Source of the DNA: Candidatus Poribacteria bacterium
GTDB lineage: Bacteria > Poribacteria > WGA-4E > WGA-3G
Assembly: GCA_965205015.1 (NCBI GenBank)
Contig: OZ242029.1
Location: forward strand, 864,001 to 928,000
Length of the DNA: 64,000 bases
Reading direction: 5' to 3'
The notes below the pieces were generated by a model that was not told the DNA's origin, searched no databases, and was given only the letters and a program-made list of their open reading frames with translations. Both the position numbers and the translations under genes were made by a program. Positions 1-64,000 of the stretch are shown here, one piece after another (position 1 is the first letter of the stretch; every line of letters begins with the position of its first letter).

Positions 1-198
1 CACCAGAGCGATAATCGAGACAATCACAGCAATCACAGCACAACCGATAGGTATCCATTCCTTGAATGCTAAGCGTCTGCCTTTCAACTCTGCGACACCG
101 GTTTCAACGTTTCGTAACCGGCTGTCAATACTCTCAAGCCGATTCTCAATTCTATCAAAGCCTTGCTTCATTAATCCGTAAAGTTCTTCAATAGTCAT
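1..198 (-). CDS. Small coiled-coil protein with C-terminal transmembrane segment (runs off the window edge)
   Basis: GAGGTG RBS, then ATG at 198. Translates MTIEELYGLMKQGFDRIENRLESIDSRLRNVETGVAELKGRRLAFKEWIPIGCAVIAVIVSIIALV with no stop in the window. Not in the ORF track. Confidence 0.7.
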   Translation of the reverse strand, partial: MTIEELYGLMKQGFDRIENRLESIDSRLRNVETGVAELKGRRLAFKEWIPIGCAVIAVIVSIIALV

Positions 199-231
199 GA
201 TGTTCACCTCATGTGAACCTAAATTTTAAGA

Positions 232-260
232 ATTGTACTACATTTTCGAGAGAAAGTCAA
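232..260 (-). promoter_or_regulatory. Sigma70-type promoter for the leftward small gene
   Basis: Minus strand TTGACT-17 nt-TACAAT. Confidence 0.6.
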
Positions 261-343
261 ATTCATTTTCAATCATCTCAATCCTTGCATTTTAACATCG
301 CCTGCTATAATATGCAAGGAAAGATTCGTTAGGAGAACTCCAA

Positions 344-1309
344 ATGAAAAAAGTCAATATTGCGCTTATCGGCGCGGGCGGGATGGCAAACGGTGTCCAT
401 TATCCGTCGCTCAGAGAGTGTGAAGATGTGAATCTTGTTGGATTGTGTGACGTAATCCCATCAAAACTTCAGGCAACAGCAGAACGCTTTGAGATTGAGG
501 AAACGTTCACTGACTATAAACAGATGCTGGAGAAGACGAGTCCGGATGCGGTGTATATCCTCATGCCGCCGCAACATCTATTTCCGCTCGTCATCCACTG
601 TCTCTCGCAACAGCATCACGTTTTTATTGAGAAACCACCCGGCGTTACACTCCACCAAACCAAGGAAATGGCACGCGCCGCAGAGAAAAACAACTGTAAG
701 ACGATGGTAGGTTTCAACCGTCGCTTTATCCCTCTCTTGCGAAAGGTCAAAGCAATCGTCGAAAAGCAAGGTCCGATCCTTCAGTGCATGTCAACCTTCC
801 ACAAAAACACACCCGACGCACACTATTACGACGGCGTGATAGATGTCCTAACATGCGATGCAATCCACGCCGTGGATGCACTCCGATGGCTTGGTGGTGG
901 TGAGGTGAAAGCCGTCGCAAGCGACATCAACAGTTTCTATTCCGAGCGTGAGAATAGTTTCAATGCCCTTGTTAAATTTACCAGCGGTGCCTCCGGTTAT
1001 CTCTGTACCAACTGGGCAGTCGGCGGGCGTATCCATACATTTGAGATGCACGCGCGTGAGATTTCCGCCTATATTAATCCCGATGCCGGCGGACGTGCGG
1101 TCCTTCACACCCCCAACGGTACAACTGAAATTACCCCTGAAGACGCCGCGGGATCTGAGGCGACACATAGGTCTTACGGATTTTATGGAGAGAGCAGACA
1201 TTTCGTCGATTGTATTCACCAGAACCAGCAGCCGTTAACCTGCTTCGCGGACGCAGTCAAGACGATGGAACTCGTGGCAGCTATCTATCAAAACCGGATA
1301 GACGCTTGA
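344..1309 (+). CDS. Gfo/Idh/MocA family oxidoreductase
   Basis: IGAGGMA Rossmann motif, EKP motif, GFNRRF, DAIHAVD. AGGAG RBS; TGCTATAAT extended -10 at 303-311. Confidence 0.9.
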   Translation: MKKVNIALIGAGGMANGVHYPSLRECEDVNLVGLCDVIPSKLQATAERFEIEETFTDYKQMLEKTSPDAVYILMPPQHLFPLVIHCLSQQHHVFIEKPPGVTLHQTKEMARAAEKNNCKTMVGFNRRFIPLLRKVKAIVEKQGPILQCMSTFHKNTPDAHYYDGVIDVLTCDAIHAVDALRWLGGGEVKAVASDINSFYSERENSFNALVKFTSGASGYLCTNWAVGGRIHTFEMHAREISAYINPDAGGRAVLHTPNGTTEITPEDAAGSEATHRSYGFYGESRHFVDCIHQNQQPLTCFADAVKTMELVAAIYQNRIDA

Positions 1310-1387
1310 ACGCCCAGCACGAAAAATCAATTGGCATCTTTCTTGCTAAGATGATATTATAAAATGGTAGGGACCCTTGCGAACGCT

Positions 1388-2347
1388 ATGAATACACACC
1401 ACATACCCGTCTTATGTGATAAAGTCATTGATTTTCTCCGTCCAAAATCGGAGCGTGTTTACATAGATGGCACTGTGGGGTTAGGAGGGCATAGTGCTGC
1501 TATTTTAGAGACTTCCGCACCGAACGGACGCGTGATCGGAATTGATTTAGATGTTGAGGCTCTCAGTATCGCAAAAGGTAGATTACAGGTCTTCGGGGCG
1601 CGTTATTCTCTCATTAACGGCAATTTTGCTGAGATGGATGTCTTATTGGAAACCAGACACTCAGTTCACGCGGTAGACGGTATTCTGCTTGACTTAGGGG
1701 TATCTTCTCTGCAACTGGACACACCACACCGAGGTTTCAGTTTCAACCATACCGGTCCGTTAGATATGCGCATGAATCCACGGCAGGTGTTAAACAGCGA
1801 GCGAGAAGCGAGAATCCTTACAGCTATGCAGGTCGTCAACGACAGTCCAATGGATGCCCTCGTTGATATTTTTAAACGGTATGGCGAAGAACGATTCGCG
1901 AAACGGATTGCACATCGGATTATTCAGACGAGACAAAAAACACCGATAGCCACAACAACGCAACTCGCAGAGATTGCTAAGCAAGCCGTCCCCAAGAGCA
2001 GATCCAAAATTCATCCGGCAACTCGTATATTTCAGGCACTCCGCATTCATATCAACGCCGAATTGGAAAATCTCGCGATCGCTTTAGACGTTGCAATACA
2101 ACTTTTGAAACCGGGCGGTTGCCTGTGTGTCATCACATTTCATTCACTTGAAGATAGGATCGTCAAACACCATTTCCAGACCTGCGCACGGGCGTGCGTC
2201 TGTCCACCCAAAACGCCCGTCTGTATTTGTGAACACACCGCGTCTCTGGAAATTCTCACGAAGCGTCCCATAGTACCAGATGCCCTTGAAGTTGAAAATA
2301 ATCCGCGAGCACGCAGTGCTAAATTGCGCGTCGCTCGCAAGTTGTAG
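1388..2347 (+). CDS. rsmH: 16S rRNA m4C1402 methyltransferase
   Basis: HIPVL, DGTVGLGGHS, DLGVSSLQLD, RGFSF, PLDMRM, HPATRIFQALRI, FHSLEDRIVK, NPRARSAKLR. First gene of the dcw cluster. Start could be 1364. Confidence 0.95.
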   Translation: MNTHHIPVLCDKVIDFLRPKSERVYIDGTVGLGGHSAAILETSAPNGRVIGIDLDVEALSIAKGRLQVFGARYSLINGNFAEMDVLLETRHSVHAVDGILLDLGVSSLQLDTPHRGFSFNHTGPLDMRMNPRQVLNSEREARILTAMQVVNDSPMDALVDIFKRYGEERFAKRIAHRIIQTRQKTPIATTTQLAEIAKQAVPKSRSKIHPATRIFQALRIHINAELENLAIALDVAIQLLKPGGCLCVITFHSLEDRIVKHHFQTCARACVCPPKTPVCICEHTASLEILTKRPIVPDALEVENNPRARSAKLRVARKL

Positions 2348-2471
2348 GGTAAGGTGTCTCTACTTCGCGCCCTACCAAAGAAAAATGTATCTTAAATACA
2401 ATATTCAACGTTTAAAAAAAAGAGTTTTTGCCACCTGTGGAAGCACCCTCTCTCTATAGAATATTGAATAC

Positions 2472-2798
2472 ATGCAAACATTACATAATAGTCATTCGAC
2501 ACGCATTACCAATACAGAAGACCCAAAACCGAAAAGGAGATTCCCGTTAGCCTATATTGTTCTGGTGCTATCTTTCTGCACCTTCGCTGGCAGCATCTGG
2601 TTCTCATCTTACGCCAAAAAGGTTGCTTTGCATCGACAACCGACTTACGAGAGGCAGAAGCGTCAAATTCAGGACGAAATTCATCGACTTGAATTGAAAG
2701 AATCAACCTTAACGGGTGTCCAAAGGATTCGGAAAATCGCGACCGAATTCGGAATGGTTGCACCCACCGAAGCCTCACAAGTCGTCTGGGATAAATAA
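2472..2798 (+). CDS. ftsL: Cell division protein FtsL-like
   Basis: 108 aa with one TM helix, a coiled coil and C-terminal RIRKIATEFGM. Lies between rsmH and ftsI. Confidence 0.7.
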   Translation: MQTLHNSHSTRITNTEDPKPKRRFPLAYIVLVLSFCTFAGSIWFSSYAKKVALHRQPTYERQKRQIQDEIHRLELKESTLTGVQRIRKIATEFGMVAPTEASQVVWDK

Positions 2799-2972
2799 AG
2801 GAAGGGTTCCTGATACCACATACTCACATCTCTGTTGCTTTTGAAATCATCCTGTGCAATCTCTTTCTTCTTCGCTTAAGCGCAGTGTTCGTAATGAAAT
2901 GGAGAATGGATAAACGAAAAGGTACTTCAAAGTCGAAACCGAGCTGACCGAACCGCAAGGTATAATTAAAAA

Positions 2973-4757
2973 ATGAAAAATAATTCGCATTTATCTATTC
3001 CCCGACTGGCTTTCGTGCTTATTATACTTCAGATAAGTTTCCTCTTATTGATAGGTAAATTGTTCAAAGTTCAGATATCGAGCGATGTTGAACATCAAGG
3101 ATTCGCTGGACACCCTTGGGGCCCCGCGCGCACAGCAGCGGTAAAACGAGGCAAAATTTTGGACAGACACGGCAATGTTTTAGCCTTGAGCCGTCACAGC
3201 CTCTCCGTCTATGCCGACCCGAAGTATATGAAGACGGATCCGAGTGAAGCCGCGCGGAGACTTGCCCCGGTTTTAGGTGTTCCCGAATCCGAATTGCTGA
3301 CCAAACTTCGCCGCAAGGATAAACGGTTTGTATGGCTCAAAAAGGATATGGATTACGAATTGCTTGATGAGATTCGAGCAATTGAAAAAGACATCCGCGG
3401 CATCAAACATGAGGTCGAACAGCAACGCTCCTATCCGAAAGGGCAACTCGCCGCCCAAGTCATTGGACATATAAACGATCAAAATATGGGTGAGGGAATC
3501 GAGTACCAGTACAACAATTATCTTTTGAACGCGAGGCAGCGACAAGCCGCGCGGCGGGCAGAAGCCGCCCGTAACGAACCCATAAACTTGCTAACCAAGG
3601 GTGACTCTACCGACGATTATGGATACAGTGTCGTCTTGACTATTGACGAATATATTCAGCACGTCGCTGAAAAGGAACTAACAGCAGCCTGTCGAAAGTG
3701 GAACGCCCCACGAGGAACCGCCATCGTCTTGGCATCAAAAACCGCTGAAATATTGGCACTCGCTAACTACCCCTCTTACGATTTGAATCATTATACACTC
3801 GGGAGTGAGCAAGCAAAAAGGAATTTCGGTGTTTGGTTCGCGTATGAACCCGGCTCGATCTTTAAAATCGTTGCATCCTCCGCTGTCCTGAACGAAGGTA
3901 TTATGAGCCCCGAGTCAACGGTTTTTTGCGAGAACGGACGATACCAACTCCCAAACGGTAGAATCATCCGAGACGTATCCGGGAAAGGATGGCTTACCTT
4001 AGAAGAAGTCCTCCACAAATCGAGTAATATCGGTATGATTAAAGTCGTCAAGGAATTGGGATATGAGCACCTTAGTACCTACATCAACAAGTACGGCTTT
4101 GGAAAGGCAACCGGTGTAGACTTGCCTTATGAGCACAATGGAAGTCTTTATGCCGTAAAACACTGGGATACACACTCTCTTGGCGCCGTCCCTTTTGGAC
4201 AAGGGATTATGGTGACCCCTCTTCAAATGGTGAGTGCGCTAAACGTCATTGCGAACGGTGGAAAACTCCTCCGCCCACATATTACCCGAGAAATTCAGGA
4301 CAGTAGCGGAAAGGTGATTAAAAAGAAATATCCCATTGAAGTCCGGCAGGTCATCCGTCCGAGAGTCGCAAAACAGATGACTGAGATACTCGTCGGTGTC
4401 GTTGAAGGGGGTAGCGGCAGGCGGGCACGTGTTGAAGGCTATCGCGTGGCAGGAAAAACAGGAACAGCCCAAAAAGCTGAAAAACATGGGAAAGGCTACG
4501 CCGGAAAAGAGATTATGTCCTTTATGGGATTCCTACCAGCCGAGAACCCTATGGTCTCAATAATCGTTATGCTTGATGAACCGAGGGGGGCACGTTTCAG
4601 TGGACAAATCGCCGGACCCCTCTTTCAGCAAATCGCTGCGCAAACCGTGCAATACTTGAAGCAAACCGAGTTCTTCGGACCCGAACTTCAAAAACCCTCC
4701 GACTTCTCATCTGTTGTGAAAAAACAATCACCAACGCTGAAAGGAGAGGGGCTATGA
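2973..4757 (+). CDS. ftsI: Class B penicillin-binding protein (division transpeptidase)
   Basis: RGKILDRHG, RSYPKG; SxxK (GSIFK), SxN (SSN) and KTG motifs; dcw position. Confidence 0.9.
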   Translation: MKNNSHLSIPRLAFVLIILQISFLLLIGKLFKVQISSDVEHQGFAGHPWGPARTAAVKRGKILDRHGNVLALSRHSLSVYADPKYMKTDPSEAARRLAPVLGVPESELLTKLRRKDKRFVWLKKDMDYELLDEIRAIEKDIRGIKHEVEQQRSYPKGQLAAQVIGHINDQNMGEGIEYQYNNYLLNARQRQAARRAEAARNEPINLLTKGDSTDDYGYSVVLTIDEYIQHVAEKELTAACRKWNAPRGTAIVLASKTAEILALANYPSYDLNHYTLGSEQAKRNFGVWFAYEPGSIFKIVASSAVLNEGIMSPESTVFCENGRYQLPNGRIIRDVSGKGWLTLEEVLHKSSNIGMIKVVKELGYEHLSTYINKYGFGKATGVDLPYEHNGSLYAVKHWDTHSLGAVPFGQGIMVTPLQMVSALNVIANGGKLLRPHITREIQDSSGKVIKKKYPIEVRQVIRPRVAKQMTEILVGVVEGGSGRRARVEGYRVAGKTGTAQKAEKHGKGYAGKEIMSFMGFLPAENPMVSIIVMLDEPRGARFSGQIAGPLFQQIAAQTVQYLKQTEFFGPELQKPSDFSSVVKKQSPTLKGEGL

Positions 4758-6304
4758 AACTTCATGAACTGCTCCGCGGACTTAACATTACCACAAGTTC
4801 TGGATCGCTGGATACTGATATTACGGGTGTTGTCAGCGACAATCGGAACGTCGAACTCGGTAATGCTTTTGTCTGTTATCAAGGCATCAACGTAGATAGC
4901 CATGATTTCATTCCAGATGCACTTCAAAAAGGAGCAGCAGTTGTCATTGGCGAAAAACCGATAACACCTATAGCGATACAAGGAACACCGACGACCTATG
5001 TGCAAGTTCCCTGCGGGCGCCGAGCCCTATCCTTGATCGCTGCCAATTGGCACGGAAACCCCGCAAAACACCTTAAACTCATCGGTATCACAGGCACCAA
5101 TGGTAAAACCTCAACGGCACACCTCATACACGCCATATTCAAGGCAAGCGGACAGAAAACAGCACGCATTGGAACGGTCGGCCACCAGTACACAAACGCC
5201 CAAGGCAAAGAGGAAACAGTCCCTGCCTCCCTCACAACCCCCGATGCGCTCGCACTCCACGCACTCTTCAAACAGTTTACGCAGGACGGTATAGCGTCCG
5301 TTACGATGGAAACCTCCTCCCAAGGGTTAGCACTGCAGCGACTGGCAGGGCTTACCTTCGATACCGCTGTTTTTACCAACTTCACTCAGGACCACCTCGA
5401 TTATCATCAAACGATGGAAGCATATTTAGAGGCGAAACTGATGTTGTTCAAGCAACTCCACAAGGAAGGCATCGCGATCTTGAACGGCGACTCACCCGTA
5501 GTAGCGCGCATCGCCGATGCCTGCTCTGATGTGCGCCTTTTGACGTACGGACTCGATAAAAAAGCAGATTTACACGCCGAGGATATTAATTTTTCTCATA
5601 ATCGATTGGCGTTTACAGCGGTTACGCCAGAGGGACGCATCCCCGTTAAGTTACGACTCCTCGGAGAATACAACCTTTACAATGCCCTTGCTGCCATTGC
5701 TGTTGGACGCCGTTACGATTGTCCGATCCCAGCAATTCAGGAAGGTCTCGCCGCGACTGTCGTTCCCGGTCGGTTTGAGCTCATTGATCAAAAACAGGAT
5801 TTCGCTGTCATCGTCGACTATGCACATACACCTGATGGCTTAGAAAATGTGCTGACTGCTGCTAAGCGCGTCGCTAAACGGAATCTCATCTGTGTTTTCG
5901 GATGCGGTGGCGATAGGGATAACGGCAAGCGTCCGAAGATGGGAAATATTTCTGCACAAATTGCGGATTATAGCGTGATTACCTCCGACAATCCGCGTAC
6001 CGAGGACCCTGATGAAATCATCGCGCAAATTGTGTCAAATTTACCACATGATACCAAATATGTGTGCATTCGCGAGAGGCGCGACGCTATCCACCACGCA
6101 ATCGCGACGGCAAAATCTGGTGATGTTGTTGTCATCGCAGGTAAAGGACACGAAGATTACCAGGAAATTAATGGTGAAAGATTTCCCTTCGACGATCGGG
6201 TCGTGGCTTCAGATTTTTTGGAAATGGCAATCAGCAATCAGCAGTCAGCAAAAAATGAAAACCTCTTAACTGATGGTGAACCGATGGTTTCCGATAGCCT
6301 TTAA
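4754..6304 (+). CDS. murE: UDP-MurNAc-dipeptide:meso-DAP ligase
   Basis: GITGTNGKTS, TTPD, DHLDYH, DYAHTPD, GCGGDRD, DNPR (meso-DAP specificity), AGKGHEDYQ. Confidence 0.95.
   Translation: MKLHELLRGLNITTSSGSLDTDITGVVSDNRNVELGNAFVCYQGINVDSHDFIPDALQKGAAVVIGEKPITPIAIQGTPTTYVQVPCGRRALSLIAANWHGNPAKHLKLIGITGTNGKTSTAHLIHAIFKASGQKTARIGTVGHQYTNAQGKEETVPASLTTPDALALHALFKQFTQDGIASVTMETSSQGLALQRLAGLTFDTAVFTNFTQDHLDYHQTMEAYLEAKLMLFKQLHKEGIAILNGDSPVVARIADACSDVRLLTYGLDKKADLHAEDINFSHNRLAFTAVTPEGRIPVKLRLLGEYNLYNALAAIAVGRRYDCPIPAIQEGLAATVVPGRFELIDQKQDFAVIVDYAHTPDGLENVLTAAKRVAKRNLICVFGCGGDRDNGKRPKMGNISAQIADYSVITSDNPRTEDPDEIIAQIVSNLPHDTKYVCIRERRDAIHHAIATAKSGDVVVIAGKGHEDYQEINGERFPFDDRVVASDFLEMAISNQQSAKNENLLTDGEPMVSDSL
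6227..6298. repeat. Heptamer-unit palindromic repeat (CAATCAG/CAGTCAG ... CTGATGG/CCGATAG) forming the murE C-terminal tail
   Basis: gcaatcagcaatcagcagtcagc ... ctgatggtgaaccgatggtttccgatagc. Related copies at about 7200, 8885, 10375, 11511, 17211 and 35591. Confidence 0.7.
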
Positions 6305-6309
6305 AAAAC

Positions 6310-7071
6310 ATGCAGAGTACGGAGATTAACGGTCTGAAAATCTCATATCAGGTTGGCGGAGAGGGCGACGTCGTTCTCCTTCTGCATGGCTGGGGTGGAG
6401 AAGCGGCGAGTTTTCAACCCGTCTTTGATTGGCTCACACAATCCCACAAAGTCTACGCACTGGATTTGCCAGGGTTCGGTCAAAGTCAGATGCCACCTAC
6501 AGCATGGAACACCTCCGATTACGCCCAGTTCGTTATAGCGTTTCTGGAGAAGTCTGGCATTCCGAAGGCTCACTTCATCGGTCACTCCTTTGGCGGTAGA
6601 ATTGCGATTATCGTATCAGCGGAATACCCTGAAAAAGTCGATAAACTTATCTTGGTTGACAGCGCGGGAATCAAACCCCCTCGCTCCGCAAGATACTATC
6701 TTCGCGTAGGTTTGGCAAAAATCGGTAAATTGCTCCGCCGATGCGGGAAATACGGTATCTTTGTCGCAGACGCGATGTCCGCACGTGCCGGCTCGAAAGA
6801 TTATCAGAACGCTGGAGATATGCGTGCCACACTCGTCAAAGTCGTGAATCAAGATTTGCGCGCATTCTTGCCACGGATAATCGCACCAACCTTACTCATC
6901 TGGGGGGAAGACGACAACGATACACCCGTGGCTTTCGGACAAATTATGGAGAAAGAAATACCTGACGCCGGATTAGTCGTCCTAAAGGAAGCGGGGCATT
7001 TCTCGTACCTTGATCAATTTCCGCAGTTTTGTCGAATCGTCGCAAGTTTTTTGAAAATCGCTGGAGAATAG
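6310..7071 (+). CDS. Alpha/beta hydrolase within the dcw cluster
   Basis: LLLHGWG oxyanion motif, DLPGFG, GHSFGG nucleophile elbow, IWGEDD, AGHFSY. Confidence 0.9.
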   Translation: MQSTEINGLKISYQVGGEGDVVLLLHGWGGEAASFQPVFDWLTQSHKVYALDLPGFGQSQMPPTAWNTSDYAQFVIAFLEKSGIPKAHFIGHSFGGRIAIIVSAEYPEKVDKLILVDSAGIKPPRSARYYLRVGLAKIGKLLRRCGKYGIFVADAMSARAGSKDYQNAGDMRATLVKVVNQDLRAFLPRIIAPTLLIWGEDDNDTPVAFGQIMEKEIPDAGLVVLKEAGHFSYLDQFPQFCRIVASFLKIAGE

Positions 7072-7254
7072 CATTTTAACCATCAACTCGGGTTTCCTTT
7101 GAATATTGTATCGGAGGCGAGTTGATGGTTAACCGCAAACCACACGCCGAGACCTGCGTCGCAATTAGCAAAGAGACTTCTATTAAACGAGAACCTTTTA
7201 ACTGATGGCTTCCGACTGCTGAAAGCCATTAAAAGGAAAATTGGAAAATTGGAA

Positions 7255-8904
7255 ATGATGAGTACAGTGTTTTTCTACTTCACGCTGCTAACCTGTTTCG
7301 TAAGGGCTGTTGTCAGGACGACGCGTGGTCTCCATATGCTCCAACTCGATGGCTATAAGACGGGTCGGTACCTGAAATGGATGCCTCAGCACTTGAAGAG
7401 TTGTTTTGAAATCAAGGAGATTCTCATTATTGGTGGGCTTCTCATCTTGACCGCGTTCTATCCACAATATAACGATACGTGGTTGTTCCCTATACTGTGT
7501 TTGGCTTGGGGCGGGTTCCAAATCTATATGAGCACACAACGGAAAAAGGTAGAAGCCAAAAAACCACTCGTTTATACGGCACGCGCGAAACGGGTGTTCG
7601 GACTCTCAATCTGCTTGCTCATCGGTATCGCGACAACACTCCTGCTGATAGCACAAACAAGTCCGTGGCGTATCGCGCTCTTCCTCTTTAGCGAATTAAC
7701 TGTCCTTAATTTAACAATTGCGAATCTTCTTATCTATCCTTTGGAGCGTACCATAAATGGAGCATATCTCCTTTCAGCGAAAAAGCGAATCAAGACGCTC
7801 CAACCCAAAGTTATCGGGATTACAGGAAGTTACGGCAAGACGAGCACGAAATATATTCTACATCAGATTTTGTCTCAAAAATTTAACACGTTGATGACAC
7901 CCGACAGTTACAATACACCCATGGGTATCTGCAAAGTCATCCGCGGGGAACTTACCGCCGAACATGAGATATTTATTGTCGAAATGGGGGCTTATAAACG
8001 TGGCGACATCCGAGAGTTGTGTAATTTAGCATCCCCTCAAATCGGCATTCTCACCGCTGTTGGACCTCAGCACTTGGAACGATTCAAAAGTATAGAGAAT
8101 ATTGCCAAAACGAAATATGAGTTGATCGAGTCTCTCCCACCGGGTGGGCTCGCAGTTTTCAACTGCGACAATGAAATCTGTGCTGGACTTGCCGATAAAA
8201 GGGAGCAAACTGGAAACTCAGTGCGTCGGTACGCGACAGAACCCTTTCCTGTAACTTCGGCTGCTGAGCGTGCTGAGTTAACCGCCACGGACATTCAACA
8301 CACCGACGCAGGACTTGCTTTCAGATTACATACATCCGTCGGTACGGAAACCGAAATTCGGACCCAACTTTTGGGGAGGCATAATGTATCCAATATCCTT
8401 GCTGCAACGGCAGTTGCAATAGAATGTGGGATGACGCTTGAGGAAATTCGGGTAGCAATCGCTAATGTTGAATCCGTGCCCCACCGCTTGCAATTGACTG
8501 CCAGTGAAGGCAACGTAACCATCATTGACGATAGCTTCAACTCGAACCCAGTCGGCGCGAAAGCCGCCCTTGAAGTTCTCACGGAAATCCAAGGTGGGAA
8601 AAAAGTGTTAGTGACACCTGGAATGGTAGAACTCGGGGAAAGGGAATACGAAGAAAATAAGCGTCTCGGAGAACACGCAGCCGATGTCTGTGACCTGGTC
8701 ATTTTAGTCGGACCCAAGCGGACGACTCCGATTTTAGACGGTTTGAAAGCCGTCCAATATCCGATCCAGCAAATCATTGTCGCACTCAACTTGGAAGAAG
8801 TCAAACAACATTTAGCAACACAGGTCGGAGCCGGTGATGTCGTCCTTTTTGAAAACGACCTGCCGGATAACTACAATGAGGAACAGCAATCGGCTATCGG
8901 TTGA
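7255..8904 (+). CDS. murF: MurF-like Mur ligase with N-terminal multi-TM domain
   Basis: GITGSYGKTSTK, SYNTPMG, VEMGA, GPQHLERF, IIDDSFNSNP, TPGMVELG, C-terminal ENDLPDNY. First ~170 aa hydrophobic. Start uncertain (7249 TTG, 7255 or 7258 ATG). Confidence 0.8.
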   Translation: MMSTVFFYFTLLTCFVRAVVRTTRGLHMLQLDGYKTGRYLKWMPQHLKSCFEIKEILIIGGLLILTAFYPQYNDTWLFPILCLAWGGFQIYMSTQRKKVEAKKPLVYTARAKRVFGLSICLLIGIATTLLLIAQTSPWRIALFLFSELTVLNLTIANLLIYPLERTINGAYLLSAKKRIKTLQPKVIGITGSYGKTSTKYILHQILSQKFNTLMTPDSYNTPMGICKVIRGELTAEHEIFIVEMGAYKRGDIRELCNLASPQIGILTAVGPQHLERFKSIENIAKTKYELIESLPPGGLAVFNCDNEICAGLADKREQTGNSVRRYATEPFPVTSAAERAELTATDIQHTDAGLAFRLHTSVGTETEIRTQLLGRHNVSNILAATAVAIECGMTLEEIRVAIANVESVPHRLQLTASEGNVTIIDDSFNSNPVGAKAALEVLTEIQGGKKVLVTPGMVELGEREYEENKRLGEHAADVCDLVILVGPKRTTPILDGLKAVQYPIQQIIVALNLEEVKQHLATQVGAGDVVLFENDLPDNYNEEQQSAIG

Positions 8905-8919
8905 CAGTCTTTTTAATAA

Positions 8920-9012
8920 TAGAACTTACGCAATTTCTATGGAAGCTCTACGGTCCACACGCCACCGGCGAGGTTTCAAACCTCGCCAGCAAAGGATGCT
9001 GCGTAAGTCCTG
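8920..9012. mobile_element. 93-bp MITE-like element
   Basis: 13-bp imperfect terminal inverted repeats TAGAACTTACGCA / TGCGTAAGTCCTG. AATAA direct repeat on both sides (8915-8919, 9013-9017). Internal palindrome GGCGAGGTTTCAAACCTCGCC. Confidence 0.7.
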
Positions 9013-9077
9013 AATAATTCGCAAAGCGTTAGATTAAGCGGTTGGTTCTCTAGCGATTTTCGTGAAGGAAAAATTAA

Positions 9078-10304
9078 ATGTCAAAATACAATGTAGCCCT
9101 TATATTTGGCGGATGCACACCTGAACATGAAGTCTCAATCGTAACTGCACACCAAGTTTGTCTCGCCCTACAGGACTTTAGTGACGGATCAGGGGGGCAT
9201 CACGTTACCCCTATCTATGTCACAAAAAATGGCGAGTGGTTAACCGGCGATGCCCTTCGCGATTTGTCCACGTTTACCGACGGAAATCTGCCACATCCAA
9301 CCGACTTCGACAAAGTCAGCGTTGAATTTCATCCGAACCCGCAATTCGTTGTTACCACAAAACATTGGCTGGGTCAAAACATTCAGAAAAGAACTGTTCT
9401 TCCGGTAGATGTCGTCTTTCCAGCAATACACGGTATGCATGGCGAAGATGGAACGCTTCAAGGTTTACTTGAACTTATGAATCTCCCCTACGTTGGTGCG
9501 CGAGTCGTCGGCTCAGCTGTCGGTATGGATAAAATCATGATGAAGGCGATTCTCAGCGAAAATGAGCTGCCAATACTTCCCTATTTCTATTGGTCCAATT
9601 ATGACTGGGAGACGCGCCGTAACGAACTTATTAAAGCGGTGGAAGCATCGCTTTCTTACCCACTGTTTGTGAAACCTGCAATGAGCGGCTCAAGTATTGG
9701 GGTCAGCCACGTTAAAAATCAAGATGAACTTTGCGCTGCTGCGGAAGTTGCCGGACATTATTCGCGCAGAATTCTCATCGAAAAGGCGGTCAAGAATCCC
9801 CTCGAAATCAACTGTGCTGTAATGGGTACGGACGATCCCACCGCCTCTGTCTGCGAGCAACCTGTGACGCGGGAAACCAACTTTCTCAGCTTTGACGATA
9901 AATACATCCATCAAAATGGAGAATCTTCAGGAATGGCAGGTGCAGAAAGGAAAATTCCTGCACCCATTTCAGAAGAATTGACGTTACATATACAAAACCT
10001 GGCAATACAGACCTTTCAGGTTTTAGATTGCGCTGGTGTCGCACGTATCGACTTCCTCGTAGATGCAAACGAGAACGTTTATGTGAATGAAATCAACACC
10101 ATTCCCGGGTCATATAGTTACTACTTGTGGACGCATCAAGGCATTGCGTTTCCGCAACTCGTATCCGAACTCATCGATTTAGCATTTACGGCACATGCAC
10201 AGAAAAATGCGCTAACCTACACATATACGACGAACCTCCTAAGCCAAGCAGGAGCGAGTTTTGCCAAATTGAAGAAGGGTGACAAGTTCGGAGACACCGC
10301 GTAA
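9078..10304 (+). CDS. ddl: D-alanine--D-alanine ligase
   Basis: FGGxTPEHEVS, HGMHGEDGTLQG, MDK, VKPAMSGSSIGV, omega-loop DKY, RIDF, NEINTIPG. Confidence 0.9.
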   Translation: MSKYNVALIFGGCTPEHEVSIVTAHQVCLALQDFSDGSGGHHVTPIYVTKNGEWLTGDALRDLSTFTDGNLPHPTDFDKVSVEFHPNPQFVVTTKHWLGQNIQKRTVLPVDVVFPAIHGMHGEDGTLQGLLELMNLPYVGARVVGSAVGMDKIMMKAILSENELPILPYFYWSNYDWETRRNELIKAVEASLSYPLFVKPAMSGSSIGVSHVKNQDELCAAAEVAGHYSRRILIEKAVKNPLEINCAVMGTDDPTASVCEQPVTRETNFLSFDDKYIHQNGESSGMAGAERKIPAPISEELTLHIQNLAIQTFQVLDCAGVARIDFLVDANENVYVNEINTIPGSYSYYLWTHQGIAFPQLVSELIDLAFTAHAQKNALTYTYTTNLLSQAGASFAKLKKGDKFGDTA

Positions 10305-10400
10305 AACGGTTACCGGGTGTCAGGAGAGCGTGTGGCAGCTGCAATAGCTTTGAATACCATAAACTGCTCTTAACCGATAACTGACAACTGACAACTAAAA

Positions 10401-11504
10401 ATGTTTTACCATCTGTTCTATGAGAATCTCGTTGAAGTCTTTTCGCCATTCAACATTTTTCGCTATATCAGTATTCGAGCGATTTATGCAACGGCAACAT
10501 CACTGATTATCGCGCTTGTTTTGGGACCGTTCATGATAAATCGGCTCAAACAGCTTCGGATCGGCGAACATATACGCGCAGAGGGACCACAAGATCACCA
10601 AAGCAAAGCAGGGACGCCAACAATGGGCGGCGTGCTCATTATCGTTTCCGTCCTGATATCGGTAGTGTTCTGGTCGCGTTTGGATCAACCCTACATCTAC
10701 TTGATGATTCTAACAACACTCTGGTTCGGCGGGCTCGGATTCTTAGATGATTACAGTAAATTGGTAAAACAACAATCCTTAGGACTTCGAGGTTGGCATA
10801 AAATTGGACTTCAAACAGTAGGCGCGTTAGTGATTGCGGGTTATCTTTACCAATGGGGTCCCGCGCACACTGGAGATCTAACAACACGGACATCGCTGGC
10901 TCTCCCTTTTTTCAAAGATGTCCACCCAAACTTAGGTATCCTGTTTATCCCGCTCACAACGTTGGTCATCGTTGGAACCTCTAATGCCGTCAATCTTACG
11001 GATGGAATGGATGGATTAGCAATTGGATGCACCTTGTTTGTTGCGGGAACCTTAGGCATCGTCGGGTACATGACAAGTCACAGTGAGATTGCAGCGTACC
11101 TGAACATCTTTCATCTACCCGTCGGTGGAGAAGTCACAACAGTTTTCTGTGCAGCGTTAGTCGGGGCGGGTTTGGGATTTTTATGGTACAATGGGCATCC
11201 TGCCCAAGTCTTTATGGGAGACACCGGATCGATGGCACTCGGTGCCACACTTGGGACGGTGGCAGTGCTTATAAAGCAGGAATTTCTACTCCTGATCGTC
11301 GGTGCCATTTTCGTCGCTGAAACATTATCGGTCATCATCCAAGTCTGGTCATTCCGTACATTTGGTAAACGTGTGTTCAAAATGTCTCCGATCCATTATC
11401 ACTTCCTGCTCTCAGGGTGGAAAGAATCCAAAGTTGTCATCCGATTTTGGATCGTTGGGCTTATTTTGGTCTTAATAGCCTTAAGCACATTGAAACTTCG
11501 GTGA
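10401..11504 (+). CDS. mraY: Phospho-MurNAc-pentapeptide transferase
   Basis: KAGTPTMGG, GFLDD, SNAVNLTDGMDGLA, PAQVFMGDTGS, PIHYHF. Confidence 0.95.
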   Translation: MFYHLFYENLVEVFSPFNIFRYISIRAIYATATSLIIALVLGPFMINRLKQLRIGEHIRAEGPQDHQSKAGTPTMGGVLIIVSVLISVVFWSRLDQPYIYLMILTTLWFGGLGFLDDYSKLVKQQSLGLRGWHKIGLQTVGALVIAGYLYQWGPAHTGDLTTRTSLALPFFKDVHPNLGILFIPLTTLVIVGTSNAVNLTDGMDGLAIGCTLFVAGTLGIVGYMTSHSEIAAYLNIFHLPVGGEVTTVFCAALVGAGLGFLWYNGHPAQVFMGDTGSMALGATLGTVAVLIKQEFLLLIVGAIFVAETLSVIIQVWSFRTFGKRVFKMSPIHYHFLLSGWKESKVVIRFWIVGLILVLIALSTLKLR

Positions 11505-11572
11505 GGAGAATAGCAATCAGCAATCAGCCTCAGAAAAGATACCGTCGTTAACGCGGTCTTTGCCGATGCCTG

Positions 11573-13021
11573 ATGGCTAAGAAAAAAGTGCAATTACAAG
11601 GAAAGCGGGTTACAGTTTTTGGCTTGAATCGAAGCGGGATCGCTGCGGCGAAATTACTCTATTCACAGGGTGCCGTTGTTACGCTTACAGACACGCGTTC
11701 TCGTGAAGCACTCTCTGCAGAAATTGAGGCACTCAATGCGTCCTCAGACCCAAGCAAAGCACAGACTGTTAACGGTAGGCTTGCAGACACCTGCAGTCCG
11801 TATCGCACATATTTTAGTGGACACCCTCTGGAATGCATCACAGATGCAGATCTTATAGTGGTCTCTCCAGGTGTACCCCTTGATATCCCGATCCTGTGCA
11901 AGGCGCGGGCGCGAAACCTCCCAATCCTCGCAGAATTGGAGATTGCCGCGAGCGTATGTCCGGCAACTATTGTCGCCATCACTGGCACGAAAGGTAAATC
12001 AACAACGACACTCCTCACAGCTGCCATACTAAAATCCAGTGGTAGATTTCCAAACGTTCGTGTTGCTGGCAATATCGGCGTCCCATTGGCAGCAGAGGTT
12101 CAAAACCTGACACGTCGAGATATAGTCGTTGTTGAAGCAAGCAGTTTTCAGTTGGAGAGTACCGTAACGTTTCATCCGAAAGTTAGCGTTGTGCTTAATT
12201 TATCTCGCGACCATTTAGACAGACATGGAACAATGTCCTCTTATCGCGAGGCAAAACAGAAAATCTCTGACAATCAGACAACTACAGATTGGATAGTCCT
12301 CAACGCCTCAGATGCATCTGTCAAGGATTTCGCAGTATCAACATCGGCGGAAGCGGTCTATTTCACAGATAAAGGGCTTCCCGAGAATTCGTCGTTCTCC
12401 GGAACATTTAGAGAGGGTGCGGAACTTTTCGTCCAGCGGAATGGGACACGTGAAAAAATATGTGACATCGTGGACCTTCCACTCCCAGGAGCACACAATG
12501 TACAGAACGTCCTCGCTGCTATCGCCGTAGGACGCATCTTTGGTGTAACAGGAACAGAAATCCGAGAAGCACTTCAAGGTTTCGATCGGTCGCATCCCGC
12601 TTTATTCCATGCTTTTGAGTTGGTGCGAACCGTAGAAGGCGTTCGGTTTATAAATGACTCAAAAGCGACAAACGTGGCGGCAGTCAAAGCAGCTCTTGAA
12701 TCATTAGCAGATGCTCAAGTTCTACTGATAATGGGAGGGTATGATAAAGGCAACGACTACACACCTTTGCGTGAAATTGTTCAAACGCAGGTTAAAGGGG
12801 CAATAATGCTCGGAGAGTATACCCAAGACATTGAAAAGACGCTCGCCAATACCACGAAAATAATGAAAGCGAAAACAATGGCAGAGGCTGTGCAGGTGGC
12901 ATATAAACACGCGGCACCGGGCGATGTCGTGCTGCTGTCTCCGGCAAATGCCAGTTTTGACATGTATTCCGATTATAAAGCAAGAGGCACTGACTTTAAA
13001 AAAGCAGTTGATGCACTTTAA
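11573..13021 (+). CDS. murD: UDP-MurNAc-L-Ala:D-Glu ligase
   Basis: SPGVP, ITGTKGKSTT, GNIG, SSFQLE, DHLDRH, NDSKATN, GGYDKG, LLSPANASFDMY. Confidence 0.95.
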   Translation: MAKKKVQLQGKRVTVFGLNRSGIAAAKLLYSQGAVVTLTDTRSREALSAEIEALNASSDPSKAQTVNGRLADTCSPYRTYFSGHPLECITDADLIVVSPGVPLDIPILCKARARNLPILAELEIAASVCPATIVAITGTKGKSTTTLLTAAILKSSGRFPNVRVAGNIGVPLAAEVQNLTRRDIVVVEASSFQLESTVTFHPKVSVVLNLSRDHLDRHGTMSSYREAKQKISDNQTTTDWIVLNASDASVKDFAVSTSAEAVYFTDKGLPENSSFSGTFREGAELFVQRNGTREKICDIVDLPLPGAHNVQNVLAAIAVGRIFGVTGTEIREALQGFDRSHPALFHAFELVRTVEGVRFINDSKATNVAAVKAALESLADAQVLLIMGGYDKGNDYTPLREIVQTQVKGAIMLGEYTQDIEKTLANTTKIMKAKTMAEAVQVAYKHAAPGDVVLLSPANASFDMYSDYKARGTDFKKAVDAL

Positions 13022-13070
13022 CCCCAAAGTCGTCGGCACACGCCGTGTGTCGTTATAACAGTATGAAAAA

Positions 13071-14339
13071 ATGGCACGCAACTACCAAAACTCTACCCAT
13101 AGCAATAGGAACCGCAAATCCAAGCCTAAATCTGGGTTCAAATGGACAAACACGCGCGTCTATTCCGTTGTAGAGGAGCAGCAGAAACAAGCAGCGCCCG
13201 CTCCCCCTCCGCAAAGATTCGGGCGAATGGATAGAGGGTTGATCGCTCTTACACTCTGCCTCATCGCAATAGGCATTCTGATGGTATACAGCGCAAGCCA
13301 TCTCTTATCTTCAAGACACTATGACGGTTATAGTTACCGCTATCTACAGATACACATCGTTGCCTGTGCGATTGGCTTAGTGGGTATGTTTTTTACTTCC
13401 CATCTACCTTACAGATTTTATGCAAGGTTCGCAAATCTCTTTTTGATACTCGCCTTTATAGGGTTATTATTGGTTTTCGTGCCAGGTTTAGGCGCAAGCG
13501 TACAAGGGGCAGAAGGCGGTAGATTTAGACGCTGGATCCGGATTGCGAATCTACCGATCCATTTTCAGCCCGTGGAATTTGCGAAAATAGCGTTGGTTAT
13601 ACATGTGGCGAATTTCATCAGTCGTAACCCAGAACGGGTCAAGAGTTTTTTCAACGGGGTACTGCCGAATATCTTAATTGTAGGTGCCGCTTTTGGTCTC
13701 GTGTACATCCAACCGGATTTCGGTTCAGCGGCCCTACTCGTTCTAACCGTCTGTATCGTGCTATTTGTCGGTGGTATGCGTATCTGGCAGGTGTTAGCAC
13801 TTGGGGGGGCAGGTGTAGGGCTTTTCGGTCTGTTGATAATTCGGGATTCCTATAAACTCAAACGGCTCATGGATTATTTGGCAATGTTGAAATCTCCGGA
13901 TGCAACGAACTATCAGTTAACACGATCGCTGGACGCCCTCGAAAGTGGTGGACTGCTCGGTTTAGGGATCGATAGCAGCCTTCAGAAAATATCGCGTCTC
14001 CCCTATCCACACACAGATTTTATTTTCGCAGTGTTAGGTGAGGAATTCGGATTTATCGGGGCTGTGACTGTGACGTTTATTTTCATGCTTTTTATATGGC
14101 GAGGACTCCACATTGCCCGACACGCCAGTGATCTATTCGCCTCTTTGCTCGCCATCGGAATTACAACACTCATCGGCTTACAGACATTCATTAACATCGG
14201 TGTTGTAACAGGTTTACTGCCGACAAAAGGGATCACATTGCCGTTTATCAGTTATGGGGGTTCATCAATCGTTCTGAGCTTGGTAAGCGTCGGGATCCTT
14301 TTGAATGTATCACGGAGCAGCAGTAAAAACGTAGATTGA
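13071..14339 (+). CDS. ftsW: SEDS peptidoglycan glycosyltransferase
   Basis: MVYSAS, RRWI, QPVEFAK, QPDFGS, LPYPHTDFIFAVLGEEFG, PTKGITLPFISYGGSS. Confidence 0.95.
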   Translation: MARNYQNSTHSNRNRKSKPKSGFKWTNTRVYSVVEEQQKQAAPAPPPQRFGRMDRGLIALTLCLIAIGILMVYSASHLLSSRHYDGYSYRYLQIHIVACAIGLVGMFFTSHLPYRFYARFANLFLILAFIGLLLVFVPGLGASVQGAEGGRFRRWIRIANLPIHFQPVEFAKIALVIHVANFISRNPERVKSFFNGVLPNILIVGAAFGLVYIQPDFGSAALLVLTVCIVLFVGGMRIWQVLALGGAGVGLFGLLIIRDSYKLKRLMDYLAMLKSPDATNYQLTRSLDALESGGLLGLGIDSSLQKISRLPYPHTDFIFAVLGEEFGFIGAVTVTFIFMLFIWRGLHIARHASDLFASLLAIGITTLIGLQTFINIGVVTGLLPTKGITLPFISYGGSSIVLSLVSVGILLNVSRSSSKNVD

Positions 14340-14377
14340 TATCAAACCGATAAAACAGAACACCAGGTCTGAAACGT

Positions 14378-14405
14378 GGTAGGGGCTGGGTAACCCAGCC
14401 CCTAC
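14378..14405. repeat. GTAG-type REP-like palindrome
   Basis: GTAGGGGCTGGG-TA-ACCCAGCCCCTAC near-perfect hairpin. Related hairpins at about 2344-2375, 23695-23718 and 32668-32713. Confidence 0.65.
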
Positions 14406-14423
14406 AGAAGGCAGCGCTACGAA

Positions 14424-15656
14424 ATGGAACATGAAATTCAAGCAACCGACGACCGTAGCTTATCGGCACTGAAACGGCGTGCGACAGAAAAAAGAATCAT
14501 TATTGCGGGCGGCGGGACAGGCGGGCATATCTATCCCGCTATTGGTATCGCCCAAGCACTGCAACGCTTAGATGCTGCCGTCGACATTGCATTCATTGGC
14601 GGTGCGGACAAGTTGGAAGCAACGCTTGTACCACAACACGGATTCCGTTTCCTGCCTATTTCGGTTGCGGGGCTTCCGCGTCGCCTCACTTTACAGTGGC
14701 TACCAACCCTTTGGAAGGCGTCTCATGGACTTATTCAGTCATTACGATATATGAAGGCGTTGAAACCAGACATTGTTATAGGAACGGGCGGATATGTTTC
14801 GGGTCCGGTTCTGTTAGCCGGTCTTCTGTGCCGGATTCCAATTGCGATCCAAGAACAAAATGCTTCTGTTGGCTTAACGAACAGTATATTGGCACGATGG
14901 GCGGATGCCGCCTACCTTGCCATGGAATCGGTTCGCGAGCACAATTCGTTCCGACGCACCACACGCATAGAGATTACAGGAAATCCGATTCGTCCTGCAA
15001 TTGCTGCATTCCCGAGGTGCGAAGAAACCTATAGAAGATTCGGGTTGTACCCAGAGCGAAAAACTATTTTTGTGATGGGGGGAAGCCAAGGAGCTCACGC
15101 TATCAATGAAGCGATTGTTGCTGCGCTGCCACACTTCGTCGAATATGCCGATCAAATCCAGATAGTTCATCAAACGGGGGCAATGGAAGTAGACAAGGTT
15201 CAAGACGCGTATGATCGGATCCTCGCGCCGCATCGAACCGCCAACTCGACTCCCAGACAAGACAGCAAAGCACGAGTTGGAGGTTCGGGATTCCTATACT
15301 GTGTCAAACCTTTCTTTGAGACTGTTGAAGAAATCTATAGCATCGCGGACATCATGGTGTGCAGAGCAGGCGGAATGACGATTGCTGAGGTCACTGCATG
15401 CGGCATCCCGGCAATCTTTATACCCTTACCCTCGCAAACCGGAAATAATCAGGTACTAAACGCTCACACCGTTGCAGAAGCAGGCGCGGCTGTTGTCCTT
15501 GAACAAGGCACTTTCACAGTAGAGACATTGGTTAAAAACCTAACGAATATGATCTTGGACGAAAATAGACACGAACGAATGGTAACCGCAAGTCGAGCAC
15601 TTGGCAAACCAAATGCCAGCGATGACATTGCCAAGTCGATTTTTTTAATTTTTTAA
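14424..15656 (+). CDS. murG: Lipid II GlcNAc transferase
   Basis: GGGTGGHIYP, GTGGYVSGP, QEQN, GNPIR, GGSQGA, RAGGMT. True start may be slightly downstream. Confidence 0.95.
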   Translation: MEHEIQATDDRSLSALKRRATEKRIIIAGGGTGGHIYPAIGIAQALQRLDAAVDIAFIGGADKLEATLVPQHGFRFLPISVAGLPRRLTLQWLPTLWKASHGLIQSLRYMKALKPDIVIGTGGYVSGPVLLAGLLCRIPIAIQEQNASVGLTNSILARWADAAYLAMESVREHNSFRRTTRIEITGNPIRPAIAAFPRCEETYRRFGLYPERKTIFVMGGSQGAHAINEAIVAALPHFVEYADQIQIVHQTGAMEVDKVQDAYDRILAPHRTANSTPRQDSKARVGGSGFLYCVKPFFETVEEIYSIADIMVCRAGGMTIAEVTACGIPAIFIPLPSQTGNNQVLNAHTVAEAGAAVVLEQGTFTVETLVKNLTNMILDENRHERMVTASRALGKPNASDDIAKSIFLIF

Positions 15657-15848
15657 TTTTACCTTGCGGAGAAATAACGGACGTTATAACTATCGGATGC
15701 GTTCCTTAAATCCGCCCTCCATTACATTACGGGCTACAGTTCGAAAATTAACTTAAGACAGCAGCCTGCAACAACGGCGCAGGCGGATTTGAGAAAAAAC
15801 CGTCAATAAACCAATTGCCTGATTTAACGCCTTGCGAATAATTAAAAA
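15651..15848. repeat. ~200-bp intergenic repeat / MITE-like element
   Basis: Begins TTTTAATTTTACCTTGCGG, the reverse complement of CCGCAAGGTAAAATTAAAA near 56980 and a near match to 2953-2971. Contains AAATCCGCCCTCCATTACATTACGGGCTA, shared with 56831-56936. Confidence 0.6.
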
Positions 15849-17213
15849 ATGTTTGGAAAAACACGACATATCCATATTATCGGCATCGGTGGCGCTGGCT
15901 TAAGCGGCATCACTGAAATCCTGCTGGACCTCGGATTCCACGTAACAGGCTCCGATATCCGCAAGTCATATACGACGGAACACCTGCGTGGACGCGGAGC
16001 AACCATCTATTATGAGCATGCAGCATCACACATACAGGGTGCTGATGTCGTCGTTATGTCTCCGGCTATTCCACCTGATAATCCAGAACTTCTCGCTGCA
16101 GAAACGCAAAAAATTCCAATCGTCAGAGGCGCAGAGATGCTAAATGAAATTACGCGCATGCGCTATAGCGTGGCTGTCAGCGGAACACATGGAAAAACAA
16201 CGACAACCGCCATGACTGCGACAGTCCTTGCCAGTCTTGATCCAACGGTCGTTGTAGGTGGGAAACTTATGAATGGCAGCCATGCTCGAAGCGGCGAAGG
16301 TGACGTTATGGTCGTCGAAGCGGACGAGGCATATGGCTCTATTGAGATGTTTTATCCCACTGTTGCTGTTGTTACGTCAGTCGATGCCGACCATCTGGAT
16401 TATTACAATAGCGTTGATGAGATTGGTGAAACTTTCCTCAAATTTATCAATAAGGTCCCGTTTTATGGCATCGCAGTTCTCTGCTTAGATGCTGAAAATA
16501 TTCAGAGGTTTATCCCGCGGATTAAAAAGCGTTATATTACTTATGGACTCGAAACGCGAGCGGATTTGACGGCTGAAGGCATTACTGTAGAAGGTCCGAC
16601 CTCTCGGTACCGAGTTCGCAAAAATGGACACCTCTATGGCGAAATTCACCTTAAAATGCCGGGGCGCCATAATATTTCTAACTCTTTGGCAGCGATAGCC
16701 GTTGGACTTGAACTTGATATTCCGTTCGATCAAATCCGGGAGCGACTTGAGTCATTTCAGGGAGTCCACCGCCGATTTGAAATACTTGGTGAAGCCAACA
16801 ACATTATTGTCGTTGACGATTACGCACATAATCCAGCGAAGTTGAAAGCCGCATTGAGCGGGGCGCGCGACGGTTATACACGTCGTATCGTCGCCGTCTT
16901 TCAACCGCATCGATACCAGCGTGTCAGAGATTTAGCAGATGAGTTTTCTCGCGCTTTCTATCAAGCAGATGTCCTCATTGTTACCTCAATCTATGGGGCT
17001 GGTGAGGAACCTATTGAAAACGTTACGGCTGAAAAACTGGTAGAAGCGATACAATCACACGGACATCGTCAGGTCTTCTATGTACCAGACGCAGATAAAA
17101 TTACAGATGTTTTGATGAAAATAACACAACCAGAAGATATCGTCATTACGCTGGGCGCCGGAGACATCAGTAAAGTAGGACATGAGTTCCTAAAGAGACT
17201 TCAGGCAGAATAG
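15849..17213 (+). CDS. murC: UDP-MurNAc:L-Ala ligase
   Basis: IGIGGAGLSG, GSD, GTHGKTTTT, EADE, DHLDYY, DDYAHNP, FQPHRY, LGAGDI. Confidence 0.95.
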   Translation: MFGKTRHIHIIGIGGAGLSGITEILLDLGFHVTGSDIRKSYTTEHLRGRGATIYYEHAASHIQGADVVVMSPAIPPDNPELLAAETQKIPIVRGAEMLNEITRMRYSVAVSGTHGKTTTTAMTATVLASLDPTVVVGGKLMNGSHARSGEGDVMVVEADEAYGSIEMFYPTVAVVTSVDADHLDYYNSVDEIGETFLKFINKVPFYGIAVLCLDAENIQRFIPRIKKRYITYGLETRADLTAEGITVEGPTSRYRVRKNGHLYGEIHLKMPGRHNISNSLAAIAVGLELDIPFDQIRERLESFQGVHRRFEILGEANNIIVVDDYAHNPAKLKAALSGARDGYTRRIVAVFQPHRYQRVRDLADEFSRAFYQADVLIVTSIYGAGEEPIENVTAEKLVEAIQSHGHRQVFYVPDADKITDVLMKITQPEDIVITLGAGDISKVGHEFLKRLQAE

Positions 17214-17286
17214 CCATCAGAGGTCAGTGCTCCGTCAGACAACCTCTTTGCCGAAAACCGATGGCTGATAACTGAAAGCCATTAGG

Positions 17287-18312
17287 ATGTGGATTCAATT
17301 GACTGCAAATCAACGACTCACCCTTATAGGTACAAGAGAAGCCGGAAGAAGGTCTTCGGTCTTTGGGAAAAAAAAGCGTAATGAATACACCCGGCAGACT
17401 TCAATGCCTGCGCAACGGCTTGGTAAACACCCCAACGCCAAAATATACATGTGGCGGCGTATCATTCTCGTCATCGCGGTTCTGGTTACTTTATCGTTCG
17501 CAGGAAAAATAGTTCTCGGTTTTTTTAGTGCCGAATACGTTTCACTTGAAGTTTCAGGGAATATGCACTATACTGATGTACAAATCTATGATGTATTAGG
17601 TGAGAAGTTAGAAAATATCGTCACAGATTCCGAAGAACAAACAGCTGACTACCTAAAGGAAAGTTTAAGTTACATTAGAGAAGCACACGTCGTTAAACAT
17701 GTAATGAAGCGGGTACTCACCATCGAAGTCACTGAACGTGAGCCTTTCGCTCTCCTGAGGTTCAGTAACGCTTCGCAAGCGGATATACCGAAGGTACAAA
17801 CATTAGGGAATCAACCATCTGTCGTAAGCGCGTTACGCAATGGTGATATTTCGTTTTTTCTGGTAGATAGTGAAGGACATGTGTTAAAAAATATAGAGGT
17901 TAGAGAAACAGGTCAATGGAGATCCGAAGGACTTGAAGAAATGGTCATACTTCCGGTAGTAAGTAATGAACTACCGAGAATTGGTACTCCCTTTCAAAGC
18001 AGCGAGGTTAAATTAGGATTAGAGATTTTAAAGACTGCCTTACTTCAGGAACCAGCACTTGCGGCACAAATACAGATTATTGATGCAAGTGACTTCCAAA
18101 AAATTAAACTACAGATTGATGCCCTGCCTATACCAATATGGCTCGCTGGAGATGCCATTGAATCCGGGCTTCATCACACCGCCCTGCTTTTAAAACAGCA
18201 AAAAACTCGGATCCTTGAACTTATTGGTGAGATTCCGAGTGCAAGAAAGCCATATCTTGACGTAAGGTACCAAGACACACTCTACTTGGGGGGGTACACC
18301 GCAGGCAAGTAG
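17287..18312 (+). CDS. ftsQ: Cell division protein FtsQ/DivIB (divergent)
   Basis: Single TM, POTRA-like EVSGN...IEVTEREPFA, LVDSEG, C-terminal YLDVRY. Lies before ftsA. Confidence 0.75.
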   Translation: MWIQLTANQRLTLIGTREAGRRSSVFGKKKRNEYTRQTSMPAQRLGKHPNAKIYMWRRIILVIAVLVTLSFAGKIVLGFFSAEYVSLEVSGNMHYTDVQIYDVLGEKLENIVTDSEEQTADYLKESLSYIREAHVVKHVMKRVLTIEVTEREPFALLRFSNASQADIPKVQTLGNQPSVVSALRNGDISFFLVDSEGHVLKNIEVRETGQWRSEGLEEMVILPVVSNELPRIGTPFQSSEVKLGLEILKTALLQEPALAAQIQIIDASDFQKIKLQIDALPIPIWLAGDAIESGLHHTALLLKQQKTRILELIGEIPSARKPYLDVRYQDTLYLGGYTAGK

Positions 18313-18375
18313 CTCTATCCTTATAGCACCTAACGGTTTCTCTTGATATTTGAAGAAGGAGGTGAAAATATTTAA

Positions 18376-19602
18376 ATGCCAAAACAAAATATTATCGCCG
18401 GACTTGATATCGGTTCGAGCAAAATTTCAGTAGTTGTTGGGAATACACTGCACGGAAACGTCCCCAAAATAGGAATTATCGGCGTCGGTCATGCCGCCTC
18501 GGAAGGCCTTCGGAGAGGCGTTGTCGTTGACATCAACCAAACAGCCGAGGCTATTCGTAAAGCCATCTCCAGTGCTGAATTAATGGCAGGTGTAAAAATA
18601 GACTCCGTCTGCGTTGGTATTTCCGGTGAACATGTTATTGGGCAAACGTCCCATGGGGTTGTCTCTGTGGCAAATACCGAGATTTCGCAGGACGATGTTG
18701 ACCGAGCGATGATAGCTGCAAAGGCAATCTCTATTCCCGCAGACAGGGAAATACTGCACGTCATTCAACAGAATTTCGTCGTTGATGCCCAGAGTCGTAT
18801 TCGGGAACCTGTCGGTATGTCAGGCGCGCGTCTTGAAGCTTACGCCTACATCATTACAGGCGGCACAACGGCTATTCAGAATTTGCTCAATAGTATCGAA
18901 AAAGCGGGCGTGCCCATCGTTGAAACGCTTGTTGCTGCACCCCTCGCAGCAACACAAGCTACCATTTCAAAGGATGAGCGTGAAGTCGGTATCGCACTCG
19001 TTGATATTGGTGATGGAACAACTGAAATTATCGTCTACAAAGAAGATTCTATCGGACATACAGCAGTAATTCCTGTTGGCGGACAGCACGTTACCAACGA
19101 CATTGCGCAATACTTAAAAGTTACCCTTCCAGAAGCGGAGGCACTTAAACTTCACCGCGGTTGTGCTTGGACAGAATTAATTGATCCTGACGAAGTTAGA
19201 TCCATCCCAGTCGCGAGCGACTCAACGCCACCACGCTTCATCGACCGGATTGAACTCGCCCAAATTATTGAGTACCGCATGGCTGAAATCTTGGACGCAA
19301 TCGGTGACGAATTAGGGGATATTCCACTGCCAGGGGGTCTTGTACTCACTGGGGGTACCGCGCTTATGGACGGTTTGCAAGAACTCGCTGAGGCTATGCT
19401 CCAATTGCGCGTCCAGATCGGATACCCGCGTGGCTTGCAAGGCTTGACAGACCGAGTGAATCATCCGATGTACTCGACAGGCATAGGACTCGCTCTTTAC
19501 GGTGAGACGCTGCGGCAGTTAGAACGTGAACACAACACACGTCAGGGCGGGAACGCCTTTGGATCATTCCTGCAGCGGGTCAAGGAATGGTTTGGATATT
19601 AA
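18376..19602 (+). CDS. ftsA: Cell division protein FtsA
   Basis: GLDIGSSKI, PVGMSGARLE, VDIGDGTT, LTGG, C-terminal amphipathic RVKEWF. AAGGAGGTG RBS. Confidence 0.95.
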   Translation: MPKQNIIAGLDIGSSKISVVVGNTLHGNVPKIGIIGVGHAASEGLRRGVVVDINQTAEAIRKAISSAELMAGVKIDSVCVGISGEHVIGQTSHGVVSVANTEISQDDVDRAMIAAKAISIPADREILHVIQQNFVVDAQSRIREPVGMSGARLEAYAYIITGGTTAIQNLLNSIEKAGVPIVETLVAAPLAATQATISKDEREVGIALVDIGDGTTEIIVYKEDSIGHTAVIPVGGQHVTNDIAQYLKVTLPEAEALKLHRGCAWTELIDPDEVRSIPVASDSTPPRFIDRIELAQIIEYRMAEILDAIGDELGDIPLPGGLVLTGGTALMDGLQELAEAMLQLRVQIGYPRGLQGLTDRVNHPMYSTGIGLALYGETLRQLEREHNTRQGGNAFGSFLQRVKEWFGY

Positions 19603-19659
19603 GGGGCCTCCCGATTATCTAAGAGGACGAATCCACTTATGCCAAACTTGCCGTAACGC

Positions 19660-19688
19660 TTGACTTAATCTTGCTAATAGCGTATAAT
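19660..19688 (+). promoter_or_regulatory. Sigma70 promoter upstream of ftsZ
   Basis: TTGACT-17 nt-TATAAT. Confidence 0.75.
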
Positions 19689-19770
19689 TTAATGTGAAAA
19701 AGCAAATTCATGAAAGTTAATAAGGAACCTCGGTCCGGAGATCGAGGCTATAATGATAGGAGGAATTAGG

Positions 19771-19809
19771 TTGCTGTGCCATTGTTATAGTAACCGAAAT
19801 CCAAAATGA
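19771..19809 (+). CDS. Putative 12-aa leader peptide (MLCHCYSNRNPK) coupled to ftsZ
   Basis: AGGAGG (19758-19763) lies 7 nt before TTG. The stop TGA overlaps the ftsZ ATG (ATGA). Confidence 0.35.
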   Translation: MLCHCYSNRNPK

Positions 19810-21110
19810 TAGAATTTGAACAGGAAGAATTTGAAAGTTTACGCGCCAAAATTAAAGTCATTGGAGTCGGTGGAGCAGGGGGAAACGCTGTCAAACGCAT
19901 GATTGAGGCGGGACTTACCGGCATAGAATTTTATGCTGTCAATACAGATCAACAAGCACTCGTGACCTGTCTTGGCGCGACGCAAATCCAGATTGGCGTT
20001 AACACGACGGAAGGCTTAGGTTCCGGTGCCAACCCCGACATTGGCAGAAAAGCCGCCGAAGAAGACAGGGAACATCTCCAAACGATTGTAGAAAACGCAA
20101 ATATGGTCTTCATCACCGCAGGTATGGGCGGTGGAACTGGCACCGGCGCAGCCCCACTCATTGCTACACAAGCAAAAGAACGCGGGGCACTTACGATCGG
20201 GGTCGTAACACGTCCTTTCAACTTTGAAGGACAACGTCGCGCAGACACCGCCGAGGCAGGCCTTGAGGAACTTCGAGATGCTGCTGACTCTGTAATTGTC
20301 GTACCAAACCAGCGACTCATCGATACCATGGACAGGAAACTTCCAATCCGAGACGCTTTTCGCATGGGAGACCAGATTCTCTTACACGGTGTTAAAAGCA
20401 TATCCGACATCGTTACGGAATCCGGCGAAATTAATGTTGACTTTGCCGACGTTGAATCGATTATGCGAAACGCAGGAAGCGCATTGATGGGCATGGGGCA
20501 CGCGACAGGAGACAACCGGGCTCAAATTGCCGCGGAACAAGCGATCAGCTCACCCCTTCTTGAGCAAACTAACATCGCTGGCGCCGTTGGTATGATTGTG
20601 AACATAACCGCCCCCCCCGATTTCATGATGCACGAACTCGATGACGCTATGGGTGTCATTCAGGATACAGCGCCCGATGCACAAATTATTTTTGGACTTG
20701 TTTATAAAGATGAATTGGAACTCGGTGATGAAGTCCTGGTGACGGTCATTGCAACCGGATTTGATACTGTTGGGGCGGAAGGCTACGGCATCGACAACAG
20801 AAGCACATCCGCACGATATGCTGACCCAGACACCTATCAAAGGCAGCCCCAGGCTCCTTCGGAACAGCGGTCATCAAGGCCAAGCAGAGTACGACAGAAT
20901 ATTGCCGGGACGCCATCCGATAGCCCCAGGATTCCGGGTCGTCGGCAAAGGGGAACCAAGGTCGAACCTCCCGTAGAGGAGGAGAAGGCACCGCCAAAGA
21001 ACCAACAGAAACCCACTCGAGGAAGAGAGCAAGGCTCGCAACAGCGTGAAACGGATTGGGAAATTCCGGCTTTCCTGCGCGTTCAAAAAAGACGTGGGAA
21101 TAAAACCTGA
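19806..21110 (+). CDS. ftsZ: Cell division GTPase FtsZ
   Basis: GVGGAGGNAV, NTD, GGGTGTG tubulin signature, INVDFADV, C-terminal WEIPAFLR. Confidence 0.98.
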   Translation: MIEFEQEEFESLRAKIKVIGVGGAGGNAVKRMIEAGLTGIEFYAVNTDQQALVTCLGATQIQIGVNTTEGLGSGANPDIGRKAAEEDREHLQTIVENANMVFITAGMGGGTGTGAAPLIATQAKERGALTIGVVTRPFNFEGQRRADTAEAGLEELRDAADSVIVVPNQRLIDTMDRKLPIRDAFRMGDQILLHGVKSISDIVTESGEINVDFADVESIMRNAGSALMGMGHATGDNRAQIAAEQAISSPLLEQTNIAGAVGMIVNITAPPDFMMHELDDAMGVIQDTAPDAQIIFGLVYKDELELGDEVLVTVIATGFDTVGAEGYGIDNRSTSARYADPDTYQRQPQAPSEQRSSRPSRVRQNIAGTPSDSPRIPGRRQRGTKVEPPVEEEKAPPKNQQKPTRGREQGSQQRETDWEIPAFLRVQKRRGNKT

Positions 21111-21117
21111 GGCAACA

Positions 21118-22887
21118 GTGAACCTACATCAACATTATCAACACTTGCGCAGTGAGGAACACGGCGCACATCATAACTTCAGAAAACCCAACAAATTCGC
21201 GCTTGTCTATCCAAGCACGTATGCTCTTGGTATGTCGAGTCTCGGTGTTCAAGTTATGTACGCAACGCTTAACAACCGCCCGGATACCGCTTGCGAACGG
21301 GTTTTTATTCCCGAGCCTGACTATCTGCGTAAACTTGCCTCCCAAAAAAAGGCGCTTTTCTCGTTTGAAACGCAGACCCCTTTGAACCAATTTGACATCA
21401 TCGGGTTCTCAGTCTCCTTCGAATCAGATTATGTGAACATTCCTCGCACGTTAGCGTTGGCGAACATTCCACCGCTTGCGTCGGAAGCACGCCATCACGA
21501 TGATCGGGATCGCGGGACCTCCAAAGAAACACGAACGGAATGGGATCCGCTCGTCATCGCGGGTGGCATCAATATTTCCTATAACCCAGAACCGATCGCC
21601 GATTTCGTTGATGTGTTCGTCATTGGAGAAGCCGAACTCGTCATCCACCAACTCATGGCGCATTTCAACGAGTGGAAAAGATCCGGCGCACCGAAGCGTG
21701 AATTGCTTGAAACCCTCGCAACTGTGCCAGGGCTTTACGTACCACATTTTTACGACGTCAGCTATCGCGAGGATGGTACGATTGATGCCGTCTCCCCAAA
21801 GTCCAGTATATCGCCTCAGATTCGCGCAGGAGCCGTTCCAAGACTTGATGATGTCGAAACCTGTACGCACATCCACACCCCCAATACCGAATTCGCAAAT
21901 GCACATCTCATTGAAATCGTGCGCGGGTGCGGTCGGCAGTGCCGTTTCTGTGTCGCAGATTATGCCCGTCGATGGCCGAGACACCGCTCTGTAGAGAGTA
22001 CGCTCGCGCTTGCGGAACGCGCACGCGGCATTACAGATAGAATAGGACTTGTCGGTGCCTCTATCTCCGACCATCCACACATCGATGAAATTGCTACAGG
22101 TCTCGTCGAACGTGGCTTTCGCATCTCTTGTGCTTCACTCCGCGCCGAAACCGTTCGAACGCCGCTCCTCGACGCACTTGCAGACAGCGACCAAGGCACC
22201 ATCACTATTGCGCCAGAGGTTGCGACTGAAGAACTTCAAAAGGTTGTTAATAAAGCGATTCCACGGGAACGCCTCTACTCTGTTTTTGAAGAAGCATTGA
22301 AACGTGATATCCTCAACCTGCGTTTATACTTCCTCATCGGTGTCCCACATGAAACACCAGCAGACGTGGAAGCGATTGTTGATATGGCAAAGGAGATGCG
22401 AACGATACTGCTCCCGCATGCCAAACGAACCGGAAAAATCGCGCGCATCAACTTTACCATTTCACCCATGGTGCCAAAACCCCATACCCCTTTCCAGTGG
22501 GTAGCGATGGAACCCCCGAAAATCATCTCCCGAAAACTTGATTTCCTGAAACGCGAAATTAATCGGCTTGGCAGCATAAAAGTTGGCTCCGCCAGTGCCA
22601 GACTCGCACACCAAGAAGCCGTTTTCGCACGCGGCGACCGGCGACTTGGAAAAGTTATCCTTGACCTCGCACACGGGGTCCCATGGAACCAAGCCTTCCG
22701 GAATCATGAATTAATCCCACATTTTTACGCAACACGGCAACGTCCACTGCATGAAGTCAATCCATGGGACCACATCGACCTCAACGTTAAACCGCAATTC
22801 CTACAACTTGAGTTCCACAAGCACGAAAAAGGGTTCACGACCAGCGAATGCGATACGACCGTCTGTAAAAAGTGTGGGGCTTGCTAA
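21118..22887 (+). CDS. Radical SAM protein (TIGR03960-like)
   Basis: YPSTYALGMSSLG, CERVF, RGCGRQCRFC (CxxxCxxC), PKPHTPFQW, C-terminal CxxxxCxxCGAC. GTG start at 21118 avoids overlap with ftsZ. Confidence 0.85.
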   Translation: MNLHQHYQHLRSEEHGAHHNFRKPNKFALVYPSTYALGMSSLGVQVMYATLNNRPDTACERVFIPEPDYLRKLASQKKALFSFETQTPLNQFDIIGFSVSFESDYVNIPRTLALANIPPLASEARHHDDRDRGTSKETRTEWDPLVIAGGINISYNPEPIADFVDVFVIGEAELVIHQLMAHFNEWKRSGAPKRELLETLATVPGLYVPHFYDVSYREDGTIDAVSPKSSISPQIRAGAVPRLDDVETCTHIHTPNTEFANAHLIEIVRGCGRQCRFCVADYARRWPRHRSVESTLALAERARGITDRIGLVGASISDHPHIDEIATGLVERGFRISCASLRAETVRTPLLDALADSDQGTITIAPEVATEELQKVVNKAIPRERLYSVFEEALKRDILNLRLYFLIGVPHETPADVEAIVDMAKEMRTILLPHAKRTGKIARINFTISPMVPKPHTPFQWVAMEPPKIISRKLDFLKREINRLGSIKVGSASARLAHQEAVFARGDRRLGKVILDLAHGVPWNQAFRNHELIPHFYATRQRPLHEVNPWDHIDLNVKPQFLQLEFHKHEKGFTTSECDTTVCKKCGAC

Positions 22888-22902
22888 AAGGAGGAATCTA
22901 CA

Positions 22903-23679
22903 GTGCTTAAATTTGGAAAATTTATAGGCGGACTCGTCGCAATATGCGCCCTGTTTACCTTTACGATACCTTCGCATGCTGGGTTAGATGACAAATCCCT
23001 CGTCTTATACCTCTCTTTTGACGAAGGAAAGGGAGCGAAAACCGCAGATGGTTCTATACATGGTCATGATGGCGAATTTGTCCAAAATCCCAAATGGGTA
23101 GATGGGCAGTTCGGTAAAGCATTGGAATTCGATGGGACCAAGGGAGACCATGTCATCGTGCCTATCAATGACACTTTACAGCTCAGAGAACAGTTCTCTG
23201 TCGCTTTTTGGGTGAAACGTGGCAAAGCCCAAATTCGGGATTGGAATTACATGGTCGCAGCCGGCTCCTTGAAATGGGCAACAATTTTTAAGAATGGCGG
23301 CAGTATGACCTATTTCTGGTCGACATCTGGCGGCGCTTGGGCACAGAAAGCCGTCAGTAAGGACATTCAACCCGAAGACTGGGTGCACATGGTGGTCACA
23401 CATGATACCAAATCAAAAGTGGTCATCTACAACGACGGAAAAGAAGCCGGCGGTGGAGCGAAACCGCCACCTGTTGATGAAATTGACGGTTCGATTATGG
23501 TCGGTGCCCGCCACCCCGGTCAAGAATTTTTCACCGGTACCATCGACGAAGTGTTTCTCTTTAATCGAATCATCACGCAAGCGGAAATCGATGACATTAT
23601 GAATGGCGATTTCCTGCCAGTGGAACCCGCAGAGAAACTCGCGACGACATGGGGTAGCATTAAAGCCGATCGCGATTAG
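22903..23679 (+). CDS. Secreted LamG-like jellyroll protein
   Basis: Signal peptide, LYLSFDEG, GQFGKALEFDG, FTGTIDEV, C-terminal PVEPAEKLATTWGSIK. AGGAGG RBS. Confidence 0.85.
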   Translation: MLKFGKFIGGLVAICALFTFTIPSHAGLDDKSLVLYLSFDEGKGAKTADGSIHGHDGEFVQNPKWVDGQFGKALEFDGTKGDHVIVPINDTLQLREQFSVAFWVKRGKAQIRDWNYMVAAGSLKWATIFKNGGSMTYFWSTSGGAWAQKAVSKDIQPEDWVHMVVTHDTKSKVVIYNDGKEAGGGAKPPPVDEIDGSIMVGARHPGQEFFTGTIDEVFLFNRIITQAEIDDIMNGDFLPVEPAEKLATTWGSIKADRD

Positions 23680-23733
23680 AAATACGCTTGACAAGGGCGG
23701 TCCCAACGCCGCCCTTACACCAGAGAGAAGCGT

Positions 23734-24894
23734 ATGCTGAAATATCTCGCTATATTCATCCTCTGCAACACTTTTATAAATATCACTTTCTCCGATTCTT
23801 CACTCGCTGAAAAGCATTATAAAGATGCCACCACCTACCACAATCTCGAAGAATTTGAGCAAGCCATTGCCGAATACAGACAAGCCCTCGCGCTTAATCC
23901 AAATTCCCCCATCATCTACAACAGACTCGGTGTCGCATATTCCGAACTGAAGCAATACGATGCCGCACTTGATGCCTATCAGAGAGCACTCGTGTTGTCT
24001 CCCATGACGGCTGAACCGCACTATAACATGGGACTGGTTTACCTCAAGCAAGGCGATCTTCCACGTGCCCTCAAGGCGTTTAAGCGCGCGACCACTATGA
24101 ATACAGAGTGGGGTGAGGCGTATACCGGACTCGGCGAAGTCTACTTGAAGCAAGGTGATTTCGGACAAGCCATCCACGCCTATAAACAAGCCACCCGTCT
24201 CAATCCAAACGGAAATCCGAGTGCCATTTTGGGATTAGGTAAGGTTTATGCAAGGCAGGAACGGTGGGATGAGGCAATCACCGCCGTTGAGAAGGTAATC
24301 GAAATCCAAGGAGATAACACAGAAGCGCATTATCAACTCGCCCAAATTTATATCAAACGCGGCGAAAAGAAAAAAGCCGCCGCAGCGATGGCGTTCTTCA
24401 AAACCCTTCGTCAAACAGACCCACTCCTCAAAGAAGCCGAAGTATGGGTCAAAAGACATCCGAATGACGCAAGAGGCTATAACAATCTCGGTATCGTTTA
24501 TCTTGCTCGTCGTCGTTCTGAGGACGCAATTGCAAGCTACAAACGCGCTATTTCCCTTGTCCCCGATTTAGCCACTGCACACTACAATTTAGGGCACGCC
24601 TACCATAAGCAAGGAAAAATGAATCTCGCTATCGCGGCTTACAAACAAGCACTCACCATCGATACGACCCTCGCGATTGCGCATAATAACGTCGCTGTCT
24701 GCTACATAGAATCGGGGATAGATGTGAACCAAGCACTCTCTCATGCCCGAACCGCTGTTCGCCTTGTCCCGACTGAAGCGAACTATTGGGATACGCTCGC
24801 CCAAGTTTGCACCGTTCTTGGATTGGAAAACGAGGCGCAACACGCACGTGCCCGTTCGATAAAAGGGCAGAAAGGGTATTCCCAAAAAGAATGA
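23734..24894 (+). CDS. Tetratricopeptide repeat protein (secreted)
   Basis: Repeated 34-aa units (YNRLGVAY, HYNMGLVY, YNNLGIVY, HYNLGHAY) after a signal peptide. Confidence 0.9.
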   Translation: MLKYLAIFILCNTFINITFSDSSLAEKHYKDATTYHNLEEFEQAIAEYRQALALNPNSPIIYNRLGVAYSELKQYDAALDAYQRALVLSPMTAEPHYNMGLVYLKQGDLPRALKAFKRATTMNTEWGEAYTGLGEVYLKQGDFGQAIHAYKQATRLNPNGNPSAILGLGKVYARQERWDEAITAVEKVIEIQGDNTEAHYQLAQIYIKRGEKKKAAAAMAFFKTLRQTDPLLKEAEVWVKRHPNDARGYNNLGIVYLARRRSEDAIASYKRAISLVPDLATAHYNLGHAYHKQGKMNLAIAAYKQALTIDTTLAIAHNNVAVCYIESGIDVNQALSHARTAVRLVPTEANYWDTLAQVCTVLGLENEAQHARARSIKGQKGYSQKE

Positions 24895-26591
24895 AATACC
24901 GCTGCTATATGGTCCTCTTTTTCCTTCTGAGCATACCCACTTCCGCAGAGGTCCAATTCGTTGACGTGACCGCCGCTGCAGGAATCACATTTCGGCATGT
25001 CGATGGCAGAACCGGTGAGAAGTACCTCCTCGAAACGCTCGGTTCCGGTGCACTCTTCTTCGACTTTGATGTTGATGGCGCTTTGGATCTGTATGTAGTG
25101 AATGCTACACATATCCCCCCACCCGCGAGTGAAGGGACGCCTCAGACATACATCCCCCGAAACAGACTCTACCGAAACGCCGGCAACGGAATTTTTACGG
25201 ATATGACAGATAGTGCGGGAGTCGGAGATATTGGCTATGGCGTTGGATGTGCAGCCGCCGATGTTAACAATGACGGCTATCCCGAAATCTACGTAACCAA
25301 CTATGGGCCGAATCGCCTCTATTACAACAACGGTGATGGTACCTTTACGGATGTGACGCAAAAAGCCGGAGTCGGCGATGAACGTTGGGGCACAAGTTGT
25401 GCGTTTCTGGATTACGATTTAGACGGGTATATTGACCTATACGTCGTCAATTACATGAAATTCTCCATTGCGGAGAACGAATGGTGGGAAACTCAAGGTA
25501 TTAGAACCTATTGCAGTCCGACAGATCAGATCGCCGGCAGCCACTTTGTAAGCGAGCCTGATATCCTCTATCACAACAATGGCGACGGAACCTTCACAGA
25601 TGTCACCAACACTGCGGGCATTTCACATCGTGCCCTCGGCCTCGCCGTCGCAGTCGGAGACTACAATAACGATGGTTACCCAGACCTACACATCGCCAAC
25701 GATATGGAAGCCGACCTCTTTTACCACAACAACGGCGATGGCACCTTTACCGAAACCGCTGACTTCACCGGGACAGGGTATGATGAAAACGGTTTCCCAG
25801 GAAGCGGTATGGGAAACGCATTCGGGGATTACAATAACGACGGTTACCTCGACCTCGTCGTCAGCAACGCCTCTGGACTGCCTGCCCTGCTCTATCAAAA
25901 TGAAAACGCTGCATTTTTTACCGATGTCTCTTTCGTTTCAGGAATCGGAGCAGTGACGCTCCCCGACTTTAAATGGGCGGTCGAATTCTTAGACTATGAC
26001 AACGACGGTCTCCTTGACCTCTTCGTCGCGAACGGACATCTTCAAGAGAACATCTCGCTCTTTTCAGAGGGCACCTATCCACAGATGGATTTGATGTTCC
26101 GCAACATGCGCAGACAGGACGGCACACACCATTTTACTGATGCGTCTACCCAAGTCGGATTGGCAGAACTCCCCAAAAAAGTCAGCCGCGCTGCCGCATT
26201 CGGGGACTATGACAACGACGGAGATATTGATATTTTCCTCAACAACTCCAATCAACACGCAACGCTTCTCCGAAACGAGGGTGGTAATAGCAATCACTGG
26301 TTGACAATTCAACTCATCGGTACCCGAAGCAACGCGTCCGGTATCGGTACAAAAATAGTTGTAAAAGCGGGAAATTTGTCCCTCACCAAAGAAGCACGGA
26401 GTGGTGCGAGTTACCTTTCACAAAGTGACCCCCGGGTTCATTTCGGGCTTGGGGAAAATTCAAAGGTTGATACCTTGGAGATCCACTGGCAGAGCGGGCT
26501 TACAGAGCGGTTTTCTAATCTAAAGTCAAACCAAATTCTTCGTATTAAAGAGGGACATAAGATTTTGACATACCCCAAAGGAACTGAATAG
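24891..26591 (+). CDS. CRTAC1 / ASPIC-UnbV family FG-GAP protein
   Basis: Repeated DYxNDGxxDLYV and NGDGTFTDVT; C-terminal SGASYLSQS..VHFGLG. ATGA overlap with the TPR gene stop. Confidence 0.9.
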   Translation: MKYRCYMVLFFLLSIPTSAEVQFVDVTAAAGITFRHVDGRTGEKYLLETLGSGALFFDFDVDGALDLYVVNATHIPPPASEGTPQTYIPRNRLYRNAGNGIFTDMTDSAGVGDIGYGVGCAAADVNNDGYPEIYVTNYGPNRLYYNNGDGTFTDVTQKAGVGDERWGTSCAFLDYDLDGYIDLYVVNYMKFSIAENEWWETQGIRTYCSPTDQIAGSHFVSEPDILYHNNGDGTFTDVTNTAGISHRALGLAVAVGDYNNDGYPDLHIANDMEADLFYHNNGDGTFTETADFTGTGYDENGFPGSGMGNAFGDYNNDGYLDLVVSNASGLPALLYQNENAAFFTDVSFVSGIGAVTLPDFKWAVEFLDYDNDGLLDLFVANGHLQENISLFSEGTYPQMDLMFRNMRRQDGTHHFTDASTQVGLAELPKKVSRAAAFGDYDNDGDIDIFLNNSNQHATLLRNEGGNSNHWLTIQLIGTRSNASGIGTKIVVKAGNLSLTKEARSGASYLSQSDPRVHFGLGENSKVDTLEIHWQSGLTERFSNLKSNQILRIKEGHKILTYPKGTE

Positions 26592-26800
26592 CCTTAGTTC
26601 TTTATAAATTTAACGACTTGTGTTAGCTCCCTATATGTCTTTGTTGTTTTCACAACGATTGGGTTTTGTATTATACACATATCGTCCCTACGGAACTGAA
26701 GACTGTATCTATCCATACGAAACACTGATAAAACGTTCCGCTTCTGTGAAACAATGTTTTGTGATAGACCCAAGTCTAAAGACTTGGGCTTCTGCAATCG

Positions 26801-28012
26801 TTATGCAGAAGCATTTGTGGATTTCAGAATCGGATGGTTGGATTCAACGGAGCAGCCTACGATCTTGTCAAACAAAACAATAGGACTTACAACCCCTAAG
26901 CCAAAGGAAGCTATCCCTTCCTTAAGAATGTTCAGCGCAGCGTTCTCGTCTCGGTCCAGGTGCGTATCGCAACTTGGACACCTCCAAGAACGATCTGCTA
27001 ACGTGAGGTTTTGATTTTTATGTCCACAAACACAACAGGCTTTTGTCGTCGGAGACCACCGATTGATTTTCAGCACGGAGCGAATACGCTTATGAGACTG
27101 GTGCTTGAGTTTCCGCAGGAACTCACCAAACGCAAGATCCGAGACCTGTTTCCCCCACAAGCGTTTCATACCCGCAAGGTTCAGGTCCTCAAAGAACAGT
27201 ATATCAAACTTACGACACAGTTCTATCGCCAGTTTCCAATGGTGATCTGTCCGTTGGTTCGCCGTTTTCTTGTGGATACGCGCAACGGTCTTGCGTTCCC
27301 TCTCTTGGTTGTTAGACCCTTTGACCTTGCGGGAATACGCCTTTTGGGCTTTCGCTAACTTCTCAGCGTTCTGTTTGTAGAACATCGGAGACGTATATCT
27401 ATGACCATCACTACCAATCAGAAAGTCCTTGATACCCATATCAAACCCTTCAGCTTGACCCGTCTTGGGTTCGATCTTGATTTCGGTATAGTCTTCTGTC
27501 AGCGTAATATACATATCTCCGAGGGCATCTCGTGTTACGTGAACTTCGATGATTTGTCCCTCGATTTCACGATGCAGGGCGAAGCGATACCAACGTCCAT
27601 TCAGTCGGATTTTATAGGTCGGGTGATTTCTTTGGTTTTTCTGCTTATCCAACACTTTTTCAAGTTTGACCTGTTCACCCCGAAACGTCATCCCTTTGTG
27701 TTTCTTACACGACTTGAACTTCGGGTGACCTCTGCCCAATGTTTTCATTTCACGAAAAGTTTGTGCTAACCGTTTTAGCACATTTTGCAACGCCCAAGAG
27801 TAAGGGATATTCCAATGCTGATACTTCTCAAGTTTCTTCAGTTTCGTCAAATGTTTCGACAGTTTCGCATACGAAAGTCCTTTACCATAGCGGCGGTAAT
27901 ATCGCATACAGAGTGCCAAAAAATGATTTTTCACAACGCCACAGATATTGCAATCGTCGTGCAAGTGACGCAACGTCTTATCCTTGAAAAGTTTATGTTT
28001 TGTGTTTCGCAT
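26801..28012 (-). CDS. tnpB: RNA-guided endonuclease TnpB
   Basis: RuvC I GFDMG, RuvC II FFEDL, zinc finger CCVC...CPSC, RuvC III DRDENAALNI. The D-E-D triad is intact. Confidence 0.92.
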   Translation of the reverse strand: MRNTKHKLFKDKTLRHLHDDCNICGVVKNHFLALCMRYYRRYGKGLSYAKLSKHLTKLKKLEKYQHWNIPYSWALQNVLKRLAQTFREMKTLGRGHPKFKSCKKHKGMTFRGEQVKLEKVLDKQKNQRNHPTYKIRLNGRWYRFALHREIEGQIIEVHVTRDALGDMYITLTEDYTEIKIEPKTGQAEGFDMGIKDFLIGSDGHRYTSPMFYKQNAEKLAKAQKAYSRKVKGSNNQERERKTVARIHKKTANQRTDHHWKLAIELCRKFDILFFEDLNLAGMKRLWGKQVSDLAFGEFLRKLKHQSHKRIRSVLKINRWSPTTKACCVCGHKNQNLTLADRSWRCPSCDTHLDRDENAALNILKEGIASFGLGVVSPIVLFDKIVGCSVESNHPILKSTNASA

Positions 28013-28016
28013 GGTT

Positions 28017-28106
28017 TATCAAGTCTCAAGTCTTTAACCCCTATACAGTGGGTGGGACCGACACGTAACCTTGCGGTTATGCTGTATATGTCGGTCCAAC
28101 TTGATA
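28017..28106 (-). ncRNA. Putative structured (pseudoknot) 5' leader of tnpB
   Basis: Pairings TATCAAGT/ACTTGATA, GGACCGACAT/GTGTCGGTCC, TAACC-GCAA-GGTTA, and loop ATACAG with downstream CTGTAT. Confidence 0.5.
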
Positions 28107-28111
28107 TTCTC

Positions 28112-28141
28112 ATTATATCACACTTTCGGACCAAACGTCAA
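28112..28141 (-). promoter_or_regulatory. Sigma70 promoter of tnpB inside element 1
   Basis: TTGACG-18 nt-TATAAT with TGn extension. Confidence 0.7.
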
Positions 28142-28263
28142 GCAAAAAATGAACGCTTTGGTCCTTTCCAAGAGGGCGAGACTGTATCCCAAAGCTAAAG
28201 CATTGGGTTTTCGTCTCGGAAGTTTAGATAAAAAGTTATTTAGCACCAGTCGTAGGTTTAATT

Positions 28264-28293
28264 TGACTTTATTCGCTGAAATATCGTATAATT
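28264..28293 (+). promoter_or_regulatory. Sigma70 promoter
   Basis: TTGACT-18 nt-TATAAT upstream of the poly-C ORF and the 28785 gene. Confidence 0.6.
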
Positions 28294-28784
28294 AACGTGA
28301 ATTCGACAATAAAAAGCCCTATAGACATCCGTTGCATCAATAGGAGCATCTTTATAGCATGAACACCCGACCCCTCAATACGGATTTCTCATTACAAAGT
28401 CTTGCGGTCCCGAGCTGGGATGTCCTACCATGCTTTGCTGTGTGTAATCTGCGCGCATCATCTATACGCCCTGAGATGTTACAACAAGATATAACCATCA
28501 CCCCCCCCCACTTTACGCGAGTTAAGTAAACCTTACCTAAACAACTTATTGCTGCAATGTGCACAAGGACCCTCTTCCTTCGCGCCGCGTAGTCCCCCTA
28601 ATGCCGCCCCTTGGACATTCTTCACATACAGATGTCCTCAAGGGCTATTTCTGTTCTGCAAGCATTTTTCGCAGCTGCCTGTCCGTCCTACCGGAGCATA
28701 TTCACTCCTGCTACCGCTGGCACAGGCCCCACACTCCCTCACAGGGCGAACGTGCCACAATTAGATGAATACAAAAGGAGAAAC

Positions 28785-29138
28785 ATGAGAGACAAAATTA
28801 TTTTTTTCATACTCGGTGCTTTACTCGCAACACTCGCATATTCCGCAGGTGGTATCCAACTTTCTGCTGACGATGATATAACCCTTTTTGAAAAGTTACT
28901 TGTCAAAGACCTTTTGATTACAGACTCCCTTCAAATCGGAGTCAAAGATTCAAACCTCAGAATTCTCATAAGAAAGACAGAAGATTATGCTGCCATCATC
29001 TTGCAAAATCAAGAAAACGACGAACGTATCACACTTAACGTTTCCAAAGACACTGGACCATTTATTGGGATTCGAAACAAGCATAAGAAAACGCGATTTA
29101 TGGATGCCAACAGCGTCAATCGTATACACCAAGAGTAA
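28785..29138 (+). CDS. Hypothetical secreted or membrane-anchored protein
   Basis: AAGGAG RBS then ATG. MRDKIIFFILGALLATLAYSAG is signal-like; 117 aa. Confidence 0.7.
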   Translation: MRDKIIFFILGALLATLAYSAGGIQLSADDDITLFEKLLVKDLLITDSLQIGVKDSNLRILIRKTEDYAAIILQNQENDERITLNVSKDTGPFIGIRNKHKKTRFMDANSVNRIHQE

Positions 29139-29168
29139 ACAGCAAAAATTCAGAGGTCATAAGAACCT

Positions 29169-29933
29169 TTACGTATCACTATCAGGGATCTCTGGCCAAT
29201 TGTGTTCCGGTGAATATCCTAAATCCGCTTCCGCGGGTCGCCACGCGAAACGGGAATCCGCACGACCCGCGACAGCATTATAAGAACCATACCGGACTGT
29301 CTCTGTCTCAATCGCGCGAGCAACACACTGCGCAACATCTCTCGGATCCACGTAAACGAACCAAGGATCTGTCACAATATCAGGAGCCGTCGGACCGGGA
29401 TTCTGTCCGTCGCCATCTATAACACCCGGACGGACATGAATCACGTCCAATCCATGCGCTTGATGATACGCCGCTCCGATCTGTTCACCGAGATACTTCG
29501 CCAGCGCGTAGTAAAGATCTCCCGGACCGAATTGGAAGTCATCGTCCACCTTGTAAGGCAATTCAGCACTTGGGGCAGGTGGACACGCCGAAATACTTGA
29601 GATGTTCACCAATTTTTTGACGCCTTGCTTCACACAGGCTTCCGCGACGTTCCATGTCCCTTTCACCATAACATCCGCAAATAGCGAAGCCGGTTTATCA
29701 GACCGTCCCCGTACCAGCGCAACAAGATGGACGACAGCGTCTTGATCCGTACACGCTGCCTCGATTTCAGCAGCATCCGTCACATCCGCCTTGATAAAAT
29801 TCGTGCCTGAAACCGTCCGATCCAGTTCAACAATATCAGTGAGCGTAAGGTCATACTCACCACGCAACCGATCAATGATAAACTGCGCCAGATATCCATT
29901 CGCACCCGTAATCAAAATCTTTTCAATCGACAT
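29169..29933 (-). CDS. NAD-dependent epimerase/dehydratase (extended SDR)
   Basis: ILITGANGYLA, VVHLVA, SS, YALAK (YxxxK), VDPRDVAQ. Confidence 0.88.
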   Translation of the reverse strand: MSIEKILITGANGYLAQFIIDRLRGEYDLTLTDIVELDRTVSGTNFIKADVTDAAEIEAACTDQDAVVHLVALVRGRSDKPASLFADVMVKGTWNVAEACVKQGVKKLVNISSISACPPAPSAELPYKVDDDFQFGPGDLYYALAKYLGEQIGAAYHQAHGLDVIHVRPGVIDGDGQNPGPTAPDIVTDPWFVYVDPRDVAQCVARAIETETVRYGSYNAVAGRADSRFAWRPAEADLGYSPEHNWPEIPDSDT

Positions 29934-29984
29934 TGGTTTTCCTTAAAGGTAGTAGGCACACGCCGCTGTGCCGTAACAAGGCAT

Positions 29985-30326
29985 TTACGCGAAAGAGGCT
30001 TCCGTTTCATAGAGTGTCTCATTGAAGCCAACAAAGAAAACATTTCCGCTTTGTATCGTCGGCGCCCGGAGGCTACCGCTCCGCCCCATTACCACTTTTA
30101 GGATCGATTCCTGTGTGTCTTCGGTCGGCACGAAGGTTTCCACACGCTTCCCTTTCGCAACAACGATTCGCTCCGCACTGCCCATTAAATCCCATACCGC
30201 CGTTGCATCCATTCGCTCTTTCCGGGCATCAGTCCGACTTTCTGGCTGTAATTCGTGTTCGTCAAGAAACTCTTGAACCTTTTTACACGAGGTTCAGCTA
30301 CTCCGAGAATAAATCCAATCTATCAT
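29985..30326 (-). CDS. ArsC-family (thioredoxin-fold) selenoprotein, UxxC
   Basis: ATG at 30326 gives MIDWIYSRSS-UGA-TSCKKVQEFL..., in frame with the downstream GRSGSLRAPT...VGFN ORF. A SECIS-like hairpin follows the UGA, and selA is in the window. Confidence 0.85.
30252..30290 (-). promoter_or_regulatory. Putative bacterial SECIS element
   Basis: After UGA: lower stem UCGUGU/ACACGA, upper stem UCAAGA/UCUUGA, apical loop GUU. Confidence 0.65.
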
Positions 30327-30346
30327 TTTTTAATTTTCCTTTTACC

Positions 30347-31354
30347 TTATAGGTCCCCAACGTTAATAAATCTGCCGGTATCACGACTCTGGACGGCTGC
30401 ATCAATTAGGGCGAGTGTCTCCATTGCATCGGCGAATGACGAGCGAATCAGTGTCCTGTCACCTGTTTCAATGGCACGCAACCATGCGCCGGATTTATCC
30501 AATCCCAGACTGTTTTCGGAAACCCCCGGTTCATTGACAACCTCACCGTTAAGGTATCCACGGATAACGTTATCCGTCATCTTCGCGTGCAATCGCAGAT
30601 GCGGTCCGACGACTTCAACCTCAAAACTAAATCCCTCGGTCCCACAATGATTCATGTGTGTTCCAAAAACGCCGTTGTCCAATTGATAGGTCATTTGAAT
30701 GGCATTTTCGGCATCGAATTCCGTGCGTTCTAATGCCATGTTCTTAGCGGCGAGGGCGTGTGCTTGCACCGGTTTCGGATTTCCCATTACAAAACGTGCA
30801 CAATCCAGCACATGCACCGCTTGTTCCGGCAAGGGACCCCCGCTGATCTCATATTGTAGAAACCAAGGCGACATCCGGAAACTTAGGTAATAATCAACAG
30901 TACACACCGTCCGGACGAGGTGGACCGTTTCCGAAGCGATTAACACCTTCAGTCGTTCATAGAGCGGATGGTAGCGAAGTTGGAACCCAACAGCGGAAAT
31001 GACATCCGCTTTCTCGATGCATGCAAGGCATTTTCTACCTTCAGCCATGTCCAAGGCGGGCGGTTTTTCAACCATCACAGGAATGCCGCGGTCGCACGCC
31101 ATTTGGATCGGTTCAAGACGGACAGGGGGTGGTGTCGTGATAACCACCCCGTCCATGTCCACATCGAAAAAGGCATCCAACGCCGTCGTCGCAAGTGCTG
31201 ATTCGGCATGCGCGGCGAGTTCGCGCGCTGCTTCAAGTCTCACATCATGGACGGCGACAACACGCGCACCGTAATTGGTCATCGCACCCTGATGATGCCT
31301 TCCCATACTACCAGCACCAATAATGCCTATTGCTAACGGTTTTTGAGAGCTCAT
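30347..31354 (-). CDS. Gfo/Idh/MocA family oxidoreductase
   Basis: IIGAGSMG, EKP, VGFQLRY, SGGP..EQAVHVLD. Confidence 0.9.
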   Translation of the reverse strand: MSSQKPLAIGIIGAGSMGRHHQGAMTNYGARVVAVHDVRLEAARELAAHAESALATTALDAFFDVDMDGVVITTPPPVRLEPIQMACDRGIPVMVEKPPALDMAEGRKCLACIEKADVISAVGFQLRYHPLYERLKVLIASETVHLVRTVCTVDYYLSFRMSPWFLQYEISGGPLPEQAVHVLDCARFVMGNPKPVQAHALAAKNMALERTEFDAENAIQMTYQLDNGVFGTHMNHCGTEGFSFEVEVVGPHLRLHAKMTDNVIRGYLNGEVVNEPGVSENSLGLDKSGAWLRAIETGDRTLIRSSFADAMETLALIDAAVQSRDTGRFINVGDL

Positions 31355-31360
31355 TGTATT

Positions 31361-32599
31361 GTCAAACTACCCAAGCCTAAAGACTTGGGCTTGCCTTAAA
31401 CAACAACTGTGTTGCGTTTTGCAAGCCCGCGTCTCGTGCTTCGTTGGTGTTTCTCGCTTCACAGAGAGTGGTAACCCACTGCTCTCCACGAAGGACAGTA
31501 GCTGCCCTGAGAAGTATGTTTATCGCAGCGTTGTGGTCCCAGTCTAACGAAGTGCCACAAAAACTACAGTGAAAGGTGCGTATCGCTAAAGAGAGTTTCT
31601 TTGGCGACTTCTTGCCACAAGCCAAGCATGTTTGCGAAGTGTTCTTGGGATCAACTTGGTGGAAATGCAGACCGTCTCTTTCGGCTATGTCTGCACACCA
31701 TTTAAAGAAGATACCCCAAGAGGCATCCGAAATGCTCTTGCTGAGGTGTTTATTCTTTACCATATTAGACGTGCTTAACTCCTCTGCCACTAAAACATTG
31801 TTTTCTTTATGATGATAGAGTTTATAGACGAGTTTGCCGATAAAGTCTTTGCGTTTGTTCGCGGTTCGCTCATGGTGTAAAGCGAGGGTGTGTTGGTGTT
31901 TCTTTCTTCGGTGGCTCCCTAACTTTTTACGCGATAGGTCTTTCGAGTGTTTTCGGAGCAAACCTTCTGCTTGGCGATACCAGCGCGGGTTATCTTCCTT
32001 TTCGCCTTCGGAAGTCGTTAGGTAGTGTGTCGTGCCAACATCAACAGCGACCGCAGCCCTCGGTTCAACTTTCGCAGTATCGGGGAGTTCACAGGTAATA
32101 TGAGCATACCAGCCACTTGCTTTTTTCACGAGTGTCACTTCTTTCGGATCGCCTTCAAGCGGGCGGTGCATGTATATCTTGACTTCACCCAGCTTTGGTA
32201 CTTTCAAACGGTCGTGTTTCCATGGGGTTTCTCGGATAGGATTCTCGCGAACGCGTATCGTCTGTTTTTCAGCATCTTTGGTCTTTCGACGAACCACTTT
32301 CGTATATTTGCGAAGACTCCACGTCAGAGAACGCACACGCTTTTTGTAGCGAGGATACCCTTTTTTCGCAGCGTTTTCTTTACAACGTTTGCGGAAGGCA
32401 GTAAAGGCTTTATCGTTTCTTCGCAGGGCGTGGTTTTGGAAATCTTGTGGCACTTCTCGGAAGTCATCATATTTTTCACGAGCTTGCGTGAGAAGCGTCT
32501 GCTGGTCAGAGAGCGAAACAAAGGTTTCCCCTTCCGTTCCAAGAGGGCGGTTTTTCCTCCCAAAGCTAAAGCATTGGGATTCCAAAACCGATTATTCCC
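31361..32599 (-). mobile_element. Non-autonomous IS200/IS605 element (internally deleted), element 2
   Basis: Right-end hairpin 31370-31389 with guide CAAG and end TGAC. Left-end hairpin 32559-32578, identical to element 1, with guide GAAT and target TCAA. Confidence 0.85.
31377..32585 (-). pseudogene. tnpB: N-terminally truncated TnpB
   Basis: AVDVG, VAEEL, CLAC/CSFC, DWDHNAAINI. The N-terminal region and promoter are missing, and the ORF runs into the left-end hairpin. Confidence 0.7.
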
Positions 32600-32724
32600 T
32601 TGAGATGTCCCCACGTTACCGCGAGTTTCCTTTTTATCCCCTTGCTACGGAGTAACGCTTGTCTTTTGTAGGCACAATTTTGGCATTAGCGAAATGCCCT
32701 AAACTCTGCCTACAACCGATGAGG

Positions 32725-33438
32725 TTATTCTGTCTTAATCTCTGCCCACGTTGTAGCAGCCTTCCCGTCCGGTTCAACAGCCATCGGGTCTTTGCCGCCG
32801 TAAATCTCGATTTCATCAACGCGAGCCCCGCCATTCGTGCGAATATGAAGACGTAACCACCGCGCCTCTACATCCTTGAAGGTAAACTCAGTCGTTTCAC
32901 TCACCGGATCACCCTTGTGCGTATAAACCTTCGTCCATGAGTTTGCATCGGAGTTTGGATCCGCTTTCGAGGTCGCGACCAGGATATCAAAGTCAGCAGT
33001 TGTCCTATCGAGAAACCCCTGCGAATGATCGCTACCGAAGTAGATGCGGTTCACATTGGCAACATCCCCTATATCGATCTGTGCCCAACCGGGTATCGCG
33101 CCGATGATCCAACTCCGGCAGTTGTTGTAAAAACCGTCGTTGAGGTATTCAACACAGTGTCTGCGCGGACACCATCCCTCGAGCTGCGAAGAGGCTTCCG
33201 GTTTCGCATCCTTGAGGAGTGCCAAATTGGGTTCCTTGTCCCGAACCGTCGGCACAAATTCAGGTCCCGGCTTGCCCCCAGCGTCACATTCATCTGTTGC
33301 TGCTTTTTGGTCCTGCTTCTTAAACTCGTAACGCCCGAACTTTTCAGGTCCTTGCGCTTCGTCATGCACTGCAAAGACAGTAAACGTGCTTATGAGCATC
33401 ACTGCTATCACAAGCCACCAATACTTCGTCCATCTCAT
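32725..33438 (-). CDS. Secreted discoidin / F5-8-type (galactose-binding fold) protein
   Basis: GGAGG RBS, signal peptide, NLAL...ASS...LNDG, WAQIDIG, ARWLRL...EIEIY, C-terminal AVEPDGKAATTWAEIK. Confidence 0.75.
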   Translation of the reverse strand: MRWTKYWWLVIAVMLISTFTVFAVHDEAQGPEKFGRYEFKKQDQKAATDECDAGGKPGPEFVPTVRDKEPNLALLKDAKPEASSQLEGWCPRRHCVEYLNDGFYNNCRSWIIGAIPGWAQIDIGDVANVNRIYFGSDHSQGFLDRTTADFDILVATSKADPNSDANSWTKVYTHKGDPVSETTEFTFKDVEARWLRLHIRTNGGARVDEIEIYGGKDPMAVEPDGKAATTWAEIKTE

Positions 33439-33585
33439 TGTAGATTCCTCCGTTTTCAAGGTAGTCTTTAACATCATATTAGCACAAGTGAAAAATTGTT
33501 TCAAGAAAACGGTTATCTCTTGACTTTTTTTTTCTCTGTTGCTATCTTAAGATTGTATTCACCGTTTAGACATTTTCAATTTTTG

Positions 33586-33614
33586 TTGACACCTGTAAAG
33601 ATGTCGCTTATAAT
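33586..33614 (+). promoter_or_regulatory. Consensus sigma70 promoter
   Basis: TTGACA-17 nt-TATAAT. Confidence 0.8.
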
Positions 33615-33635
33615 TCTACCGTAAAGGATCGAAAT

Positions 33636-34385
33636 TTGAAACAGCATGCTATTTTTTGGTTATTCCCTCTCACTTTGATATACGTTTCAGCAGTTTGCGA
33701 TGCCCAAGAGTTGGTGCTGCATCTCTCTTTTGAGGCGTTAGATGGAAAGGTTGCAAAGGACCGTTCGGAATTTGGTAACGATGCAACCTTCAAAGGTTCT
33801 CCAAAACTCATTGAAGGTGTTTTCGGAAAAGCATTGGAGTTCGACGGAAAAACTTCCGGACAAATTCCCGATCATGCCAGCCTTGATATTGTCGATGGCA
33901 TCACCATCGAATTCTGGGCGATTGTCAAAGGGGGTGAGGCAATCCAGAGCGGTGTCGAAAAAGGCGTCGCTTGGGTTTCTGGCTTGTATAATCTCGCAGC
34001 GCTTTACAACGGCGGAACAATCCTTCAATTTTTTGACTTACCAGATGCCTGTAACGATGAGAACATCGGTCCCAGTATTCAGGATGACGAGTGGCATTTT
34101 CTCGCAGGAACATGGGACGGAAAAACAATTCTGCTCTACATCGACGGCGAACTGGAAGCGGAAATGGCGTGTAAAGGTGAACTAACGCCGAACAACGATC
34201 CCCTCTTCATCGGCGCACGTGGCGGAAGTGGACGCTTTCTCACCGGAGCCTTGGATGAAATCAAAATGTATAATTACGCCTTAACCCAAGAGGAACTGCT
34301 TAAGGATATGGAGGCACCTGTTACGTTGCCTGTCAACGTACAGGATCAATTGACTACCGTCTGGGCACGCCTCAAAACCGACTAA
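33636..34385 (+). CDS. Secreted LamG-like jellyroll protein
   Basis: LHLSFE, GVFGKALEFDG, WHFLAGTWDG, LYIDG, GALDEIKMYN, C-terminal PVNVQDQLTTVWARLK. Confidence 0.85.
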   Translation: MKQHAIFWLFPLTLIYVSAVCDAQELVLHLSFEALDGKVAKDRSEFGNDATFKGSPKLIEGVFGKALEFDGKTSGQIPDHASLDIVDGITIEFWAIVKGGEAIQSGVEKGVAWVSGLYNLAALYNGGTILQFFDLPDACNDENIGPSIQDDEWHFLAGTWDGKTILLYIDGELEAEMACKGELTPNNDPLFIGARGGSGRFLTGALDEIKMYNYALTQEELLKDMEAPVTLPVNVQDQLTTVWARLKTD

Positions 34386-34407
34386 TCATCGCAACACAGG
34401 AGGTTTG

Positions 34408-35013
34408 ATGAAAGCGACACGCTATTTTTTGGCACAATTTACAAGCCAAAATGTGCTTTATAAAAGTCCGACGTTTTTTCTTTTACTACTGACCCTCATC
34501 GGTTGCGCGCTTCCCTTCAGCCAGAACCTAACGCTTGAAGAACAGGTCGCAGTCGTCACAACCGACAAAGGTCTATTCGTGCTTGAGTTCTACCCCGATG
34601 CTGCCCCCGTGGCAGTGGACAACTTCATTAAGTTGATTAACCAGAAGTTTTACGACGGCTTAACATTTCATCGGAAAGTTGATACCCGCGGCTTGAATAT
34701 TATTCAGGGCGGGTGTCCAAAAGGCGATGGAACAGGTGGTCCCGGTTGGACGATCACCGACGAGTACACACATCCGAACCAGCGTCCACACGTCAGAGGG
34801 ACGTTGGCAATGGCTCGGACGTCCGAACCCAATTCATCCGGGAGCCAATTCTATATCTGCTTGAAACCCCAACCCCATCTTGACGGAGACTACACTACCT
34901 TCGGGGGTGTAATTCAAGGGATGGATATCGTCGATCAACTATCAATGGGCGATGTCATGACAAAAATCCAATTGGAGGCGAAGTCAAAATATGTTAAGGC
35001 AACAGCAGAATAA
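34408..35013 (+). CDS. Cyclophilin-type peptidyl-prolyl isomerase (lipoprotein)
   Basis: FYDGLTFHR, IIQGG, GTGGPG, GTLAMAR, SGSQFYI, HLDGDYTTFG. Lipobox-like LIGC. Confidence 0.92.
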   Translation: MKATRYFLAQFTSQNVLYKSPTFFLLLLTLIGCALPFSQNLTLEEQVAVVTTDKGLFVLEFYPDAAPVAVDNFIKLINQKFYDGLTFHRKVDTRGLNIIQGGCPKGDGTGGPGWTITDEYTHPNQRPHVRGTLAMARTSEPNSSGSQFYICLKPQPHLDGDYTTFGGVIQGMDIVDQLSMGDVMTKIQLEAKSKYVKATAE

Positions 35014-35593
35014 GCAACATCGGCAGCTCGCATCCGCAGCACTCTTTATCTTAGCGACTTTCTTCGCTACTTTTGTGCTGAGTTGCGCACAAGAAGATAA
35101 GCCAGCCCCCGTCCCACGTGCCCGCCGCGCTGGCACAGGCACCGCAACAACCACTGCAAAACCGCAGATCGACCCTGCAACGGTCATCGCAGTCGTTGAA
35201 ACGGCAAAGGGTACCATTGAATTTGAATTTCTCGCAGCCGAAGCACCCGAAACTTCTAAGAACTTCATCAAAAACGCCCGGGTGATGTATTATAAGGGTG
35301 AGAAGTTTAATCGCGCAGAAGAACTCCTCGTCCAAGCAGGCTCAAAACTTGCCGCTGGAGATACACTCCCGATTGAGAACGGTTCGCAAGAGATGTCGAG
35401 AGGCGTTGTCGCTATGGCAAAAGAGGAAGGGGCAAGCGTTTCCTACGCATCCGAATTCTTTATCTGCCGAGGGGACGCGATCCTCGACAGTGATTACACC
35501 ATTTTCGGAAAAGTCATCAGTGGAATGGACGTGGTTGACAGCATCGTCGTCGATGACATCATTACGAACATCACCATCCGAGACAAAGAATAG
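34991..35593 (+). CDS. Divergent cyclophilin-like protein (lipoprotein)
   Basis: ETAKGTI, APETSKNF, GVVAMAK, SEFFI, YTIFGKVISGMDVVD. Lipobox-like VLSC. Confidence 0.8.
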   Translation: MLRQQQNKQHRQLASAALFILATFFATFVLSCAQEDKPAPVPRARRAGTGTATTTAKPQIDPATVIAVVETAKGTIEFEFLAAEAPETSKNFIKNARVMYYKGEKFNRAEELLVQAGSKLAAGDTLPIENGSQEMSRGVVAMAKEEGASVSYASEFFICRGDAILDSDYTIFGKVISGMDVVDSIVVDDIITNITIRDKE

Positions 35594-35655
35594 CAATCAG
35601 TAGTCGGCAATCGGCAGTCGGTTTCCGACTGCCGACTGCCAATATGGAGGCATCT

Positions 35656-36027
35656 ATGGCATTAACAGTTATCCGCACGGCTCGCCCAAGTCCCGTTTGG
35701 CAGGAAAGTTACGTGCGCGTTGAAAAAGGGCAACGACTCATTATCGATGCGGAGGGCGCATGGTCTCCGGATTTGCAAAATCGGATCGGATGGTGCGGCG
35801 CTGACGGTGTTCCCAAGACACCGGGTTCCAGCGATTACCTGCTTCCCGGTACGAATATTGGGGCACTCATCGCTCAGATCGGAGATGTTACCTTCGCTGT
35901 CGGTTCACGCTACGACAATCCCGCCCCCGCTGACGGTGTTATTTTCCTCGCAATGAACGAAAGTCCAAACAACAATAACCAGGCAGGGAGCTTACTCGCA
36001 CAAATTATCATCTTTGATGACGAATAG
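35656..36027 (+). CDS. PA-IL/LecA-like lectin-fold protein
   Basis: WQES..V..GQ...I.AEGAWS, GALIAQIG, GVIFLAMNE..NNQAGSL resemble LecA-family motifs. GGAGG RBS. Confidence 0.55.
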   Translation: MALTVIRTARPSPVWQESYVRVEKGQRLIIDAEGAWSPDLQNRIGWCGADGVPKTPGSSDYLLPGTNIGALIAQIGDVTFAVGSRYDNPAPADGVIFLAMNESPNNNNQAGSLLAQIIIFDDE

Positions 36028-36087
36028 GAAAATTTTCCTACAAATATTGACTGCCTCTACTGGGCGAATCGGAACCAGGAGCAATAT

Positions 36088-36453
36088 ATGGACAACACCA
36101 CGGTTCAGGAGGAAGCGCAACAAATTCCCCCTGTCGATTTTATCGGTTATCTTGCCAACCTTGTAGAAACAGGACGGCTCTACTTAGAGGGCATCCCGAA
36201 TCCCGAAACGGACGAGGTTGTTACAAACCTTCCGCTCGTGAAACATATTATTGATACGATTGAGATGCTTGAGGAAAAAACGAAGGGAAACCTTACTGCC
36301 CCAGAAGCCAACTTCTTGGCAAATACCCTCTATGAACTCAGAATGGGCTACGTCCGTGCCATCAATAGACAAGAAACCGCCACACAGGCAGAAACACCAA
36401 CTGAGGAAACCGAAGAAGAGGTCTCCACTGAAAAAACCGAGGATTCGTCTTAA
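36088..36453 (+). CDS. DUF1844-like protein
   Basis: G.PNP...NLP.VKHIID.IEMLEEKTKGNLT..E...L...LYELRM.YV. Confidence 0.8.
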   Translation: MDNTTVQEEAQQIPPVDFIGYLANLVETGRLYLEGIPNPETDEVVTNLPLVKHIIDTIEMLEEKTKGNLTAPEANFLANTLYELRMGYVRAINRQETATQAETPTEETEEEVSTEKTEDSS

Positions 36454-36574
36454 CTGAAGACGCAACAATCACCGAGACAAACGATCCACCACATAAGTCC
36501 CAACACTGTTTATTTTCATGAATTGTCTGCCACAAATCGGGTTAACTCTGTTAAACCTTCGAGGAGAATCAATT

Positions 36575-37624
36575 ATGGAATTTTACCACGGTACAACCTT
36601 AAACAGTGCGAGAGGGATCGTTGAAAACGGGTTCCGTCCACGTGGCGGAGCCGTCTGGTTCACAAACAGCCAGGATTATGCGAAAAACCGCGCCGAACAA
36701 AAGGCGCGACGGAAAAATCGGCGTCCAATTGTAATTAAAACCGAGTTGGATGTCGACAAACTTCGAACGCTTCTCGGTCCGGGCAAAATTCATGTACGGG
36801 GCGGCATCATAGCCGCTAACGAACACCTGCCCGTTCAACTTTTACACTCCAACCTCTTTGAGTGGCTCGCGTGTCCAGTCGCACTCTCACAATGGATTAA
36901 CCGTCAATTGGGACTTTACGCCCACAACGGCGTGAGCCAAAACCACTGGGGGGTCGTGAGGTTGGCACACTGGATGAATAACCGAATGCAATCGGGAACC
37001 GGAAACCGTATTGACCGGAAAGAATTCTTTGCAAAAGGCGAACAATGGTTGCCCACGTTCTTTAGTAGAATTCCCTTTAGCCCAGAAGTTTTACCTATTC
37101 AGCACTTACAGAATGACACGATTGAAGTTAATGTGCTGTACCCAGACACACAGGAAAAACCAGACCAGCCAGTGAAAGTTGATGCACATTACACCAAAGC
37201 CATAGCCGACATTTCTGATCAGAATCCGAAACGACGGATACGTGGACTTCAATTCCTTGAAAAAATCGGAACTGAGGACCTATTCGATTGGTGTGTCCTG
37301 CATCTTGAAGACGAATCGGTGGACGTGGTATGCAACGCGCTACGAACTATGCAACGGTGTGACGACGGATACACCGCCCCTATTCTGGGGTATGCTGCAT
37401 CTAAGAACAAACGCATCCGGGCGAGCGCGCTCGCAGCACTCGCAAAGCACGATTCTCATGATGCTGAACGCTGGTTCGAGCGGGGCCTCAAAGACTCTGA
37501 GACGTGCGTCCGTATGGAAGTCGCAAGACTTTTACCAAGGCTCGATAGAATCGAATACCGCACGCTCTTCGACATCGCACGGCACGATCCGAATCCTGCC
37601 GTCAAACGTAGTGCGAAAAAATAG
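36575..37624 (+). CDS. Protein with N-terminal ART-like domain and C-terminal HEAT repeats
   Basis: GAGGAG RBS. FYHGT...GF...VWFT...YA at the N-terminus. HEAT-like units (LEDESVDVV, NKRIRASA, LKDSETCVR, HDPNPAVK). Confidence 0.6.
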   Translation: MEFYHGTTLNSARGIVENGFRPRGGAVWFTNSQDYAKNRAEQKARRKNRRPIVIKTELDVDKLRTLLGPGKIHVRGGIIAANEHLPVQLLHSNLFEWLACPVALSQWINRQLGLYAHNGVSQNHWGVVRLAHWMNNRMQSGTGNRIDRKEFFAKGEQWLPTFFSRIPFSPEVLPIQHLQNDTIEVNVLYPDTQEKPDQPVKVDAHYTKAIADISDQNPKRRIRGLQFLEKIGTEDLFDWCVLHLEDESVDVVCNALRTMQRCDDGYTAPILGYAASKNKRIRASALAALAKHDSHDAERWFERGLKDSETCVRMEVARLLPRLDRIEYRTLFDIARHDPNPAVKRSAKK

Positions 37625-37650
37625 TATTAGCATTAAAACAAAAAGCGAGA

Positions 37651-38670
37651 ATGAATTATCAACGCAAGATTCTCTTTGCCATGGCACTGCTGATTGGCTT
37701 GCTCGGGACGGGGACGGTTGGCTATCTATTGCTCGAAGGGGATAATCCTCAAGGGGAGTGGCAACTTCTCGATGCAATTTACATGACCGTCATCACCCTA
37801 ACAACCGTCGGTTATGAGAACATGGGGATGAGCGATGCTGGACGAATTTTCACCCTATTTCTACTCATTGGCGGGTTCGGCGTGTTCACCTATAGTGTTA
37901 CGATCGCCACCGCATTCCTCATTGAAGGACAACTCCAAAGTTTTTTCCGACAACAAAAAATGGTTCGAACTGTCGATAAATTAGAAAACCACTATATTGT
38001 CTGTGGACTCGGTGATACCGGGGTCCATGTGCTTGACGAGATGCTGAAGTCAGAAGTAGATTTCGTCGGTATCGAATTCGAGGAAGAACGACTCCTCTAC
38101 CTCTCTGACACACGAAACTTTCTATACCTCCACGGCGACGCAACCGATGACGAATTGCTCATACGGGCGGGAATCGAACGCGCCAAAGGGCTCGTCACAT
38201 GCCTCAGCCGTGACCAAGATAATCTGTTCGTCGTGATCTCCGCGAGAAAATTGAACCCACGGTTAAGGATCGCCTCTAAAGCCGTCGAAGACAATTCACC
38301 CGGAAAACTCATGACCGCAGGCGCAGATGAGGTCGTCCTACCGGATCACATCGGCGGACTCCGCCTCGCCTCCGGCATCCTCCAACCACAACTCGTAGGG
38401 TTCTTAGAAAATATCACCCAAAACCAAGACGGTGCCCAGTTCACTGAATCCATTATTCAAGAAGGCTCCGCTCTGGACGGGATCTTACTCAAAGCCGCCA
38501 GCATCCACGAACAAACCGGTTTAGTTGTTATCGCAATCCATGATAACGACGGGACGTTCCTCTATAATCCTCCTGGAGATAAGAAAATTGCAGCCGGTGA
38601 CGCCCTGTTAGTCATAGCCAACCAGAAGCAGCTACAAACATTGCACAAACTTACCGGAGATTTAAGTTAG
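37651..38670 (+). CDS. Potassium channel protein with RCK (TrkA-N/C) domains
   Basis: TLTTVGY pore motif, HYIVCGLG, GDAT, AGIERA, C-terminal YNPP..I.AGD.L. Confidence 0.9.
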   Translation: MNYQRKILFAMALLIGLLGTGTVGYLLLEGDNPQGEWQLLDAIYMTVITLTTVGYENMGMSDAGRIFTLFLLIGGFGVFTYSVTIATAFLIEGQLQSFFRQQKMVRTVDKLENHYIVCGLGDTGVHVLDEMLKSEVDFVGIEFEEERLLYLSDTRNFLYLHGDATDDELLIRAGIERAKGLVTCLSRDQDNLFVVISARKLNPRLRIASKAVEDNSPGKLMTAGADEVVLPDHIGGLRLASGILQPQLVGFLENITQNQDGAQFTESIIQEGSALDGILLKAASIHEQTGLVVIAIHDNDGTFLYNPPGDKKIAAGDALLVIANQKQLQTLHKLTGDLS

Positions 38671-38680
38671 ACGAAAAGCG

Positions 38681-38709
38681 TTGACCTGTTATCTTCCGCG
38701 TGATATAAT
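38681..38709 (+). promoter_or_regulatory. Sigma70 promoter of comM
   Basis: TTGACC-17 nt-TATAAT with TGn. Confidence 0.7.
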
Positions 38710-38821
38710 AGAGTCAGACGTTACCGGACGAGATTGAATCTCACCGTTGTAAAATACACGCGCATAAAACACAATATTGCAATACATTCTTAAACTGTTG
38801 AAAATTGGAAGGAACACATAT

Positions 38822-40360
38822 ATGCTCGCAACCGTTCTAAGCAGTGCAATGCTCGGAATTGATGCTTACATCGTGAAAGTTGAGGTAGATGTTGCTGGTG
38901 GAATGCCGTCCTTCAGTACTGTCGGCTTACCCGACAACGCCATCAAAGAGAGTCGGGATCGGGTTACCGCTGCCATTAAAAACTCCGGTTTTTACTTTCC
39001 ACCCACCCGAATCACGGCGAACTTAGCACCTGCGGATATCCGAAAAGCGGGATCGGCGTTTGACCTTCCTATTGCAATCGGGGTGATGGCAGCCACCAAG
39101 CAAGTAAACCTCACGAGACTCGAAAACGCAATAATTTTAGGTGAACTCGCACTTGATGGAAGCGTTCGCGGCATACAAGGTGGACTCCCTATCGCTATTT
39201 CCGCAAAAGAGAACGGCATTCGAGACCTCATCTTGCCAGCTGAAAATGCAAAAGAGGCAGCGATTGTCGAAGATGTGAACGTCTATCCGGTCACAAGCTT
39301 AGCAGAGGCGGCTGCATTCCTCAATTCCGAGAAAGAAATCGTAGCAGAACCACACGCGCTTAGCACGCATGTACACAAGGAGCATCCTGACACACATCTT
39401 GACCTGCTCGATGTGAAAGGGCAGGAACACGTTAAACGCGCCATTGAAGTCGCCGCCGCAGGTGGGCATAATCTCATCATGATTGGACCGCCCGGCTCCG
39501 GAAAGACCATGATCGCGAAACGAATTCCGTCGATTCTGCCGAAACTGTCTATCAACGAATCGTTAGAAACGACGAAAATTCAAAGTGTCATCGGTATTTT
39601 GCCGAGCGATACACCTCTGGTCGTGACGCGCCCATACCGTTCACCACACCATACGATTTCAGACGCAGGTTTAATCGGCGGTGGAAGAGTACCGCGTCCC
39701 GGTGAAGTGAGTCTCGCACATAACGGTGTACTCTTTTTAGATGAACTCCCCGAATTCCGACGAAACGTTCTTGAAGTCATGCGGCAACCGCTCGAAGATC
39801 GGCAAGTAACCATCTCCCGCGCATCTGCATCCCTCACGTATCCCGCGAATTTCATGCTCGTCGCCGCCATGAACCCGTGTCCCTGCGGATTTTTTAGCGA
39901 TCCGACCCGGGATTGCAAGTGTTCGTCCACTCAGATTCAAAACTACGTCTCCCGGATCTCTGGACCGCTCTTAGATAGAATCGACATCCAAGTTGAAGTG
40001 CCAGCGGTGAAATATGCTGAACTTGCAAACGAAACAACCGGTGAACCCTCGGCACACGTCCAAGAACGGGTTGAAAAGGCACGGCACATCCAACAGCAAC
40101 GCTTCGCAGACACGGCAATACACGCCAACGCAAACATGGAATCTAAACAGATACGAGAGTACTGCACAATCGATTCCCAAGCACAGGATCTGCTACGGGT
40201 CGCGATTAACCAATTAGGACTCAGTGCACGTGCCTATGACCGAATTTTGAAGGTAGCACGCACCATCGCCGACTTAGACGAAAACCCGCATATAGAGGCA
40301 GTTCACGTCTCTGAAGCCATACAATATCGGAGTCTCGACCGAAGCTTCTGGAAACAGTAA
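38822..40360 (+). CDS. comM: YifB/ComM Mg-chelatase-like AAA+ ATPase
   Basis: VGLPD..IKESRDRV, NLAPAD, FDLPIA, GPPGSGKT, RSPHHT, PGEVSLAHNGVLFLDE, NPCPCG, LSARAY. Confidence 0.93.
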   Translation: MLATVLSSAMLGIDAYIVKVEVDVAGGMPSFSTVGLPDNAIKESRDRVTAAIKNSGFYFPPTRITANLAPADIRKAGSAFDLPIAIGVMAATKQVNLTRLENAIILGELALDGSVRGIQGGLPIAISAKENGIRDLILPAENAKEAAIVEDVNVYPVTSLAEAAAFLNSEKEIVAEPHALSTHVHKEHPDTHLDLLDVKGQEHVKRAIEVAAAGGHNLIMIGPPGSGKTMIAKRIPSILPKLSINESLETTKIQSVIGILPSDTPLVVTRPYRSPHHTISDAGLIGGGRVPRPGEVSLAHNGVLFLDELPEFRRNVLEVMRQPLEDRQVTISRASASLTYPANFMLVAAMNPCPCGFFSDPTRDCKCSSTQIQNYVSRISGPLLDRIDIQVEVPAVKYAELANETTGEPSAHVQERVEKARHIQQQRFADTAIHANANMESKQIREYCTIDSQAQDLLRVAINQLGLSARAYDRILKVARTIADLDENPHIEAVHVSEAIQYRSLDRSFWKQ

Positions 40361-40499
40361 CCCTACAAAGAGAGGTTTTCTTAAAATTAGCAAAAGCAAG
40401 CAGCAAGTCGACAACGGAGGCTTGCGGATTTCAAGCAGGAATGGTGCAGGCACAAAGCCATTTCCGCTACGCTTGGCGACTAATTAAAAGAAAGGAAAA

Positions 40500-41852
40500 A
40501 TGCAACCGAATTTCATTATCTTCCTAACCGACGATCAAGGATACGGCGATCTGTCCTGCATGGGTGCCCCTGATTTTAAAACGCCACATCTCGACAGAAT
40601 GGCAGCAGAGGGAGTACGCTTCACAGACTGGTACTCAAATTCACCCGTCTGTTCCCCTTCGCGCGCAGCACTCCTGACAGGACGATACCCGTGTCATGCG
40701 GGGGTCCGTTCTATTTTAGCAGGACATCGCACCGCTACAGGGTTACCGCCTTCCGTGCCTTCACTCGCAACAGCCCTAAAAGAGCGAGGCTATTACACAG
40801 CGATGTCTGGAAAATGGCATCTCGGACTCGCAGAAGGTTCACGTCCGGAGCACCACGGCTTCGACGATTGGTTCGGATTCATGGCAGGGTGCATCGATTT
40901 CTTCTCACATATCTTCTACTGGGGCTTAGGACAGCCCGGCATTGACCAGACACATGATCTCTGGGAAAACGGTGAAGAAATCTATCGCAACGGTGAATAC
41001 TTCACAGAACTCATCACCGAATACGCCATCCGATATATCCGAAAGTCTGTTGAACTCGGCAAACCTTTTTTCCTCTACGTGCCTTACAACGCACCGCATT
41101 ATCCGATGCACGCACCAGAAAAATATGTAGATCGGTTCCCAAATTTGCCTTGGGACAGACAGATTATGGCAGCGATGCTCAGTGCCGTTGACGATAGCGT
41201 CGGCGAAATTTTTGCCGAACTTGAGAGACTCGGACTCGCAGAAAATACCTTCTCCTACTTCCAAAGCGACAACGGTCCCTCGCGTGAAACCCGAAACTGG
41301 TTAGATGGCACACAGGACCCGTATTACGGCGGCACTGCCGGTAAACTGAAAGGACATAAATTTAGCCTCTATGAAGGGGGTATCCGTTCACCCGGAATCA
41401 TGAACTGGCCCCAGCGAATTCCTGCAGGACAGGTCATTAATGAGATCGGCGCAGCAATGGATGTATTTCCGACCTTTCTCGCAGCGGCAGGTGGAGATCC
41501 CTCCGAGTACGAACTCGATGGCCTCGATGTCCTACCTATGGTGACAACCCATGAATCCACGCCACATCGTGAAATTTATTGGGAGATGGGTAAGCAGACC
41601 GCCGTGCGGCGTGGTAATTGGAAATTGGTTCTCAACGGTCAATTGGTAGAAGGCGCACCGCCAGAAGACGATGTACATCTCGCAAACCTTGATACCGACA
41701 TGGGGGAAACGAAAAACCTGAAAGATGAACACCCAGCAGTCACCACTGAATTGACGGAAGCCGCCCAAACATGGCGCGAAGGTATTGAAACGCATTGGGA
41801 GACCGAATGGGTCAATCCGAACGGGACAACCGGTTACGTCAAGGAGCAATAA
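40500..41852 (+). CDS. Cys-type sulfatase
   Basis: [45 protein letters not shown]. Confidence 0.93.
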
Positions 41853-41853
41853 T

Positions 41854-42597
41854 ATGCTAACCGATACCCAAGATGCCTACGGGCACCTGCTTTCAGATTA
41901 TCATAATGGCAGAGAAAATGTCGAAATTGTGGAGAGAGAAGACGGGTTCATTGACGTAAGCCGTTTCGGACCTTTTAACTACTTTGCTGAATATAACGAC
42001 TGGGCTGAACACCAAAGAACGGGAATAGCACACGCCACAGGACGGGTTTTGGATATTGGATGTGGGGTAGGACGACATTCTATCTATCTTCAGGAACAAG
42101 GTCTTGAGGTCTTAGGCACGGATATCTCACCCTTAGCCATCCAGACGTGCCAAAGCCGTGGACTCAAAAATGCCCTCGTCACATCTGTCACACAGTTGAG
42201 TTCCAAAATCGGCATCTTTGACACGATTCTCATGATGGGACACAATTTTGGACTCATGGGAAGTTACAAAAGAGCAAAGTGGCTCTTGAGACGCTTTGCT
42301 GCCATGACAACAGATACCGCGAAAATTATCGCTGAAACAACGGATCCTTATCAAACAGAGGAACCCTGCCACTTAGCCTATCACCAATTCAACCGAGATA
42401 GAGGACGAATGAGCGGCCAGTTAAAATTACGAATTCGTTACCGACAATATACCACGCCGTGGTTTGATTATCTGTTTGTTTCAAAGTCGGAGCTTGAAGA
42501 CCTCCTTGACGGAACAGCGTGGCGGGTTGAACGCTACATTGACGCAGCCAATACACCGACCTATGTCGCAATTTTATCTAAACGTACGTATTCCTGA
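41854..42597 (+). CDS. Class I SAM-dependent methyltransferase
   Basis: RVLDIGCGVGRH, DISP, FDTILMMG. AAGGAG RBS. Confidence 0.88.
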   Translation: MLTDTQDAYGHLLSDYHNGRENVEIVEREDGFIDVSRFGPFNYFAEYNDWAEHQRTGIAHATGRVLDIGCGVGRHSIYLQEQGLEVLGTDISPLAIQTCQSRGLKNALVTSVTQLSSKIGIFDTILMMGHNFGLMGSYKRAKWLLRRFAAMTTDTAKIIAETTDPYQTEEPCHLAYHQFNRDRGRMSGQLKLRIRYRQYTTPWFDYLFVSKSELEDLLDGTAWRVERYIDAANTPTYVAILSKRTYS

Positions 42598-42725
42598 TTA
42601 TAAGAGTCGCGGTCGGCGCGTCGCTGGTGAGTTGTTTTTGCTTGGGTATTTCCCCAAGAAATCTCACCCATCAAGAACATCCTTGTTAATGAAATTGAAA
42701 GCCTCGCCAAAAGACGAGATATGTC

Positions 42726-43610
42726 ATGATACTTTTTAAATTTGCCTTTATTACGGACACACATCTGTACCTAAATGCGCCAAAGAATTTCGCAAGCGGA
42801 CTCCAGCAACAAAAAAAGAGTCCACAACTTTACGAAAAGTTGGTTGAACAACTGAACGCGTTCGAGCCTGCCTTTGTGATTCATGGTGGGGACATCGTTT
42901 GCGGGGGTCAGAGCTTCGGCATGTCCGCAGAAGAATACGAAGCCACGCTTGATGGCGCGCAACAACTTGGGCACCGCATAAATGCGCCCTGCTATTATAT
43001 CCCCGGCAACCACGATTTGCATCCGGAAACGGGTTCCAAAGACGATTATTTGGCACGCTTCAGCACCAACGGCATGGGATCCCTCAGTTTTGTGCACGAA
43101 AATATCCGATTTATCCTTCTCGATTCGCAGGAGGTCCCTGAAGACCTCACACACGGATATATCAGCACGAACCAACTGGCATGGGCGGAACGCGAATTGA
43201 AAAGGGCGCGGGATTACAATCAAGAGGTTTTCATCTTCTCACATCAACTCCCGTTTCCAAGCGTCGAATTCCAAGGGATTGGTTCAAGAGTTGCTAACTC
43301 CGCAGAGGTGCTTGAAATTACCGCCCCCTTTGAGAGACAAATTTTGGCGTTTTTCTGTGGACATCTGCATCTCAATCGCGTCTTCAGAGAACAAGGCATG
43401 CTGTGTATCGTCTCCTCTGGGATTATCTGTTATCCGATGATGTGGCGACAGGTACTGGTATATCCGGACAGAGTTGACGTGAAGTCCGTGCCGGTCGACG
43501 TACCGGATGTTCTCGCTGAATCAGAGGCAGTCAGCCCAGACAACAACCTGTATCTACTCGGCAGAGATCGGGATCTAAACTTCAGTATTCAACGGGGAGA
43601 TTCCCTTTAG
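42726..43610 (+). CDS. Calcineurin-like metallophosphoesterase
   Basis: DTH, GGD, PGNHD, SH, GHLH. Confidence 0.9.
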   Translation: MILFKFAFITDTHLYLNAPKNFASGLQQQKKSPQLYEKLVEQLNAFEPAFVIHGGDIVCGGQSFGMSAEEYEATLDGAQQLGHRINAPCYYIPGNHDLHPETGSKDDYLARFSTNGMGSLSFVHENIRFILLDSQEVPEDLTHGYISTNQLAWAERELKRARDYNQEVFIFSHQLPFPSVEFQGIGSRVANSAEVLEITAPFERQILAFFCGHLHLNRVFREQGMLCIVSSGIICYPMMWRQVLVYPDRVDVKSVPVDVPDVLAESEAVSPDNNLYLLGRDRDLNFSIQRGDSL

Positions 43611-43675
43611 AGGGATTGAAAAAACCGTGAATGCCACGTTTCACCTGATACCTCCCGTCAGGACCAAGTTAAAAG

Positions 43676-44650
43676 ATGATTGACGTTCAAAATATTACCA
43701 AAAACTACGGTCCTTTCCAAGCACTCAAGGACATCTCCTTCCAAGTAGACAAGGGGCAAATTGTCGGTTTCCTCGGTCCCAATGGCGCCGGAAAAACAAC
43801 GACAATGCGAATCCTCACCTGTTTTATGCCGGCAAGTAGCGGGCGCGTCACCGTCGCCGGATACGATGTTTTTAAAGAATCGCGAGAGGTTCGGAAACGC
43901 ATCGGTTACCTCCCCGAAAACGTTCCGCTCTATCCGGAAATGACGGTGACGAAGTACTTGACGTACATGGCAAAGATCCGTAGTGTACCGCGTAGCAACA
44001 TTAAAACGCAACTGGATACTGCCATTGAGGCATGCGGTCTCACCGAACGTCGACACCAGATTATCGGGCAACTCTCTCGCGGTTTCCGACAACGCGTCGG
44101 CTTAGCACAAGCCCTTATTCACGAACCTGACGTCTTAATTCTCGATGAACCCACCTCCGGATTAGATCCACGGCAGATCGTCGAAATTCGAGAATTAATC
44201 AAAGCACTCGGCAAGGAACGGACGATTCTGTTCAGCACCCACATCTTACCGGAAGCCAGTCTTACATGCGAACGGTTAATTATCATCAGCCGCGGTAAAA
44301 TTACGGGGGATGTTCTGTTGAAAGAGGGACGCGCTGTCCTCAGACAGAGCGATGAATCCACCAGGAATCCAGAGAATTTGCAAGTTGCCGCCTCCATTCT
44401 CGCGCTTGAGGTAGCAGGCGCATCAGCAGAGGATATATCAACAGCACTCCACGACATACCAAACGTGATTCAAGTCGAACAGATGGAGAGCGATACGGAT
44501 GACCCATCGACGTTCCACCTTTACTATACACTGGCGACTGACATCCGTTCAGAAGTGGCAGCAACCATCGTCAAACGCGGGTGGCACCTGCTTGAAATGC
44601 ACACGACTGAAATGTCACTTGAGGAACTGTTCCTGTCCCTGACGGTATAG
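43676..44650 (+). CDS. ABC-2 type transporter ATP-binding protein
   Basis: GPNGAGKTT, LSRGFRQR, ILDEPTSGLDP, STH. No adjacent permease. Confidence 0.92.
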   Translation: MIDVQNITKNYGPFQALKDISFQVDKGQIVGFLGPNGAGKTTTMRILTCFMPASSGRVTVAGYDVFKESREVRKRIGYLPENVPLYPEMTVTKYLTYMAKIRSVPRSNIKTQLDTAIEACGLTERRHQIIGQLSRGFRQRVGLAQALIHEPDVLILDEPTSGLDPRQIVEIRELIKALGKERTILFSTHILPEASLTCERLIIISRGKITGDVLLKEGRAVLRQSDESTRNPENLQVAASILALEVAGASAEDISTALHDIPNVIQVEQMESDTDDPSTFHLYYTLATDIRSEVAATIVKRGWHLLEMHTTEMSLEELFLSLTV

Positions 44651-44703
44651 CGCCTGCTATCTGCTACGACACCGGTTCATTGCGTCCATTGGAAACGTCA
44701 ATC

Positions 44704-45975
44704 ATGCGTCTAACAACCCTCTGGATTATATGCAACGTCGCTCTATTTCTCTTTGGGTGCGGTGAGGAAGGCATTGAGGAGATACAACCCGAATCTGAGC
44801 CGGAACACCTCACAGAGACGCTCAATCTCTTCACTGAGAGCGAATGGGCAGTGATTGAAAGTTTATCCCCGCTACCTGACAAACCCCCACCAAGTCCCAC
44901 AAACCGCGTCGCTGACAATCCAGATGCGGCGCAGTTAGGTCAGATGTTTTTCTTTGATGCTCGATTTTCAAAGGAAGGCACGATCGCCTGTGCAACATGT
45001 CATTCACCCTTCCACGGCTTCACCGATGTTGAAGCCACTTCATTGGGCAACAGACGCGGCACAAGAAATTCACCAACGCTACTCAACGCTGCTTATAACA
45101 AATGGCAATTTTGGGACGGACGCGCCGAGACGCTCTGGGCACAAGCACTCTTCGCACTTGAAGGTGAGGAAGAACAAGCAGGCACACGACTTCAGTACGC
45201 GCACCTCATCAAACAACATTATGAAGCAGAATATGAATCCGTTTTCGGCGCACTTCCTGAACTTGAAGATGCCACACGTTTCCCACCTAATGGTAAACCC
45301 GGCAATGTAGCATTCGATAACATGTCCGAAGTGGATCAGATCGCCGTGAATACCGTTTTCGCAAACATTGGTAAGGCAATTGAAGCCTACGAACGCCTTT
45401 TGATTACTCCGAACGCACCGTTTGATCGGTACGTGGCAGGCGACGAAGAGGCAATTACACTCGAAGCGAAACGCGGCTTAAAGATATTCATCGGAAAAGG
45501 CGTTTGTGTCCTCTGCCACGGCACCCCACATTTCAGAGATGACGATTTTCATAATCTTGGGATACCACAAGGACCCTTGCCGGAAGATACCGGACGTTTC
45601 CAAGGAATCGCGAAACTCTTAGCCGATCCGTTTAACAGTGCAGGCATTTATAGCGATTCAAGGGTGGATGCTGCAAACACGCTGAATCTCCTGGAGCCAA
45701 GACTGGAACACCAAGGTGAATTCAAAACGCCAACCCTCCGGAATGTTGCCCTCACGCCACCCTACTTCCACACTGGCGAATTTCCAACACTCGCCTCTGT
45801 CATTGAATTCAACGACGCAGGTGGCACCACAAACGAATTTGCAGGTAGGCGCGCAGCCCCAGTGGAACCCCTTCATCTCAGCGAACAGGAAAAAAGAGAC
45901 CTTGTCGAGTTTTTAGAGACATTGACAGGGGAACCGCCACCCGCCCATCTGCTCATAAAACCTAAACTCCCTTAG
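44704..45975 (+). CDS. Di-heme cytochrome c peroxidase / MauG family lipoprotein
   Basis: LFGC lipobox, CATCH, RNSPT, QFWDGRA, CVLCH, FKTPTLRNV..TPPYFH. Confidence 0.9.
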   Translation: MRLTTLWIICNVALFLFGCGEEGIEEIQPESEPEHLTETLNLFTESEWAVIESLSPLPDKPPPSPTNRVADNPDAAQLGQMFFFDARFSKEGTIACATCHSPFHGFTDVEATSLGNRRGTRNSPTLLNAAYNKWQFWDGRAETLWAQALFALEGEEEQAGTRLQYAHLIKQHYEAEYESVFGALPELEDATRFPPNGKPGNVAFDNMSEVDQIAVNTVFANIGKAIEAYERLLITPNAPFDRYVAGDEEAITLEAKRGLKIFIGKGVCVLCHGTPHFRDDDFHNLGIPQGPLPEDTGRFQGIAKLLADPFNSAGIYSDSRVDAANTLNLLEPRLEHQGEFKTPTLRNVALTPPYFHTGEFPTLASVIEFNDAGGTTNEFAGRRAAPVEPLHLSEQEKRDLVEFLETLTGEPPPAHLLIKPKLP

Positions 45976-46730
45976 TTATTTTCCACATCAAGCGGGAGTT
46001 TCAACTGCTCGCGTACGGCTCGCCGGACCTCATCACAGATACGCATGGCGTGTGCCGTTTCGTCCGCGGTCGCGAATTTCCCGGGGTAACGGGGATCCAC
46101 CGCATGTTCCGACAGCTTTGAAAAATCTTCCCGCCACACATCCCAAGCAGGGAGAACCGGGACAATCAGATTCAATAACTCCTGTAAATCGTGTGTCCTC
46201 GGAAACGGAATATTCACCTCTTGAAGCCACGCCTTTAGATACTTTTCAACGCACTGCTGAGTAAGAAAGCAGATAACATCGTTTACTGGATTCTGCCCGT
46301 GCTGATTTTGCTGCGCCACAGTATAATCGCCTTCCGCTTTCTGTACCCATTCCTCTGTCAATGGATTTATCACGTGTTTTTCCTTCTTTACGGGTTTCAA
46401 GAAAAAATTGGGAGTTTCATAAAGCACCTCGCCTTTTTCAGTGATCTCTCGGAGAAACCAGTCGTTATACGCAAGGCGATATGCGAGGTCTTCAGGCGAA
46501 TGCACAAGCACGTGCAGGTGGAAAGGACGCGCGAGACGCTCCCGAATTTCTATCTCCTGTCGCCGTGTTTCCGATTTCGCTATCGGCATCACCACCAACA
46601 GATCAACATCCGATCTCTCCGTGGGCGTGCCGTAGACATAAGAGCCGAACAGCATCACTTGTAACGGCGCGAATTCACGCACGATGTCATCACAGATCGC
46701 TTGAATGTCTTCCCGAGTAACCATGTTCAT
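45972..46730 (-). CDS. Fused minimal nucleotidyltransferase (MNT)-HEPN protein
   Basis: GS-X10-DVD motif, then HEPN-like W..KAEGD, QQCVEKYLKA, PRTHDL, RYPG. Confidence 0.85.
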   Translation of the reverse strand: MNMVTREDIQAICDDIVREFAPLQVMLFGSYVYGTPTERSDVDLLVVMPIAKSETRRQEIEIRERLARPFHLHVLVHSPEDLAYRLAYNDWFLREITEKGEVLYETPNFFLKPVKKEKHVINPLTEEWVQKAEGDYTVAQQNQHGQNPVNDVICFLTQQCVEKYLKAWLQEVNIPFPRTHDLQELLNLIVPVLPAWDVWREDFSKLSEHAVDPRYPGKFATADETAHAMRICDEVRRAVREQLKLPLDVENN

Positions 46731-46872
46731 GCCCTCTTCCGTTTCAGCAGGTCTATCACAGCGTCAACCCTATCAACAGAAACACCCACAAAGTGGAAAA
46801 TGTATACAACGCATTATGCCACATCTCCGTCGTAGACGCAAGAAAAATCTCATCTAAATTTTCAAAAAACAC

Positions 46873-46901
46873 TTGATTTCTAAATGCATTCATCGTATAA
46901 T
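46873..46901 (+). promoter_or_regulatory. Sigma70 promoter
   Basis: TTGATT-17 nt-TATAAT. Confidence 0.65.
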
Positions 46902-46956
46902 CTATGCTACGAAATCATTTGAACAGAGAGGCATAATCACCGAAAAAAGAACAATT

Positions 46957-47886
46957 ATGAAACTCGTTACCTTTCAAACCAAATCGACGAATACCCCACC
47001 AAAACTCGGCGCGTGGATTGACGGTGATCAGATCATTGACCTCACCGCAGTTGTCCCAGATATGTGCCAATTCTTTGAACAGAATTGCATCGCTGACGCT
47101 CACGGGTACATCGAACGCGCAGACGTGTCCGATGTTGTTTTCCCTGTTGCTGATGTACAGCTGCTCGCGCCGTTTCCGCGTCCTGCAAGCCTGCGGGATT
47201 TCGGCGTATTCAAAACCCACATGGACGCTGCAGCACGGATCACCGGCAAAGAGATCTCACCTGAATGGTTCAAATTGCCTAATTACTACCGCGGCAGCAC
47301 GAGTCCAGCCTCCATTGCTGGACACAAAACCGTTGTTACCTGGCCCAACTACACCGAAAAACTCGATTTTGAACTCGAATGGGGCGTCTATATCGGTAAA
47401 ACTGGGAAAAACATCTCCGTAGCAGAAGCCTCCGAGTACATCGCCGGCTACACGATTTACAATGACATCAGCGCTCGGGATATTCAATTCCGACACATGA
47501 CCATGGCACTCGGGCCCGCGAAAGGGAAAGACTTTGACAATAGCAACATTATGGGACCCTGTCTCGTTACACCCGATGAAATCGGCGATCCGTACAACCT
47601 CCGAATGATCGCCAGAGTCAACGACGAAGTCTGGGCAGACGGCAATACCTCGGATATGTATTACTCGTTTGAAGAAATGATTTCGTTCGTTTCACAATCA
47701 GAAACGCTCTATCCCGGTGAATTTTTAGGCTCCGGCACCGTCGGAAAAGGGTGCGGATGGGAACTCGACCGCTGGATTCAACCGGGGGATGTCATTGAAC
47801 TGGAGGTTGAAAATATCGGCGCGCTCAGAAACCAAATCGGGGAACCAGAAGTGAACCCCGCCGAATGGACGGAAAAAGGGCTATAA
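46957..47886 (+). CDS. Fumarylacetoacetate hydrolase family protein
   Basis: LDFELE, GYTIYNDISARD, KGKDFD, GPCLVTPDE, GSGT, PGDVIELEV. Confidence 0.9.
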   Translation: MKLVTFQTKSTNTPPKLGAWIDGDQIIDLTAVVPDMCQFFEQNCIADAHGYIERADVSDVVFPVADVQLLAPFPRPASLRDFGVFKTHMDAAARITGKEISPEWFKLPNYYRGSTSPASIAGHKTVVTWPNYTEKLDFELEWGVYIGKTGKNISVAEASEYIAGYTIYNDISARDIQFRHMTMALGPAKGKDFDNSNIMGPCLVTPDEIGDPYNLRMIARVNDEVWADGNTSDMYYSFEEMISFVSQSETLYPGEFLGSGTVGKGCGWELDRWIQPGDVIELEVENIGALRNQIGEPEVNPAEWTEKGL

Positions 47887-47889
47887 AAA

Positions 47890-48639
47890 ATGCGACTCAA
47901 AGACAAGGTATCCATCGTTACAGGGGCCGCATCCGGCATCGGAAAAGCCACAGCGATCCTGTTCGCCGAACACGGGGCAAAGATAGTCATCGCTGACATT
48001 GATGAAGACCGTGCAAACCAAACTGTTGCCACTATCCGAGAGGCAGGCAACGAAGCCATCTATGTCCAAACCGATGTGACAATTTCAGATAACACCGAAC
48101 GGATGGTACAGGAGACCCTGAACACCTACGGAAAACTTGATATCTTGCTCAGCAGTGCTGGAATCGCAATGCGACTCCCCGTTGGCGATCTGCCCGAAGA
48201 AGACTGGCACCGTTGTTTAGATGTGAATCTCACCGGGGTCTATCTCTCTGCCAAAGCAGCGATCCCCGCAATGCTGAAAAATGGTGGGGGTTCCATCATC
48301 AACCTGTCCTCTATCTACGGACTGGTCGGCGCGGACGTTCGGGCAGCGTACGTCGCTTCCAAAGGTGGTGTGACGAACCTCACCCGCGGGATGGCACTCG
48401 ACTACGCTGAGGACAACATTCGGGTCAACTGCATCTGTCCCGGCTTCGTTGAAACGCCGTTAGTCGCGGGTGTCATCAAGACGCCAAAGGAATACAAGAC
48501 GCTTGCGGACAAGCACCCGATGCGTCGGCTCGCGCAGCCCGAAGAGATCGCCTACGGTGCACTCTACCTCGCCTCCGATGAGTCTGCCTTCGTTACAGGC
48601 ATCGCTTTACCGATTGATGGTGGCTATACTGCCGCATAA
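47890..48639 (+). CDS. Short-chain dehydrogenase/reductase
   Basis: TGAASGIG, YVASK, IRVNCICPG, DGGY. Confidence 0.93.
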   Translation: MRLKDKVSIVTGAASGIGKATAILFAEHGAKIVIADIDEDRANQTVATIREAGNEAIYVQTDVTISDNTERMVQETLNTYGKLDILLSSAGIAMRLPVGDLPEEDWHRCLDVNLTGVYLSAKAAIPAMLKNGGGSIINLSSIYGLVGADVRAAYVASKGGVTNLTRGMALDYAEDNIRVNCICPGFVETPLVAGVIKTPKEYKTLADKHPMRRLAQPEEIAYGALYLASDESAFVTGIALPIDGGYTAA

Positions 48640-48641
48640 AA

Positions 48642-51398
48642 ATGCGAAAAATTTTCTTCTCTGTCTTCCTCATTTTGCTCATAAACAGTGCGTATCTGTT
48701 CAGCTTCGGCGAACCGACGCTCTTTTACATCTCCAACGTCCTGTTCCACGTTGGGCTCGGTGTTGTTCTCATAATCCCATTCAGTATCTATGTCTATCGA
48801 CATTTAGGGCGTAGCTTGCAAGCCCATATTCAGCAGAAGCGCATCCCGATACTCGGACAAGCAGGGAGTATCGGAATAGCAGTTGGTATCATCAGTGGGG
48901 GTTATCTGATGGTGGTCGGAGCGACGACTCCCTATCGGTGGCTACTCATCACGCACATCGTCAGTGTAAGCGTAGGGAGTATTCTTCTTTGTGTTCACCT
49001 CTTAAGAGACAAAGAATTCCTCACACCACTGTTCAAAAAAATTAGCATCGGCGTGCTGACGGTTGTCGTCCTTTTCCCGATAGGCGCGAAACTCACACAA
49101 CACTACTTGCCGAATGAAACGTATCTCGTCGAGAACCCCGCGCTCCCCCCCACGAGCATGTACGAAGAGGGCGGTGGTACAACCGGGCACTTCTTTCCCG
49201 CATCCGTCGAAACAGAGACCGGCGCGCTGATCCCAACCGATTTCTTCCTTACATCGGAGACCTGCGCCACCAAGGGATGCCACCCAGATATCTATCAGCA
49301 ATGGAACGAATCCGCCCATCATTTCTCCTCTTTCAATAACCAGTGGTATCGCAAATCCATTATCTATATGCAGGAGGTCAACGGCATTCAACCCTCCAAA
49401 TGGTGCGGCGGATGCCACGACCCCGCAATCCTACTCAACGGGGTGATGGACAGACCGATTCGTGAAAACCTTCATACACCCGCCGCGCAAGCAGGACTCG
49501 CATGTACGGCGTGCCACTCCATCGAAAAAGTCAAAGATACGATGGGCAACAGTGGGTATGTGATTAAATACCCACCACTTCACGACATTGCTGCCAGCGA
49601 GAATTCGGTTATCCGCAATTTGCACAACTACCTTATTCGGCTGGATCCGGAGCCTCACAAAAAAAGTTTCCTCAAACCGTTCCACCGTGAAAACACCGCC
49701 GAATTCTGTTCAACCTGTCATAAAGTGCATCTCGACGAACCCGTCAACAATTTTCGATGGCTACGCGGTTTTAACGACTACGATCAGTGGCAGAAAAGCG
49801 GGGTCTCACATCAAGGCGCGCTGTCCTTCTACTACCCCGAAACGGCGAAGAAGTGTGTCGATTGTCACATGCCACTCGTTGACTCCACAGACGCTGGGAA
49901 TATCAACGGCAAGGTCCACAACCACCGATTCCCCGCCGCGAACACCGCACTGCCCTTTGTGAATCAGCATCCAGAACAACTCAAAATCGTAACAGATTTT
50001 TTGCAGGATGACGTGGTAACCCTCGATCTATTCGCAGACGGGGTACCGATCCCACGTGACGGTACCGAAGTCCCACGAGGCGAAAACACACGGGTTGATG
50101 TCGTCGTTCGCACACGGGGGGTCGGTCACCGTTTTCCCGCTGGCACGATTGACGCATTTGACATCTGGTTGGAGGTGAAAGCCACCGATGAAAACGGCAA
50201 AATCGTCTTCTGGAACGGCAGAATCGCCGCACCCGATGGAAATGGACCTGTCGATCCAAGCGCCCACTTTTACCGCGCCTATATGTTGGATGCCCACGGA
50301 AACCTGATTAATAAACGAAACGCTTGGGCAGCCCGAACGATTCTCTATTCAAACACGATCCCACCGGGTGCCGCCGATACTGCACGCTACCGACTCGAAA
50401 TCCCCGCCGATTGCGGAAATCTTCTCACAGTGGAGGCGAAACTCAATTACCGTAAATTCAATTGGTGGCATACACAGTGGGCTTACGCCGGTGTACGCGA
50501 CCCGGAAGACACGGATTTTCAGATAGATAAAGGCTACGATGACGGCAAGTGGGTCTGGACTGGCGACACCTCGGACGTCGCAGGAAAAATTAAGGCGATC
50601 CCAAACCTACCCACTGTCGTAATGGCATCCACCAAAGCAACCTTAAAAGTAGCAGGCACAGTCCCTGTGCCGTCAGCCGAAGTAGGCGAAACACCCTCTG
50701 CGTCGTTACAAAAAGCAGGAGATGTAGTCTCTATGTCCTCCCAACCTCAAAATGCTCGCGAACGGTGGAACGACTACGGCATCGGGCTACTCCTACAAGG
50801 CGATCTGAAAGCCGCAGAGACTGCGTTCTTAAAGGTAACCGAGATAGAGCCAACATACCTCGATGGATGGGTAAACGTGGCAAGAGTCAGAATCCAAGAG
50901 GGAGACATGCAAGGCGCAGAAGCGATGCTTGAAAAGGCATTTGAAATCCAGAAGACCTTGCCCCCTGAAAACCCACATCGCGCGAAGGTCCACTACTTTT
51001 ACGCCCTCATTCAGGAGACGTATGGCAATTACGACACAGCGATTGAGCATCTCCAGCGCGCCGTTTCGCAATTCCCGCGTGATACCCGGGTCCGAAATAA
51101 ACTCGGACGCATGCACTTCCTAAAACGCAACTACGAAACCGCTCTATCTGAATTCCAAAAGACGCTCACCGTCGACCCAGAAGACCTGGATGCACATTAC
51201 AACATGATGCGGTGTTACCGTGCCCTCAAGAACCCCTCGCTCGCCGCCAAATCGCAAAAACTCTACCTACGTTTCAAAGCAGACGAATCCGTTGACGCAA
51301 TCACCGGTATCCCTCGCCGCGCAGATCCCGATGTCAACCGTGAACGCCAACGGATCCACGAACACACCAACAGTTATGAACCCCTACCCAACCCCTGA
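48642..51398 (+). CDS. Membrane-anchored multiheme cytochrome c with C-terminal TPR repeats
   Basis: N-terminal TM helices. CATKGCH (atypical), CGGCH, CTACH, CSTCH, CVDCH. TPR units after about residue 705. Confidence 0.85.
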   Translation: MRKIFFSVFLILLINSAYLFSFGEPTLFYISNVLFHVGLGVVLIIPFSIYVYRHLGRSLQAHIQQKRIPILGQAGSIGIAVGIISGGYLMVVGATTPYRWLLITHIVSVSVGSILLCVHLLRDKEFLTPLFKKISIGVLTVVVLFPIGAKLTQHYLPNETYLVENPALPPTSMYEEGGGTTGHFFPASVETETGALIPTDFFLTSETCATKGCHPDIYQQWNESAHHFSSFNNQWYRKSIIYMQEVNGIQPSKWCGGCHDPAILLNGVMDRPIRENLHTPAAQAGLACTACHSIEKVKDTMGNSGYVIKYPPLHDIAASENSVIRNLHNYLIRLDPEPHKKSFLKPFHRENTAEFCSTCHKVHLDEPVNNFRWLRGFNDYDQWQKSGVSHQGALSFYYPETAKKCVDCHMPLVDSTDAGNINGKVHNHRFPAANTALPFVNQHPEQLKIVTDFLQDDVVTLDLFADGVPIPRDGTEVPRGENTRVDVVVRTRGVGHRFPAGTIDAFDIWLEVKATDENGKIVFWNGRIAAPDGNGPVDPSAHFYRAYMLDAHGNLINKRNAWAARTILYSNTIPPGAADTARYRLEIPADCGNLLTVEAKLNYRKFNWWHTQWAYAGVRDPEDTDFQIDKGYDDGKWVWTGDTSDVAGKIKAIPNLPTVVMASTKATLKVAGTVPVPSAEVGETPSASLQKAGDVVSMSSQPQNARERWNDYGIGLLLQGDLKAAETAFLKVTEIEPTYLDGWVNVARVRIQEGDMQGAEAMLEKAFEIQKTLPPENPHRAKVHYFYALIQETYGNYDTAIEHLQRAVSQFPRDTRVRNKLGRMHFLKRNYETALSEFQKTLTVDPEDLDAHYNMMRCYRALKNPSLAAKSQKLYLRFKADESVDAITGIPRRADPDVNRERQRIHEHTNSYEPLPNP

Positions 51399-52152
51399 AC
51401 ACCAACACGCCGCTGAAGCGATTGTCGAGCTCTTTACCACAATCCCAGAAATTGAAACCGTCTGTTTAATTTGCTCATGTGCTCGCGGCAAGGCAACCCG
51501 AGACAGTTGTCTGGATATCCTCGTCCTCGGTAGACCTGAAGCCATGTCCACAGCACAAGCAGACCTTCAGAAAGTTTGGGACGAATTCTATACAACTGAC
51601 TCCATCTTTCAAAAGCTCGCTGCTGTCGGGAAATATGCACACGTTGATCTCGAATTCAGCGACGGACACTTCGTGCCGACGGAACACGCTTGGGTCGGTG
51701 GACCGGATGAGTTTGAACTCGTAATTGGCAACTACCTCGTCTATAACGTCCCGCTCCACCAGAAAGGCAATTACCTCAACGAACTCAAGGCAAAGTGGTT
51801 GCCCTACTACGATGAACCCCTACGCCACGATCGGTTATCAATGGTGCGGAAGTATTGTCTCAACAACCTCGACCATATTCCACCCTACGTTGAGCGCGGA
51901 CTCCACTTCCAGTGTTTCAACCGCTTTTACGATGCGTTCCGTGAGTTCCTACAAGCCCTCTTCATTGCTCGACGCACCTACCCCATCGCCTACGACAAGT
52001 GGATCCAAGAACAGATTGTAGATATCTTGGGATTACCAGAACTCTATGAGAAGCTGCCCCGCCTGTTTGAATTCCATAACTTTGAGAGCCGTGATATTCT
52101 TGACAAGACAAATATTTTGCGGGAGCTGCTTGACGAATATGCTCCTATTTAA
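51376..52152 (+). CDS. Pol-beta-like nucleotidyltransferase domain protein (atypical motif)
   Basis: ICSCARGKATRDSCLDI aligns with hGS.ARG....SDhD. C-terminal helical LQALF...YP..YDKW. Confidence 0.65.
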   Translation: MNPYPTPEHQHAAEAIVELFTTIPEIETVCLICSCARGKATRDSCLDILVLGRPEAMSTAQADLQKVWDEFYTTDSIFQKLAAVGKYAHVDLEFSDGHFVPTEHAWVGGPDEFELVIGNYLVYNVPLHQKGNYLNELKAKWLPYYDEPLRHDRLSMVRKYCLNNLDHIPPYVERGLHFQCFNRFYDAFREFLQALFIARRTYPIAYDKWIQEQIVDILGLPELYEKLPRLFEFHNFESRDILDKTNILRELLDEYAPI

Positions 52153-52321
52153 CGTGAACTTGATAATAGTACAAGTATAGTTGCAGGCTCCGTGTAGTAG
52201 ACGTATTTGTAAGCACTCCGTTATTCGACACCCTTTTATCCCTGAATCCTGTAAATCCCGATTCTGACAATAGACAAAAACTCTACACACTCCCGCTGAT
52301 CCCTCCAACCTCCAAATGCAT

Positions 52322-52350
52322 TTGACAACCTTCCTACGATATGCTATACT
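52322..52350 (+). promoter_or_regulatory. Sigma70 promoter
   Basis: TTGACA-17 nt-TATACT with TGn. Confidence 0.7.
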
Positions 52351-52414
52351 AATCCCGAAAATCCAGAGACCGAAAAAACATAACGCAACGACAAAGAAAT
52401 AGGAACTGATAAAA

Positions 52415-52864
52415 ATGGAACACACAACCCGAATTGAACTCGAAAATCTAAAAGATCTGTATGCCGTAGAATTAGGTGCTATCAACTCCGAAAATGTACG
52501 CAGAATCACCATCGAAAACGCCCTCGTCGATACCGGCGCAACAGGACTTTGTTTACCTACATCACTGATTCACCAACTCGAGCTCACGCCGATCCGAAAC
52601 ATTCGCGCACAGACCGCAAACGGTACCATAGAACGGACTGTTTATTCACAGGTAAAATATACGGTATTGGAACGAAGTGACTTCATCACAGTAACAGACC
52701 TTCCTGAAGATGCACCTGTTCTCGTCGGACACATGATCTTGGAAGCACTTGACCTCTGTGTTGACATAGAAAACGGATTGATTTACAATCCCGCTCATGA
52801 CGGTGAATGGATGATAAAAATCCTTCTGAATATCCCCACCTATATCAATGGAGACAGCGGTTGA
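52415..52864 (+). CDS. Clan AA (retropepsin-like) aspartic protease
   Basis: ALVDTGAT, TANG, LVG..LEALDL.VD. Confidence 0.85.
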   Translation: MEHTTRIELENLKDLYAVELGAINSENVRRITIENALVDTGATGLCLPTSLIHQLELTPIRNIRAQTANGTIERTVYSQVKYTVLERSDFITVTDLPEDAPVLVGHMILEALDLCVDIENGLIYNPAHDGEWMIKILLNIPTYINGDSG

Positions 52865-54273
52865 GCGTAAATACACATAAAAACCTTCTACGGCACCTGC
52901 CCGCCATCGAAAAACTCCTGAACACACAGGAAATGCTCGACTTGCAAGCCACCTACGCGCGTTCCCTCGTGACAGAGACACTGCGCGCCGTCGTTGCTGA
53001 TGTTCGAAACGACATTCTGAGCGGAAACCAGACACAATTACCAGCACACACGGAATATGCCCAACGAACGCGCCAGAAAATTGAGACAAAGATTGGGGCA
53101 CGCATGCGTCCCGTCGTCAACGCAACAGGCACGGTCACGCACACCAACTTAGGCAGATCGCTGCTCAGCACGACTGCCTGTGACGCTATCCAGCAAGCCG
53201 CACAAAACTACGTCAACCTCGAATACGACATCGCGACTGGCAACCGAGGACATCGAGATAGAATTACCGAACCTCTTTTACAGCAGTTGACCGGCTGCGA
53301 GGCATCTACAATCGTTAACAACAACGCCGCAGCGGTTCTACTCGCACTCCAGACGATGGCACGCGGTAAAGAAGTCATCGTCTCACGAGGCGAACTGATC
53401 GAAATCGGTGGCGCGTTCCGAATCCCCGACGTGATGGCAGCAAGCGGCGCGATCCTCCGCGAAGTCGGCACCACCAACCGAACCCATCTCCGCGATTACA
53501 CCGAGGCTATTAATGAGAACACAGGATTACTGCTCAAGGTGCATCCGAGCAACTACAAAATTCTCGGTTTCACGTCAACACCCACGATGGAAGAACTGAC
53601 GGAACTCGGTGCACAGCACGGGATCCCAACGATGGAAGACCTTGGGAGCGGTGCACTCATTGACATGACAACTTATGGACTCCCGCACGAACCGCTCGTT
53701 GGAGAACGAATCGCCAGCGGTGTTGACATTGTGACCTTTAGCGGGGATAAACTGCTCGGTGGACCCCAAGCCGGAATTATCGTCGGTAAAGCGGAATGGA
53801 TTGAACAGATGCGTAAAAATCCGATGATGCGGGCACTCCGGGTCGATAAACTCATCATCGCCGGTCTGTCAGCGACATTGCAACTCTATCTCACAGAGGA
53901 TACCACCCTAATTGAACGGTTTCCGATGCTCAATCGCTATACCCGACCAATAGAGACACTCCACACCCTCGCAACCGAACTCAAGGCACAGTTAGAACCC
54001 CTCTTCGGAAAAAAAGTGGATATTCAGGTCTCAGAAACCTACGGACAAATCGGAAGTGGTGCCCTCCCTGTCGAGACATTGCCGAGTATCGCCCTTGTCC
54101 TTGAACCGTCGGAAGTTTCCGCTGAGATGCTCGCCGCCCAATTTCGAAACGCTCCTATCCCGGTCATTGGTAGAATCAAAGAAGGTCTTTTTTGGTTGGA
54201 TCTACGGACAGTTTATGAAAGAGAACAGGCGTGGATAGTCGAAACCGCTACACAGGTTGCAGAAACCTTATGA
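52861..54273 (+). CDS. selA: L-seryl-tRNA(Sec) selenium transferase
   Basis: VVNATGTVTHTNLGRS, NNNAAAV, SRGELIEIGGAFRIPDVM, EVGTTNRT, DLGSG, FSGDKLLGGPQAG (PLP Lys), RALRVDK. TTG start overlaps the upstream TGA. Confidence 0.95.
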   Translation: MSVNTHKNLLRHLPAIEKLLNTQEMLDLQATYARSLVTETLRAVVADVRNDILSGNQTQLPAHTEYAQRTRQKIETKIGARMRPVVNATGTVTHTNLGRSLLSTTACDAIQQAAQNYVNLEYDIATGNRGHRDRITEPLLQQLTGCEASTIVNNNAAAVLLALQTMARGKEVIVSRGELIEIGGAFRIPDVMAASGAILREVGTTNRTHLRDYTEAINENTGLLLKVHPSNYKILGFTSTPTMEELTELGAQHGIPTMEDLGSGALIDMTTYGLPHEPLVGERIASGVDIVTFSGDKLLGGPQAGIIVGKAEWIEQMRKNPMMRALRVDKLIIAGLSATLQLYLTEDTTLIERFPMLNRYTRPIETLHTLATELKAQLEPLFGKKVDIQVSETYGQIGSGALPVETLPSIALVLEPSEVSAEMLAAQFRNAPIPVIGRIKEGLFWLDLRTVYEREQAWIVETATQVAETL

Positions 54274-55079
54274 GCATTGCAGGAATCCTGCTTATCAGCA
54301 TTGTCAGTGTTGGTTTGTCCGCCTGCACGCAAAGCGAGAAGGGGTCCCCCATTGAATCAACCACAGAAATTGTCTCTGAAGTTGACGGTGCGACAATGGT
54401 CCTGATTCCGGCAGGCACGTTTCAGATGGGATCCACTACTGGTGATAGCGACGAACAACCCGTGCATACCGTCACTCTCGATGCCTTTTACATGGACATG
54501 CACGAGGTAACAAATGCCCGCTACCAGAAATTCGTCCAAAGCACAGGCTATCCTCAACCGCCGCTGTCGCATAACCCAAGATTCAATGCTCCCGATGCCC
54601 CTGTTGTTCGGATAAACTGGCGCGATGCGGCTGCGTACGCAGCGTGGGCAAATAAACGACTGCCGACCGAGGCAGAATGGGAATATGCCGCACGCGGGGG
54701 TCTGATTGGCAAACAATATCCGAATGGTGATATAATAACTTATGCAGATGCCAACCTCGGCAACATAGGGGGGGCAGATAAATGGAAGTGGACAGCACCC
54801 GTTGGCAGCTTCCCACCCAACGGCTATAATCTCTACGATATGGCAGGCAACGTGTGGGAATGGTGTTTTGATGAATACAACAGCGAATTCTATGGCATCA
54901 GCCCGGAAAATAACCCACGCTTCGGCAGAGAAATTGCGCCAGATACCGAAAACTTTCGTATCCTACGCGGCGGTGGTTGGGGCGGGAGCCCTGAAGACCT
55001 TCGCGTTGCAGATCGATGGTATCATCTCTCGTCTGGCAGCACGATCGGATTCCGATGCGTGAGAGATGTCACACCGTAG
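54270..55079 (+). CDS. SUMF1/FGE-sulfatase domain lipoprotein
   Basis: LSAC lipobox, FQMGS, EVTNA.Y, RLPTEAEWEYAARGG, GLYDM-like NLYDMAGNVWEW, RGG.W, IGFRC. Confidence 0.9.
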   Translation: MSIAGILLISIVSVGLSACTQSEKGSPIESTTEIVSEVDGATMVLIPAGTFQMGSTTGDSDEQPVHTVTLDAFYMDMHEVTNARYQKFVQSTGYPQPPLSHNPRFNAPDAPVVRINWRDAAAYAAWANKRLPTEAEWEYAARGGLIGKQYPNGDIITYADANLGNIGGADKWKWTAPVGSFPPNGYNLYDMAGNVWEWCFDEYNSEFYGISPENNPRFGREIAPDTENFRILRGGGWGGSPEDLRVADRWYHLSSGSTIGFRCVRDVTP

Positions 55080-55116
55080 GAAAATTGCTCTTGCCGTAAA
55101 AAATAGGAGGTAACTC

Positions 55117-55653
55117 ATGCAACGGCTTTTGCGCAAAGATTTTGTTATTTTCTTTTTACTCTTTCTGGTAATAGCTATATTTTGCGGCTTACTCAGTGAA
55201 CTCATGGGGGCTTCTTGGATCCGGACTGTTATCGGACTTATTCTTATGTATTTCCCTGTCTTATTGACATGGAGAATGGCACAGAAGCGGAAGCATAAAC
55301 GAGAAGCGGAACGGAAATCGTTAAAATCGCATAACCCCAGTACTCACACAACACAACCGGACACCGTGGGAAAAGTCCTCGTTGCCCAACAGAGAAGCGA
55401 CTTCTTTTTTAACCTGAGAATGTGGGGAATTGCCATTTTGTTCGGCGGTTTAGCGGGGTTAACTATCAGCGGTTTCTGGTCCGGAGTCCTGAATAGATGT
55501 TCTGCTTGTGGGCAATTTGATGCCGAAAAAGCCCACCGGAGGTCCGGGCCAAACCTGACTGTTTACTATAATTGTCCCGGCACAAAGGCACAGCGATTTC
55601 CGGTCCCCAAGCCACAGCAAGACACGCTTATCCGCCCGCTTGACGATAGATAG
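55117..55653 (+). CDS. Hypothetical membrane protein
   Basis: AGGAGG RBS, three hydrophobic segments, C-terminal CSAC...C. Confidence 0.6.
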   Translation: MQRLLRKDFVIFFLLFLVIAIFCGLLSELMGASWIRTVIGLILMYFPVLLTWRMAQKRKHKREAERKSLKSHNPSTHTTQPDTVGKVLVAQQRSDFFFNLRMWGIAILFGGLAGLTISGFWSGVLNRCSACGQFDAEKAHRRSGPNLTVYYNCPGTKAQRFPVPKPQQDTLIRPLDDR

Positions 55654-55692
55654 CACACCGCGGGAAAACCATGTGAGGACAAAAAAGAAAAA

Positions 55693-56778
55693 ATGGCAGT
55701 TGCAGTTCACTTAAACCGTGTCACAAAAGCATTCGATACGACGCTTGCCGTCAACGACGTGAGCTTGGAGATTGAGAAGGGTGAATTCTTTTTCCTTCTC
55801 GGTCCCTCTGGATGCGGCAAATCGACCTTTCTTCGAATCGTCGCCGGATTCTACAAACCCGACACCGGTGAACTCCGATTCGACGATACCGTCATGAACG
55901 ATGTGCCGCCGCACCAACGCAATACAGGGATGGTATTCCAGAACTATGCCCTATGGCCCCACATGTCCGTCGCCGAAAACATCGAATACGGGTTAACGCT
56001 TCGGAAACTGGAAAAAGCGGAACGAAATGAAAAAATCGCGCGCGCCCTCGAAATGGTACAGATGGAAGACTTTCGTGACCGTGCCGTCAATACCCTCTCC
56101 GGTGGACAACAGCAGCGCATCGCCCTCGCCCGCGCCCTCGTTATCGAACCGAGTGTCCTACTCCTCGACGAACCGATCAGTAACCTCGATGCCGCACTCC
56201 GACAGCAAATGCGCGACGAAATAAAGCAGATCCACGACCGCACTAATATTACAATGTTCTATGTCACACACGATCAGGTGGATGCCCTCTCTATGGCGGA
56301 TCGGATGGCAATTATGAAGGACGGGGTCGTCATTCAAGTCGGTACGCCGCGCGAAGTATATCAGTTTCCAAAGAACGCTTTTGTCGCAAGTTTCGTCGGG
56401 GAAACCAATTTCATCTCAGGCAAGGTCGAGCAAGCATCAAACGGTAGGGCTATTATAGAAACACCCGCCGGAACGCTCCACTCTACAACCGTCTATCACG
56501 AACTCACACAAGGGACACCTGTGCAGTGTTCAATTCGACCAGAAGCACTCATTATTGACAACGACCAGAATGGCGGAACCTCCATTGAAAATAGAATAAC
56601 AGCGCAAGTTACTGCCGTCAACTATCTGGGCAGAATAGAGGAATATCAACTGATGGTTTCCGCAGACATTCCCCTTAAAGCCGTCCACTACAATCCCGGC
56701 ACAGAAACAAAAAAGCCCGGAGACACTGTCCAACTTGCAATATCAGCAGACGCAGTTATCCCACTTCCAGATTTTTAA
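55693..56778 (+). CDS. ABC importer ATP-binding protein (PotA/FbpC-like)
   Basis: GPSGCGKS, FQNYALWPHM, LSGGQQQR, LLDEP, VTHDQ, C-terminal TOBE-like region. Confidence 0.92.
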   Translation: MAVAVHLNRVTKAFDTTLAVNDVSLEIEKGEFFFLLGPSGCGKSTFLRIVAGFYKPDTGELRFDDTVMNDVPPHQRNTGMVFQNYALWPHMSVAENIEYGLTLRKLEKAERNEKIARALEMVQMEDFRDRAVNTLSGGQQQRIALARALVIEPSVLLLDEPISNLDAALRQQMRDEIKQIHDRTNITMFYVTHDQVDALSMADRMAIMKDGVVIQVGTPREVYQFPKNAFVASFVGETNFISGKVEQASNGRAIIETPAGTLHSTTVYHELTQGTPVQCSIRPEALIIDNDQNGGTSIENRITAQVTAVNYLGRIEEYQLMVSADIPLKAVHYNPGTETKKPGDTVQLAISADAVIPLPDF

Positions 56779-56999
56779 TGATACCCGGGCCGAGAAATAA
56801 AGTGGGTTAAAACTATCAAGTACATCTTTTAAATCCGCCCTGCACTACGTTACGGGTTCAAGCCTTAGAATTTTAAATGCCGTATCAGGTTGCTTTCTAT
56901 CAAGCAAAACCATAGCCCGTAATGTAATGGAGGGCGACTCGATCGCGAAAACTTTCAATGTCCAAACCCCGTGATATACCCGCAAGGTAAAATTAAAAT
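56773..56999. repeat. ~225-bp intergenic repeat / MITE-like element
   Basis: Internal inverted pair CGCCCTGCACTACGTTACGGG / CCCGTAATGTAATGGAGGGCG. Right end CCGCAAGGTAAAATTAAAA. Related to 15651-15848. Confidence 0.6.
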
Positions 57000-59900
57000 A
57001 TGCGATTAACATCAAGTCAACGACAAGCCCTTAACATAGAAAAACACATCTGCGTAACCGCCGGCGCCGGATCCGGAAAAACCACCGTATTGGTCGAGCG
57101 GTATCTCAAAATTTTGCGTGAAGGTAACGCCACCCCCCAAGAGATTGTCGCCATCACTTTCACTGACAAAGCCGCCGCCGAGATGAAGGAGCGAATTGTT
57201 GAAGAACTGTCACTTCAAGAAGAATATGACGGTTCAGAACAGGACAATGCGCTACAAGGTTTTCGCGAAAAAATGAGCACGGCACACATCTCAACGATCC
57301 ATGCATTCTGCTCACGCATCCTACGAGAATTTCCATTCCAAGCGGGTGTCCCAGCCAACTTCAGTATCCTACAAGGCATTGATCAGAAACTCTTACTACA
57401 GGAAACCGTGAAGAAGACCCTCAAGGACATCGCTACAAACGAAGAAGATAAACACCGCGACGCGTTTACACGTTTGCTACAACGCTACGGGGGCCAGCAG
57501 AAACTGGTCGATCTCCTCTCCACGATGATAAATCAACGGGATGCCCTCGAACACCTAATGCAGGAAATTTATAGGCATCCAAACGATACAGAGATACGTG
57601 AAGCCTTACAAAAACGGATTCGCGAAAGACAACAGGAGATTCAGGAAAGATTGATGTCAACCATTGACCTCCCTGAATTCATCAGATGTTTAAACGCCGT
57701 TTTGCAGGTCGCGAGAGGTAAGAAAGCAGACGGAACTAAGAAACTAATATCCCAATTAGAAGGACAATATGAGGTGACCCTCAACTCTCCCGAAGTGCCG
57801 AACTTACTTAAGGAAATTGCGCAATTAATTACAACTGGAAAAAATGAGATTGCGACACAAAGCTTTCTGCCGAAAAGCATCGATAGAACAGGAATTACGG
57901 ATGAGATTGATTTTCTGGTAGCAACCTCGAAAAAGATCAAAAACATTCCAAGCCTTGAAAAAGAAAAAGATGATGAGAAAACAGACGACGTTGAAACCGA
58001 TGATGATTTCCTGCTTAGCACTATCCACGACCTACTCAAACTATACACCCGCATCTCAAAGGCGTACAGAACCGCCAAACTCTCTCAAGGTAAACTCGAT
58101 TTTACGGACCTGCAGCTGAAAACTCGCGATCTCGTTCGCAACAACGCAGAAATCCGACAGAAACTGGTGTCCCGGCACAAATACTACATGGTAGATGAAT
58201 ACCAGGATACAAACGAACTCCAGTACGAATTGGTGATGCTGCTTACCAACGAACTCACAGCAGCGAATCTCTTTATCGTCGGTGATCCAAAACAGAGTAT
58301 TTACGCATTCCGGGGCGCAGATGTCCGCGTATTTACAAAGACAAAGGAAAAAATCGTCGATAATGGAGGAGATGATATCCGTCTCACAGAGAACTTCCGA
58401 TCCTTACGTCATACCGTCGGGTTCGTCAATTACTTTTTCAATCACTTGATGGGAGATGGAAAAGAGTCCGAATTTGAAGTGGAGTATGAAGCCCTGACGC
58501 AAGCGCGACCCGTCAAATCAAACGGGACAGTTGAGATTCTACTTGGAAAACAGGATGATGACTTAGCAGATGAATACTCGCTGATCGCACATCACATCAA
58601 AAGCATGAAAGCAAACGCAGAAACCATCCACAAGCGCGGCGAGAATGGGCAGGAAGCGGAACACCCGATTGCGTATGATGACATCGCGATCCTCATTCAA
58701 ACCCGAACACATCTCCCCAATATTGAGAACGCACTCCTTGAAGCCGACATCCCTTATCTCACCACTGGCGGTGTCGGTTTTTACCAACGACAGGAAATCT
58801 ACGACATCTGGAACTATCTCAACTTCCTTAACGATCCAACAGAAAACCAAATATCTCTTGCTGCCGTCCTCCGCGGTCCCGCTTTCGGTATCTCCGACAC
58901 CGAACTCTACGAAATTTCACGCGAAAAAGAAAAAAGTTTCTGGGATAAAGTGCAGAACTATCCAGATTCGTCCCATAATCTCCGCACCGCGATCGCTACT
59001 TTAAAAAGGCATGGGCAATTCGCGCGCCGAATGCCTGTAAACCAACTCATCGTAACCATCGTTAATGAAACAGGAATGATCGGAACACTAAAAACCGGGA
59101 AGCAGGGACAACAACGCTGGGTAAACTATCAAAAACTCTTAGAACACGCCAGAAACTTTGATGGCGATGAAACCAAGCAAATTCTGCCAGACTTTATCGA
59201 ATTTCTGGATATTCTCATTGAGGAAGAGCGACGGGAGGGACAGGCACCCATTGAGGCAAGCAGTGGCGCAGTCCAAATTATGACCATTCATGCCTCCAAA
59301 GGGAAACAGTTTCCAGTCGTCATCCTCCCAAGGCTTGACCGGAAGGGACAAACAGACAGAGAGCCTTTCATTGATGAGGCACTCGGTATCGGTTTCAGCC
59401 CCCTTAATCCCGATAAAGACTACAGCAAAACTGAACCAGACATTGTTACACACATGAAAAACCGGACAAACGAGAAAGAAATCGCTGAAAAGAAACGACT
59501 GTTTTATGTCGGTACAACGCGGGCTTGTGATCGGCTCATCTTATCAGGCACACTCCCCGCAATGAACGTGCTGGGGTGGCTCTACACACACCTCAATATT
59601 GATGAAGAGGATCGCTTACTGGAATTGCCTGTCTCATTGGACGTATTCACAGGAAACAGCAGAAATTCTGAATTCTTCCAACTCCAAATTCCGATCCATC
59701 AGGCACTTACAGAGATTGCATCCACAGATGAGATTTCCGATGAAACAACACCTGTTGATTTTCCGGATCTACCACGCAAACTGGAACCAACCGGTACTTT
59801 CGCAGCGTTTTCTATCCCTGAACTCGCGAATTATGCGCGGTGTCCGCTACGCTATCAGTTACAAAACATTCTACAAATTCCAACGAACGGGCAAGAAGCA

Positions 59901-60530
59901 CTGGATTTGGATGAAGACGCGATGGACACTGCGCTCCGCTATACGCTCGCACGAATCAGACAGCAATCAGACGTAGAAAATCTTGACACCACGATTGACC
60001 AAGCTCTACAAACATATCACCCCGCTGGGGTTGAAGACGGAACGACTCAATTAACAAAAACACTTCGTAAGCACGTTAACAATTTCATCAACTCCGAACT
60101 CGGTGAAACGGTATTCTCTGCAGCCACGGTTCAGATGAATCAGCATGTTCACGCAGACATCAACGGACACATCGTTGACGGCAGGTTCGACAGACTCTTT
60201 AAAGATGAAACAGGAAATTGGCAGATAATCAATTATAAAACCGACGCGGCTCAAAATTTAGATACACCCGATCCAGAAATGGAACTTTATAGTCTACTTT
60301 TGCATAAGTTATATCCAACCCAATTGACCGTGACAATTAATACCTTTTTTACGGAGCACGCCCGATGGGAACAGATGCACTTCAGCACGGCACAATTGCA
60401 GGCAGTCCAAGAACAGTGGCAGGAAAAAATCTTAGCCCTGCAGCGCGGGGTTTACGAAAAGAATCTCGAACACTGCTGCGCCTGCCCCTATGCGGATCCA
60501 GATGGACAGTGCATAATCAAGGAGGCTTAA
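57000..60530 (+). CDS. AddA/UvrD-like SF1 helicase with C-terminal PD-(D/E)xK-like domain
   Basis: AGAGSGKTT, ITFT, STIHAFC, DEYQD, VGDPKQSIYAFRGA, ENFRS, MTIHASKG, YVGTTRA. C-terminal CP...GRFD...INYK...CxxCPY..C. Confidence 0.88.
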   Translation: MRLTSSQRQALNIEKHICVTAGAGSGKTTVLVERYLKILREGNATPQEIVAITFTDKAAAEMKERIVEELSLQEEYDGSEQDNALQGFREKMSTAHISTIHAFCSRILREFPFQAGVPANFSILQGIDQKLLLQETVKKTLKDIATNEEDKHRDAFTRLLQRYGGQQKLVDLLSTMINQRDALEHLMQEIYRHPNDTEIREALQKRIRERQQEIQERLMSTIDLPEFIRCLNAVLQVARGKKADGTKKLISQLEGQYEVTLNSPEVPNLLKEIAQLITTGKNEIATQSFLPKSIDRTGITDEIDFLVATSKKIKNIPSLEKEKDDEKTDDVETDDDFLLSTIHDLLKLYTRISKAYRTAKLSQGKLDFTDLQLKTRDLVRNNAEIRQKLVSRHKYYMVDEYQDTNELQYELVMLLTNELTAANLFIVGDPKQSIYAFRGADVRVFTKTKEKIVDNGGDDIRLTENFRSLRHTVGFVNYFFNHLMGDGKESEFEVEYEALTQARPVKSNGTVEILLGKQDDDLADEYSLIAHHIKSMKANAETIHKRGENGQEAEHPIAYDDIAILIQTRTHLPNIENALLEADIPYLTTGGVGFYQRQEIYDIWNYLNFLNDPTENQISLAAVLRGPAFGISDTELYEISREKEKSFWDKVQNYPDSSHNLRTAIATLKRHGQFARRMPVNQLIVTIVNETGMIGTLKTGKQGQQRWVNYQKLLEHARNFDGDETKQILPDFIEFLDILIEEERREGQAPIEASSGAVQIMTIHASKGKQFPVVILPRLDRKGQTDREPFIDEALGIGFSPLNPDKDYSKTEPDIVTHMKNRTNEKEIAEKKRLFYVGTTRACDRLILSGTLPAMNVLGWLYTHLNIDEEDRLLELPVSLDVFTGNSRNSEFFQLQIPIHQALTEIASTDEISDETTPVDFPDLPRKLEPTGTFAAFSIPELANYARCPLRYQLQNILQIPTNGQEALDLDEDAMDTALRYTLARIRQQSDVENLDTTIDQALQTYHPAGVEDGTTQLTKTLRKHVNNFINSELGETVFSAATVQMNQHVHADINGHIVDGRFDRLFKDETGNWQIINYKTDAAQNLDTPDPEMELYSLLLHKLYPTQLTVTINTFFTEHARWEQMHFSTAQLQAVQEQWQEKILALQRGVYEKNLEHCCACPYADPDGQCIIKEA

Positions 60531-60531
60531 A

Positions 60532-61233
60532 ATGAGAAACCTAACACCCATACTCGCAATCACTACAATCATCTGTTTTTCAGTCCATGCCTGGCACCCC
60601 ACCTTTGCCGGGACGTGGCGCGACGACTTTGAAGACAAAGACACCCGTGAATGGGAAATCTTTAATATCGACCGACAGGTTGAAAAGTGGTGGGTCAGTA
60701 ACGGCGAAGCCGTTGGCGAAATCTTTTTGCCCGGTTTCATGAGTCTCTGGATCACCGGTGAACTCACGTGGAAGAACTACTCCCTTTCCTGTCGCGCAAA
60801 GTTAGTGGAAGACAAGAACGAACCCCCAAGTATCGGATTGACGCTCCACGATAGAGGTGAGGAAGATACCCGTTACCTCTTTTTTATAGACTACGTTTTC
60901 GGCACCGCCAGAATCGTCAAAGCACTCCGAGACGACTGGTTTCCCGTCATCTTTGCCTTTGATGCCGAAATCGATACATGGTATGACCTCACTGCGACTG
61001 TTCATGAAGACGGCAGACTTGAATTTCAAATCGATGACGAGATATTCACCGTCATTGACGATGAACCCTTGAAAGGCGGACAAGCCGGGCTCGTTGTCGC
61101 AGACGGGCAAGCCCACTTTGACGACGTCGAAATCACAGGTCCGAATATCAGCAATGGGGGTCCCGGAAAGGCACGTCCTGTCAATCCGAAAGTCAAGCTC
61201 GCAACCACATGGGGACATTTGAAAAGCAATTGA
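60532..61233 (+). CDS. Secreted beta-jellyroll (DUF1080-like) protein
   Basis: Signal peptide, DDFED, WKNYS, WYDL, GQAGL...FDDVEITG, C-terminal [16 protein letters not shown]. Confidence 0.7.
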
Positions 61234-61250
61234 CGAAGGATAAACGAAAA

Positions 61251-62420
61251 ATGGAGACCAAACCCACGGTTGGCATCGGCATTATCGGCATGGGGTGGAT
61301 GGGCATGACGCACGCCCGCGCATATCGTCAGATCCTGGATCGGTTCCACGACAGTCCGCGCCACCCCAGACTTGTCATCTGTGCAGATGATGTCCTCGAA
61401 CGCACAACCGAGGCGAAAACACGTTTCGGATTTGAACGCACAACTACCGATTTCCGACACGTTATTGAAGACGAAGACGTACAGGTCGTCAACATCGCCG
61501 CACCGAACAATATGCACCTTGAGATCGTCGAGGCAGCGACAGCCGCAGGAAAACACGTCTTCTGTGAGAAACCCGTCGGACGGACCCCAACTGAAACGAA
61601 AGCAATCTATGCCGCCGCACAGCGTGCAGGCGTATCCACCTGTGTCGGCTATAACTACAGATGGGCACCCGTCGTCCAATACGCACATCAGCTGATTTCA
61701 GAGGGAAAACTCGGTACCTTAACCCACTATCGGGGTAGATTTTTCGCGGGTTACGCCAGCCATCCACACGCAGTCCTCTCATGGCGGTTTCAGAAGGAGA
61801 TCGCTGGATTGGGAACGTTGGGCGATCTACTCTCTCACGTCATTGACATGGCACATTTCATCGTCGGCGGCATCGACAAGGTCGTCTCACAACAGGAGAC
61901 GTTTATCCCAGAACGCCCCGTAGCGACAGCAGGAACCGGCACACATTTCACTCTCAGTGCAGAGGGCGAAACAGATGCCGTCACCAATGAAGATTACGTC
62001 GGTGCATTGGTCCGATTTGAGAACGGCGTCAGAGGCACACTGGAAGCGTGCCGGGTTATCACCGGTCCCAAATGCGAAATGGCGTTTGAGGTACACGGCA
62101 CAAAGGGTGCCTTGCGCTGGAACTTCGAGCAGATGAACGAACTTGAGGTGTACCTCCCTGCCGAAGCGGGTTACCCTGACGGATACACCCGCGTATTAAG
62201 CGGTCCGAGCCACCCGTTTCACAGTTATTTTAATCCCGGTCCCGCTGTTGGATTAGGCTATGACGACCTAAAGACAATCGAGGCACATCAGTTTTTGCAA
62301 GCCATCCACACAGGCAAACAGGCAAACCCAAGTTTCCGAGAAGCCGCCGCAGTCGCCGACGTGCAAACTGCAATCCAAACCTCATGGAAGGAGGGTCGAT
62401 GGATTCCCATCCAAAAGTGA
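61251..62420 (+). CDS. Gfo/Idh/MocA family oxidoreductase
   Basis: [24 protein letters not shown]...AG.G.LGDLLSH.ID. Confidence 0.9.
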
Positions 62421-64000
62421 TGAATCAGATTCGCTCGTTCCTACAATTAGGAAAATGGAAGCCGCAGGAATGGAAGGTTGGGAGGCTGGAAGGTTGGAAG
62501 GTTGGGGTGCCTCCCCTGCCATTCTTCCTTTCTTCCACGCGGGTTTTTCTATTCTGTTGCTGCCTCCTCATCTCCCTTAACGCTGTTGCACAACCTTTAC
62601 CACAATTCACCGACATCACACACGAAGCCGGCATCGACTTCGTCCATAACACGGGCGCCTTCGGCAAGAAATACCTCCCCGAAACGATGGGCTCAGGATG
62701 CGCCTTCATCGACTATAACACTGACGGTTGGCAGGACCTCCTACTCGTCAACGGAAAAGATTGGGAAGGCGAGGCAACCCAGAAGCAGCAAACCATGGCA
62801 CTCTACCGCAACGACCAAGACGGCACCTTCACGGATGTCACCGAATCCGCGGGGCTCGCGACACCGCTTTATGGGATGGGGGTCGCCGTCGCCGATTACG
62901 ACAACGACGGGGATCCAGACATCTATATCAGCACCCTCGAAACCGATCGGCTCTTCCAAAACAACGGTGACGGCACTTATGTTGACGTTACAGAAACCGC
63001 CGGCATTCACAACCCGGGTTTCGGCACAAGCTGCGCATGGTTTGATTACAACAAGGACGGTCACCTCGATCTTTACGTCGCGAACTACGTTGAATGGAGT
63101 ATAGAAAACGATCTGTTCTGTACCCTCGACGGCATCAATAAATCCTACTGCACCCCTGAATCCTACACAGGTCAATCCAGCAAACTCTTCAGGAATCGCG
63201 GCGACGGCACATTCGCCGATGTCTCCCGTATCGCACGGATCGAGGACAACACGAGCAAATCACTCGGTGTTTGCATCTTCGATTACAATGCCGATGGCTT
63301 ACCCGACATCTTTGAGGCAAACGACACACAACCCAATAAACTCTATCAGAACAATGGAGACGGCACCTTCATCGAGACCGGAATGCTCGCAGGGATCGCC
63401 TATAACGAAAGCGGTGTCGCAACCGGCGCAATGGGTATCGATGCCGCAGACTACGATCGCATCGGTAAGGAAAGTCTCGTCATTGGGAACTTCTCCAACG
63501 AGATGCTCAACCTCTATCACAACGAGGGCGACTTTTTCATCGACGATGCCCCTGCCGCGCATATCGGAAATGCCACCTTACTGACGCTCACCTTCGCCTG
63601 TTTCTTCTTCGACTTCGATCTCGATGGCAACCTCGACATCTTCACCGCCAACGGGCATGTTGAAACCGACATCAACGCCATTCAGACACAAGTCACCTAC
63701 GCCCAACCCCCGCATCTATTTCACAACGACTCTCAAGGCAAATTCACCGACGCGATTCATCAAGTCGGGGTGGATTTGGCAAAGCCGATGGTCGGTAGAG
63801 GCGGCGCCTATGGCGATATCGACAACGACGGCGACTGGGATCTGCTCGTCACAACCTCCAACGGACCCGCATATCTCTTCCGAAACGACGGTGGCAACCG
63901 CAACGCGTGGCTTAAGATTCAACTCGCCGGACAAACAAGCAATCGCGACGGTATCGGCGCGCAGATCCGCATAACCTCCGCACTGGGGACACAGACACAC
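62420..64000 (+). CDS. CRTAC1 / ASPIC-UnbV family protein (truncated by window end)
   Basis: The frame from ATG 62420 reads ...QFTDITHEAGIDFVH..GKKYLPETMGSG..DYDNDG..NGDGT repeats. Absent from the ORF track because no stop falls in the window. Start uncertain. Confidence 0.88.
   Translation, partial: MNQIRSFLQLGKWKPQEWKVGRLEGWKVGVPPLPFFLSSTRVFLFCCCLLISLNAVAQPLPQFTDITHEAGIDFVHNTGAFGKKYLPETMGSGCAFIDYNTDGWQDLLLVNGKDWEGEATQKQQTMALYRNDQDGTFTDVTESAGLATPLYGMGVAVADYDNDGDPDIYISTLETDRLFQNNGDGTYVDVTETAGIHNPGFGTSCAWFDYNKDGHLDLYVANYVEWSIENDLFCTLDGINKSYCTPESYTGQSSKLFRNRGDGTFADVSRIARIEDNTSKSLGVCIFDYNADGLPDIFEANDTQPNKLYQNNGDGTFIETGMLAGIAYNESGVATGAMGIDAADYDRIGKESLVIGNFSNEMLNLYHNEGDFFIDDAPAAHIGNATLLTLTFACFFFDFDLDGNLDIFTANGHVETDINAIQTQVTYAQPPHLFHNDSQGKFTDAIHQVGVDLAKPMVGRGGAYGDIDNDGDWDLLVTTSNGPAYLFRNDGGNRNAWLKIQLAGQTSNRDGIGAQIRITSALGTQTH

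What the first reader, a model, noticed from the sequence alone, without database searches (positions are those of the whole stretch)
26761..32603. Two tnpB elements with shared hairpins but different guides and targets: four-way covariation fixes their ends
Seen (minus strand): both left ends carry the identical hairpin CCCAATGCTTTAGCTTTGGG, and both right ends carry CCCAAGTCTTTAG(A/G)CTTGGG. The tetranucleotide 5' of each hairpin varies with the inferred cut site. Element 1: left AAAA/TTAT, right GAAG/TCAC. Element 2: left GAAT/TCAA, right CAAG/TGAC. An outer stem also covaries (CGAGAC/GTCTCG versus CGGTTTT/AAAACCG). Knowledge: in IS608, guide/cleavage pairs are AAAG/TTAC and GAAT/TCAA (guide positions 1, 2, 4 pair with site positions 2, 1, 4), and all four pairs here obey this rule. 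Inference: one trans-acting TnpA mobilises elements naturally retargeted to different sites and carrying very divergent TnpBs, whose TAMs should end TTAT and TCAA.
Basis: partly seen in the sequence, partly recalled or inferred. Interest (0 to 1): 0.7.

Follow-up and report, generated by a model that had tools for sequence, protein, structure and literature searches.

The report
Two retargeted tnpB insertion elements
Two small transposase-less mobile elements in a sponge-symbiont genome share the same end hairpins but carry different built-in DNA guides and so insert at different four-base sites, a real but already described kind of behaviour.

Summary
On the minus strand there are two tnpA-less IS200/IS605-type elements: element 1 at 26761-28227 with an intact tnpB, and element 2 at 31361-32599 with a 5'-truncated tnpB. 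Both share the end hairpins.

- **Element 2 ends:** proven. 8 of 10 orthologous loci from related genomes join 31360 directly to 32600, keeping one TCAA and showing no duplication.
- **Element 1 ends:** rest on copies with unlike flanks, plus an exact empty site for a sister element with the same left-end architecture (7 of 7 loci). Element 1 itself has no empty allele, because it lies inside a 2.6 kb strain-specific insert.
- **The pairing rule:** holds for 66 of 85 hairpin occurrences in related loci, against a mean of 23 with permuted guides. At least ten guide/site classes are present.
- **tnpA:** none in the window. Related genomes carry tnpA elements with the identical hairpin.
- **Untested:** a single TnpA, and the predicted TAMs.

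The same phenomenon is published for Geobacillus ISGst elements, so this is a new member of a known kind.

Seen in passing: a strongly covarying pseudoknotted leader upstream of tnpB that has no Rfam match.

The parts
26761..28227 (-). Element 1, 1467 nt: a tnpA-less IS200/IS605-type element with an intact tnpB
   Evidence: A locus from a related genome (L054) aligns at 80.6% over 26758-28231. The right-end junction TCAC| is followed by unlike flanks in 5 copies. A contig from run X20 diverges at 26760.
28228..28231 (-). TTAT: target and left cleavage site of element 1, lying in the flank; also the predicted TAM
   Evidence: It pairs with guide AAAA by the rule. 16 AAAA-guide and 1 AAGA-guide left ends in the family have TTAT at 18-21 nt. 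Exact empty sites for the sister element in L033 confirm the junction type.
28177..28218 (-). Left-end structure of element 1: outer stem 28213-28218 with 28177-28182, guide AAAA 28208-28211, hairpin 28188-28207
28112..28141 (-). Sigma-70-like promoter, TTGACG-18-TATAAT with a TG extension
   Evidence: 11 of 12 consensus matches. This is a consensus match only.
28017..28106 (-). Pseudoknotted leader between the promoter and the tnpB start codon
   Evidence: Alignment A3. Five related genomes hold 22-34 copies each. No Rfam match.
26801..28012 (-). tnpB of element 1, 403 aa
   Evidence: Pfam OrfB_IS605 at 3.3e-18 and Cas12f1-like_TNB at 3.2e-17. It matches ISDra2 TnpB structures at E 1.1e-48 over residues 26-372, with aligned D, E, D and CxxC..CxxC motifs.
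26761..26792 (-). Right end of element 1: guide GAAG 26789-26792, hairpin 26769-26788, cleavage site TCAC 26761-26764
26761..26990 (-). Structured 3' region of element 1, where a TnpB guide RNA (omega RNA) scaffold is expected
   Evidence: The consensus fold of 4 copies has 60 predicted pairs, 8 of them with double changes. This is weak evidence and no RNA data exist.
31361..32599 (-). Element 2, 1239 nt: a tnpA-less element with a 5'-truncated tnpB
   Evidence: It is absent, with an exact junction, in 8 of 10 orthologous loci.
32600..32603 (-). TCAA: target and left cleavage site of element 2, lying in the flank
   Evidence: It is kept once in the empty sites. Five copies with unlike flanks all have TCAA.
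32548..32590 (-). Left-end structure of element 2: outer stem 32584-32590 with 32548-32554, guide GAAT 32579-32582, hairpin 32559-32578
31377..32520 (-). tnpB remnant of element 2. The frame is open to 32585, but TnpB homology starts near 32520
   Evidence: Pfam. Full-length relatives L083, L092 and L021 carry about 330 nt more between the left end and this point. It is 85.2% identical to the L092 TnpB.
31361..31393 (-). Right end of element 2: guide CAAG 31390-31393, hairpin 31370-31389, cleavage site TGAC 31361-31364
26558..29158 (.). Strain-specific 2.6 kb insert that contains element 1
   Evidence: A contig of run X1 has 21 other letters here instead. Four related loci have 33-47 nt here and four have unrelated inserts of 701-2406 nt. 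The part at 28232-29158 has no homologue in 111 genomes.

Best explanation
Both features are non-autonomous IS200/IS605-family elements of the tnpB-only kind, in a Candidatus Poribacteria genome.

**How they work**
- Each end folds, as single-stranded top-strand DNA, into a hairpin that a Y1 (HUH) TnpA transposase binds.
- The four bases 5' of each hairpin foot act as a DNA guide that pairs with the cleavage tetranucleotide. Guide base 1 pairs with site base 2, guide base 2 with site base 1, and guide base 4 with site base 4.
- At the left end the cleavage site lies in the flank, 20-21 nt upstream. It is also the insertion target.
- At the right end the site forms the last four bases of the element.
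- A TnpA supplied in trans would excise the strand as a circle, reseal the donor, and insert 3' of TTAT (element 1) or TCAA (element 2) without duplication.
- Element 1's intact TnpB, guided by an RNA running across the right end, would cut the resealed donor (TAM TTAT plus flank) and restore the element by recombination.
- Element 2 has lost its tnpB promoter, leader and N-terminus. It is a passenger that can still be moved.

**Shown:** the anatomy, the exact ends of element 2, and the family-wide covariation of guide and site.

**Inferred from published work on IS608 and Geobacillus elements:** TnpA action, a trans supply, and TnpB homing with its TAMs.
For: - The hairpins are unique to these four places in the window.
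- Both ORFs are TnpB.
- Eight related genomes join 31360 to 32600 exactly, keeping one TCAA.
- A sister element with the same left-end layout (AAAA guide, TTAT 20 nt upstream) is absent in 7 of 7 orthologous loci, with junction GGTTTAT|AATTCTGG.
- The rule fits 66 of 85 hairpin occurrences, at 16-22 nt for left ends and 8-10 nt for right ends. With permuted guides the mean is 23.3 and the maximum 37 in 1000 permutations. The fits peak at those offsets only.
- All four Watson-Crick combinations are seen at guide 4/site 4, and three at guide 1/site 2. Left-end classes are AAAA/TTAT, AAAG/TTAC, GAAT/TCAA, GAAA/TCAT, CAAT/TGAA and GAAG/TCAC. Right-end classes are CAAG/TGAC, GAAG/TCAC, GAAT/TCAA, GAAC/TCAG and GAAA/TCAT.
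- Related genomes carry tnpA genes about 100 nt downstream of the identical left-end hairpin (L121, L124, L091).
- The published mechanism and a published precedent were read as passages: PMC3201880 and 10.1101/2023.03.14.532601.
Against: - There is no tnpA in the 64 kb window (best tblastn E 0.12). The rest of the genome could not be searched.
- No empty allele of element 1 itself was found.
- 19 of 85 hairpin occurrences do not fit the rule. At least four of these are in Poribacteria loci (L039 with TGAT, L024 with TCAC, L063 and L046). Most of the others that have a title lie in other phyla.
- Guide base 2/site base 1 never varies, so that pair has no covariation support.
- Site-to-hairpin spacing varies between 17 and 21 nt at left ends.
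- There is no RNA evidence for a guide RNA, and Rfam gives no match.
- Element 2's tnpB is truncated.
Confidence: 0.85

Rival explanations
1. The anatomy is the same, but several different TnpA proteins serve the elements, for instance one per clade, rather than one shared enzyme.
For: Each of 5 related genomes has 3-10 matches to the Y1 transposase family. At least three tnpA lineages, 47-75% identical or less, sit next to hairpins of this type: L121/L124/L095, L091, and L123/L126/L130.
Against: The two left-end hairpins in the window are identical base for base, and the right-end hairpins differ by one base. Published work says TnpA reads the hairpin, not the cleavage site (PMC3201880). One enzyme would therefore suffice.
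Confidence: 0.3
2. Both elements are immobile relics in this genome. The guide/site match is inherited from active ancestors and nothing moves them now.
For: There is no tnpA in the window. Element 2 is decayed at its 5' cargo and has a short deletion in its 3' region compared with relatives. Element 2 sits at the same site in the contigs of three runs.
Against: All four ends are intact and obey the rule. Element 2 is absent from the closest related species, at 85-90% DNA identity, so the insertion is recent. Element 1's tnpB is intact.
Confidence: 0.15
3. The four guide/site matches are chance, picked by eye from nearby tetranucleotides.
For: Each offset has about a 1 in 64 chance of fitting, and spacing was allowed to differ by one base.
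Against: The element 2 sites coincide with the junctions found independently from empty sites. Family-wide fits peak only at the expected offsets and far exceed permuted guides.
Confidence: 0.01

Closest known systems
IS608 of Helicobacter pylori (IS200/IS605 family)
   Same: It has subterminal hairpins and 4-nt guides 5' of the hairpin foot. The left cleavage site lies in the flank and doubles as the target, while the right site lies inside the element. Its pairs AAAG/TTAC and GAAT/TCAA both occur in this family. The two bases 3' of the hairpin are AT with A-first guides and AG with most G-first guides, as in IS608 (PMC3201880).
   Different: The window elements have no tnpA. Left-end spacing is 20-21 nt here against 19 in IS608, and right-end spacing 8-9 nt against 10. 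A covarying outer stem encloses guide and hairpin. The targets are TTAT and TCAA.
ISGst1-5 elements of Geobacillus stearothermophilus (Meers et al., preprint 10.1101/2023.03.14.532601, passages only)
   Same: There are many tnpA-less tnpB elements sharing similar ends. They have clade-specific TAM and TEM motifs with covarying DNA guides. Mobilisation in trans by TnpA is proposed and was shown for mini-elements.
   Different: This case is in another phylum and has more guide/site classes (at least ten). Nothing here was tested at the bench.
ISDra2 TnpB (PDB 8bf8, 8exa, 8h1j)
   Same: It is 408 aa against 403 aa here and matches at E 1.1e-48 over nearly the full length. The RuvC D, E, D positions and the zinc-finger cysteines align.
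   Different: About a third of residues are shared. Its TAM is TTGAT (recalled, not checked here), against the predicted TTAT.
Palindrome-associated transposable elements (short cargo-less IS200/IS605 derivatives)
   Same: Related loci hold 573-673 nt elements with the same ends and no ORF (L017, L033, L094, L111, L037).
   Different: The two window elements still carry tnpB or a tnpB remnant.

Membership tests
IS200/IS605 family insertion sequence | Subterminal hairpins at both ends and no terminal inverted repeats | tested here: met
IS200/IS605 family insertion sequence | A guide tetranucleotide 5' of each hairpin foot, complementary to the cleavage tetranucleotide (in the left flank; at the right terminus) | tested here: met
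   All four ends fit. In the family, 66 of 85 occurrences fit, against a mean of 23.3 with permuted guides.
IS200/IS605 family insertion sequence | Insertion 3' of the target tetranucleotide with no target-site duplication | tested here: met
   Element 2: 8 of 10 orthologous loci are exact empty sites with a single TCAA. Sister element L033: 7 of 7. For element 1 itself the test is inconclusive, as no empty allele was found.
IS200/IS605 family insertion sequence | Encodes a Y1 (HUH) TnpA transposase | tested here: not met
   There is no tnpA in either element or anywhere in the window. They are therefore filed as non-autonomous derivatives. Related genomes have tnpA next to the same hairpin.
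IS200/IS605 family insertion sequence | Single-strand excision and integration by TnpA | not testable with these tools
   This needs an excision assay.
TnpB (OMEGA) RNA-guided nuclease | RuvC-like domain with the D, E, D triad and a zinc-finger insertion | tested here: met
   Element 1. Element 2 keeps these motifs but lacks the N-terminal 45-50 residues.
TnpB (OMEGA) RNA-guided nuclease | A guide RNA that overlaps the 3' end of tnpB and runs across the right end | tested here: inconclusive
   The 3' regions are structured and have some compensatory changes. There is no Rfam match and no RNA data.
TnpB (OMEGA) RNA-guided nuclease | The TAM equals the transposon's target motif | not testable with these tools
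   TTAT is predicted for element 1. This needs a TAM depletion assay.

The most novel reading that the evidence does not exclude
The left-end module of this Poribacteria family holds two parts that I could not find described.

- **A covarying 6-7 bp outer stem.** It closes the DNA guide and the TnpA hairpin into one two-tier structure.
- **A roughly 90-nt pseudoknotted 5' leader.** It lies between the element's promoter and the tnpB start codon. Its 5' arm can pair with either of two tandem 7-mers just upstream of the ATG.

The leader would be a new cis-regulatory RNA that switches tnpB translation or stability. It is shared by TnpB clades that are only 25-41% identical.

In addition, close TnpB relatives (70-77% identical) sit in elements whose targets differ at one base, TCAA versus TCAC. 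This offers a natural series for mapping how TAM choice is determined.
Probability: 0.4. Interest if true: 0.6.

Novelty: new member of a known kind. Interest (0 to 1): 0.4.

Why it matters
The window is a clean natural example of how single-strand transposons change their target by changing a four-base DNA guide. The exact ends are verified against empty sites in sister species.

The surrounding family has tens of copies per genome and at least ten guide/site classes built on one hairpin type. It is therefore a ready-made natural mutagenesis series for three questions:
- the pairing rules of TnpA, including the bases 3' of the hairpin that earlier work predicted would limit spontaneous retargeting;
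- the co-evolution of TnpB TAM preference with transposon target choice;
- sourcing compact nucleases with different TAMs.

The principle itself is already published.

Tried and rejected
**Whole genome of the window.** None is held. The search for a tnpA flanked by the hairpins in the same genome could not be done.

**Empty allele of element 1.** It was sought in four ways, without success.
- Contigs of four runs were laid on the region. Run X1 has 21 other letters in place of 26558-29158, which is a larger difference and not an excision. The short joints 26697>28231 and 26702>28230 have only 23-24 letters on one side and unknown letters between, so I do not read them as empty sites.
- Synteny in 8 related loci shows that the whole 2.6 kb is absent or replaced.
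- A search with the flank 28232-29158 in 111 genomes gave only 70-110 nt weak hits in 3 genomes.
- Two exact-word scans of metagenome contigs, one with each flank, gave 0 hits.

**Empty site for the closest copy of element 1 (L054).** Its flanks are pieces of a repeated transposase-like gene. The five paralogues examined have about 90 nt more at the junction, so no clean comparison was possible.

**Window 1311-1402 as an empty site for an element in L076.** This is plausible, with insertion after TCAC. The intergenic alignment at 72-80% identity is too loose to fix the junction.

**Rfam.** There was no match at E up to 1 over 26400-32800, nor at E up to 10 over 27980-28240.

**Depth of contigs over the elements.** It is higher than over the flanks but is not a copy number, so I did not use it.

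**Supplementary files.** The alignments of ends and guides in the supplementary and extended-data figures of the Geobacillus paper may bear on how new the outer stem and the 3' dinucleotide pattern are. I saw only the figure legends as passages.

**Searches for print on the leader.** One search was run (terms tnpB, UTR, pseudoknot, IS605, 'upstream of tnpB'). It listed four papers, none on a 5' leader by title or abstract start. This does not show that the leader is unpublished.

Full report
**What is there**

The minus strand of 26500-32900 shows two units with the same layout:
- a flank tetranucleotide;
- about 20 nt that include the 5' arm of an outer stem;
- a four-base guide;
- the hairpin CCCAATGCTTTAGCTTTGGG;
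- the 3' arm of the outer stem;
- cargo;
- a second guide;
- the hairpin CCCAAGTCTTTAG(A/G)CTTGGG;
- 8-9 nt ending in a second tetranucleotide.

The left hairpin occurs exactly twice in the 64 kb window and the right hairpin twice. None is expected by chance. The left hairpin has a T-T mismatch in its stem. The right one is perfect in element 1 and has a G-T pair in element 2; this is read from the sequence.

Both cargos are TnpB genes by Pfam. They are 32% identical over 225 residues.

**The organism**

No genome is held for the window. Many are titled Candidatus Poribacteria. The run that holds 0.58 of the sampled words is labelled a sponge metagenome, and it was laid on the region.

**Ends of element 2**

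I searched 111 genomes of the family with the flank 32604-34400 and compared ten returned loci with the window.
- In eight loci (L132, L134-L140), window base 31360 is followed directly by base 32600. The junction reads ...CTCAA|AATACAATGA... on the minus strand.
- One locus (L131) has both flanks with a different 233-nt spacer.
- One locus (L133) has no match on the far side.

Element 2 is therefore 31361-32599. The insertion lies 6 nt upstream of the start codon (31354) of a Gfo/Idh/MocA oxidoreductase gene.

**Ends of element 1**

The same approach failed here because the flanks are not ancestral.
- Four related loci have only 33-47 nt between the FG-GAP gene and the epimerase gene.
- Four others have unrelated inserts of 701-2406 nt.
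- A contig of run X1 has 21 letters in place of 26558-29158.
- The flank 28232-29158 has no homologue in 111 genomes.
- Two metagenome scans found nothing.

The ends therefore rest on three other lines of evidence:
- A full-length copy in L054 aligns at 80.6% over 26758-28231 and carries the same end classes.
- Five copies of the right end have unlike sequence after TCTATCAC or TTTATCAC. A contig in run X20 diverges at 26760.
- A 589-nt sister element, L033:3430-4018, has the same left-end layout: TTAT, then 20 nt, then guide AAAA. It is absent in 7 of 7 orthologous loci, with junction GGTTTAT|AATTCTGG.

**The pairing rule**

I took 85 hairpin occurrences that had full flanks. The exclusions are listed under Tried and rejected. 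For each, I asked at which offsets a tetranucleotide fits the guide, using guide base 1 with site base 2, guide 2 with site 1, and guide 4 with site 4.
- Fits pile up at 17-21 nt upstream and at 8-10 nt downstream, and nowhere else.
- 66 of 85 occurrences fit in those ranges. With guides permuted among occurrences, the mean is 23.3 and the maximum 37 in 1000 permutations.
- Left-end classes are AAAA/TTAT (16), AAAG/TTAC (3), AAGA/TTAT (1), CAAT/TGAA (10), GAAT/TCAA (3) and GAAA/TCAT (2). A wider hairpin pattern adds GAAG/TCAC and GAGA/TCAT.
- Right-end classes are CAAG/TGAC (15), GAAG/TCAC (5), GAAT/TCAA (4), GAAA/TCAT (2) and GAAC/TCAG (1).
- Site base 1 is always T and guide base 2 always A, so that pair is not tested by covariation.
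- Of the 19 misfits, several lie in other phyla by title. At least four are Poribacteria copies. Two of those have a single changed base in the site (L039 TGAT, L024 TCAC).

That paper also reports base triplets between the first two guide bases and the two bases 3' of the hairpin. It argues that spontaneous retargeting should be limited by them.

In the listing those two bases are:
- AT with A-first guides;
- AG with G-first guides, except the right-end class GAAG, which has TC or TT;
- TC or TA with C-first guides, apart from single copies such as L052 (TG).

This pattern was read by eye from that listing and was not separately tested.

**The outer stem**

Among 35 distinct ends, including some right ends that lack it, the left ends show a 6-7 bp stem. 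It starts 0-1 nt before the guide and resumes 4-5 nt after the hairpin. At least ten different arm sequences occur, among them CGAGAC, CGGTTCT, CGGTGTC, CCGTGTC, CGGTTTT, CGGAAT, CCGTTTC and CCGTTC. Cognate arms pair better than non-cognate arms: the mean run is 5.5, against 4.4 for non-cognate pairs, with a maximum of 4.8 in 200 shuffles. I did not find this stem in the passages I read. Its role is unknown.

**Transposase**

tblastn with seven TnpA proteins from related loci found nothing in the window; the best E-value was 0.12. All 5 related genomes searched have 3-10 Y1 transposase matches. In L121 and L124 the tnpA lies about 100 nt after a left end with the identical hairpin and the pair CAAT/TGAA. 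L095, L091 and L123/L126/L130 carry other tnpA lineages with near-identical hairpins. Supply in trans is therefore plausible. A single enzyme is not shown.

**Cargo**

Element 1's TnpB (403 aa) matches the ISDra2 TnpB structures at E 1.1e-48 over residues 26-372. The aspartate, glutamate, aspartate and zinc-finger cysteines align.

Element 2 has lost about 330 nt after the left end. That stretch comprised the promoter, the leader, the start codon and about 45-50 codons, as seen by comparison with L083, L092 and L021. It also has a short deletion in its 3' region.

TnpB clades track the left-end target:
- Element 1 and L054 (84.8% identical) use TTAT.
- Element 2 and L092 (85.2%) use TCAA.
- L008 and L069, which are 70-77% identical to element 2, use TCAC.
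- L052 and L056 (65% identical to each other) use TCAT.

The 3' regions fold into conserved stems with some compensatory changes. This fits a guide RNA scaffold but does not show one.

**Comparison with what is known**

The Geobacillus study reports 47 elements in five families with similar ends. It describes clade-specific TAM and TEM motifs that covary with DNA guides, excision that depends on cognate TAM-guide pairing, and nearly 50 tnpA-less elements predicted to move in trans (10.1101/2023.03.14.532601, passages). The window is a further example in another phylum, with more classes. It is a new member of a known kind.

**Seen in passing: the leader**

A promoter-like site lies at 28141-28112. 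Between it and the tnpB start at 28012 lies a leader shared by 14 elements from different TnpB clades (alignment A3).

It has four helices. One of them forms a pseudoknot. The outermost helix has two alternative 3' partners, which are tandem 7-mers next to the ATG.
- 94.8-95.6% of cells pair, against 24-42% when the partners are slid.
- 18 of 28 pairs show changes on both sides.
- The covariation score is 0.50, against 0.19 for shuffles, with 0 of 500 shuffles reaching it.

A covariance model built from A3 finds 22-34 copies in each of five related genomes. Rfam has no match. The structure lies on the strand that is both the mRNA sense strand and the transposed strand, so either an RNA role or a single-stranded DNA role is possible. 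I favour an RNA leader because of its position.

**Verdict**

Element 2's ends are proven and element 1's are well supported. A single TnpA and the TAMs remain inferences. The principle is published, so interest is moderate. The leader and the outer stem are the parts most worth a further look.

Noticed in passing
window 28017-28106 (minus strand); alignment A3 of 14 loci: A pseudoknotted leader lies between a promoter-like site and the tnpB start codon. It has two alternative 7-mer partners next to the ATG and is shared by TnpB clades only 25-41% identical. Covariation is strong. Five related genomes hold 22-34 copies each, and there is no Rfam match. The leader is deleted in element 2.
   Followed up: partly
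window 28177-28218 and 32548-32590 (minus strand); left ends in loci: A 6-7 bp outer stem encloses the DNA guide and the TnpA hairpin at left ends. At least ten compensatory variants occur across the family. Right ends and the CAAT/TGAA left ends lack it.
   Followed up: partly
window 26558-29158: The intergenic spot between the convergent FG-GAP and epimerase genes is variable. The window has a 2.6 kb insert here, made up of element 1, about 1.1 kb of orphan sequence, and a small ORF with a signal-peptide-like start on the plus strand near 28787-29138. Relatives have 33-47 nt here or unrelated inserts of 701-2406 nt. One of those inserts carries a family hairpin and others carry methyltransferase-like frames.
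   Followed up: partly
window 31354-31364: Element 2 is inserted 6 nt upstream of the start codon of the Gfo/Idh/MocA gene. That gene is now separated from its former upstream region and may depend on read-through from the element.
   Followed up: no
window 1311-1402 versus L076:2560-4060: A related genome has a 1.5 kb tnpB element where the window has none. It has a different left hairpin and a probable GAGG/TCAC guide pair. The window has TCAA at the matching position.
   Followed up: partly
L017, L033, L094, L111, L037: Short cargo-less derivatives of 573-673 nt carry the same ends. The L033 copy is absent in 7 of 7 orthologous loci.
   Followed up: yes
the two bases 3' of each hairpin, window and loci: This dinucleotide follows the first guide base. 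It is AT with A, AG with G (except the right-end class GAAG, which has TC or TT), and TC or TA with C. It matches the triplet-forming positions reported for IS608 (PMC3201880).
   Followed up: partly
flanks 5' of TTAT in 16 left ends: The base before TTAT is T in 12 copies, A in 3 and G in 1. The effective target or TAM may therefore be five bases long.
   Followed up: no
L054:6100-6383 and 7858-8000: The closest copy of element 1 sits inside a fragment of a repeated Y1-transposase-like gene. Paralogues have about 90 nt more at the junction.
   Followed up: partly
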